In this document: one piece after another, positions 1-64,000 of the stretch | Layout: each line of letters starts with the position of its first letter | Position numbering within the stretch: position 1 is the stretch's first letter | Source: Marsupella aquatica | Taxonomy: Eukaryota; Plantae; Marchantiophyta | Assembly (NCBI GenBank): GCA_973895155.1 | Contig: OZ316892.1 | Coordinates: forward strand, 1,491,223 to 1,555,222 | Length of the DNA: 64,000 nucleotides | Direction of reading: 5' to 3' | Position numbers and translations under genes: made by a program | The notes under the pieces: model-generated | Database searches by the model: none | What the model saw: only the letters and a program-made list of their open reading frames with translations | What the model was told of the DNA's origin: nothing

Positions 1-156
1 TGGTTCGGAAAACTCTGAAATTTTTCCAGTAGGGTTTCCTAGGTACAGACTACACACTAAAGAAGTATGACAGCTTCTAAAGCTCTAGAACACATTTCTA
101 AAAATCAGATAAGATGCACTACTCTAAAAACTAACTAAGAACACTTAGAGACTTCT

Positions 157-912
157 TCAAGCTTGCTGTCGGATGTCCTCTGGTTCTAGTAACTCCACAA
201 GGGTAACAATTCGGTTCTGGGTAACCTCTATCAGCTTAGCTTGGCGTGGGGATCCTCTAGAGTAGGGTAGGCACCTTAGTTGTCTCTCAGGATACATCAA
301 AGGCATTCTCTTCATCAAATAACAGGAATCTGTACGAAGAGCTTCTCTGTATATCCCTAGTACATCATAGTTGTTGCAGGTGGCAGCATATACTTGGGGA
401 TAGTGATGCAGAAACTCATCACTATTCATCATCCTGGAATAGAAGGGTCGAAGTCTCCATCTGACATCCTTAAAATATCGGTTGAAATGAGCCAGGGTCT
501 GAGTAGTGACATTATTCCAGATCCTCTGTTTCTCAGCTAGGGAACTGGTGGAAACAAGGACAACCTTCGGCTCTCGTGGGATGTAAGAGTTCTGGTGAGA
601 AGTGGATTTCTTACTCTGCATGAGAAAAGAAATCACAAAGTCCAGAGCGTAAGCTGCAAAATTCCCGAAATAGGCCAAAACCAAATCTGGATCTTCTACT
701 TCTACATCCCCTTGAAGTAGCATCATAGCAAGGATGGGTCGGAAGTAGATTGAGTCAGCCCAGAACTCATCAAATTGAGCCATCTCCACTCTTGAAGTTC
801 CGAAACTTCTGAGGTCAAATATGTAACTGGCCTCAGTCTTCTTAAGGTAGTAGTATCTCCAAAACTCTCCAATTGGGGGTCTGTTGGCCTGCATTATCTT
901 ACAAGTCTCCAC
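157..912 (-). CDS. Unknown 251-aa ORF, probably an accessory ORF of a retroelement
   Basis: Intronless ORF directly downstream of and co-oriented with the 1043-1987 accessory ORF, in TE-rich context; no recognisable domain. Confidence 0.35.
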   Translation of the reverse strand: METCKIMQANRPPIGEFWRYYYLKKTEASYIFDLRSFGTSRVEMAQFDEFWADSIYFRPILAMMLLQGDVEVEDPDLVLAYFGNFAAYALDFVISFLMQSKKSTSHQNSYIPREPKVVLVSTSSLAEKQRIWNNVTTQTLAHFNRYFKDVRWRLRPFYSRMMNSDEFLHHYPQVYAATCNNYDVLGIYREALRTDSCYLMKRMPLMYPERQLRCLPYSRGSPRQAKLIEVTQNRIVTLVELLEPEDIRQQA

Positions 913-1042
913 GTACCTCTACACTTGAGACTCTGGATGTCGTGTATATCTTTTCTCAATGACAGAATACCGGGGTGTTTGAGTAGAGGAGGTGACAACT
1001 GCCACTAAATTTGGATCAGATCTTAAGGTAGTGTCAACATCC

Positions 1043-1987
1043 TCAAATCCTTGCCTTGGTGACGACTCGTATGGCAGTAATAGTTGGTTCAACCACGACT
1101 TCTTGTTGCTCAGGAAAAATCTCGTCTCCTTCAGCTTCAAGTTGATCTGCTCCACTGATTTCTCTTGGAGAGTATAAAATGACCTCCATGTTGTGTTCAG
1201 GGGGAAATTCCGAACCATCTATCGAGACATCCTCCATATTAACATCCTGATCAGTGGAATTCAGCAGAATGTCCTGTTCTGATTCTGCTACACTAATTTC
1301 TTCCTCAATGTCCAACTCGATCAGAAGTAATCCCCTTTCTGTTTTCTCCTCCGGATGTAAACAGTCATGTGCTTGATACAGCTGAGATAGATAGACTTGT
1401 AGACAAGTAGGTCTGCCTGCCTTCATACTTCTCACCTGATCGTGCATCACATTGAAAAGTAACAACGCCCAATTTACTTGAATAGCTCCACTGTGAGAAG
1501 CTACGATAGTATTCGCCAATGCCACAGGGCAGATAGTTGGTCTCTTCGGATGGAGAATGGGCACTAGAAATTCTAAAAGAATCCTCAAATCCGGATAGGT
1601 ACATTGTGTCACATTCCAGCCATTGGTAGGATGGCGAATCCCTGAAAAGTAAGGAGTGGACAAATCTTTTTTCTTTGAATATAATCCTTCTCCATCTAAG
1701 GGGCAGCGGAAGGCATGAGCTACTTGCTCAACTGTCCATAAACTTGGCCGAGCTCGAATGGTTTGTCGAAATTCAGGGGCAATCAGTGATCCTCTCACAA
1801 AATCCTGTAAATAAGAGTCGAGCTCCACATTCCAAGGGATTGCGAGTAGATGTTCCAATCCGAGCTGCTGTAACGATGTTCTCAAATTTTCACAACTGTC
1901 GGGCGCCAAAGGAATTCGAGCGACCACACTCTTAGGAATTGCCAGAGTTTGAACACGATACTGTGCATCAGCGTTCAAGTTAGCCAT
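1043..1987 (-). mobile_element. Transposon-associated accessory ORF (314 aa)
   Basis: ATG-initiated intronless ORF. Segment DLRILLEFLVPILHPKRPT...VNWA...PTCLQVYLSQLY aligns by eye with the degenerate ORF at 23033-23700 (DLRNMMAFLVPLIYPEKPR...VSWA...PTALSCYLVHLY). Acidic low-complexity C-terminus. Confidence 0.55.
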
Positions 1988-2192
1988 AGCTCAAATTCTG
2001 CTCACTGAGCTACGCGAAGAATTGTTTGGAGTCGAGAGCGATGAAAGATGCAGCGGAAGAGAAGTCAGGAGTGAGCGCCTATGTTCTGGATTCCTCCCCC
2101 TTCAAGGCCTGCTCCTCGTTTTGTTGCAAAGTCCCGTTGGAGTTAGCCGTAGCCTGTCACAATCGCGGGGCTCGCCAGTTCGCAAGTCGCAA

Positions 2193-2362
2193 CTCTTAAA
2201 GTCGTAAAGTCTTAAAGTAGGGTTTACTCGTAAACCCTTAAACTCTTAAACTATTAAACACTTCAACTCTTCAACTCTTAAACTATTAAAGTATTAAAGT
2301 AGGGTTTACTCGTAAACCCGTAAACTCTTAAACACTTCAACTCTTCAACTCTTAAACTCTTA
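2193..2362. repeat. Short degenerate tandem repeat (AAACTCTT-like units) with a duplicated GGGTTTAC-TC-GTAAACCC hairpin
   Basis: Units aactctt/aactatt/aacactt read directly; 'taaagtagggtttactcgtaaaccc' occurs twice (~2213 and ~2295). Confidence 0.7.
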
Positions 2363-3603
2363 ATCTTCGGCAGAGTTTAGTTTACTCGAGTTATCAGCAA
2401 ATATAGTTTAACTACTTCAAAAATTTAAAAATTTTCCGGTTTTCTTCATGACTTTGGAATTATTGCCTATCTACAGGCACTGTCAAAGGCCGGCCTGAGG
2501 GGTGCTTGTTTCAAAATGATGGCACTATCATGTTTCGGTCACCAACAACAATGCTGGAATGTGAAGAAGTTGAAGATTCCATTCGATTACATGATGTCTC
2601 ACCTGACCCATTGTCTGGGGTTGGATCCGACGCTGTGGATGATGAGGTCAGAGTGTTTGGAGCTGTATTGGGGATGTCATAGAGCCTCTCCATGATACTA
2701 CCTGAAATCCACAATGAAGGAGAACATGAAGTCCCTGACGGCCTTGTCAATGATGTGCATGTTGTCCTCGATACTCCTGACCAAGAAGCATCAGGACGTT
2801 GTCTTGCATTTAGTGGACATGACTACAAGAAGCCCGCCGCTCTGAATTGCAGCCCAATTATGTTCACTGATTTCCTGGGCACAACGAAACGTTCTAATAG
2901 CCCACCTGTTTCCCATACCATTCTTGACTCCCATGACCTTTCTCAAGTATTGAAAAATACCATTGCATTTGAGGAATTCATGTGCACACCAACCCACCCA
3001 TCAAGTGAGTCATGTCAAATTCAAAACCTGCAAGGAAAAATAGGTTTCACAATTGGCAGCCCCGTTGGGGCAGGAAAGAAGCAACACCATCCGAGTCCAC
3101 AATGCATTGACAACGTGGATGAATTCACCCCGACACAACCCAATCCATTGCAAGTAAGCTTTGCTAGGATGGAAACAAGAATGGCAGCTCTTGAGGACCG
3201 TGTGAAGAAACTTGACAAAAATGTCAATGGAACATTTGGTGCATTTTGTTTAGACGACATGGAACACGACATATGATAGAGTTATGCGTGCTTTTTGACC
3301 TCAGTAAACCTTAATAAAACAATAACATTACTTCTATATTTTTTCAGAGGCTTAATTGTTCAATTCATAATAGTCCCACAGGCTCGAATAGGTACATTTG
3401 AGTCAAGAAAAGAGCTCTCTGTTGATTCTCTCCCAGTATGAACTCCAGATTCTGTTCCATATTATCCTTTTTTCTGGTTGCATGATCATCACTCGTTTCT
3501 TGTTCTGCACAAAACATGCAACAGCATACAATCAGAGACCACATGGAATTTGTAATTCATGATTACTTAATTGCAAGCTCAAAATAAGCAGAATCAATCT
3601 TAC

Positions 3604-3735
3604 CTGTGCCAACTCCAAAATCTTCAACTCAATCAAATCTTTGGTGATAAGCCTGACAACTTTGACCGGCCTTGTTTGCCCAGTACGATGTGAACGATCG
3701 ACGGCCTGGTCCTTTACAATGCGGTTTCATTGGTG
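3604..3735 (-). pseudogene. Orphan exon of a SNF2-family helicase (C-terminal motif VI region)
   Basis: Translation Q*NRIVKDQAVDRSHRTGQTRPVKVVRLITKDLIELKILELAQ followed by a GTAAG donor. Matches the SNF2 consensus WNPxxExQAxDRxHRIGQxxxVxVxRLIxxxTIExxI, with the Trp codon mutated to TGA. Confidence 0.75.
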
Positions 3736-3812
3736 AAGTTTGAATGAAAAATAGCTTTGAGAGGTGGAGGTTATGTGCTGCTCATGTTTGGGATTGTGCC
3801 GGGGTACAATTA

Positions 3813-4096
3813 TCCCTTATGATCAATGAGGGTACCCTTATCAAAGAGGGTACTCTACTATGTGAGGATACCCTTATCAATGAGGGTACCCTTATGAATA
3901 AGGGTACACTTATCAATAAGGGTGCCCTTATCTCTGTACCCTTATCTTTATCTTTAAGGGTACTCTTATCGCTTATCAATGAGGGTACTTTATATGTGAG
4001 GGTACTCTTATCCCTTATCAATGAGGGTACTCTTAACAATGAGGGTACTCTTATCCATGAGGGTACATTTATCAATGAGGGTAACGTTATCAATGA
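3813..4096. repeat. 18-bp minisatellite CCCTTATCAATGAGGGTA (quasi-palindromic)
   Basis: Roughly a dozen degenerate copies; it generates the spurious NEGTLI and RVPSLI ORFs on the two strands. Confidence 0.85.
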
Positions 4097-5744
4097 CACC
4101 ACCTTGGCCTTTGGGTTAGGATCCGGTAGTCACAGCAAGCACGGGCAGGGAACACCATGAAGGCTGTCGGAGCTGGCAGAAGGACTCCGAAAGTATTGAA
4201 AGGACCCTAAATCTCATCGGACCGGGATTTTGGGTATTTGCGGGATAGATTTCGACCGAAGTACATGCCTGAATTTAGTTGCTTTATTTTGGTTCCCTAA
4301 ATCAGGGGTGATTTTTTTCATCTAATCGTACGTTCTTGTATGCCAGTTTTTTTCTCGTATGTAATGTGAAAGTGGGGAGGGGTATGGCATGCGTGACAGT
4401 AAACAGGAAACAGGTTTACTGGTACCAGCAAAAATTTTCCTGTTACCAGCAAAAAGTTACTATTACCAGGAAAAATAACCATGTTAAAATATTTTCTAAA
4501 AAGTCACATTTTCCAAAAAAAATAAAATTGCAACGTTTTTTGGCTAGCTTTGGGCGCTAGCATTACCAACGCCGGGCGTTGGCAAAAAAAATGAAAAATT
4601 TGAAGAAAAAAAAACCTTTTTTTTTCCAAAAAAAAAATTTAAAAAAAATTACCACTCATTTTCCTGTTATCAGTTTATGTTTCCTGTTACTGTTTGCTGT
4701 TTCCTGTCGTTTGTAAATACCCCGTGGGGAGGGAAAAAAAGCAATCAGCTTTTTTGGGGAAAAAAGTACGTAACGTAGGGAAGAGGGAGGAAAAAAAATC
4801 AATTAGCTTTTTCGGGGAAGAAAAAAACTATGTAAAGTGGGGAGAAGTGGGGGAGAGAAAAAAAATAATTAGCTTTTTTCGGGGAAGAAAAAAAAACTTC
4901 ACCATAGGCAGGGAGGGCTGGGGTGGGAGGAAAAATAATTGGGAAAACTTCAGGTAAAGAGTCAAATGTTTTTTTGTAAATAAGTTGGGAGCTGGGAGTT
5001 TTTTTGTTTCCGCTACCTTGTTCCCCAAGAAAGGCAACGACAACGGTCATGCCTCGGCAAAGTGTAAATTTGTCATTCCTATAGGCGATTAAATATTTAA
5101 ATACTTTGTATTAAATACACTAAACTCCTACCTCATTCTAGTTTGGTCTAGTTTTATTCTTCTACACCTCCCTATCCATTTCATACTCACTCACATTAAA
5201 CATTTTTATTTTTACCGTCCAACCTAGTTTTTCATAATCTAGAAGCGACATGTGAGACACGTTTCACACAAATGAAAATTTTATTTTTCCCCGGTCCCAC
5301 ATGACCTGCCAATTTTCCCTAACACTAGTCACTAGTATCTAGATAAAAAGACCACTGAAAGGGAGTGTTGTACGATATAACAAATGTGCAGTACGACACC
5401 GTATTTGTGGCCAAAAACTCACGGCAACATATTGAATTCCATACCCGAGGCATTTCACTACAACAATTAAAGAATTTTAGTCCAAACCCTACTGGCTCTG
5501 TAAATGAGGATGACATCACCCGACTGTGGTCACTCCTCTAGTTCTATTTTTTTCACTCCTCCAGTTCTATTGGACTGAGAAATTAGAAATTAGGAGTCAT
5601 TGAGATTTTTTCTTTATTAACATTTTTTGAGGAAGGCGCCTGGGACAAGCTTGGCTGAATGGCTGCACAAGAGTTTACATATTTCTCTATGTACTTTATC
5701 TTACCTCCAATTCGAACAGATGCAATTTGAAACATGGCCAAAAA

Positions 5745-6545
5745 TTAATTTGTCAGTTTCCCTATATACTTTCGCTTAGCACATGGTTGAAGCCAGTCTC
5801 AACTTGCCTTTGTACAAAACATGACTTGAATCAGGTCACCAAGTAATAAGAACACTATATGAGCTGCAACATTTGGGAAACACATAGGTACTATTTGTAA
5901 TATTTGGGAAACATATAGGTACTATCACCAGATCAAATTCATGCTAAATTTTTGACCCGAACTTAAACATATTATGTGTACAAAACTCTCGCCATTTCTT
6001 CTCGGTTTCATGCCCTTCAAACCAAAGGACTTGGAATTTGACACCACTTGGGGAAGGAGATCTATCATGGAGAATTCTGAGATCAACTTTGAACGCCATA
6101 ATCACCACTGTGTCGGCTGTATTTTTCTTACGATGATTATGTAGTGGGACTCAAAGGCAGCAGTAACAAGATTAGTCACGTAAAAGGTGGGTCCCGTACA
6201 AAACTTTATGTCCTTTTTAATAGGCTTGATCCCTTCCCGTGAAAATCTTTTGAATGAGGAGAGTCGGGTTCCATGGTAGAGAGTCACAATTCCTAAACAA
6301 GTTGGATTGTATGAGATGTGATAAGTCTTAATTCGTCGGTCCTGACTGAATAAACAAGCTCTTTGTCCAATATTTTATTTTTGCACATGTCTCGGATTTG
6401 GTGGAGGAGTCTCGTAAAAACATAAAGATACAAAAAAAGTTAGCATGCTGCTAAACCACTCTCCTTCAGGTATTTCAGTTCGATATTTGAACTCGGTTTT
6501 TCACTTTCGCTTCTCCATCGCTTTCGACGAGTTATTTCTGTCCAT
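5745..6545 (-). pseudogene. Intronless pseudogene of an ADP-ribosyltransferase-fold (DUF3990-like) protein
   Basis: Reconstructed across one frameshift, several stops and a ~31-bp duplication: ...VTLYHGTRLSSFKRFSREGIKPIKKDIKFCTGPTFYVTNLVTAAFE/FPLHNH...VVIMAFKVDLRILH...VLWFEGHETEKKWREFCTHN...HEFDLVIVPICFP...LIQVMFCTKAS*DWL. Motif order LYHGT / GxxFYxT / WxxF..N / H-[YF]DxVxxP / QxxFxT matches DUF3990-type ART proteins. Confidence 0.65.
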
Positions 6546-7636
6546 CCTTCACTGCTATCACAAACAGAATCCATTCTGCAATAATTAATAGCAAGCCATT
6601 AGAATGTAAAATATATATGATCTCTGGTACGGGAAGAATATAGCACGAAGAATATATACGACAGAGAACGTGCACATGCACACTTCACTCGCACGGCTTT
6701 GCAACTCTCATTACCCGTTTCGAATGTCATCGAAACTCGTTTGGAATCGCTCGACCGCAAAATGAAAGCCTCTCTTCTTCTCTCCTCTCCTCCTCTCCTC
6801 TTGTTTGTGTTACTGTTCGTGTTACTGTTTGTGTTCATTAAAGCAACTATCCTTGGAAAGTCCTAAAGTGACCTTGTGCTGGGTGAACGACCAATATCAA
6901 GGAGAAACACAAAATGATGATGGATATACTTCTAATTTCTCGAATTCAAATTCTCAAATTTTATCTTTTATATGATTAATTGTGTTACTATTATCTTTAA
7001 GTTCTCATTTCATAATTATATTATTCTAATAAAAAGTATAATCGATATATTGATAATTATTATATTCAAAGTTATATGAAAATTTTGCGTAATAGATTTT
7101 CTTTCTCAATTGATTTCATTTTCCAAGTTTGTTCATTTAAAGGAATTGAAAGTATAGAAAAATGACATGAATTCTGTAATCATAATATATTTGGGTTTCA
7201 GTCAAGAGTTCAACATGAATTTGATCTAGTTATTGGATCTATGTATTTTCTAAATGCTACAGTTCATATCATATTTCATTGACATATTGATGTAATTTAA
7301 ATTACATTCTATATAAAAATAACTAAAAAATAAATTGAGTCTTGTGAAAATAAACATATATAAAAATATATTAAAAAAATTCTGAAGATTAGTTAGAGGT
7401 GAACACAATTATGGGTTAAGACAAAATATATAGAAAAATATCTAAATTTCAATGAGACTGACATTTACTAAATTTATTGTTATATTTATAAAAATAATAA
7501 TTTATTTTACTTGATCGATGTCCAGAATTTATTTTTGTTCTCTAAACTCAAAATGTATGATTATCATATTTTCTATTTTATTTATTTTATGGTGATAAAA
7601 TGGAAAAAAAAGATGATATTAATGATATAAATAATT

Positions 7637-7798
7637 GCTTAGAGAGGCATGACTTTGTGGTAGCTCACTTGAATTGAAACTGATCGGTCTTGGGTTCAAT
7701 TGTTGTGGCCGACACTTCCCAACTATTGTGGCTGCTTCTTCCATTTCTGTGAGGTTTCACAGATTTTCCTTTAAATTTAAAAATTAAAAATTAAAAAA
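7637..7798 (+). mobile_element. tRNA-derived SINE with 16-bp TSD
   Basis: Flanked by the direct repeat AATGATATAAATAATT (7621-7636 and 7799-7814); box A-like TGGTAGCTCACTTG, box B-like GGGTTCAATT, A-rich 3' tail; GC-richer than the surrounding DNA. Confidence 0.7.
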
Positions 7799-10047
7799 AA
7801 TGATATAAATAATTTATAAATAATTTAAGATAATATTTTTAATTTTATTTTAACTAAAAATCTTAGATTGTATAAAAAATAAGATTTAAAAACAAATTAA
7901 AATTTAATTTAATTTCATTAATTGATGATTTATTTCAATTAAGGATAAAAATAAATATTTAAAAAAATTTCAAAATGAAGTTTTTCTTGTGATCACCAAA
8001 ATATACAATAATATTATATACAACAGAAAATAAACAAATAAAAAATATCATTAAAATCAATAAGTAAAAAATAGATTAAATTATTTAATATAATAATAAA
8101 ATTTAATATCAATAATAATATACAAAATAAAAAATAATTTTGAATCAAAAATTGATAAAAATTAATAATCTTATTTTGAATAGTACATTAATAAAGGTCA
8201 TAATCTTTATACGTTAAATATGAGTGATATATCAAAAATAATAATTTATAAAACATGAAATAATTTTTTAAGAAAAAGCTTTATAAAAAATATAAGATCA
8301 ATTATATGTAGGTCATTCATATCTTTACATTGTACTTATTAAATCATTATAAAATATATAAAAATATTGATAAAAAATTATTATTTTAATATATAACAAG
8401 AAACCAGCTAATGTGATTGAAAATTTGACACATCATAAATTAATAATCAGTCCTGATGTTAGATTATTAATTATTTAATATTAAAAGAGACCTCCTTAAA
8501 CAAACGTCATCGATTTCAAAATAGTTTCAAACTAAGATAAATATGTGTCATCACCTCTAACACAAAACTATATTTAAACTCTATAATAATAAAATTTTAT
8601 AAGAATTTAATCACTCGATCACATTTACCTAGTCGACTACAAAAATATGAAAAATATATATATTAATTTATTAAGATAATAATATACTTTACAATAAATA
8701 TTTTGAAAATTCACACGATAATTATATATTTTTCATTGTTTACTCAAAATTCTTTACTAACTCAAGTAATTATTCTAAAAAGACGATATTTTTAAGCAAC
8801 TTTGAATATACAAAAATATAAAGGTAATACACAATCTTAATTTTGGGGTTACCAATATTAGATACACAGTTTTTACTATTTGAAATGACATTTATTGAAG
8901 AGCCTTTGGTGTCTGAACACTTACACGCAACTATTTGAGCAAGCAACTTATTGCTCCTTACACTTCAGACAGCCCCTCTATCATACCTTTGCTTTTGAAC
9001 TAATAAGTCTTATTATACTATTAAAATCTTTCACTTGATAACTCTTCATCACTGAGTATTACGGGAGGGATGCTCCATAAGTAAAAACTACCTCTATTTC
9101 TATTAAGCCTTTATTTTTCCTTGAGACTGTGCAGATATATTTGGTTTCCGTCACTAGAAATGAATATTCTTTGGTTTTCACCACTAGAAATATCTTCTTA
9201 CCCGACAAGACAACTAATCTAGTCTTATGACTTTGTGGCTGGCCCCTGGGGTGCGGCCCCTAAGGGCCGATGAGACATGTTTGGCCCTGCGATGTATGAT
9301 TGTTGTCTGCCTATCGTTGCTTCTACTCTTTTTGGCTGATTGCCTGCCCTTGCCGTGGGGCTTTTCACGGCCCAATTAATGAAAAAAAAATTCCCAGGAA
9401 ATTAAATTTAAAAGACCCTATTGTTCTTCTACAAAAATTCTTAAGTCTTCCCTTCAAACCAATAAAATTACCCTATCCTTCAGCGCACGTGATGTGCTAT
9501 TTTTGTGAAAGTAAAACACTCGAGGGGAAATGCTCTCAGCAAGGGTCGCCAACTTCACTGAGTTGCCAGCTCAAAACTAAGCTACCTGCTTAAAACCACA
9601 AAATGTGTCTAACCTTCTAAGTTGCAATGTTCCGCTATTCCCTATTTCCTACAAGTGAATGTGTGCTCATTTTTGCACATTCACTCCAGTGGACACCTCC
9701 AATTTAGCTCTTGTCGAGAAGAGGTCATTAATTTTCATCCATAGATTCTAGACGTCATCAGTCATCTCCCATAGCGTAGCCTGCACATCTCCATGGAGGC
9801 TCATAAGCTTTTGGAAGTCTGACTTGGTCTTCGCGATCTCATTATCCAAACTTTGCAGCAACTTCTTACCAGACCCAAAGTGAACATCAACACATTTTGC
9901 ACACTTGGCATTGGGTGAGTTCTTGTGGTTGGTTGTGTTGTCACGACCGCAGAACTTAGCAGCACCATGTGCAAGCATCTTCAACTTCTCTGAGATTCTA
10001 TTTGCATCACCAATAGCCTTGCTATTATCTAGAGATCTCAATAAATA

Positions 10048-10372
10048 AGGAGCTTCACCATCCCCGTCATGCAGTGTGGTAGCCATTGCAATATGATGCT
10101 TCCTAGGATGACCTCGTTTCCTTTTCTTTGTCTTGAAGAGCCAAGGAGCTTCATTATTTGGTAATGCAATTGACATGACGATGGGATGCTTTCTACGATG
10201 ACCTCATTTCCTCTTTTTTGTCAAGAGCCAAGGAACTTCATTATTTGGTAACACAATTGACATGACAATGGGATGCTTCCTACGATGACCTAGTTTCTTT
10301 TTTTGTCAAGAGCCAAGGAGCTTTATTATCAGGTAACGCAATCGACATTACAATGGGATGTTTCCTTGGCCT
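10048..10372 (-). repeat. ~85-93-bp tandem repeat (about 4 copies) encoding decayed AT-hook-like KRGxPRKH units
   Basis: ccaagga[g/a]ctt[c/t]attat motif at 10141, 10228 and 10313; minus-strand translation includes KRKRGHPRKH and RPRKHP. Confidence 0.6.
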
Positions 10373-10599
10373 TCACCTTCAAACGAGCTTGCCAACAAAC
10401 TATTCACATTCCAAGCCATCAGCGGGTCATCAGAGACGGCGCCCCGCCATCCCGCATTGTTTAACGAGACGCCTTGCAAAAATCCTCATTTCCTTTCTTG
10501 GATTCAGGTCCTCTCAACTCCTTTCGATTCCTCCAATGTCTAGGTTTCACCACAGGAAATTGGATAATCCATAAATCGTCTCGACTCCTCACCTTTGCC

Positions 10600-10929
10600 A
10601 TATGAGTACCATCTGGCAAAACCTTGTATTCCAATCAAGCTTGAGTAATTAATGTAAGGCTGCCCTAAAATCAAGTCATAGGGTAAACTATCATGCACAA
10701 AGATGTTAGTTGGCTCAATCACATTGCCAACCTTCACTGGAACTCCTGGACATCCTCCCCAAAGTGTATTCTTTGAACGATTGATTGAGTTTACCGACCA
10801 CTGGGTATCACAATCAACCATCCATTGCCCAAGATCATAGATGTTTCTTGACATTAGATTTACCTCTGATCCAGTATCAATCAATGCTCGGGCTTTGCTC
10901 TTCATCCCCACAAGCTCCATTTCCACCAC
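10600..10929 (-). pseudogene. Retrotransposon aspartic protease (frameshifted at its end)
   Basis: ALIDTGSEVNLM catalytic motif and YDLILGQP motif. Confidence 0.85.
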
Positions 10930-11139
10930 TGAGCAAGTTCTTGCCTAAAATGGTTCCAAGATGGACTCCTTGCCATCTCCCAATTCAAGATTCTTCATGG
11001 TAGAGGCACACATGACCCACACACTTTGTGAAGCCTTGAGTACCTCTTCTTGACTGATTTTTGCCACTTCTTGTGACTTGTCAAACTTTTCTCCCATCAA
11101 TGGTTCTCATCTTCCCAAGTCCAATAGCTTAGCTTATGA

Positions 11140-11320
11140 CATCTTTGGTTCAGAAACTACCTCCTTTGAAGACTCTAGCATCTGTGGTCCAGAAACTTCA
11201 TCATTTAAAAACCCTAGCATCTGTGGTCTAGGAATCTTCTTCTTTGAAGACTCTGGCATCTGTGGTCCAGGGATCTCCTCCTTTGAAGACCCTAGCATCT
11301 GTGGTCTAGGGATCTTCTCA
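11140..11320. repeat. 39-bp tandem repeat (about 4.5 copies) in the gag-protease linker
   Basis: Unit ctttgaagaccctagcatctgtggtc...; translates as a 13-aa repeat (PRPQMLGSSKEEI-like). Confidence 0.8.
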
Positions 11321-11702
11321 ACATTTACTTGATACACTTGACACTCTGTATTAGCTCTTGAAAATGAACCTTCTCCATCCTCTCCAGCTTCACCTTTGCA
11401 AGTAAAGCATCTTGAGCTTTGGAGTTCATGCAAGCAAAAAACTCCTCATTGGTGACTCCACTCACTGTGGCTTTCCAAAACTTGTCAGCAACCTGGTCAT
11501 ACTCTATGTGTTGCTCCACATCCCTTCCAAGTATCCAACCAAGTCCTTTCTTTTCTGCCTTCTCCTTTTTTACTACTTCCAACTCCTTTGAAGGGGTCAA
11601 AGTAGACTCTTTTGGTGTGCTTACTCTGTCCTCAAATCAAACACTCCTTCTCATTGGCACATCACATGATGGCCTAGGAGTAGAAGGTCCAGAATCCACT
11701 TT

Positions 11703-13088
11703 CTATTTTCCTTTAGCACGTTCTTCCAAAGGCTCCACAGACTTTTTTTTCTCCTCCACCATAGAATCCCATAGAGACCCTACTTCTGCAGTAAAAGCAG
11801 AGATCAAAACATGATCATTCCAACCTGATTTCCTTCTTACAAACTCTGCCAGCCTTTTCTTCTCTGTCTTTGAGGATCCTACTGACGAAAGATCCCCAAA
11901 CACAGTGTAGACATCTGCTTCATGCTCACCATTATCCCCATAAGCTGCAGCAATGGCTGAGTTATGATGTTCAGCCATTCTCTTCTCCACTAGTACCTTC
12001 ATGCCACCTTTGTTGGCATTGACTAGAATAAGTTCACCCGAATCGTGGTAGACAAGCTTTCTTATGCCATCATGCTCAACAAACTTAACCATTCTCTCTT
12101 TTAGAGCAGCAGACAGCTCAACACACTCTCTTCTAGAGTGCTCTTTGCTATCACACCAGATGCAATTCCAGTTTCTTGGTCCTCCGATAGAACTCCCTGC
12201 TCCTCCACTACCTCTTGATGGTGGTCTCGATGTGTTGCCTCCAATTTGTCCCAAAGCTTGGATGGCAAGAATGGTAAGATTCTTCATGAGTTCAGACAAC
12301 TCATCCATCTTGTCCACACTCTTCTCACCCCTACCGGTTGTTGATTCCATCTTCTCCACTCTCCTTATAGAAGTCACAAGTGCTATTGTGTCCAGAACAC
12401 CTTCATGATGGAGTTTCTTCCTTCTGTGCTTTTGACTGACTCTTAGCACAGCAGTCTCAACCTCCTCCCAAGTTGGCTGATTAGCTCCACGACTCGGGTT
12501 CAGTAGTTCAAGAGCAAGCTCTAACTCATCCTGAAGCTTCTCATCAGCAGCCCGGATGAGTAGAGTAGCCTTCTGGACCTTGATAACTTCAGATCCTATC
12601 TCAAGAAGTTGATTGAACTTCTTGACAAACTCCCTCATCAACTCTTGAGGTCCCAACTTCTTACTTCTGTCAGTCACCCAATCAAGGAAAGATGTCTGGG
12701 TGACCCTATCTGGATCTTCCAGCTGAAATTCTTCTTTCATTCTCAGCTCAAAAATATTCCATGCCTTTTCTCCATTAGCTCCCTCTGTCAAGCAAACAAC
12801 AATTTCCTTGAGGTCAGGTTCCGTCAAAGATACAAAATCCTTGACTGCTATCTCACCATCAATCTTATGAATTGTAGCCTCTGTCCAGTATCCCTTTAGA
12901 TACTTTGTCATATTTCGCCCATCAAATTCTCCTTGCTTAGTAAGAACCGAATGCAAGTACTTTGTGGTCCTTCCAAGAAACTCCTTCTTCTTGTTCACTT
13001 TTATCTCCTTCTCCTTCATTCCATGTAAGTATGCAGCAACCAAAGATGAAAATCTCTCCATGTCAGTTGAATTAATCTCAGTTCCCAT
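11703..13088 (-). CDS. gag: Retrotransposon Gag (461 aa) with CCHC zinc knuckle
   Basis: FDGRNMTKYL capsid-like segment; CIWCDSKEHSRREC = CX2CX4HX4C; starts just downstream of the PBS. Confidence 0.85.
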   Translation of the reverse strand: MGTEINSTDMERFSSLVAAYLHGMKEKEIKVNKKKEFLGRTTKYLHSVLTKQGEFDGRNMTKYLKGYWTEATIHKIDGEIAVKDFVSLTEPDLKEIVVCLTEGANGEKAWNIFELRMKEEFQLEDPDRVTQTSFLDWVTDRSKKLGPQELMREFVKKFNQLLEIGSEVIKVQKATLLIRAADEKLQDELELALELLNPSRGANQPTWEEVETAVLRVSQKHRRKKLHHEGVLDTIALVTSIRRVEKMESTTGRGEKSVDKMDELSELMKNLTILAIQALGQIGGNTSRPPSRGSGGAGSSIGGPRNWNCIWCDSKEHSRRECVELSAALKERMVKFVEHDGIRKLVYHDSGELILVNANKGGMKVLVEKRMAEHHNSAIAAAYGDNGEHEADVYTVFGDLSSVGSSKTEKKRLAEFVRRKSGWNDHVLISAFTAEVGSLWDSMVEEKKKSVEPLEERAKGK

Positions 13089-13213
13089 GATTGCAATTCT
13101 TCCCTCTTGACTAATGATATATTGAAACTCAAAGACTCATAGTTCCAAAAGTCATATCACTCTTCTTCAACTAGAACTTAGACTTGCACAAGCTAACTCC
13201 AAAATCCAACGGT

Positions 13214-13231
13214 TCCCCAGTATGGTCGCCA
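13214..13231 (-). promoter_or_regulatory. Primer-binding site (tRNA-Arg-like)
   Basis: TGGCGACCATACTGGGGA resembles the TGGCGACTCCGCTGGGGA tRNA-Arg PBS of Tat/Ogre-type elements. Confidence 0.7.
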
Positions 13232-13235
13232 CTTA

Positions 13236-14330
13236 TGTCCGGGTGACCGTATTTTCTGGTAAGAGCATGTTGGCTCTTATGAAGTCAACCTTGCATGCTC
13301 ATAAGTTTTACACTAAAACCAAAATGATAACTCTTGTAAGAAGGGTGGTGGGTGTTAAGAAAGGTTCAGGTGAAACTAATATACTATTAAATCCTACTTC
13401 ACCATACTTGCGGATCAATACCATCTCGAAAACTAATTTTTCTACGACATACAATCCTAATATCTCCAAGAGAAAATGAGATAGGAATGTCATCTGGACT
13501 CCTATTTAGATACATGACTTCAATAAAGGACAAAGATAATGTACTCCGACTCCTCTCGGTAAGACACTATTGGGTATACTATTGGCTCATTAGAACTCAT
13601 AACAACAGCTGCAAATTGAACTCCAAAATGATAAGTTAAATGCTGCCTCATGGATGGCTTGTCTAAAAGATGGACTCTAACCAAAAATGGATTATGAATG
13701 GGAAGATTAGGGATATCTCTCCCTCCTGGATTCATAATGACTCTTTTGTTTCTTTGCTATCCAGGCCAAAGAATGCCCCACCCCTAAGTTCCTAAATAGA
13801 TCTTGTTCCCTAAGGTCCCATGTATAAGTCTACCACTCATTCCTTTGCTATCCGAGCCAAAGGATGCCCCACTACTATGTACATAAGGCAAAGAATAGAA
13901 GAGAAAGATGAGAGAAGAAAAGAAGATCGTTTCGACGCAGAAATTATCAAAATGTGGGAATGAGGAGAGAGTGCCCCTCACCACTTCATTTATATTGAAT
14001 CCAAGAGGGCATGGATTACGCCCAAATGTTTGGATGAAAGCCAAGTGGCACACATCCAACGTAGGAATGTGTGCTAGTACTATTGTAATCAAAACAAATA
14101 ATGCATGCAAGTAAAACAACTAATGCATGCACCTAAAATAATTTGTGCATGCATGCACCTTGTGACTTGCACATTTGCTCACCTTGCATGCACATAAAAT
14201 GACTATTGCATGCAAATAAAACAATTTGCACATGCATCCAAACAATTTGTGCATACATCTTGTGGTTTGCATAGTTGCTTACTTTGCATGCACATACATA
14301 ATAGTCAAATTATTTAGTTACCCCGTAACA
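13236..14330 (-). repeat. 5' LTR (~1.1 kb) of the Gypsy element
   Basis: TGT...ACA inverted termini; its end lies 4 nt upstream of the PBS. Confidence 0.7.
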
Positions 14331-14979
14331 ATATATAAAGCTAACCTATATACTTACTTATATACTTAGTGGTAATAATTTCATCATGAATAATTGAATT
14401 ATCACGACACCGGGCACGATCGACTTGCAGTGGCACTACTTCGACCATATCCCCACTTAAGTCCGGACTATCATCAACAGCGAGTTCAACACTACCCGGT
14501 CGACAGGGCCGTCTACACTTGCTTTGGAAAACCTCCATCGGTACTTGCAGAACTTCATGGCAACTCTACCATCAACGACCAGTGCCGGCCAACCCGTGCC
14601 CATACCCGCACCTACACCTCCTCGGCCTCAGCCGAACCGGTCCCCGCCACCGGTCCCACCACCTCTCCGAGTATGATCCATGGTGAATGCGGTGAATATT
14701 AGCTCCAAAGACGAAGAGGCTCACCCTCCTCTGAATTGACGGCCGCGGAGTACGAACAACCCAACATCACTCCGGCAAGCCCGAGGGGATAACACGCTAA
14801 ATCTAGCAGCCCCGGCACCAATACTCATGACAGTCGCGCTACCACCACCTGACCGAGAGGAAGGAGAGATGTTCCTTCTTCTAGTCACCCCGGGAATCAG
14901 TCTTGGGGTAGGAAGAGGAAGGAGCCTGCAGCCGTATCCGGGTTGCCGTTGGCCACGGTTGCGGTAGCCAAGTTGACCA

Positions 14980-16600
14980 TGCATCGCATGGGGGACAATG
15001 TTCAAAAGAACATCCTCCACCCCAAGCATGCATGCTATCTGAAGACCCAAGGGTTTGAGCACCTCGCCTCTCTCCCTTGGAATGGAAGCAGGTACTACGG
15101 GCAGGATATGACGGAGTTCATTCAGAACTTCAACGAGGCTCGTCAACAAACCTGAGCGCATGGGAGAGTGATGTGTCTCAATGAGGCACGTCTGACGATG
15201 ATTTTTGGCTTACCCGAGGGGATAAACCGAATAGAGTCACGGGCTCCTAGGGGCAAGGGAGCTAAATACCAGTCCTCTAGCTTCCCGGCCGAGGGGGTAG
15301 TGGACAATGGGTTCTTAATGAGGACGTGCCTCATCCCAGAAGTAGCAGAACGCCTGGAGTTCCAGCGGTATGCCCTCCATATGATGGAACCCAAAGGCAA
15401 AATATCGGCCACCCAGGTCATTCAGGTGGAGAACTATCGGCCTAGGAAGTGGGCATCCTTCTTCGTCAAGAAGTTCCACGAGGAGATGGGGCGGAGAAGA
15501 AAGACTTTGTATCTTGGCGGAAGGGCGTACTTCGCTAGCCACATCAAAATCATCATCAAGTGGTACGCTCGTTTTGACCGCCGCAGCCTCTCGCGTATCA
15601 ACGAGCCTGAGCTAACCCCGTCAAATGGGTGTTCCCAACCCAGGTGAGGCGACCACAGCCCGAGGCCCGAAGTCTGGCAACTGCAAGACCTGCTACCCGG
15701 GCCCCGGAACCCGCCGTTGCCACCCCGCCAAGCATACCCATAGATGTTATCGCGACCTTAGACGTGATCAATCGGGATAATGCAATCGAAGTCGGGCAGG
15801 ATGAAGCCATACCTGAAGCAGATACCACGGTGGCCAAGGAGATTTCACCACCCCTCGTGGTTGTGCAGGAGAACCGCTCATCCCCAGTGGAACCAGCCCC
15901 TTCGATCGACTTACCTCAAGGGCTGGATGTATCCATTCCTACTCCCACACGGGTTGGAGTCTGCCCGTGCCCAAATCCAGATGGACACAGTCTACACCAT
16001 CCGGAACTCTTTGCGTCGGGCACATTTATGAACGGGTTGTTGGGAGATTTCTCTCAACAGATCTCTTGGGACATCGGGGAATACATGGCCCGGAGGGTGG
16101 CCTACTTCTTCAACCAGGAGTTGGTTGCGGCTGTAAGGGCAGGACATGCGCAGGCAGAGCCAACGCAGAGAATAGAGCGATATTGGGTTGAGTCTGCCTA
16201 CCTTAAGGACGAAGTGGCAACCCTGGAGGATGAACTCCAGCAACTACGGCCTCAGGTAATGGCCATGGAGGACCAAGTTGCCGAGGCTAGGGCCCAAGCA
16301 GCTTTAGCAGAACAGGCCGGGCTCGGAAAGGACGTCGAGATCGCACGGCTCCGGACCAAGATTGACGGTTTGAAGGGATAAGCCGTCAATTGGCAAAAGG
16401 ATCTGGAGGAAGCTGACTCTAGGTCTCAGCGGGACATAGCCAAGATTGACACCCTAAAGGCAGAGGTGGCGCGGCTTCAAGGAGAAGCCACGAAACAGGC
16501 CCAGTTGGTGGATAAGCTGACGAGCGACACCCAACAACTGGAGGAGGCATGCTAGGAGGCCCTAGAAGAGGTGGACGCGGCGAAGCGGGAGAATGAATCT
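14980..16600 (+). mobile_element. Degenerate transposon accessory ORF (globular N-terminus, Pro-rich linker, coiled-coil C-terminus)
   Basis: ORF fragments 14943-15155, 15168-15647 and 15629-16381 form one reading broken by stops and a frameshift; intronless; architecture parallels the other accessory ORFs. Confidence 0.45.
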
Positions 16601-17240
16601 CTACTGGACCGGTCCTACTACTCAAGCAGGACGCCGATAGACTTAGAAGGCAGTGGGATAGCCGCTCCCACTTAGGTGGCTCTGGCAAGCGTGCCAGGCA
16701 TTAGCGGCGGAGTAGGATTAAAATAGAGTTAGGAATAGCTAAATCAGGCAATAGGGACAAGCACCTGCCCTAGTTAAAGCAACACTGTCATGCTGTCCAG
16801 CCTGCATAGATTAGGATCTTCTAATAAGACAAGCCGTTTCCGGCCTGACAGCCAACTTAGTTAGGACCTTAGTTAGCGAATCTTTGGGCGCGAGGGCACT
16901 CCGTTCCTTGGCCCTTAGTATTTAGTGCACCCCTCGGTAGAGGCAAGGGGGGGGGGCTAGTCTCAGTGTTGGACATCCGCGGTATGTGCGGGGAGTCCTG
17001 ACCTCTGGGAGTGAAAGAGTACCAAGGGGAGGGCGTAGGACTAAGCTCGCTAGGCGAGTGCGGAGCCGGGCTCCATTGTAGTGTACACCCTCGGCCTTGG
17101 ACCTGTTCATTCTAGAGCTTTTGGGTCAACTAAGTGTACGCATATGTCTCCTATGTAGTAAAATCTTTTCCCATTATTTCCTTTGTATAAATCGAGATTG
17201 TATGCTTGTGCGTATGTATATGTGTGAATCTCGTGTATAG

Positions 17241-17582
17241 TGTTAGATATTGCTCGTCTTGTGACTCATGAGCTAACTACAGTTAGTCTAACTCGGGTTA
17301 GGACTTAGCTAATGTTAGTGGTAGTGTTGTTGTGTATATAGCCAAGGCTGATGCCAGACCCTAGAGGAACTTAGGCTCATTGTTACGGAGTTAGTTGAGA
17401 GATAGGGAGAGCTTGTGCTGTGGATGCTTGGTATGGCCGGTCGGCCTAGAGTGCAGTAAAGCTCTTGTGTGTTCTCGTGGACGTAGCCTCATGTGGAGGT
17501 GAACCACGTATTTCTTTGTGTCGATTATTGTGCGTTGGATGGTTCATGGGCTTGCTGTTACGAATGTCGTCTATGCTCAACA
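17241..17582 (+). mobile_element. Solo LTR (342 bp), same family as 63202-63545
   Basis: TGTTAG...CTCAACA termini; near-perfect TSD TATAG/TGTAG; highly similar to 63202-63545; contains the GGACGTAG...GAACCACGT motif common in Copia LTRs. Confidence 0.9.
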
Positions 17583-18969
17583 TGTAGGTGCCAACGCTTG
17601 GCCGAACGCACTACCCAAGTTGTGCACGGGGTGCAACTTGCGGGTAAGTGGTTGCGAGCCCGGGTTGAGTACCCATATCATCGAATCCGGATCGAAGGCG
17701 GACAATACAAAGGCTTCGAAGCCCTTAAGCCGGGGTTGATCCTGCTATCGATGGAGGTATGTTCCGGCAGCGAAACACAAACCATACCTAGGAGGTGTCC
17801 GTATATGACAATAGGCGCACTTAGCGCTAGGTTACGTGAGTTAGGTGCACTCCGTGCCTCCCTCCCTGCCCAAACCCTCATTTTGACGAAGGATGTGCCT
17901 GTCTAAGCCAAAGCCCGGGTTAAGGCCTAGGCTGACGACGTGACATAGATAGGCCGACTCATCATCCACGGGTCCATCAACTTTTGCAATTATCCTAGGA
18001 CGTAAAAACACCAGAGTTAGTTTTAAGTATTGGCAAGCCCATCAACTACATAATTTTTATGGCATGCCTTTCAGATACAATGATAGGATTGTCATCATAG
18101 TTTCTAGCATAAGAAACTCAGACTGCCTAAACCAAGGATGACATAAGAATTGATGAGATTGATGAACACATGATAAGTTAATTCCAAAATGAGTGTTGGA
18201 TCAACACCATACACTTTTTACAAAATGACCTATCCATGAGGTCGTGTAAGCCTAAGTTCCATCTAGACCATAAAACGCTGCACCTAATGACATACCTAGG
18301 GACCGTCATTAAGTCCTAACACAAAGGGGTCAGTGTTCCAAAGTTGGCACACTTTCCACCAACGCTTTTTAGCAAAGACATCATTTTCCTTCACATCTGC
18401 ATCAGGATCTACATCGCATGAAGGACATTTTGCATCTAAAGCATGGATGCAACCTGCAGCAACAGTGTACTATACGCCTTCTACCTCACGCGTGAAAAGA
18501 ATGGACACAGGGTTCATATACTTTTCCCACATAGACATCCGTCTCATCCTAGGGGGAGGAGCAGCCCCAAAAAGGATGGTAACAGGTAACTCTGTTCGAA
18601 ACAACCTTAAGGCCTTCAATTTACAACAAAGCCTTACTGCCTTCTCGTAAAGAAGACCTATTGATTGGCTTCGGGTGATTACCATTGTTGCACCCCTATG
18701 TTACCTTGGCGACAGAAGACTCTTGACTCTAAACTTCAATCACAACTTGCATAGCGCCTAGTCCAGTCAGCTACCTGCACGCAAAAGATATATTTGAGTG
18801 AGGGGGCCACTTATGGTTGAAACCCTCAACTATTTTTAACTATTCCCTGAGGGGAGCCCTGGATAGTTCTGCTTCTCCTGATCATGAATCCGTAAACAGC
18901 TCCACAAACAGACATCGAGCGATCAAGTTACGGATGTTTGAGCCCGTAATACGGCCGAGCTCATAACTC

Positions 18970-19250
18970 GGGGGGTTGACTATCAAAAATCTTAGGAACT
19001 ACGTACAATCCAAAATAGGTATTTTTGGCAGATTTTAACTAAATTTTTAAAAAACGTAGGAGGCAAAAGAAGGTATTATAAACTCATGTTTATAGAATAT
19101 TTTTTAATATATACCCTTTATAAAGTAAAATAGGTTATTAATATTGAAAATAAAGAATATTCTTGGAATATTTTCTTTATAAAATAGGTCTATTTATATT
19201 AGGCTATGATCACACGTGGTACCCCAAAATATACACTTAGTTAACCCCCC
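18970..19250 (+). mobile_element. MITE-like element, copy 1
   Basis: Terminal inverted repeat GGGGTTGACTA...TAGTTAACCCC, AT-rich interior; a diverged inverted copy lies at 39496-39806. Confidence 0.7.
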
Positions 19251-19577
19251 AAGGCTCATAACTCCTTCATCCTAACTCCGTTCCGGGCGTGCCACACCTT
19301 GCCAGAATCAACTTTGTGAGCTCCTTTCAACCCGCTCGTGATTCCCTTCATCCAAGGTGTTGTATAACTCAAAATCTGTAGGACCAATGTTTGTACGCCC
19401 CACTAGTCTTCTTCCGACTTACTCACGGAACCGGGACTCCACCCCCTAGAATCCTCACTGCCAACGCCTTCCACTGATGTGGGTGTAACACCTACTATCC
19501 TCCTTACCGGAGGAGTCCTTCCTGGGGTTTGGCCGGAGGCTCCCCGTCTTCTCAATGCCGCCAAAGCTTGCCACGCC

Positions 19578-22110
19578 CTAACATAACCCTGGCTGATCGT
19601 GTCCGTCCATAGAGCAGCCTCCTCTCCTCCCTGCAATTCCAAGGGTAAGACCTGACCGGTAGCCAAAGGGGTTCTGACTTGGGTTTGCAATCCTGGGTGG
19701 CATATCAAACATTCCCGCTATTCCATGACTAGGTGAGATCTCCGCCCATAATGATGGGGACATGGTGGCTCTGTGACTCCCTTGGGTCTCCCGTAACAAC
19801 TTACGGGACTCCCGTAGCTTCTTCTCCAATATCTTACACTTCTTCTTGTTTTTCTTTGCTGAATCCAACATTGGTCTGTACTTCTGAGTCACCTCCGTTA
19901 CCACCATCTCTATAGCCTTAGAGACCAAATCAGGGGGGAGAGTGGGGCTAGGTGAGGATGGGCTTTTCCTCTTCCCCAACCTCAACATATCATTTCTCTT
20001 GGCCCTCACTAGTACATATTTAGCTAATTTCTAATGCTCAATTTTTGCAAACAATCGGCGTCCGATTCTTTTAGAATCGGAAATTCCCATTATCACAAAA
20101 TGGCAATATGCCATACTCTTGGCTTTGGATATCTTCATTTCCGATGTAATTAACAACGGAACCTTTTCGATGCGGTAAAAAACGGATCATATCCGTTACA
20201 AAATACATCGGATCCCCTAACAAAAAATTTGATTGATATGTCCGATGTTTTTTGTAACGGAAATGATGTGCGTTTCAATATTGATCGGAAAAGTTCCGTA
20301 GTTGATAAGAACGGATATTATATCCGATTGTGGTAAAATGGCAAAGTCCGATGTTGAGAGAATGGGAAAGTCCGATGCTGAGAGAATGGGAAAGTCCGAT
20401 GCTAGGAGAATGGAAAAGTCCGATGCTAGTAGAATGGGAAAGTCCAATGCTGGGAGAATGGGAAATTTTCATTTTGGCAAAACGACAAATTCCTATTGTG
20501 TTAGATGGGGCATGTAGTTGCACCGACATACTCTTCCTAGAAAAGACGATACAATCATTCTTGCATGTTTGAATGACTTCATACTTGAGGCAAATGGACT
20601 TAATTGAATGTTGTTCTTGCCTCCTTCCAAGACCCCAAAATATTGTTCCCTTTTGGCAATATTTGCTCAACATGCAAAATCAAAATTTATCATCTAAAAG
20701 GAGATTGCTTGTCCCATGTAGTCTTTGTTGCAAGTCCAACAACAACATAGTTGATGAAAGATGAGACAATCGGGAGCTGCCCTTGACGTCGAGGCTTTGT
20801 AAGGACCAAAATATTAATCTTCCATAACTAATAAACTATAATGATCTCATGTCAAGTTGGATGGAGGAGGGCTTTACTATTCACGAATGACCCCAAATTT
20901 CTATTGATTGCTCCAAGGGAGTGTAAGAGGGTAATCGTAATTATAGATCACTCGATGCAAACATGCAATATCATGATAGAGCAAAACTGGGATTTATTAG
21001 TCTAATGCCACACTTTTGTGACATAATCACTACATTGCCACTCTTTTTCTTGTATTTATCACTCTGCCTCTCGTTTGAGTCATTGGTTAAGAAAAGTAAC
21101 TCAGGTTAACTACCTAAGATCCATCGTTGAGATTTCTTTTGGTCTTCCCATTGGATGGTCGTCGCTTCCCTCACAGTTACATTTTGAACCCTTAGTATAG
21201 TTTGCGGAGGGGTGGGTCGGCTAATCCATTTCTCCTCCCCTCCATTTCTCTATCACCATAGACGAGGCTCCACCCTTGCTCTTTGCTCCACCCTTGCCGC
21301 TATCGTTGTGTCCTCATTTCCCCGGCCCGGGCTGTGTTGTCGCTGACCCTAGCTGCCTCTAGCTTGGCTGGGGCTGCATTGTTGCATATTTCCTGTTGGC
21401 CTCTCCCGACTCTGCCCAGCTTAGGTCCAAATTATGGGTCTTAATAAATTTAGAAGTGTATAAAATCCCTAAACACTCCAAGTCAAACAATAAAAGTGTT
21501 AAGCTTGCATGTACATTGTGAGGGATAAGAACCACAAAGTTAAACTCATGTTGGAGGAATAGCAATTGGGATGGGTGACCACTTAGTTGAGGAATGAAGA
21601 GTTGAAATGTCAAAGGAGATGGGCACCTCGCTCATGGTTGCAAAATGAAAGTAAATATACAAAGGAAGAGATGGGTGACTTGAGCACCCCGCGTCCGCTT
21701 CAATGTGTATCCCATTTTCATTGTTTTGCTCTTTCCCATTCTCCCAGCATTGGACTTTCCCATTCTCCCAACATCGGACTTTCCCATTCTCTTAGCATCG
21801 GACTTTCCCATTCTCTTAGCATCAGACTTTCCGATTTAAGTCCAATTGTCGATATCCGATACTTTTATCATGGCATGTTACGATGCTGGCAGAATCAGAT
21901 GTCTGGTTTTTTCATATTTTGTTTTACAAAGACGTCCGATGTGGAGAGAATCGGAAAAAGGAGATAAAATGTACTAGTGCCTGGTCTCAAGGAGCCCAAC
22001 CTGACCCCGTAACTCCACAACTTGTCGCTTCTGCCTCCCTATCTCACCGGTGCTCTGCTTGAGCTTGGCCAATTCTTCCCTCAAGGCTCCCTGTGATAAC
22101 ATGGTTAAGA
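19578..22110 (-). pseudogene. Coiled-coil, transposon-like ORF interrupted by the CACTA insertion
   Basis: Removing 20007-21979 plus one TSD copy joins ...GSLREELAKLKQ...GQVGLLETR to AKRNDMLRLGKRK... in frame. Confidence 0.5.
20007..21979. mobile_element. Non-autonomous CACTA (En/Spm) DNA transposon
   Basis: TIRs CACTAGTACAT...ATGTACTAGTG; 3-bp TSD CCT at 20004-20006 and 21980-21982; 24-bp subterminal repeat arrays in opposite orientation (~20340-20465 and ~21730-21835); transposase remnant LKYEVIQTCKNDCIVF on the minus strand at ~20540-20590. Confidence 0.92.
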
Positions 22111-23032
22111 AGAAAGGAATAAAGAAAGTGGAAAATTTTTTAAAAATTGCCTTTGAAGTGGGAAAGAAGAACCTTAAATGCTAAGCAAACTATTATTGAA
22201 AGTCTAACAACCATTCAAGAGACTAAGAGAAGGAAAGAGGCTCAACCGAAAGAAGGTATTTCTTGGTAAAGAGAAGGAAACCGGACCACGAACCGGAAGC
22301 CGTAAAATCGTCTCTGGACGCTATCAAGAAAATCTAACACCAAGTTCTTGAAGCCAAGGCTACGCTCTTCATCCTGGGGAAAACCCATAAGCATTGGACT
22401 CCTGAAAGTGAGCCGGAATCCCTCTTAAGGCCGAACCGGTTTTGCTCTTCTCACACCTCTCAAAGCTGAACAGAGTAAGTTTTGAGCTCCCGAGTGAATA
22501 GGCTTATCGAAGTAGTAGTGAAATGAGGCTCTTCCCTTCCGGTTGAGGATCTTGGGTCCGGATTATAGGACCATTCTAGTTTCTGTGAGAGAAAGGTATA
22601 AGAGAGCCTTGACAGACTCGTGTGAGGTGGCAGCCTACTCCTACGCTTGGAAGGAAGGTTGGGGATGTGGAGATTGGCGCTAAGGCCCCCTGTTTTGATA
22701 ATTGTCTACTTCCGGGGCTTGAGCCGGTTTCTGAACCGGAAACTAAATTGGTGGTGAACCGGTTTCCGCTATATCTCGCTTGTTGGACGTTCGTTTTTGC
22801 TGAAAGTGTGTTGAGATGGAGAAGGTTGGCTGATATACGCGATGGATTAATTATAGAGGCTATATTCACTTCTAGTTTCTACTTTCTGCCCTCACCGGTT
22901 CAAATCTATTTGCTACTCCAACTACCAGACAGTATGAAGAGTACCAAGAGCAGTCCTTCTTCCAAGACTCAGAGTGGGACTCTAGTAAAGCCTGAAGTAC
23001 AATGTTCGAAGAGGAAGTAGGCTCAGATCACC

Positions 23033-24620
23033 ATGAAGCCCTTGAGACCCCTCATTCCTACTGATGCAGCTGAGAAGGAACAGCTCCGTAAAGATCTTAC
23101 ACTAATGGGTTGTGCCTCCTTGATGGATCTTACTTGGGGATTTCTGAGTGAAGACATGGTGAGGGAAGTGCTGACAAGACTTCCTCCCACATAATTTCAG
23201 AAGACTGCACGAGCTCGACCAGAAGCCTGGACTAAGGCATTCATTGGAGAAGCTTTACAGCTTCCAGTGAAAGGGAATGGCTTCTGCCCCAAAGGAGAGA
23301 ATCTCACAGTGGAATACTTTGGTGGCAAGATGGATGCCAAAGAAGGATGGACCATCAACTAGTGTACTCACAAGGACCTCAGAAACATGATGGCATTCCT
23401 AGTCCCCCTCATCTATCCAGAGAAACCAAGGAGGGTGATTCTTAAAGTAGGAAGTACTATCATTGCTTCCTTCTTCAAAACCAGAGAGGTATCATGGGCC
23501 ACTATCTTCTCAAGTGTTCTAGAGAAGCAGGTCTCAGCCCTGTCCAACAGAGCCCCCACTGCTCTCTCTTGTTACTTGGTACATCTCTACTCTCATGACC
23601 AAACCTTATTTAAGCATGAGAAGAGTGCATTTGGCACCAAGAGCAGCTATGTGAAGTATGGAGTCTTGGATCCAGACATTCAGGAACTTACCAGAGTTTG
23701 AAGATGACCTAGAGCCGGAAGAGATCAACTTTGTAGGGCCAACCAGGAAGAGGAAGCTTGACAAAGCTGAACCGGCTTCTAACCCGGCTTCTGAACCGGT
23801 TCCTGACCCGGTTTCCTACCCGATGAGTGGCGCTACTACCTCTTCAGCCGGTCTTTCCCACTCTACCTTACACCATTTTTCTTGTTTATTCAAGGATCTT
23901 TTGGCCATCAAGACCAAGATGGGAATCATGGAACCAGTGCTCTCAAAGCTATCCCAGGTGACTGGTGTAGCTCCTGTTGACCTTGTGAAGAAAGTGGAGG
24001 ACCTGATGAAAGGAGATGATAACAAGGTCAAGATTGAGCAGCTAGAGAAGTCATTAGAGGAAGAGAAGAAGAAGAACTATCATCTTGAATAGTTGCTGCA
24101 CAAGGCAAAGGAGAAGACCATAGCTGAGCAACTACTCTTTGATAACATTTCCAGAGCTATGGATCACCTGGAACCCTTAGTAAAAACCAAGGGAGAGGAC
24201 CTGGTACAGACCCAACTATTCAGGCAGTACTTCATTGATGTACCCAATCCCCTTCTCATGCCCTTGGTTATCCAAATTGCACATGACTATGGTGACAAGG
24301 TGGAAGAATGTCTTTCTGCCCTCAAGCTTATCCTTGCTGAACTGAAGAAATTCTGTGACCTTTCTGATGAGGAGCAAACTCAATTTGCAGAGAAGGTCAC
24401 TGTTCCATCTCCACAGGTGACACCAGCAGAAGGATGGGCTGACTCTCCTGATCCTGATATCACTTCTACCACAGTTACACCCAATTTTCCACCCATTCCA
24501 ACCTCACCATTTACTACTACCTTTGGAGGTGTCACTTTCATGTCAAACCCTCTCAACTCCATTGACCCAACAGTAGACTCCACATCGGTGAAGCCTAACA
24601 CTTCAACTCCTGAAGAGTAA
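23033..24620 (+). mobile_element. Degenerate transposon accessory ORF, homologous to 1043-1987
   Basis: MKPLRPLIP...LMGCASLMDLTWG...RARPEAWT...YFGGK..KEGWT...FLVPLIYPEKP; internal stops and a frameshift; coiled-coil and Pro/Thr-rich tail. Confidence 0.6.
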
Positions 24621-25700
24621 AAAGTTATTCCGGAAGTTGAACCGGCTTCCCATCCGGTTTCCCACCGGGTTTTTGATCCGGTTTCGTGTTTGAAGCCCTA
24701 TAAAACTTAGTATAGGAAGAATTAGACTTTGAATTTTTTCTGAGTACTTTATCTCATAGTCTAGTTTCAGACTTTAGCATTATTTTTTACTTTTACACTT
24801 AGGTGAGGAATTGAAGAGGCATACCTCTTCAACTTTTGTTTAGAGGAGACTTGTCCCTAAGTATAAAATGGAAAATTTCCACCATTTTACTCAGACTTGC
24901 ATTTCACTTCTGAAAGTCTCCTTCTTTGAAGAGAAGTAATAGATCCATATTTATCTATGCTTTGTGTTTGGACATTAGTGTGTGACCATTCTTGCTAGAA
25001 AATCTATGTAAAGTGACTAGCAATGTCATAGTTAACCTTTAGGCTAATTATGCATGCCTGAGATCATGCAAAGGTCTAAAGATTCATGTTGACTAGGGAA
25101 TACTTATGGCTTATTAAGTATTAGTGGAAGATGCACCATACGAGAACTCACAAATTGCGTAGTCCTAAAAGAGCAATCTGAAGGATTGAATAGAAGAATA
25201 AGTTAGTTCGGAGTAATCAGTACCACCTTTGCCTTGACATAGGTCAGAAAGTTAATACGGGCTATCTTATATGTATCTTTTATAAATTCTTAGATGGTTG
25301 GCTTTAAAGATGAGCTTTAGGCATCAGCCTAATTTAGTCAGACTCTCTGTTGATTCTTAATCGTGCCTAACTTAGTCATAGATTGCTAAGTGGCGAGAGG
25401 AGATGAGACATTTAAGGCTCGCCTAATCCTATCTTTACGCCTCCGGCTTTTGGTTGTTTTCTTATATTTTTAGAATTGATTATTGCACTGTTGATGATGC
25501 AAACATCACAATACCTGAGGATGTATTAAAAACTCCTTCCACCTGACCTAAGCATGTTGGTAAAGGCTTGAAATTTGAGATAGGTTAGGTTAACTATCTC
25601 AAAATATGTTAAAACAATCTTTTAGGTCTCACAAGCTCTTAACGGGAACGAACTCTGGTTATTTAAGAGGAAAGTAGTTCATATTTCCTTAAACCCTACT

Positions 25701-26850
25701 CTACACTCCCACCTCCAACGCTTCCTTAGCCTTGGTAGACAAGGCTCCTTGTAACTGAGAAATCTGAACCTGTGCCTCCATAAGTTGTCCACCTTGCTCT
25801 TGGATTATAACCTTCTTAGCCTTTATCACTTCTTCCAAGGCCCGGCTGCTTGTCTGCAAGGTTTCCACCTTGGCGTTGGCTTGGTTGAGGGCCTTTCTCA
25901 AAGTTTGGCACAACTTCAGCCCCTCATGCACCCCATTGCGGAAATAACGCAATTCAGCCAAATACACCTCGGGCACATCGTAATCAAGGGGCTCCTCTGG
26001 ATTCCCCACAAGTGACTCCATCCACTCCACCGTGCTATCCTCATCCGGGTCCTCTTTTGTAGTGGTTTTGGCTATCGGTGCAGACGGTGGTTCCTTTGCA
26101 AGACTCCCCAAGATGGTAGTTGCAATCCTCCGTATTTCCATGGTGAAGGGTGGCCCGGATTCTTCAGTTTCCGGAGAGGGGAGGAGCCCTTCTGACCTGG
26201 CCAAGAGAAAGGACACCATCAAATGAACGCTCCCTCCAGACTTCACACTTTTAGGATCCATGGCCAATGCTTTCTTCAGCCCAAAGTACGACCATCCGTA
26301 AGTGTGAATTGGGTGAGTTTTGATGTCCTTGGCAATAGCCAATTGATCTCCACTCACCACTCCAGATTGCCCCCGGCCAAGCACCCGTTGGTGTATCTTG
26401 GCCACCAACCCCTTGAAGGCTGGTTCCTTGAATGTTGAAAAGGGAATGTTGGTCACGGAGGTGGGATCTCTCACAACCCCAACTAGCTGCTCCAACGTAA
26501 GTATCTTTGGTGGCTCCATTGGCTAAAAAGTGAAATCTTGGTTGTCCAGGAACAATAGCTTGGCCAGCTCCGTATTGGGAATCAATCTCTGTGTACAATG
26601 AAAATATATCCCCTTTGTACGGAACTCTAATCTTGCCTCCACGTTCCAAGTCCTACATTGGGGAATCCTGATCTCTACCCGCATGAAATTGGTGAGACCC
26701 GTCGCCTGAAAAATTTCCTTGCATTCCTCCATCATCTTGGCAGAAGTCCGGGGGTAGACTCTTCAAAAAACCCTCCTCTCAACGGATGCATTACGGGTGT
26801 CTGGTTTGGTACTCCTGGTTGTATGTCTCCCTTCTCTCTCTTCAAAAATT
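25701..26850 (-). mobile_element. Degenerate transposon accessory ORF with coiled-coil tail
   Basis: In-frame ORFs 26523-26735 and 25701-26519 are separated by a single stop; intronless; TE context. Confidence 0.45.
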
Positions 26851-27922
26851 CGTGATGCAACGTAGTCCCGGTAAGCGGCCTTGTATCTACGGATACGGGC
26901 CCTATTGAACTCCGGTTTTTCCAATGACGAGCTCATTCACATTCGGCTCACACCAATTCCTTCCTTCACTCATATCACAATTCACTCCCTGGCCCAAAGA
27001 AAAATGCTTGTAACACGATCAAATGCCCACAGCCAACCCACGAGAGAAAACCGTCACAAAAAGTTTCACGTATCCGGCAATAATCCCCCAAATCCTTGTT
27101 TCCCCTAGCCCGACCGGCCCCCGTGTCACGATCGGCTTCACCCCTTTCACCAGGGCATCCCAATGCAGCCGTCACATATGCTTCCAAATTAAGCATTCAA
27201 TCCCCCAACACAACTCAATGCCGAGCTTAAGGAAAAGAACTAGAGAAAGAAAAAAACACTCTTAGGAAGTTGGAGAACCAGGGTACTGCTTACAAAGGAG
27301 GCAGTTTTGAGGGAAGCTTTCGGCATCTCAAGGGAGGAGAAAAAAATTCAAGGGGGAAGCAAGAGGATGTGGCTTCCCTAAGGGCGCAAGCCCCCTTTCA
27401 TGTATGACCGGGGGTGCCATGTGCCTTCCGCTGCCCTCTCCCGGCCTGCTGCCTACTCATCCGAGGATTGAGAAGTATTTACTCCCCCCCTCTTTGCTTT
27501 CATACCTGCCCCCCGAAGCTTCTCTATGATTGGGGAGCATTTACTCCCTCCCCTTTCTTGGTTCCCGACTCTTCCTTTGCACGCAGCCCTATGCAGGGCT
27601 CGCGGCCGGCCCTTCTTCGCCCTGGTTCCAGCGCCTTGGCAACCTTGCTTTTTGGGGGATTTAACCCACCCTCTTCGCTCTTTAATTTCTTCCGGCCTGC
27701 TGCCGCACCTCCTGACTTGTGCCTTTTGGGGGGTTTAACCCCTCCCTTTTGTCTCCCTGTTAATTCCCCCCGGCCTGCTCCGCGCGCCGGCCTAGCTTGC
27801 CCTGGCAGTGCCTCCTCTACTCCCCGGTAGCCTCCTTTGCCCGATAGCATCCGCCCTGTGCCCCGGCCATACATCCCGGCACGCGGCCCTATGTAGGGCT
27901 TGCGTTCATACCCTGGCTGCCA

Positions 27923-28254
27923 TGTTAGGTATTTACTCAAGGTCTAGGGTTACGACCTGTAACCATAGTCGAAGACGTGGTTAGGTTAACTAGGATGCAC
28001 ACTATATGCCAAATGATGTTTGTTTGCCTGGATAAGTGGAACTTAGACTCATTGTTACGGAGCCACTTGAGAGATGAGGAGAGCTTAAACTATGGAGACT
28101 TGGTTTAGCCAACGGGCTTAGAGTTCAGTAAAGCTCTCTTGTGTATTCCCGTGGACGTAGCCTCTAGGAGGTGAACCACGTATCTCTTGTGTCGACTACT
28201 TGTGCGTTGGATGTATCATGTGCTTACCGTTGCAAGTGTTGTTTATGCTCAACA
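27923..28254 (+). mobile_element. Solo LTR (332 bp), related subfamily
   Basis: TGTTAGG...CTCAACA termini; perfect 5-bp TSD TGCCA (27918-27922 and 28255-28259); 3' two-thirds similar to 17241-17582. Confidence 0.88.
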
Positions 28255-28869
28255 TGCCACATGCGGCTGCCTGCTTGTGGCCGCGCCTTCTCACCCCTGC
28301 TTCCCCCTTCGCCCGACAGTGTCCTCCTTCTACTTGCGCAAGACCTCCTCATGGAGAGGGCCAGATGCTTCCTCCAAGGCCGGGGAATTTAATTCCCCCC
28401 CAAACCTGCACGCAGCCCTATGCAGGGCGCGCCTTCTCGATAGAGAGGTTTTAAATGAGAGGTTTTTAAACCCCTCTAAAGCCTCCCTAAGTGACAAAAA
28501 AACTTCCACAAAGGTTTGCATAGCCGCCCCCCCTTCAACTACTGTTCCTCATCTAGCCCCTCTCCAATATTATCTAGGGTCTGGAACAATTGTCGGGGTC
28601 TCCAAATATTACTTGGTGGTACCCCATGATAAGAATCCCTATTTTATTCTCCCACAACAATAAGACCCAAGAGAGCAAAGGGTCAATTAAAAAAATAGTT
28701 CCTCCCGGGTTCAAATAGCTCTGGCCCTCTAGAGTAACATGAACACATACCAAGATGAATAACTTTTAAGGAATTAAAAAAATTTGAAAAACCCTTGTGT
28801 ATATTGGCTTATTTATTTACATGCATCTTGCCAATAACACCTAACGGTGACTTTTTGAGACGGGGACCC

Positions 28870-29232
28870 CGTCACACTACTCTCCAAAAGTGTGTTGCAA
28901 AGTCTACTATGGATACCGAGTATGTAGTGGCAGCAAAAACAACATCAGAGACCATTTGGTTGAAAAAGCATGTCACGAAGATGGGCTTATCACAAGATTA
29001 TGTGTATCTTCATTATGACAGTCAAAATGCAATTTACACTACCAAGAAACAAGTGATGGATGGCAAGGTAAAGCACATTGATATCCGCTATCATTTCATC
29101 CGACAGGCATTATCGGATGATGAATTTGAGCTTGTCAAAATTGGTGGAAAGCTTAATCCAACGGATGTTTTTACCAAAATATTAGACTCCAATACTTTTT
29201 CAAGGCATTGTAATTATTTACAAATATTTTAA
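28870..29232 (+). pseudogene. Ty1/Copia RNase H remnant
   Basis: QKCVAKSTMDTEYVV...LHYDSQNAI...KHIDIRYHFIR...NPTDVFTKIL is the canonical Copia RNase H C-terminus. Confidence 0.92.
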
Positions 29233-29420
29233 ATATAGAGTTAACCAAGAAAATGTCTCTATATGAGTACTCCATCCGATGGCTTATCGACTACGGCTTA
29301 GTTCTAGTTAACCCTTGCATTAGGGGGAGGACCTGTTGGCCCTACTACCTTGAACTTCTCGCGGAGGAACTTGTAAGGAAAAAATTGACAATGTTATAAA
29401 CCCTCCCAAGACGTGAGTCA

Positions 29421-29831
29421 AGGGGGAGTTTGTAGAGGTTAACTCAGTCTTGGGTTAAACTATGGTCAGTATATTAACTAGGGTTTGCTCTAACCCTAGT
29501 TGAAGAGATTGGTCTTTATCTCTTCAACTTATATATGGTGTGAGAACACACAAGAGAGTTCTCAAGAGAAAACACAAGGATATAGCAAGAGATGAGAGCT
29601 TGAAGAGATGAGAGCTATGGTGATGATTGAGTAGGCATAGAGCTATAATGATGCTTGAGTAGACATATAACCATTAATAAAACTTTGTATTCCCGTGGAC
29701 GTAGCCAACCTTGAGGTAAACCACGTAACTATTGAGCACATGTATGTTTGGAGTGTTTTTTCTAATCTAATTTCTCTCCACAAGAGAGATCAAGGAGTGA
29801 GGATTAGTGAGGTGTCAGAGTGTGTGACACA
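29421..29831 (+). repeat. Polypurine tract plus Copia 3' LTR
   Basis: AGGGGGAG (29421-29428), then TGTAGAG at 29431; contains CCCGTGGACGTAG...AACCACGT; probable CA end at 29831. Confidence 0.65.
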
Positions 29832-30911
29832 TTGGTAGTTAGGAGTTAGTATTCATGAAAAACTTTAGTATTGAAGACCAGCCCAAGCTTGTACTAAGTT
29901 TACTTGATCTAAACCTATGTGTCTTTCTTCCTTCGACACTCTTATTCTAGCTTGTGAATCTGAGAATGCACGATACTTTCTTTCGACGGTTTTATGACAT
30001 GTTTTTCAATGGTTTTTTTGTTGACATGTTTTTGTGCAATCTTTTATAAAAAGTACTTTGATGATAGAGTTTTGCTTACCAAATAACGTTGGAGTACATC
30101 ATCAAGATTTATTGGACAAGAAATGATGTGATTGTATGCTCGGTGGTTGTTTGGCCAAACACTAGCACACCAAGTGGAAACTTTATCTTTGTTTGAGATT
30201 TTGAAGCCAAACTTTGGTGATCAAGTTTTGGTTGATCAAGAAAGCATTGGGGTGTAGTATGGGCAAGGATTCAATTGGCGAGTCTTGACATGACTATATT
30301 GGCGAATCAAAGTGGCGCTTTCATTTGTTTATTAGACAATTAGAAGTGTGTAGGCTGACTTATTGGATGGTAGCCTAACATGACAACCTACAGCGGTGAC
30401 AGCCCATGGTGATTTTGACATTAGTTGGTGCAGGGTGACTAGTTATAGAGGATAGAAGTCCCCTTGATGGATTTCTCTTCTGGCGACGGAAGGAAAATCA
30501 TCTAGTGCAAGTTTGGATTTGATATAAGATTACTAATGTGGTGGCAGCCAATAATAGTCTTCTAATTGTTTGGAATACTAAAATCTGTAGTATGTGTGTG
30601 AGGGTTTTGTTTTTCTAAAGATAGATGTATTGTGAGTACTAATTTCCAAGATTACATCCCTCTTGAGAACCCGAAACGATAAGGACTGTGTTTTGTGAGT
30701 GAAATGAATTATGTGTTAAGTCCCAAAGTAGAGTTCTAACAACACTGCTAGAAAGCTTGCCCTTGCTATTGTGTACCTTCTTGTGACCCCGCGGTCAGAC
30801 TAGGGAGGTACCTGGTGGAGGTTCAGACAAAGTAGAGTGCTTTGAATGGACGTCCAAGATAAACCTAGCTAGACTAGACTCGAGGTCCTATTCTTGGTCC
30901 GGATACCATCA

Positions 30912-31205
30912 TGATACGACGTCGGGTTTGGAAGCCTGTAAAAAAGGACTTTGAAACCGAAGGTTAGGACAACAAGAACTATGCACAACCATGCCTTTCG
31001 CTCAGTAATCCGTATCTTGGTGCCCCTTTTTGACCAGTTGTGGGTGAGTCCTTTGAATCTTTGAGGGGCTTTCCATGTAGTAATAATAGTGTAAGGGTCG
31101 TAGGTAATATTACTAGTAGTGCATTTATTTGTGTAAGGCCTTGTAACCTAGGGCTATAGAAGGGGTTCCCTTGAAAAAGGATAGCTAACTAGTTCTAGAG
31201 TGTCA
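30912..31205 (-). repeat. Possible short LTR between a PPT-like and a PBS-like sequence
   Basis: Minus strand reads TTGAGGGGAG, then TGACAC...GTATCA, then TGGTATCCGGACC. Confidence 0.35.
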
Positions 31206-31520
31206 TGTGCTCCCCTCAAGCTAAACACGACACTCATCAAGGGAGAAGACTGGTCTAGATACATAATCCTGAGTTGGGTTTGTTGCTTCCCTGTGCTCTA
31301 CCCCAATGACAACATCCATCAAAGAACTTAAGTAAATAGAGCTACATGAATGCAAATGAGCAAAGTCTGGACATAGTCTCTGGATGATAATAGTCCCCAT
31401 ACAAAGCAACAAATCCCCGACTGAGTTCAGCTCCCAAAGCTGACAGCTTCTCATCATGGCCTGCTTTCCCCACTCACCCATCTCATAACGCTCTTCCATC
31501 TTATTGAACGACAAACATTA

Positions 31521-32450
31521 TTACATACAGTCACATAATGTCGACTCAACCTCTACAAACGGCTCCTCACCTTCCCAAGCATCTACCCTTGTTAAAGGAA
31601 CATACTCTCTGCTTGTCTGAACAATACCAACATCTCCAGTACGTGGCTGTTCAAATTTATTGTGCCTATCTATATGAAACTCTAGCTTTGACCCTTCTAC
31701 TCTATGATTTCTGGGCTGCTTATGACACACTACCCTCCCACCAGGGTTTTCTTCCACATCCAGGAAGAAGGCATGCTCCACCTGATTGGGATACACAAAG
31801 GGTTGCTCCCATTCGGGCAACTTGGACCTGAAGTTGGCAAGCATAAAGCCATCTCGGTCTCTTTTCACATTGGCCCTGTTACCAAGCCACACTTATCTTA
31901 CCCAATCACCCTACATCAAAATTACAGGAGTGGATGTGGCTCCATAGTCAAGAAGCCAGATATCACTTAGTTCTCCTACATGCCCCATTTGCAGCACTCC
32001 TTTGCTTTCATTGGAGCTCTGGTGGTGAAATACACAAGTGAGCTCACAGTCATATATATGCTACCCTGGAAGAAGTGGTTTCATCTCTCACTAGATAGTG
32101 ATTGCCATATGCTGCATCCATTTGTAAGAAGTTATTAGCAACTGTGGAGGATTGGACAGAACCTGGTAGACATCTGGATCCATATTTGGATGGCTTGCAT
32201 GACGCTCTTGAACTATGCGTCTCACCCATTCTGACATGCATGGGAATGGGGCAGACATGGTTGAATGAATAGCCTTATGTGCCTCATACTCCCTACACAC
32301 AAAGGTCATTGCGTACAATTAGACTACACATTCTATACGTGTCTGCAATTTAACATCAAGGTAAGCAAGGGCAGCAAAGCAAACTGAAAACACATTACAT
32401 ACAGGGAGACCAAAGTATGTACTCACTCAAGCCAGGGTTGCATTGCATCA
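31521..32450 (-). pseudogene. CACTA (En/Spm) transposase C-terminal remnant (DUF4216-like)
   Basis: DRDGFMLANF...EQPFVYPNQVEHAFFLDVEENPGGRVVCHKQPR resembles the TnpD C-terminal motif; broken by frameshifts. Confidence 0.7.
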
Positions 32451-32540
32451 GTGGCATGACACAATGGGTTTTGGCATGCCCAGTTCACCTTGCCACATGG
32501 CACCTGACCAATCCGGAAAGACCTTGGGTTAACATACACA

Positions 32541-32651
32541 AGTTACTCTAACTTATACACAAAATGGGGCTCAACTTAGTTACTCTAGCTTATACACAAA
32601 AAGGGGCTCAACTTAGTTACTCTAGCTTATACACAAAAAGGGGCTCAACTT
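32541..32651. repeat. ~36-bp tandem repeat, 3 copies
   Basis: agttactctagcttatacacaaaaaggggctcaactt repeated three times. Confidence 0.85.
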
Positions 32652-33010
32652 ACGAATAAAAATAGCTAGGAAGAAAAATAGTTTTGGGGACACATGGACA
32701 AAAAGGGTCAGTTTGGGGGACAGGTTAGTAAAGAACGGTAGCAGGGATTCACAGGTTCCATCATATTAATTCTTTCAAAATGCCAAAGCTCCAGGGTTTT
32801 TCCTATTAGTTTTCACAGCTTCAATTTCTTCTTTTCCAGCGGCGAAATTCTTCTTTCGTTCCCAAGCAGACCTTAGCAGCACGAGGTCCAGCGTACACTA
32901 CAGTAGGCCGAGCGACGAGGCTTTGCATTCGGCCAAGAAGAGGGGAGCAGGGGCGAGAAGAGTGGAGCTGGCCTGTTATCATTCCATCGGAGGTGGTGTA
33001 GTTGTTGGAG

Positions 33011-36000
33011 ATGGCTGCGGTTTCAGCTACAAAAGTCCGTGCTGCTCTCGGATCCGTTGCTGCCCGGCACACGGCTGCAACCCTGGTGTGGATCTCGATT
33101 GGAGGCCGCAGCGAGTGCTCTTTGAGAGATTCGAGGACTCTCCGGTGCCGTTCCCCCATTTTTTCCAGTTCAGGTGATTTACCGGTGATTTTCGTATCTA
33201 TTCGAGTAGAAGTGGTGATTTTCTGTGGTCTGCGTGACAATAATGCTTGATCGAGAATGTATGCGTTGTCTTGTGTTGGAGTCTAGGTTTTTTTCCAGCG
33301 AAAAGATTTTTTTCTTGCTACCTGTCTGCAGTCTGTGTTGGGCCGTGCGTACTGTATCATAGAAATTGGTTTTCCGAGTGTTTTTTGTAATACTGTCAAT
33401 AGTGTTATTGATATAGAAACTATGACACGCCTTGGAAGCTTCAGAGGTAGAATCAGGTCCTATTTATCTCTCTGGAGATTGTGGTGGAGGTGTCGACGTG
33501 GAATGAGGACTCCTTCACTTGACGATCTAAAAGCCAATCGGTGCATAGCATGTTAGTTTGTTTCCGTGGTTTCAGTCCCAAGAATTGAGTGCAACGTTGT
33601 GGTGTGGGTTGATTTAGTCGCATTGTGGCATTTGGGTCGATAGATTTCCTGTTGGTCGGAGTTCCTGGGCTGTACTTCTGGAGTATGTCATTGCAACTAT
33701 GTAGGAGCTGAGGGGTCCTTTTTCTTCCTTCGTCATTTATTTCGTCAGCATTGATGTCCTATCTGAGAAGCTTGTCTACTTTGCTGTCTTGTGTTGTACA
33801 AGTGTCACATGTGCCATGTAGTCAGTCCTAAGCTTTTAGCCCCTTGTTATCACATTATGCCTTCTCACACATGCTGTATTAGTCCCGGCAGAATAAGCAT
33901 GGCACAGTCTGTTCCCTGGGTCACCCAGTTTTCATACCTGGACAGACGGGAGGAAGGAAAGAACTTTGTTGCTCTAGAGCCCTCCGTGGGTCGCTAATAC
34001 TTCAAAAGCATTTCCGGATATTTGAATCATTAGTTTTATTCGAGGGTCCGATAGATCTTTCAAGGTTGACAGTATTAGCAGTGTATAGGCATCAGTTTTG
34101 GAGGCTCCTGGCTGAATGCAATGTGACTCTTTCTTTTCTGCGTATACGCATGCGGATCATCTATATAATTTACCAGTAGCCGTGGTCTTTTTGCCAGGGC
34201 AGCAAAGAACTGTGGAAGAGAGATGGATTTCATTTTTCGCAGATCCTACTCATTGGTGGGATCACAGGTCAGAAAAGGTACATTCGTCATCCTCAGAGAC
34301 TTTTTAGTTCTTCTCTTTCCTTGTTTTTCAGTGCAAGAGTGGTAAAACCTTCTTATTGAACTGCTTTGAGGTAGCTGTGTAGCTCATCCTCCTGTACACC
34401 AGGCTGTGATAAATGCAGGGCTGATCAACTCGATTCGGATTTATGGTTGCTAGACAAATCCAAGGTATCCAGACTTTACACACAAAGATACACAGGAGCC
34501 ACTCTGGCTGAATGGCAGATCGAATCCGGTATGGGTGGAAGCAGAGCTAGCTGCTCTTATATCAGGGCCCTCTCAGAAAAATCTATTTTCTTGGAATGGG
34601 ATGCTTGCAAAACACATTAAGAAGGGGGAGAATAAGAAAACGCTGGAACTTTTGCGGCAAATGCAGCAAGAGGGCATGAAGCCAGACAGATACTCATACG
34701 TCCCCGCCCTGAAGGCATGTGCTAACTTGGGAGCACTTAAAGAGGGCAGCCAGTTGCATGCAGAAATTATTCAAAGTGGATGCGAGTCAGATCCATATAT
34801 TGGGAGTAGCCTCATTGACATGTATGCTAAATGTGGGAGCATAGAGAATGCTAGGGAAGTGTTCGACAACATGTCCGCAAGAGATGTTGTGGTTTGGACT
34901 GCCATGATCAAGGGGTATACAAAATGCCGGCAGGGGCACAAGGCATTAGAAGTATTTCGAGAAATGCAATTGAGCAGGGTGAGGCCGAATCCAATCACTT
35001 TTGCTGGGATCTTAAATTCATGTGCAAGTATAGGGGCGCTTGAGGAAGGTAGGCGTGTCCATGCACAAATCGCCCGGAGTGGCTTGGAGTCAGATCCTTT
35101 TGTTTGTAGTGGCCTCATTGATATGTATGCGAAATGCGGGAGCATAGAGGATGCTTCGAGAGTTTTCAACAAGTGGCCTGTTCAAGATGTGGTGTCCTGG
35201 AATGCTATGATCATGGGATTTGCGAAATGTGGACAAGGGCAGAAGGCATTGGAACTTTATCGACAAATGCATGCAAGAGCTCTAAAGCCGACCGTTAGTA
35301 CATTCAAGGGGGTCCTCATTGCCTGTGGCAGTGAAATGGACCTTCAAGAGGGCAAACAGGTTCACTTGCAGATCAGTCAGAGTGGGTGTGAGTCTGATAT
35401 GTTTGTGGCTAGTAGCCTGGTCGACATGTATGCTAAATGCGGGAGCATCGAGGATGCGTTGAGAGTGTTCGATCAGATGCCCATACGAGATTTGGTTTCT
35501 TGGAATGCCTTGATTTTGGGATTCGTGAAAAATGGTCAAGCAGAGAAGGCATTCGAACTATCTAGAAAGATGCAAGAAGGAGGACTACAGCCAGACTCTA
35601 GCACCTTTGTGGGGCTGCTCAATGGATGTGCTAGCACTGGAAATCTCGAAGAGGGCAAACGTCTTCATGCACACATCAAAGAATGTGGTTGTGAAAACGA
35701 TCTTTTCGTGGCCAGTAGCCTCGTTGACATGTATGCCAAGTGCGAGAGCCTGACAGAGGCCTGTCGAGTTTTTAACAAGATGCCTGTAAGGGACGTGGTT
35801 GTTTGGACTGCATTGATAAAGGGGTTTTTAAAGTTCGGGCAAGGTTTGATGGCACTGGAACTATTTCAACAGATGCAAATTGGAGGGGTGAAGCCAGACC
35901 GAATTTCCTTCGTTGGAGTACTCAATGCATGTGCAAATGTGACAGCACTCGAAGAGGGCAGGTGCATTCATGTGCAAGTTATTGAAAGCGGTTGCGAGTC

Positions 36001-37021
36001 TGATCGTTTTGTAGGTAATTCTCTTGTTAATATGTATGCCAAATGTGGTAGCATAGAAGAGTCATGGAAGGTATTTGAAAAGATGCCAACACGAGATGTA
36101 GTGTCATGGAATTCCATGCTAGGAGGATTTGCTATGCACGGAGATGCGAAGAAAGCTCTTCAACTTTTTGAACAGATGCACCAAGAAGGTGTGGAGATGA
36201 ATGGGGTCACTTTCGTTTGTTTGCTGTCGGCCTGTAGCCATGGAGGTCTTGTGGACGAAGGTCTTCACTACTTTAAAAGCATGGAAGCAGTTTATGGTAT
36301 TCCAGCCACAGCAGAGCATTATTCGTGCGTAGTGGATATGCTCTGTCGCGCTGGTCATATCCAGGAGGCAGAGGACATCCTCATAACAATGCCGTTTGAA
36401 CCTGATGGTTCTATGCTGAAGGCTTTACTTGCTGCTTGCCGTGTCCATGGGAATGTTCAGATTGGAGAACGTACTGCGAAAAGAGTGCTTCAGTTGGACC
36501 CACAAAGTTCCTCAGGCTATGTTCTGCTATCAAATATCTATGCTGCTGATGGTGACTGGGATCGAAGTGCTTCCTTTCAACAGTTGAGGAAGGAGAGGGG
36601 TGTGAAGAAGCAACCAGGGTGTGCATGGATCTCAGTAGATAATGCGGTGCATACGTTTTTGGTAGACGATCAAGCACATCCTCACATTGGCGAAATCCAC
36701 TCAGAACTTAACAGATTAGTGGCGGCGATAAAAGAGGCAGGATATGTGCCAGATACACGTTTTGCTTTGCATGACGTAGAGGAAGAGGAAAAGATAGGTC
36801 ATTTGGGTTTTCACAGTGAGAAGTTGGCCATTGCATACGGACTTCTCAGGACTGCTCCTGGAACCGCTATCCGCATCTTTAAAAATCTCCGGGTTTGCGG
36901 TGATTGTCATACTGCCACCAAGTTCATTTCAAAAGTAGTTGAAAGAGAAATCATTGTAAGGGATTCTAACCGATTTCATCATTTTAAGGACGGTCTCTGT
37001 TCTTGCAGAGATTATTGGTGA
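33011..37021 (+). CDS. PLS-class PPR protein with E1-E2-DYW deaminase (organellar C-to-U RNA editing factor) and an N-terminal OSB-type PDF motif
   Basis: Exon 34454-37021 encodes (P-L-S)x5-P2-L2-S2-E1-E2, PG box PGCAWI, HSEKLA...CGDCH zinc site and terminal DYW. Exon 34198-34277 joins in frame through a GT-AG intron (34278-34453). Upstream exons are tentative: 33011-33173 (Ala/Arg/Ser-rich transit-peptide-like), ~33332-33368 and 33883-33989. Confidence 0.93.
34198..34560 (+). other. PDF motif (OSB-family ssDNA-binding module) split by an intron
   Basis: Spliced translation EERWISFFADPTHWWDHRSEK|TNPRYPDFTHKDTQEPLWLNGRSNPVWVEAEL matches the OSB PDF consensus WxxFFxxPxxWWDNRxxKxNPxxPDFKHKxTxExLWL..xPxW. 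Confidence 0.88.
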
Positions 37022-38653
37022 TCTTCAGTGTTGACTCAGAGTGGTCTCTGTCAATTCTATTCTTTGTACTCTTCCTTCCTAGAGGATGACTTTGAGCTCC
37101 ATGGGAGCAGTTTCCTTGAGACGTGGAACGGTATATCGACGAATTACTTCGCTTACTAGCTCCAAGCTACCAGGATTTCCAATTTATAGCGAGGCTATTC
37201 CCTTTCATCGCTTCTTGCCTCCTCCCAAAGTGACAATTGAGCTAAAAACTACGTTCACAGGGGCAACAGTTATTCGGTCATCTTACCATGAGAATACCAA
37301 TCAGTGAAAGACAATAGACTAAGTGAAATAGCTATCAAGCCCCAAATTTTGCTGACATGATAAGTTTCCATAGTCCCGGTGGTTCATTCAAATTGGCCAG
37401 TTACAATAGTCTCCTCTTAAGCAATAAACAAATCTGCATTGCTGATTGCGTCAATTCGTCATGAGGGGAAACAACCGAAAGACTGTAAAGGTTATCCGTT
37501 CAAAATATTTCGCTACACATGCATAATATGCGTTTCTAGTACATAGGTGTCAATTCGTCGTGATGTGAAACAACTGTAAGGACTGTAAACGGTATCCGGT
37601 CCCAAAGTGACTGCGCCACATAAGCCTAATACGTGTTTTAGTAAATCGTTCTTGAATGTACTCATCCTCTTCAGCTGCCGGTGGGAAGAACCTGCTGAGT
37701 TCCCCACAAGCACCAGATTTTACTTGGAACGTGTTCATTGACCAAAGTGGCTCAGTGCCGATGATACCACGTTGGTGATCATGTCGACATAGTGTGGTGC
37801 ACATAATGAGGAGGATGTGTTCGCTGTATTGAATCTCTTTCTTACTTTGAGCGCCGACCTTCTGTGTTTTGGGCAAATAAGTGAATTTTATCATCCTTAC
37901 ATGAGAGGAATCAGAAATGGCTGGAAGGATATAATTTTAAAGGGCGTCCACTTCCTGTGTTTTGGGCAAACAAGGAATTTATCATCGCAGAGAGGGACCA
38001 AAAATGGTTGGAAGAATGTGATTTTAAAGGTTGCACAGGTGCTCCTTTCTTCCGGCAACTACCTTCCTTGGGGCCCACTTAGAATAGTTTCTAAGGATTT
38101 TCAATTCAAACAAACAAAAAATTGGTTTCAACATAGTCTCGCAGGCAAACCCTTTTTTTGTTTTCATCATTTCATGTATATGTTGCACACAGATCCTTGA
38201 AAGACAAAGACCAGAGTGACCCCAAACAAAGACCAGAGCGAAAATGGGGATTAGTAGAAAAGGTGAGTCTCTGAAAATGACACAACTTGAGGAGTCACTG
38301 GAAACCAAGTGAATGGGAATAAATTGATGAAGGGGCATTGGGTAACACTTGCCATCCTGGTGAAAAAGGAAAGCTTTAAAACTTACCTTGTTGGAGATGC
38401 TCTAAGAACCTGAGGGGAAAAAGCTTTAGTCTACATAACTGCACAAGACAAGTAATTTAGTGGTTATAATCTAACTGTATAACGGCAATTTGAATCTACT
38501 CTTCAGGGCCTATGGTCTAGAGTGAAGCTCCTAGATAGTGACTCTCGGGGTGTACCTGAGGTTGGGGGTGCAGGTGGAAATTGAGGACTTAAGCTACTAC
38601 AGTTATGCGTGTCACAAGACTATAGTCAACAATTGAGTCCCAGAACAAGTCTT

Positions 38654-38786
38654 ACAAAGGATTTTGACTCTCATTTGTGAGCTTTCCTCCCTCATTTACC
38701 TTCAACAGGATTTCAAATACAAAGGATTTTGACTCTCATTTGTGGCCTTTTCCTCTGTCATTTGCCTTCAACAGGATTTCAAATAC
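38654..38786. repeat. ~65-bp direct duplication
   Basis: acaaaggattttgactctcatttgtg...ccttcaacaggatttcaaatac occurs twice in tandem. Confidence 0.75.
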
Positions 38787-39109
38787 TCTAGTGAATCTAA
38801 CACAATTATATACAGAACTGCCAATAAACAAGAGGGGCCCCAATGGGCAGACAGGGCCTAACAGGCAAAAGGTTGGCAACAGAAGAGCCGGAAAGCCCAA
38901 AGAACCCTGGCAAAAGCCCAACACACCAACAAAAGGGAATCCTATACCCTAGAACCTACCTTGTCATCAGTGGGTCAGAGCCAATAATGTATGAGTGAGT
39001 CGAGCATATATGCTCCTCATTGCAACCAGGCCTTACAAGAGAGAATAATTCCTAAATATTGCTTGTATAGTTCAAGGACTGACACTGGAATTGCTATATA
39101 TATATATAT

Positions 39110-39400
39110 TAGCTCCAACAGTTACACATGCTGATGGATTCTCCGGTAACCAAAGCTCCACTGAACTTCGGGCCCCACTGGGTACACACGTAGGTGGAGG
39201 CTTCGGGTGCCAGAACTCCATTGCAGTTTGGGCCCCAGTCATTACACATGAAGGTGCACGCTCCACCTGCCCGAAGTCCACTGCAGTTTGGGCTCTAGCT
39301 GGCACACATGCAGGAAGACGCTCCGTTTGCTGGAGCTCCACTGGATTTTGGGTTCCAGCCGGCATACATGAAGGTCAACTATCCTATTGCTGGAGCTCCA
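39110..39400. repeat. Degenerate 60-bp tandem repeat (about 5 copies)
   Basis: acacatg and ctcca motifs recur every 60 nt; the minus strand gives a 20-aa repeat (PAGTQNPVELQQTERLPACV-like). Confidence 0.75.
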
Positions 39401-39495
39401 GACACGCTCGGAGCCCCGCAAGGGCGTATGGTTCTAGTTTTGGAGGGTGGAAAGAGAGCGTATGGTTCTAGTTTTGGAGGGTGGAAAGAGAGTTC

Positions 39496-39806
39496 GGGGA
39501 ATTAACTAAGTGTATATTTTTGGGTATCACGTGTGATCATAACTTAATATTAATAAACTTATTTTATAAAGAAACTATTCCAAAATTATTCTCCATTTTC
39601 AATATTAATAATAATTTTTACTTTATAAAAAATATGCATTAGAAAATATTTTATAAACATGAGTTTATAATAGGGTTTATAATACCTTATTTTAACCCTA
39701 TTATAAACTCTATTCCTTGTATAACTTTTAAACATTTAGTTAATTTTTATCAAAAAAAATTATTTTAAATTTCATGTGATTGTTAAAATTTTTGATAGCC
39801 AACCCC
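39496..39806 (-). mobile_element. MITE-like element, copy 2 (inverted relative to 18970-19250)
   Basis: GGGGAATTAACTAAGTGTATATTTTTGGGTATCACGTGTGATCATA is a near-exact reverse complement of the 3' end of copy 1; ends TAGCCAACCCC. Confidence 0.7.
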
Positions 39807-40150
39807 AAAGAAAGAAGAACTTACTAGAGATTTGTGTATATGTTTATGTGAAACAACACAGTCGAGTTATGCCACTATAAGAGAAGCATGCCAGATTGCA
39901 AGCAGCAAGGAAGGGGAGGAATGCGCATAATGCGCTACGCTCACGAATCCCTTCATTTGCATGCTCTGCGACAAATAAGAGGACCCTGAGGACAGTTTTT
40001 GTACACCAGAGCAAGCAGATAAGCATAGCTTCAGTCCATATTGAAGCAAAAAAATAATGGAGCAATAGTAAAAAGTAATAGCTATCATTATAGGCAATAA
40101 ATGGCAAAGCTGCTAGAAACAATAAAACACATTGAATCAATGTGAAGAAA

Positions 40151-40776
40151 CTTAGTGAGCTGAAGAGGTGATTAGCTCCGGGGTTTCGTCAGTTCGTAAG
40201 GTCTTACGAGTCCGATCTCACTTTCCTAGTGGCTCCATCGGTCACACTGGTCGATTTCCCGGATCTGTATTTTGGGTTACAGTCGCAGATGGGAGATGCC
40301 CAATAATTTTAAATGTCAGGAGATTTAGATGGCTCCTACCCGAATAAGATGAATTTTCTGTGATGACGCCTCTTTTGGTAGCTCGCAAGTTTTCGTAATA
40401 TTTTGACGTCGCCGATGTGGGAGGTGATTTTGCTTTGATCTGCGAAGTTGAGCCATTGAAAACATGTTCAGCTTCTTTCTCATTTCTTCCATCCCCTGCA
40501 TGCCTCTCACCGAAAAGATGAATTCCATCGAAATGACCGGTGCTTCTCCAGGATTCTGAAAGTTTCACTCTCAGGGTTTAATAATGAACGTAAAGGGACT
40601 ATTACCTTTGAATTCCAAGGTTAAGGTGGATGATCACCTGTCACAATGTTTCCGCGGTGGAGAAATAAGTTGATTGACGATGAATTGCAGTGTAATGATT
40701 TAGTTCACAAAATTCAGGTGGGAAATCATTTTCTCAAAGGCCGGGGGGATTGGGGTCAAAATGTGTATAGTTAAGT
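40151..40776 (+). repeat. Diverged inverted copy of most of HSP60 intron 1 (47118-47713)
   Basis: Colinear matching blocks such as agatgggagatgccc, tattttgacgtcgcc, atgtgggaggtgattt, ttcagcttctt, cctttgaattccaaggtta and tttagttcacaaa. Confidence 0.85.
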
Positions 40777-42063
40777 GTCGCGGGTCGAGCTGAAATGGAT
40801 CTAACCATGCTGCTGCCCAAAATTTGCCTGGCAGAATTGTAGACTGCGTATCTTGTCTGCAAATCCTAAACGAATCTTTCTATTTAAGAATAGACAAAAT
40901 GCCTAGAATTGTTTTCTACAAATGTTTCCTTAACTGGAATTCAGAATATCCCAGAGGCCAGTCCTGCTACATCTGCTAAACTAGTGCGAAAGGGTTCTAT
41001 TGTTTGAGTTCTTACTCATTCAACAGACAGAATGGTGAACACTCTGAGACTAAGTTCATGAATAAGGGCTTTCTCGAACTAAATACTATCGCAATGGCCG
41101 GCACCAACTATTGGGGTAGGCAACCACAGATCCAGTCAGGATTCGACCCCCATCCTATCTAAGGCCAGCATACGATCACATGCTCTACGTGACAACAGTC
41201 AGAATCAAGGGCATACACACTTACAAAGCTCCTCAAGAGTGGCAGGGTCAATGCTGCCCGTACTCTCATGGTCATTCACTACTCTCCTGACATATTGACG
41301 TACCTCTAATACAGTTTATTGTCCAGGTTTTGCGATTTATACTTTCAGGGTTTCTTGGTTGAGCAGATCGAATTGCCACAATTCAACTGTTGACCGAGAG
41401 GCCGACTTGCTCTACTGATGTTTGTGGAAGATACAAAGGTGAGGACTCGATGAGACAATTGACTTTGGGATAATGAAAGAAAGCTGTTCTTAACAATCCA
41501 ATCACAGCGACGACATTTCAGTTCTCGTCTTTGAGTCGAAACGAAACCAACTCGGTGAGTTTACTTCTCGCCTTTGACTGATGCAAAGGCCTCAAAGCCT
41601 CTGGATGCTACACCTAGCATGTCGTTGTTTCTCGCAGGCCAGTTAGTCGTGTGCCTTGTCAGGGATCATTGCAGTTTTGCGAAGTTCAGGCTGTATTTGA
41701 AGTTTTAGGGAAAACAAACGAGAATACCGTGTAATTGACAATCCGCTTCTAAACTATGATTCCTCGAAAGATCAATTGCTATGTACGAATTTATTCCAAC
41801 CGAGGATATATTAACTTGAACAAAAATTTCTTTGATTGCAAGTCAGGAACATCTAGATGGCCCCTTAGATGTTTAACTAACTTCTCAACGCCTCACTATC
41901 CTATGAGTTGCCTTTCTGCCGAGCCATGCACCTCAAACCCCCAGGCAGTCCAAGGAAGTGAGAAATGGCTAAGATCATTCAAGTTCCATCATGTAAGGCC
42001 AGGTAATTATGTTGGACACTGAATGTAAACGCAAGATCGCTGCAAAATGTCAGCAAGTGACCC

Positions 42064-47857
<5,794 letters not shown>

Positions 47858-50589
47858 TGTTGCTGCTTGCTGACTGATCGTGTGATGGATTCCCGAACGA
47901 AGAAGGGCGCTCCCAGATAAGATTGCTGTGCGTCTGATCGTGTAGTGGAATTGTCGAGCAAAGGAAGGCTCGCTGCGAGTCTGATCGTGCAATGCATTCC
48001 GTTGCAAAGCGGAGTGCTCTTCGAGGTAAAGTCTCCAAATGCTCTGTGTCAATGATGAGGGTTTAGGGCTTAGGGGGCCTGTGTGCCAGGTACATGTGCC
48101 TGGTCACAGGGGAAAGCCAGACAGAAGGGACACTCCAGGACACTACAGTTACCTCTCTCTAAGTGCATACCAGTGGGAAGACACATCCAGTGGGCAATGG
48201 GAGTTTGCACTACCTCCATTCTTGAGTAGTCTCTGGACTTGCAATTCCAATTGTACTAGCCCCGACTACCCATTCTTTGAATGTGAATAGCGAAGAGGAC
48301 AATAAAAGTGTTATCAAAACATATTCTTTATTTAAATTCTTTGAAGGTTAATGAAATGATAAAAAAACCCAGCATTTTAGTAGTCATATATAATATATCA
48401 TTCTCCTTTTCGATGCACATCCTTCTTTGTATGCACATATGTTGTGGTGGGGCCGTAGTGCCCATTTTTTGAATGTAAATATTTAGAAATTATCATAGGA
48501 AACTTGCATGTATTAGTTGACATACATCATAGTCATGAGTTTTTCCCATGCACATGAATTTTGTCATGCACATGATGGCCATGGAGTTCCGGTCTAGAGG
48601 CTTCACTCTAGACCTAGGCTCTTAGAAGTAGACTTCAGTTGATGCTTTTATAGTAAGATATCCCTGACCTACATTAGGTGTTGTTCTTCACAAGTGCATT
48701 TTATATTCTCTTAAAAATGGGCATGCATCTATCAGAAAATGTAACTTGATGGGAATGTGTGCTTACAAACATGTGTCCATGTAAAGTTATCTAGGGTTTT
48801 CACTCACAAAGTTCTTCCAAAACATTCTCAGGCTTGTTTGCACTTGCAAAAGGTGCGCAAACTCAGTTTGAAATGATGGGGAAAAGCAGAATGCCTTGCA
48901 GGTTAGCCAGGTTTTCTGGTTATGGAGTTTGCACTTACAGAGAGCCTACTGAATTTGCACCTATCCTTTTGCAGTTCAGGTCACAAAAAGCAACAAGGTC
49001 ATCCTCTCCCATTAGAAATTCGAAGGTTGTTTTGCAATAACCAAAGACTCACATCTTTCTCAAGATTCTTGGAATTGAAAAACTAACCTCTTAGTTTAAA
49101 CACTCATGGAAAACGACCCTGAGGTCCACTTTACATCAGCTCTCCCTCAACCCCAACAGAATTCCAAAACTTTAATCTGAGGTTTAATCTTATTCCATGT
49201 AAAACGCAAATGCATGGCCTCACCCACGTGTTGGTTTCCAGCCTGCAACTTTGGAAGATTGTGTACAGTAGCTTTTACAGTTCTGTATGGTTTAGTCAAA
49301 ATGAAGTATTCTCCACACTGCCAATTTTAGTTTTTAAAGGGATGTTCCCCAAGGGACTACACACAGCCACTTTTTAGAGTTTTCTATGCCTTTTTTGGCC
49401 AAAATGAAAGACGTTTCATGGGCCTAGAGCTCACTAGACTCTCTTTTTTATCTGTATCCTTCCTGAATTCTCGAGGCACACAGAGACAAGGACCACAACG
49501 AGACTTCAAAATAAATTGGCTTCAAGAATAAGTCCAGTCCATAAGTTGGCATTTCATTCAATCACAAACGTATGATTTACCTTGAACACTCTTGGAGTGG
49601 TAATTTTAGTGCGCTTAGGAGGTCTGCCGTAGAATGGAAGCCATGTGGGGCAACCGAGTAGGTTTGGGGAAACTGAAAGCAAGCAAAATTAGGTTGTGGA
49701 CCCAATTTATCACAAGAATCAAGTCGGAAACTGGATGCATGGCAAATCCAACAGATGGTGGACGAGGGTTGAGAGAGTTGGAGCGCTTGATCAAGAAGGT
49801 TTCTGCACTCTATTGCAACCAGGCTGACTTCTGCCTATGTAGTTTTATTGAGTGGACCTTCAAGATAGTCATTGCCAAAGTTAGGGGAGGATTATAGACA
49901 ACAGCCTGATTGATAGCACTCTCTGGATTACCGTATAGGTTTCGGCCAGGCAGCAGCCGACAAACTTTGCACGGTGTTTCTGTAGCACACTTTCATAGCC
50001 GGAATGGTGGAAAAATCTTTCTTAAAATTCATGAATTCGTTAGTAATCCTTACTCGCATCCGTCTACAGATTGTCACCTTTAAGATATTCAATAATAACG
50101 GAGAGCAAGCTTAAAATCTCGAGGAGAGTCAATTCCTCGTGTGGTACGCAGGACCATTTCTTCTTGGAGGGTGATAAACAGGAGAGCTTTCGCCAAAGCT
50201 TTTCACAGGGAAATCTACTGTGCTATTTAGATGTGGTGGTACCTGTGGCGACAGCAACACGACAATGCCTGGAGAATTCGGGAGCAACTGGGGAGAAGAG
50301 GTGGAGGTCTGCAGTGATGGTTAAATAATCCAATAATTTGAAATACCTCCAATTGCTGTAGTGATCTGTCTAGACAGGTGACAATGCAAGCTGTTGGAAT
50401 TGCACACATACTGAGTTTTGGTTTGCCACTTACAGTTGCAGGTGGTTTTTTTCCAGCTTTCTTCAGTAGGGGTTGATTTCCAATGTTCTTTTAGTTATGC
50501 GGTACTCCTGTTCTGCTAAATATTGGAAAACAAAAAGTGTCTTTGTAAACAGACCCCACTAGCCAGAATCTGATGGCTATCCTTAAAGG

Positions 50590-51858
50590 TGTCGAGCTTC
50601 ATCCCCTCCACAACTTCTACAAGAGTTAGTTGTAAAGGGTTCTCCCGTCCTGCAACATCAAATTCAATTATACTTAAAAGAATAGAAAATTGCAACATCA
50701 TATTCATCTATACTTAAAAGAATGGAAAAGTTTAGTGGAGTTGTAAATAAGGGAAGCATGTTCCATAGGCAAATTTGTTAATGCAGCACCAGTCCAACGT
50801 ATCCAAGGCGAAGCAAGCAATGAAATAAAAATTCACACAAACAATTAAAACGTGCAGAGTGAAGTACCACGACCAAAGAGGACACAAGTAGCTGACCACG
50901 AGAAAATCGCAAATTTTCTTGGCAAGAATACGAGTTGAGTCTTGTAGTCACTTCCAGAAACAGTGATAACTCCCTCCTTTCCAACTTTCTCCATTGCCCG
51001 AGCAATCAAGTTCCCAATCTTTCGCTCCCCATTTGGCCAAAATTGCTCCAACCTCAGATCGAACCAGGTTAGCAAGCGTTCAGGCCTGTTGCGTGCAAAA
51101 CTTCAACAACGAGAAACCATCAAGTCAGTACTCACTTGGGCGAGGGCGATCTCTTCCGTTGTACTGATCATTTTGGCTCTGCTTTTCAAATGTGCAACAA
51201 CAGCATCAACTGCACGATTGATGCCACGCCTTATTTCCGTGGCATTCATTCCTGCTGCTACAGACTTACAGCCCTCTGAGAAAATGGCCTTCGTAAGCCC
51301 AGTTGCGCACGTTGTCCGTGAACCGATCCCATTGGAATGTCAGTTGCAAATACACGAACCCTCATCTCCCCTCATCTCTTGCAAGAACTCCTCATCTCTT
51401 GCAAGAACCAAGACATTTTCAGTAATTTAGCTCACAATTGCAACTGTTGTTCATAGAAACCTCAACATATCTGCAAGATGTTATTACCCTTCACTTGTCC
51501 GTTCGTTTCTACCGAGTCCACTTATGACAACCCAAGTGCTACATACCATCTCCAGCAGTGTCGTTGGTAGCATTTGCAACTTGCTTCGCCAAACTAGCTC
51601 CAACGTCCTTTATTCTGTCCTTAAATTCAATGGCCTTTGCCACCGTCTCACCATGCTTAGTAACTTTAGAAGGACCGAAACTTTGCTCAATAACAACATT
51701 TCGACCCTGGGAAAGACTTACAGAGTGACAAAGTTGTCAGTTACTGACATAAAAGCGTAATAAATCTACCATACATATACACACAAACATGATTATTTTC
51801 TGCGAGACAGACAACAATTAACGTTACGCAGCTGTCTTCTGTATGTTTGGGCCCATGG
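50590..51858 (-). pseudogene. Partial unprocessed HSP60 duplicate (copy of ~45188-46370)
   Basis: Same exons and introns as the functional gene, but with a lost acceptor (TTCAG to TTCACGG, ~51318), a lost donor (GT to GG, ~50953), a 6-nt duplication (~51138) and a frameshifting insertion (~50620); truncated at both ends. Confidence 0.92.
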
Positions 51859-52742
51859 GACAGGCACCCTCCAGTAGCTATTCAATCCCGCTCATCCTAC
51901 CATTAATCTAAGTCCAATTCTTCGCCAATGTTGCGAGTGTTTGTTGCGCCTTTCAACACATGCAAATCAAAGGCATTGTACATCGAATTGAGGGTTGGGT
52001 CAGTGTGCTATCAGTTCTGGTTGTAGAGATATTTTATTGACGGAGGACCGGAATATCATACAAGAACTAGGACACCTGCGTCCTTATGCAGATAAAAACC
52101 TTGGCCAGATAGATTTTGCCACTAACGAGATACACAGCTCTTAATAACGCAGCAGATCGCGTCAAACAAAGATAGAAAAACAACAACGACAACAATTCAA
52201 TGCCATCAATGAGGCTGAGCAAGGCAGGGCAATGCAGTCCTGCATGTCCTGCATTAAGGACTAAGGTGAGGAGGGAAATTCGTAACCAGATCTGGTCTGA
52301 CAGAACGAAAATGTTACACCTACTTTTTTATGTAAAAGGCATGTATCCCCCTTCAAGATTGAAAGAAAATATCAAGCCCAGCTTTCGCCGTCTTTGTAGG
52401 CCCAGCAAGCTGGCAGTGGGCCACAAGAACAGGGTATTAACTTGAGCCTAGCTATGGTTCAGGAAAACCGTGTCAGCAATGTAGCTCGTTTCCCGAAGAA
52501 CACCTGGAAGCCTCTAGTTTCTACGAGTTTCCAGTTCCGGCTACGCTAAGAAACACAACCGTCTTCGTTCAGACCTGTTTTGAGGATTTAATCCAAAGGA
52601 ATGTAGAGTGTGGTTGGCGAATCAAACTTCCGAGTGAGCTTCGGAAAGTACAAATTGATGTGTCCCTCTGCCAAATAATCGACAATTTGGCTCACGCATT
52701 ACGCCGCCCTGCCACGGCCTTCAATGAGGAGCGCCTCATTAA

Positions 52743-55700
52743 TTAAACAACAAGCGGTGCACCAGGATCTTGAATTCTGATCAGGCGGGAGTATGCACCA
52801 TCTTGACCTCGAAGGGCTGCGTGCGATCCTTGCTCAATGACAACGCCGTCTTGCACTACAGCGATTGTGTCTGCACCTCGAATAGTTGAGAGACGATGCG
52901 CTACCATGACAGTCGTTCTGCCATTCATCAACCGATCTATAGCCGCCTGCACAACCTTCTCGGATTCGGCATCCAAGGCGGACGTGGCTTCGTCTAGCAG
53001 GAAGATGGTGGGATCCTTGAGTACTGCGCGGGCGATGGCCACACGTTGCTTCTGCCCTCCAGAGAGCTGCACGCCCCGTTCTCCGACGAGTGTTCTGTAA
53101 CCTTCTGGCAGTGAACTAATAAAGTTGTGAGCGTTAGCAGCCTTAGCAGCCTGGATCACTTCTGCCTCAGTGACTCCGGGTTTGCCATACTCAATATTTT
53201 CGTAGATAGTAGTGGCAAAGAGAGCTGGCTCTTGCTGCACCAAAGCAATGTGCTTCCGGATAGACTGCAAGTTATATCTCTTGATGTCCTTCCCATCGAT
53301 CAGAACCTGACCGGATACTGGATCGTAAAACCTTTCCATTAAGGCTATGATGGAGCTTTTCCCGGACCCACTAGATCCCACGAGCGCAAGGCTGTGGCCA
53401 GCTTCAAGTTTCACATTCATATTTTTCAAGACGATGATGTCCCGTCTGGATGGATAGGCAAATGTGACTTGTTTCAGCTCAATGTCTCCGTGGACACTCT
53501 CGGCCTTCACACCTTCGGGATCATTCGGCTCGATCTTAGTCCTTCGATCGATGAGTTCGAATAGTGATCCGACAGCTTGGACTCCTTTGACAAGGTCAGG
53601 CGCCAGTGTAAGGGCCTCCACAGCTTTCTGTGCACCCATGACCAGGATCAAAAAAACTTTCATCACAGACGCCAAAGTGGCTTTTCTAGAAGCTACAAGT
53701 TTCTGTGAGTACCACATCGCAATTGCAAGTGAACAGAAAAAGAAGAACTGAGACAACCCATATCCGAATCCGACGATATGTCCTTTCCGAAAGCTCTGTT
53801 GTTGGGGTCCTTCTAGCTCATTTGTGAAACGGACTTGAACCTTATCCTCTGCGCTAAATGCTGCCACGGTTCGGAAATTTCCCACAGCCTCTCCTGCCAC
53901 TTGAGTTGCTCTCTCGTACGCCTTCGCCTGGCCTTTGGTAAACTTGGTGAGTACCCAGGTCTGCGCAAATTGTCACAGAAGTCAAAATCGGCCCACTTCT
54001 TGAAAAATAACATCTTCAGTTGTTAAACTCCACAGGAAATGGTCATTAATTGCAGGTTACCCAACTAGTGAAAGCGAATTTCAACAATGTGGACTTCATG
54101 AATGTAATTTACAGCGTTACTAAGCTGTACTTGTGTATCCTCGTTTTCAACTGCCGTGCCAAAACGCTTGCAACATGAAATGTCAGAGAGCGAGAGAGGA
54201 GGACTCGCCTCAAATACACTCGCGATATTAATGAGTGGAAATACGCCCAAAAAAAGAAGGGTTAGCCTCCACTGTATTGCAAAAGAGACAGCAAAAGAAG
54301 CAATCAAAATCGTGATACTCGTGAAGAGCACGGCAATTCTATCGCCAAGGGCAGATCTCACGCCCTCAGCATCGGAGCTCAAACGACCTGCCAGCCGATC
54401 GCTATTGTTATCGTCTTCGTCGAACCATCCAAGCTCGTTCTTCAAAATTCCTGTCAAGTTGTACAGAAACACATGATCATCAGCAATCATCTTTTGATCA
54501 TGCAAAGTTACCCTCCAACCAACTACAGTAGGACGGGAGTTTCGTTTGTCCGTAGTCTCAAGAGAAACTTATCACCCCTCACAGTTTAATTTACAGATTA
54601 AAATTGCCCTCGTTCTTTCAAATGATTCAATTAGCTCTTCACATGCACCTCCGAGACAGCAACTTGCCAATAACTAAAGAGTTCGTGATTCTTACTTACC
54701 GGCGAACATCATTTCTCGCACTCGGGCTACGAGCCTTTCTCCCAAGACTCCGAGAGAGTAATCTTGAATAATATAAATAAAGATTGCGGCGACACCGAGC
54801 GCAACAGAGAGTAAACTGAAGTTAGAAAGATTCTTCTTCATCTTTTGTTGGTTTGGATTATAATATTCTGAAAGCAAACTGGCCAAGATGATGGAGTTCG
54901 CAAGAGTTAGCAAGCCTGTTCCTGTCGACCCTATCATGGCCGCAATGGTATACATCCAATCCTTTTTAGTCATTGCAGCGAGCCGTATGACAGGTCCCTT
55001 CCACCCTTTCACAGCTTCTTTCTCCTGTTGCTCCGCCTGGAGCGTTGCTTCGCCTCCCTCTGCACCATTAGGTATGCTTGATATATGGCGGGAGTGAGCA
55101 GTGCTATTAGGAATATCTGGGTGAGAAGATCCTGTCAACAAAATACCCAACGATCCGCTCAATACATGAGATATTTGGAAAAGCTGGGTCTTATTGAAAA
55201 CCCATAGAACATGTAGACAACAGCCAAAGCACGAGCGAGCAGACCATATATGCGAATAATGATTAGATCTCCTGTCAAGCGGAGTATCCGGCAAGATCAA
55301 ATCAAATTGATTCTCCACCTATCTCGAACATCCTCTTGATACCATAAGCCGCCTGTTCCGTCCATTTTCTCAGGTAAATGATTGGAGTCTTGATTGGGTT
55401 CTGCTGTCGCGTGAGAACGTACAGAACGCCTTGAAAGCATGGACTAGATGCTTAGAGTATCGGGAAAAGAACGGGACAACAGAATTTGGAATACCTTGAA
55501 GAGGATGAAGATTTCTAGAGGTGACCACTTTATTGGCAGCCAGTTCCTGCAGAAGAATTGCCGCAGCATAAACCCCGCCTTCTCTCGAGATAAGTTCCTG
55601 GTGGGAACCCCTCTCCACAATACGACCTTGCTCTACCACGGCGATGATGTCCGCATTTCGTATGGTGGTCAGGCGATGTGCAATCATAACTGTAGTCCTT

Positions 55701-58700
55701 TCCACCATGATGCGATCCAGGGCTTCTTGCACAACATGCTCCGATTCTGTGTCCAACGCACTGGTGGCCTCATCAAGAAGCAGAATCCTGGGATTTCTTA
55801 CTATGGCGCGAGCAATGGCTATACGCTGCCTTTGACCCCCCGAGAGCTGGACACCTCTCTCTCCCACCTGTATTACAAGATGCCATCAACAAAGAGTTCT
55901 CAAAGATCATTTTCATTGAAAAGTCTTATCCCAATTCGGGATGTACGGTTCTCCCCAAACTTTCACGCCTAGAATGAGACTCATGCAAAGTCTATATATT
56001 AACAAAAACTTAACACCACAGACGAGATAGTGAAAGCTGTCCTCCGAATCTCGATCAGGGCCGGAGAAAGATAGCATTCTGTTCGCTATCTGGAACGTGG
56101 GACTTACTTCAGAGCAGTGCCACTATATACCGTGGTCAGCACTGAATAGCGCATGGTGCAGTGGTAAAGTTGAGGATTCAATCTGAGGTCAATTTCCTCA
56201 ATGCCTTTAATTCCACACTGGTGTCCACGGGCCCCTACTTTGCATTTATTTGGGAGCTAAGCTCGATAATGTTCTTTAGAAGAACTTACCAGTACATCAT
56301 CCAAATCTTCCCGCTAAAAAGAAATATAGCTCCCCAACCAGTAGGCAACCAGAAAAGTCTTGGGCATCCAAAGTACAGCAACTTTAGCGGATGAGATAGT
56401 CCGATTGACAAAGCAACACAATCATACCTGAGTTTCATATCCTTGAGGAAGCTGACTAATGAAAGAGTGGGCATTCGCCACCTTGGCAGCTGCTTCAATC
56501 TCCTGTTGATTTGCATTAGCGCTTCCATAAACAATGTTTCCAGCTATGGTTGCTGCAAATAGTGCTGGCTCTTGACTGACCAGGCCGATCTGTTGTCGCA
56601 ACCACTTCAAGTTTAAATTCTTCAGGTCGAGACCATCCAGTAGGACCTCCCCTAGAGTTTGTTGAAGGCAAGATCATTAGTCCATTGTCACACGACAAAT
56701 CGTGGAAAGCAATCATGCGACATCCAACCATGCTTACTCCAGTCAATCATCTTAACTGTGAAAGAGAAGAAAAGCACAGGAGAAGTTGTATTGTCAAGTA
56801 CCTGCAGTGGGATCGTAGAAGCGTTCGATGAGTGAAACGACTGTACTCTTCCCGGATCCACTGCTTCCAACAACGGCAACAGTCTGTCCAGGAGGAATAG
56901 TGAGGGAAAAGTCCCGGAGTATAGGAACATCGGGTCTTGAAGGATAATAAAAGTCCACCTTCCAGAGCTCTAGTCTACCTTCTACCGTTGCGGGCATTAA
57001 GGCACTTTCATCTGGCTTATTGATCGAAGGCTTGTTCCGGATTACTTGGAGTATCTTGAAGGCAGATGCCTGTCCTTTAGTAAATGTTGGAATGCTTGAC
57101 AGCGCTTGTCCTAGTGACCTGCATCCAACACGACGTAATTCCGTTTCAGTGCCAGTTCTGGACTACAATGATTCACCTCTGCCTACCGTACCCGCTCACA
57201 GACACCCGAACAATACCCTTTTGTCTTTTGACACAGTTCATATCTCTCACGAATCAGATCTTCCTAGTCTATGCGGTACATAATTATCATACTGTACCTT
57301 CATTAACATCGATCCAGCTACAGTGAAGCCATTTATGTTCTTCCTCAGGGTCAATAAAAAGTTAAAGTTCCATCACCAACTGACTTACATGCTGCCGACG
57401 ACGACAATGAAAATGGTAGAGAGTGCACCGCCGCCACTGACGTAACCGTGGCGTACGAGTATCCCCCCGTAAGTGAAGAGAAGGCCATAAGAACAGAAAA
57501 TAATACAGAGGGTAACGCCCTTCCCGACACCCGTCACAAGGCCAGTGAAAATCCGTAGCCTCAGTGCATTCTGTAATGATTCGGAATAAGATTTGAGAAA
57601 ATTCTCCTCAGCAACAAACGAATAGACCGTCCGAATTTGAGAAATCGTCTGCACGGACAGAGCACCAAATTGTGAGCTTTGACGAATTGAAAAAAACCAT
57701 TTATCATCGTAAACCGGTGTGTAATGTGCCTCCAGGCCCGTACGGGCCAAAACGAACACTTGTAATAAGTACTCTCAATTTGGTGCTCGACGTCCGGCTA
57801 GGAGCGTCGGCAAACCTCTTAGAGCCTCGAACATAACAGAGAAATGATAGGAAATGAAATGATAGGAATCATTGGTTTGGCACATTTGTCTTCAACAGAA
57901 TACATTCAACATAATTTCATTCTTATTATTGAACAGTCGTTTACCTGATGCGCGATGACTTCTGCTCCTGAGGAGGCCGATGAAGTTTCTACAGAGAACC
58001 GAGCGAGATAATAGGTGTAGAGTGCCCCTGATAATGCGATGCACGGTATAACAGCTATGGTCACAACGGCAAGGCGCCATTGCATGTTGAAAGATATGAT
58101 GAAACTACCAATAAACGTCGCGAGGTGGTGTAAGAAGTGACCAGTCTGCACGCACATAGAATGAAAAGTCACTCATAAGTTTATGTGTGTCCTAGACTGT
58201 ACTGTAGCGAATTAAACTTAACCGCTGCACAATAATAGAATGGCACCAAGGCCTCGAGAATATCATTACGTCGGCGATCCCTACCTTTTCACCAATGGCA
58301 TCCTGCACTGCGAGGGTGTCAGTGGCAATGCTGTTCACGATGTCTCCTGTGTTGGTGCCAGTATCAAAATATGAAACGTCTTGCCGAAGCAACGCTTCAA
58401 GGTACTTTGCCCGCAATTTTGCTGCCTGCCTGTGTCCGGTATGCATCCAAAATGCAATCTCTAATGGCACGCATTAACAACGATAAGAGAACATTAGAAG
58501 TGTAGGAAATGTGAGCTTCAAAGTTACAAAACAACTCTATGATTAATCATTACCAAACCAGATGACAGCGGAAACGCTAGCAACACAACAAGCGCAAGAA
58601 TTATCTTAATAAGCTAGGTAGCTCAGGCAAATGGAGAACGAGTAGCCTGTCAAAAGATTACTATACCGAGCCACGATGAGCCAAATGCTAAGATGCTCAT

Positions 58701-59635
58701 CCACACATATAATAGCGCGTACTGCACAGCAACGTGAACATAAAGTAGAATCGTTAGCACATGAGCTGTTGAGGATCACGGTAACGAAATATAAGGAGTA
58801 TTGTTATTTGGGCAATCGAGGGGGAGTGCCCAGCTAGCTGCCCAGAAGTATGCCGCCTGCAGCTCAAATCCTGCTTGGTATCGGGCTTGGTATCGAACGG
58901 ACACTCAGGCTCACTGAGATACTATACGTCAGCAAACTAGCCCCGAAACTAGCTAGGTTGTTCAGGGCCACATAGCTAGCAGTCTTTGAAATTTCTATCT
59001 CCAGGGTTTTTAACCGCAGCACAGCATGAGCTGATTATGGGACTTAAATTGACAGTTTTTGTTGGAATGCGAATAGGCAATTAATTAAGTACCACAAGTG
59101 ACCCTAGTTTCGTAGTTCGTCCATAGTTTACAGACTTTCTAATTAGATGGCATGGACGAGCAACGCCTAAAATTTTGAACAGCTGGCAACTCAACAGAAT
59201 TCCTATATGCACGGTACACAAAAGTGTCATCAGGTGCCGCAGCAACATTTGCACGGAAAAGACTTGGACCTTAGTTTGAGCCAGTCCGATTTTTCCCTCT
59301 AGATCGTCCGAAAGGGATTCAAAATCACGCTGCGCGCGAGAGTTTACCTTATTCACTGTTTGCTCAGATAGACTTCCAATTCCATTTATAAGTTCTCCAA
59401 AGAAGATGAGTGTCACAGGCATAGCTAGGCCGTGACCAGCAGCACCGATGGCTCCAATCAACATTAGTACATAATCGACTCCGTCGGCAAAGGAGTACAG
59501 CTGTAGGATGGAAACCGTGGTTTCCTTCGGCGTAGCTGCTTTCTTAGACTTGTCCGAGTCTTTACAGACAATTTCATCCTTTGGCTCCGGGTCATCAATC
59601 TTTGGCCCAGACGCTTTCTTGTCAATGACAGCCAT
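52743..59635 (-). CDS. ABCB: Full-size ABC transporter, subfamily B (MDR/P-glycoprotein)
   Basis: TMD1-NBD1-TMD2-NBD2 with Walker A GSSGSGKS twice, LSGGQ signature twice and [10 protein letters not shown] twice. Exons approximately 59635-59348, 58721-58667, 58460-58285, 58146-57945, 57648-57389, 57118-56802, 56652-56428, 55867-~55495, ~55131-54699, ~54451-54209, 53960-52743. Confidence 0.96.
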
Positions 59636-62600
59636 CGTGGACGACCCCGTCTCGTAGCCCAACAGCACTCGATCAATTGATCGCCAGAGAGCTCTCTGGA
59701 ATACTCAAGCAAAGACACAGGAAGAAGGGAGACACAAATTTGACGGATGAGAGGAAAGAGTGTAACGTAGTCCACTTCAATAACTTGCCACGATTCCGGA
59801 TTTTTCCATAATTGCTGTACGTGAATGATCAGTAGCTGGACACTTGCTCTGATTTAGACATGCCGCAAAAGCTGCTTCGTCGTGTGAACGACCCGAACGA
59901 TCAACTGTAAAGAAGACGCGACAAGGATTGACATTTGAAACCGCAGCTGCTGCAGTTGCAGTAGAAGTTTGCCTAAAGTCTATGCCTGACTGCATTCAGA
60001 GGAATGAAGCCTGTTCTCCATCCTCAATCGCCTTCAAAACAAGAGCTGAGATACCGATCAAGAACACCACGCAAAGACACGAGCTAACGTCCACCTGCTG
60101 GATCCCTTGCAATGCCCGTGAAAGCTGGATTCCTTGCAATTATCCCCATGACACTTGCTATAGGGAGCTCTAAATATCAATCTCATAAACACTCTAGTTA
60201 ATTCTGCATCTCTATCTCTCACATTGAACGCACATGAAATCTTGAATTGCAGTCGTTTGTGAAGTGACATGCTGAGAGTATGCATTATTTTAATTCATGA
60301 TTTTCATGCAACAGGTTGATACTTGAGGCATCCGACTGGTTGTACTGGGGGGCCTCTGGATAGTAACTACTATTATATTGCAGGACAGAAACCTTACAGC
60401 CATTTTCTTGCGAGAATTATGGTCGGTGGGACCTCCAGCAGAATCGATTCACTTTGTGGGAATCCCCTCTCTCTGGGCGGGACTTCCTCGAGTCACCGCC
60501 GTCGGACTGTTGGGAGAGGACAGAGTTTGTAACAATGTCTGTTGCGTTTAACTCAAGGCGACTCTGCCGCATCCCCGTTCCATCCTCGGCTTCCTCCTCC
60601 TTCCATGATCTTCCTTCCAATTTCGTCCTTCCAATTTCGTGCTGCTTCGATCTTCTCCTTCGTACTCTCTTGTCTTGCTTTGCTTGTCTTGATTTGAAAT
60701 TCTCCGAGGCAAAATAGAGTGTCTACTACTCCTTCGTGCTCTCTTGTCTTTTAAAAAAAAAAATTCTCCAAGCCAAAATCGAGTGTCTACAATTCTCTTT
60801 CGCTGCTTGTGAGAATTCCGTAAACTTAGCCCATCTTGGGCGACACTTTCGTCTCAAATCCATAATAGGCCCTGACGCTGATAATGCCGCCCGGTGGCGA
60901 TTCTATAGAGGAAATTCGCGGTGCTTTTGTGACAGCCGTCATTGCCTTCACGTTTTAATATAATTTCTTCTAATCACAGGCTACAATGCTCCAAATTAGT
61001 GTATCCCGAAGACGTCAGCAGCTATGCACAAAAAGACAAAGCAGAGGAGCCCAATAGTATATATTAGAACTGCCAAAGACAAGGCGCTCAGGGAGACACA
61101 ATCCCACAGGCAAACCACCCGATGAAAAGGAGGGAACAAAAGAGCCAAAGGCACACCAAAGAGTTATGGGGTTACTAGCCTCTAACCTGCCAGAAAGTGA
61201 GGAAATGTTGACCTGCTCCAGCAGGGAAACCTTTTTGAGCTTTGCTGGAAGATGGAACAGTTTTCATACTAGAACCCCAGTTCAAATAATCTTTATCTTT
61301 ATCATACATAGTACTTGTCCAAAAAAAATTACCAGACAAGATTTCTCGGACACAGAATTATAGAATTGATAGCACCTTAGTAAAACAATATTACAAATGC
61401 AACTTTTCTTCCTGACAGGCAGACACTGCCCAAGTGAACCCAAAGGTCACCAACTAGGAGCCTAGGACCGAGAATGGACAGGGTCAACTTCCTATAAAAA
61501 TAGACATGTTATGAGTCCTCTATGAGATCCTATAGATGCCTAGGGTGAATGGGCTGATCACCCCAGATCAAGGCATTTTACACTTAGGTGACCCATGATG
61601 ACAGGAATGATTGTTATCGCTGTCACTAACACAATAGTTGCCTGTGACCAAGAGGGTAGCCAAGGGGGTAGGTCACAATGGCTGAACAAACTTACACTGT
61701 TACTACATGGTTGTATTACTCTGCAATTGGAAACCATTCTTCAATTATTCTCAAAAAATTGAGAGTTGCCTGGAATTGAGTTAAATAGAATAATGCGGCA
61801 TGAACTAAGAATCCCGTTGTCTCCAAGGACTAACTATTTCCTTACTTCATATAGCATTATAGCATGTTCATCCTACTACATGCCTATTTTGACTTATCTG
61901 AAAGAATTGAAATGAGGAGACATTTTACTTTTAACCCTAGTTTATGAAAAATAAGTATTGAAAAAATGATTATAAAAAAGTTAATGAAAAAATTGCACAC
62001 CTTTTCAAAAGTGAGAAAAGTACAATATTACATGTGCATTAATTGAAAGATATTACAGTAGTGAGTAGTTAATGTACCTGTAAAAGTACAACACTTTATG
62101 ATTCAAAGAGAAGAGCGTGAACTACTTAACTTTGTTTTTTAAATTTTTTTGCTCTATGTGGGGCTCTTTATTTCGGTGACACCTGTTCATCAATAAACCA
62201 TGAACAATGTAAATTCTATGACCAATGATATATAAGATGCGCTCATCAGTGAATAGTGTACTAGTTGTTTGGTTGAAGGGCCTAACCTATGCCCCTCAAA
62301 ATGTTTAGGGAACCTAATAAAAACTATGCCCCTTAAAATGTTCAGAAAATTTGTAAGGGACCTAATAAAAACTAAGGAAATTAAAAAAGTTAAGGGGGTG
62401 GCCAAAAATGACTAAATTTTAAATAATACATGGGTAAAACATGGATTAGGCCAAATTAACATAAAAATACACTTCAATCAAAGTGAATGAGACAAGATAA
62501 CCAAAGAGTATTCCACCATATAGTATAGCAGCCTAGAAAAAATCTGTCATCAGACGTTCCAACAATTGAGGCTTTGGGGCCACATAGGTTGAGTGACCCT

Positions 62601-63201
62601 AGGGTGAAATAACGCCTGTGCAAAAGCTAGAGTTTGCCCTCACTTTAATATCTTTCTTGTCTTTTAATTGGATAAGGTGTCCAAGACCATTTGGCAAATT
62701 AACACGTTAATGATTATTTTCACAATCATAAGAATTAGCAGGTGAGGAGTGAATTGCACGATAGAGGGGGGGGGGGGTAAAAAGGATCTCTACAATCAGG
62801 ACTTTAGTTCTTATTAATTTACAAAGTATTCTAAAAGAGTCACACTCAATGACTAAAATTGTATGGTCTTTGGCAACTTTCTGGAAATTTTCTTGGAAGG
62901 GTGCCTAACACTTTTGGAAGTGTGTCCAACCTTTTTGAAAGTCAATCTCTTGGAAGTGTACAAAACACTTTTGAAAGTGTCTCAAGCCTAAAAGTGTGTT
63001 TAACTTAATTTATATTTTCAATGTGTCTCTATCTTTTTTGAACTATTTTTGAAAATGTGTCAAACCTTTTTGGAAGTGTGTGTTCGAACACTTAATCTTA
63101 TTGATATTTTGAGTGTTCTTACTCTCCTTTATGAGCTAGTCCTTTCAGTATACTTTTGGGCAATCCACCAAGGATGCCCTCTGTCATGGATTACCCTTTT
63201 G

Positions 63202-63545
63202 TGTTAGATATTGCTCTAGTCTTGTGACTCATGAGCTAGCCACAGTTAGTCTAACTCGGGTTAGGACTTAGCTAATGTTAGCGGTAGTGCTATTGTGCAT
63301 ATAGCCAGGGCTGATGCCAGACCTTGGTGGAACTTAGGCTCATTGTTACGGAGCTAGTTGAGAGATAGAGAGAGCTTGTGCTGTGGATGTTTGGTATGGC
63401 CGGTCGGCCTAGAGTGCAGTAAAGCTCTTGTGTGTTCCCGTGGACGTAGTCTCATGTGGAGGTGAACCACGTATCTCTCTCTGTCAACTATTGTGCGTTG
63501 GATGGTTCATGGGCTTGCCGTTGCGAATGTCGTCTATGCTCAACA
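63202..63545 (+). mobile_element. Solo LTR (344 bp)
   Basis: TGTTAG...CTCAACA termini; perfect TSD TTTTG (63197-63201 and 63546-63550); close copy of 17241-17582. Confidence 0.93.
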
Positions 63546-64000
63546 TTTTGAAGGTAATGTATGCAAGATGACTATCCAGAATCTAATACCTGGTTGCAAG
63601 ATTTTGGCTACCCTGGAACAATACACATAAGTTGTACTCAATTAATACTACTAACTATAAGCCTCTGCATTTCAAACTGTTGGCAAGAACCCAGGTTCCC
63701 CTGTGATTTCTACCCTCAAAAGGGTTATTGAGTTTTTTTTTTTTACAAAATCTGGAATTTGAAATCTTAATGTGAACCAATCCGTAACGTAAGGCACAAC
63801 TTGAATGATGTTGACATGGCCTTTTTCTGTCTTCCCTCATGAACCTTTGTGGTGGGCTTCAGGTTCCCACAAAAACTTTCACTTATGGGAAGGCAAATAA
63901 AGGAGCACATAATTGTTGCGAAGATCTGGGCGCCATCATGTAGAGGCATAAAATCCTTGTGTACTTTGGTAGTATTTGGCAAAGAAGTCCCAAATTTGGG

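Follow-up and report, generated by a model that had tools for sequence, protein, structure and literature searches.

A gene on the forward strand of a Marsupella aquatica DNA stretch of 64,000 nucleotides (the window, i.e. the whole stretch that was analysed) encodes a PPR-DYW protein headed by a true OSB-type PDF motif that is spliced in frame. The first-pass annotation had suggested a lineage-specific family. The fusion is neither lineage-specific nor a one-off, as many paralogues were found in the moss Sphagnum, the liverwort Calypogeia, the lycophyte Diphasiastrum and the fern Adiantum. The fusion seems to be undescribed. With medium confidence we propose that the protein edits organellar RNA from C to U and that its PDF sits as a rigid cap at the N-terminus, gripping the single strand without reading its sequence.

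Gene structure and splicing

The PDF motif is interrupted by a 176-nt phase 0 intron (intron 2, GT...AG, 34278-34453). Its N-terminal half starts at about 34215 in the 80-nt exon 2 (34198-34277) and its C-terminal half forms the beginning of exon 3 (34454-34549). Exactly these 176 nt are missing from one contig of run X1 (93% identity, depth 11.5, short side 81 letters), a run which derives from a different organism and is RNA by the tool's guess only, no run being on record as RNA. For exon 2 this contig, which aligned at 34195-34275, differs at 1 of 81 nt, compared with about 7% in exon 3, and no depth of run X1 was found in bins 34280-34449 of intron 2 or at 33804-34177 within the putative intron 1. 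DNA run X2 read through this region with 0 differences and retained intron 2. The omission in one run and the retention in the other confirmed the GT-AG intron predicted from the letters. Counterparts of intron 2 occur at the same position in loci L001 and L002, a near-identical pair in which the intron measures 124 nt, and L003 uses the same donor. Run X2 also contains further contigs whose match to the PDF exons is at least 80%. The stop-to-stop frame of exon 3 (34454-37021) comprises 855 amino acids, and the GTG of an 828-codon open reading frame is preceded by 27 codons within it, in agreement with the first-pass claim that the motif is in frame with this reading frame.

The start of the feature, formerly placed at 34198, had to be revised, because this position is a phase-1 splice acceptor and the run X1 contig continues 197 nt further upstream. 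The gene probably starts at 33011. The candidate exon 1 (33011-33173; ATG, 54 codons and 1 nt) was taken as the best among the four best-scoring phase-1 candidates and is the sole one of these four ending in CAG; the alignment of the run X1 contig from 34195, which adds the letters CAG, fits an upstream exon with this end. The putative intron 1 (33174-34197, 1024 nt, GT...AG, phase 1) has a well-supported acceptor and a predicted donor. Joining the candidate exon to the downstream exons yields an open frame of 936 amino acids with the PDF at residues 61-113, and thus with only about 60 amino acids ahead of it. The composition of the 55 N-terminal residues (10 S, 9 A, 7 R and 2 acidic) is transit-peptide-like. 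The candidate exon 1 sits in a multi-copy repeat, in which the depth of the DNA runs is approximately 35-45 times that of single copy, and a weak inverted repeat (73%) was observed at 32649/33748.

Identity and predicted structure of the PDF motif

Against a profile built from 17 PDF motifs of 8 named OSBs, themselves retrieved with a PPR-PDF profile, the spliced motif scored 68.9 bits, while its halves alone reached 25.0 and 35.6 bits and the best of 2000 shuffles 8.6 bits. All 13 positions conserved in at least 95% of 113 PPR-linked PDFs are retained in the window copy, including the invariant residues of its C-terminal half. At the core W, D, R, K, P, F and H positions, PPR-linked PDFs are conserved at least as well as OSB-like ones, and R19, K22, H32 and K33 (profile numbering) show 92-99% conservation among PPR-linked PDFs. 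Compared with a relative, none of the 3 listed differences in the PDF half changes a residue, against 9 of 19 changed codons downstream, although these numbers are small. Two features of the window copy were counted against our best explanation: its net charge is -4, where PPR-linked PDFs average +1.5, and the PDF triplet is followed by T, where 81% of them carry K.

The PDF is predicted to adopt a compact fold with high confidence (pLDDT 92), and the predicted fold of a Riccia OSB PDF matched those of three PPR/DYW clusters with TM values of 0.86-0.92. The profile score, the residue conservation and this fold match together uphold the first-pass assignment as an OSB PDF. A match of the PDF to solved structures was found neither by sequence nor by Foldseek or VIA-align (best Z 2.9, rmsd 2.6, 43 aligned), which is no proof of a new fold, and no viral fold matched at E <= 0.001. 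A phage origin suggested by Atlas rows (TM 0.63-0.68) was confirmed neither by PHROGs nor by tblastn on phages. The Pfam copy searched contains no family for the PDF motif, which newer Pfam releases list as PF30937, and PF00436, the SSB-like OB fold, was absent from exon 2, exon 3 and the frame with the candidate exon 1.

PPR array and deaminase domain

The PDF is connected by a junction (34550-34582) to 18 PLS repeats (34583-36406), arranged as five P1-L1-S1 triplets followed by P2-L2-S2. These are followed by the E1 and E2 motifs (36407-36610; Pfam E_motif) and by the deaminase domain (36611-37021; Pfam DYW_deaminase, PF14432, E 1.7e-44, 93 of 93 positions) with PG box (36614), HSEKL (36812), CGDC (36896), the terminal DYW and the stop. 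Repeat assignment and Pfam matches thus agree with the 18 repeats and the intact E1-E2-DYW region noted before. Each PLS repeat contacts one RNA base, and DYW:PG enzymes deaminate a C four bases past the last repeat. Canonical code pairs occupy 11 of the 12 P/S repeats, and with the PPR code as in PMC9508816 the predicted target is UNGANGNNGUNGGNUYNG-NNN-C.

According to the available text of PMC9478123, HSE and a PG box are marks of the C-to-U DYW:PG class, while DYW:KP U-to-C factors carry an HAE active site and an altered PG box and C-terminal triplet. The window protein carries HSE, the PG box and DYW, unlike DYW:KP factors, and displays the repeat and domain hallmarks of DYW:PG factors: triplets ending with P2-L2-S2, E1-E2, PG box, HSE..CxxC and terminal DYW.

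Distribution and origin of the fusion

Homologues were retrieved with residues 1-120 as query, but not with the 45-residue half motif. A PDF joined to PLS repeats was present in 93 of 270 fetched proteins, from Sphagnum, Calypogeia, Diphasiastrum and Adiantum, whereas none of 37 named proteins from seed plants had this combination. In each of the 93 proteins the first repeat is preceded by one PDF or more, and the DYW domain is intact in 20 of the 27 that bear one. Homologues carry 42-152 amino acids ahead of the PDF, and throughout the moss genus, liverwort, lycophyte and fern these N-terminal peptides vary freely while the PDF residues are near-invariant. As the N-termini of the Calypogeia set resemble those of Sphagnum, contamination was considered; towards the C-terminus, identity to Sphagnum (55-74%) does not exceed roughly that to Diphasiastrum (56-72%), and the assignment to the liverwort was therefore retained.

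The fusion is already present in public gene models and automatic annotations. No paper describing a PDF-PPR-DYW fusion was found in the literature searched, consistent with the first-pass view that this is not a characterised class, and the term PDF does not occur in the main text of a Physcomitrium PPR review.

In 48 of 94 proteins, a subclass which includes the window protein, precisely 20 residues (Trp to Trp) separate the PDF from the first repeat. By a second pattern this spacing was found in 24 of 26 Sphagnum, 5 of 5 Calypogeia and 7 of 42 Diphasiastrum proteins; it is missing in the other 35 Diphasiastrum and both Adiantum proteins. Many of these carry 2-3 PDFs and a longer Gly/Ser-rich linker.

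In a quick PDF tree, 98 PPR rows and one OSB-like row formed a single-origin group (SH-aLRT 99). After addition of a Riccia OSB to a tree of 53 columns with 29 of 114 PPR-linked PDFs (window included), two OSB PDFs fell within the PPR-linked group (97/94), and we consequently downgraded a single origin to not rejected; monophyly of the PPR-linked PDFs gave an AU p of 0.33 and is not rejected.

Comparison with known systems

OSB1-OSB4, a group among whose names is PTAC9, were reportedly described as organellar ssDNA-binding proteins by Zaegel et al. in 2006. The window protein shares with OSB1-OSB4/PTAC9 the PDF motif of about 50 amino acids, its predicted fold and, putatively, an N-terminal targeting peptide. 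It lacks the SSB-like OB fold, which those OSBs with PF00436 carry at about residues 75-245, and its single PDF is N-terminal and joined to a deaminase, whereas OSBs have 1-5 C-terminal copies. The available passages of PMC6963530 and PMC13393729 describe OSBs as organellar ssDNA-binding proteins. With PLS-class PPR-DYW factors of the DYW:PG type (Physcomitrium PPR56 and PPR65, Arabidopsis OTP86) it has P2-L2-S2, E1, E2, PG box, HSE..CxxC, DYW and canonical 5/L code pairs in common, and differs in the folded PDF domain added between putative transit peptide and first repeat.

The seed-plant helpers MORF/RIP and ORRM, which according to the available text of PMC12733224 heighten the affinity of a PLS protein for RNA or its rate of editing, resemble the PDF in proposed role only; they are separate proteins acting in trans, while the PDF is fused in cis, and no sequence relation is claimed. 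RRM-PPR4 likewise places a second nucleic-acid-binding domain before its PPR array, but PPR4, which carries an RRM and lacks a deaminase, is a splicing factor of the P class, as far as the available part of PMC9459714 describes it.

Proposed function and alternative explanations

The editor proposed here would be imported by means of its 55 N-terminal residues, and its PPR array would recognise a site like the predicted target. As the N-terminal PPR repeat binds the 5′ end of a site, the PDF would contact the RNA immediately 5′ of the PPR footprint, upstream of position -21, where it could add affinity or hold the target unfolded. Extra non-specific nucleic-acid affinity, one of the alternatives put forward in the first-pass annotation, is in our judgement the best reading of the PDF. 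The constant 20-residue spacing is more readily reconciled with a rigid cap than with a loose tether, whereas the 2-3 PDFs and longer linkers of other members suit a tether. For a Sphagnum homologue, the AlphaFold model shows disorder in residues 1-55 and an ordered PDF and junction (block pLDDT 77-92), a measure which says nothing on packing. The fusion would probably have arisen from an early land-plant OSB gene and then spread through duplication. As most seed-plant editing helpers are missing from Physcomitrium according to the available part of PMC9459714, the PDF may represent a built-in helper in plants devoid of most of these separate proteins. Such a cap is not needed in general, since PPR56 edits in E. 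coli with just 14 native residues before the first repeat (PMC10482289).

The available passages of PMC6963530 state that the PDF of AtOSB1 on its own binds ssDNA, which is the sole ligand reported for the motif in the literature passages searched; RNA binding is not reported in them. The PDF of an RNA editor might thus bind ssDNA as in OSBs and hold the protein at nucleoids, transcription bubbles or R-loops for editing of nascent transcripts. This would agree with the identity of the conserved PDF residues to those of OSBs and with a Diphasiastrum subclass whose 1-3 tandem PDFs and longer linker recall multi-PDF OSBs. We nevertheless regard it as rather unlikely, because the window's subclass has a single PDF at constant distance from the first repeat, which by geometry would lie on the 5′ side of the RNA and away from the polymerase, and because high-affinity binding was, in the source passages available, measured with tetrameric full-length OSB2 carrying two PDFs and not with a single motif. 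One can further speculate that the fusions represent an old, large class of seedless-plant deaminases that have an ssDNA-binding domain of their own and act at the organelle genome: they would dock on displaced ssDNA in transcription bubbles or R-loops, edit the nascent RNA and perhaps also deaminate ssDNA at PPR-code sites; this we consider unlikely.

Constant spacing, conserved junction, the compact and confident fold and the acidic window copy would also fit a PDF retained as a structural N-cap, which would stabilise the first repeats or keep them soluble while hardly touching nucleic acid, if at all. A pure cap does not obviously need the strongly conserved R19, K22, H32 and K33, and where PDFs stand in tandem, not every one of them can sit on the first repeat, so that we hold this explanation to be doubtful.

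Action on ssDNA is less likely than RNA editing, and DNA deamination finds no support in this analysis. That the PDF and PPR array would bind exposed organelle ssDNA for sequence-specific deamination of dC is conceivable, given that in the available texts designer P-type PPR arrays bind ssDNA by the same code (PMC12733224) and bacterial SsdA is a DYW-like ssDNA deaminase, but very improbable: the DYW domain is an ordinary DYW:PG domain behind an array with ordinary PPR code, dozens of paralogues with differing array lengths fit many RNA sites, dozens of C-to-T mutators of organelle DNA would presumably be costly, and the titles and abstract openings searched showed no plant PPR-DYW acting on DNA. 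It is equally improbable that the PDF exons have no function and ride along, having been taken over a single time from an OSB gene together with a targeting sequence and multiplied during PPR expansion, as their exon-like origin, seen in the phase-1 acceptor just before the motif, and the organellar transit peptides which OSB genes supply (in the source passages available) are outweighed by near-invariant PDF residues across four plant groups with diverging N-terminal peptides, by the low divergence of exon 2 relative to exon 3 and, again in those passages, by the C-terminal position of OSB PDFs far from the transit peptide.

Implications

With no more than 14 residues left before the first repeat, E. 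coli constructs (PMC10482289) would lose such a domain. A possible link between editing and nucleoids becomes testable through a single deletion in existing E. coli or in vitro assays, and if the PDF raises editing efficiency, it would provide a part of about 55 amino acids for designer PPR editors. A class of genome-docked deaminases, if true, would directly join RNA editing to the maintenance and mutation of organelle DNA. In the usual picture a PPR-DYW editor consists of transit peptide, repeats and deaminase; dozens of editors from one moss genus, one liverwort, one lycophyte and one fern additionally carry at their head a conserved domain taken from the ssDNA-binding proteins of organelles, which bears on the question of how seedless plants achieve efficient editing although they lack most seed-plant helper proteins.

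Identity and splicing of the PDF motif

A profile of 17 PDF motifs, cut from eight proteins named OSB1, OSB2 or OSB3 by their source, matched the spliced motif of the window gene with 68.9 bits over positions 2–53; this choice of reference is biased towards similarity, because the eight OSBs had themselves been retrieved with a profile of PPR-linked motifs. The two halves reached 25.0 and 35.6 bits separately, and the best of 2000 shuffles 8.6 bits. As an independent check, the PDF of a PF00436-positive OSB from Riccia fluitans was compared with the ESM Atlas, which revealed structure matches to three PPR/DYW clusters (127, 57 and 63 members; TM 0.86–0.92). The OSB-type PDF proposed in the first-pass annotation is thus borne out by a significant match in the profile search suggested there, and by structure. 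In the Atlas the aligned part is labelled PF30937, a family absent from the Pfam release used for our window scan, and the PDF-PPR architecture is already visible to automatic annotation. The AlphaFold model of a homologue's motif (pLDDT 92) comprises helix, strands and helix; a search of solved structures returned no match to the PDF.

The motif is divided by intron 2 (34278–34453, forward strand, 176 nt, phase 0), with GT at 34278 and AG at 34453, followed by an open frame of 855 codons on the same strand (34454–37021). A contig of 727 nt (depth 11.5) from X1, a run of another organism typed as RNA by the tool's guess while none of the five runs is recorded as RNA, joins 34195–34275 (one difference) to 34452–34780 (24 differences), leaving out 176 nt bounded by GT..AG. 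Within the intron X1 shows no depth, and the DNA run X2 carries the whole stretch in one piece with no differences and without the joint. The predicted intron is therefore removed exactly in one run and retained in the other. The junction check by RNA proposed earlier was answered in part: the joint was found, but in a relative about 93% identical and in a run that is RNA by guess. The splice was seen once, in the relative's orthologue or close paralogue. Two near-identical loci with related copies, L001 and L002, have an intron of 124 nt at the same position. A third, L003 (3800–4300), is a decayed copy which keeps the donor, has no AG at the acceptor and is broken in frame after the PDF half.

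Gene start

An AG directly precedes position 34198, where the reading frame is entered in phase 1; a further exon therefore lies upstream. The X1 contig extends 197 nt further upstream, without alignment between 33770 and 34194. Of the candidate exons running from an ATG to a phase-1 donor, considered from 31000 onwards, four shared the best donor score; 33011–33173 is the only one ending in CAG, which matches the three extra bases aligned at 34195–34197. We infer this stretch as exon 1, giving an open protein of 936 aa with a Ser/Ala/Arg-rich stretch of 55 residues at its start. Against this assignment, it lies within a dispersed repeat (32900–33760) whose depth in three DNA runs is about 35–45 times that of single-copy sequence and which is present in many X1 contigs. 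Because of this overlap, the repeat may be the source of the targeting peptide, or the 5′ part may be common to many genes. A 37-nt unit in three tandem copies (32541–32652) lies upstream of the inferred start.

PPR array and deaminase

The frame 34454–37021 encodes five P1-L1-S1 triplets followed by P2-L2-S2, E1, E2 and the DYW domain. Pfam matches comprise PPR, E_motif and DYW_deaminase (all 93 positions), and the PG box, HSEKL, CGDC and terminal DYW are present; the intact E1-E2-DYW part noticed earlier is confirmed. With the code as set out in PMC9508816, 11 of the 12 P and S repeats carry canonical pairs, and the predicted target is UNGANGNNGUNGGNUYNG-NNN-C. HSE and PG box are described as marks of the C-to-U DYW:PG domain (PMC9478123), a gated deaminase (PMC7611903). 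Because of these marks and the canonical pairs, the protein is very probably an RNA editor, as judged from its sequence.

Elsewhere in the window, a multi-exon gene on the reverse strand (about 52700–59700) with ABC_membrane and ABC_tran matches encodes an ABC transporter, presumably of subfamily B, and has no connection with the PDF-PPR gene. Several frames of 130–480 codons at about 160–30000 resemble transposon remains by eye; four of them, scanned against Pfam, gave no match.

Family, junction and origin

The PDF profile retrieved 323 proteins (best 120 taken) and 1163 representatives at 50% identity (best 150 taken). Among the 270 proteins from the matches listed, at least 93 combined PDF and PLS repeats, 164 had the PDF only and 13 PLS only; these are top-ranked matches with many near-copies across Sphagnum species, so that the counts indicate presence rather than absence and are not independent. 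The PDF preceded the first repeat in 93 of 93 proteins: Diphasiastrum complanatum 42, Sphagnum 26, Calypogeia fissa 5, Adiantum 2 and 18 without source name. The suspicion of a lineage-specific family is thereby contradicted. Among the same matches, none of 37 named seed-plant proteins combined both parts; the other 129 PDF-only proteins belong to other groups or have no source name. The proposed count of PDF+PLS-DYW proteins was made among the matches listed, where 27 of the at least 93 contain a DYW part, 20 of these with intact signature. Many others end after E2 or resemble truncated gene models. Diphasiastrum proteins such as P0025, P0029 and P0035 form a second subclass, which combines as many as three PDFs in tandem with a longer linker rich in Gly and Ser and with long PLS arrays; many of its members stop after E2 and lack a DYW.

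Counted from the last invariant Trp of the PDF, the Trp of the first P repeat follows at a distance of exactly 20 residues in 48 of the 94 proteins compared, including that of the window. By a second pattern, this spacing occurs in Sphagnum (24/26), Calypogeia (5/5), Diphasiastrum (7/42), Adiantum (0/2) and proteins without name (15/18); the remaining Diphasiastrum proteins mostly have the longer Gly/Ser-rich linker, often with two or three PDFs. A tree of 82 motifs (53 columns) placed its 29 PPR-linked PDFs together with two OSB PDFs, that of Riccia and one without source name (support 97/94), and separated them from the OSBs of seed plants and Prasinoderma; the window PDF grouped with Sphagnum and Calypogeia motifs (99/94), pointing to a bryophyte as its source. 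The best tree mixes in the two OSB PDFs, and a single clade of PPR-linked PDFs was not rejected (AU p 0.33). The fixed junction argues more directly for shared ancestry than the tree. On the simplest reading, the fusion arose no later than the split between bryophytes and tracheophytes.

Among the entries of the ESM Atlas, hypothetical proteins from phages (Uroviricota; 187–199 aa) match the PDF fold at TM 0.63–0.68, one labelled PF30937; a phage origin of the motif is possible on these models, and sequence searches gave no confirmation of it. Six proteins (P0136, P0143, P0024, P0137, P0138, P0063) carry 6–11 tandem PDFs each; the four scanned for SSB or PPR (P0136, P0143, P0024, P0063) gave no match. 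Two tandem-PDF proteins come from the dinoflagellates Effrenium voratum and Cladocopium sp., a PDF-repeat class outside green plants.

Proposed role of the PDF

The window protein has no OB fold and is therefore not an OSB protein. In the model of the Sphagnum homologue P0087, residues 1–55 are disordered, while PDF and junction are ordered. Together with the fixed spacing, this fits a rigid unit in which the PDF would lie just outside the PPR footprint, on its 5′ side. We therefore favour, with about even confidence, a PDF that would grip the RNA strand without sequence specificity over the rival readings. Against binding, the net charge of the window PDF is −4 versus a PPR-linked mean of +1.5. 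A motive for a built-in aid may be seen in Physcomitrium, reported to lack most seed-plant editing helpers (PMC9459714); PPR56, reported to edit in E. coli when its first repeat is preceded by 14 native residues (PMC10482289), indicates that the domain is not generally required.

The PDF of OSBs is described as sufficient for ssDNA binding (PMC6963530, PMC6451138, PMC13393729), and a tether to nucleoids is conceivable though doubtful; a pure cap appears slightly less plausible still. Deamination of ssDNA by the protein is highly improbable, and the reported ssDNA binding by designer PPRs (PMC12733224) keeps the DNA readings alive. We give equally little credit to the PDF as a passenger: core positions are 97–100% conserved in 113 distinct PPR-linked motifs, at or above their level in 220 OSB-like motifs, the window motif retains all of them, and among the 24 of 30 differences listed for the X1 relative, the three in the PDF half are all synonymous while 9 of 19 changed codons downstream alter the residue.

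A literature search whose coverage extended to few subscription papers returned no paper naming a PDF-PPR fusion, in line with the earlier remark that this architecture was not familiar as a characterised class; the PDF passages of the review PMC6963530 concern OSBs only, and 'PPR' does not occur in the main text of a 2026 survey of 182 OSB genes (PMC13393729). The PDF-PPR-DYW architecture of the window gene is real, spliced and conserved, and its product belongs to a subclass of PLS-DYW editing factors that is widespread in seedless land plants and apparently undescribed.
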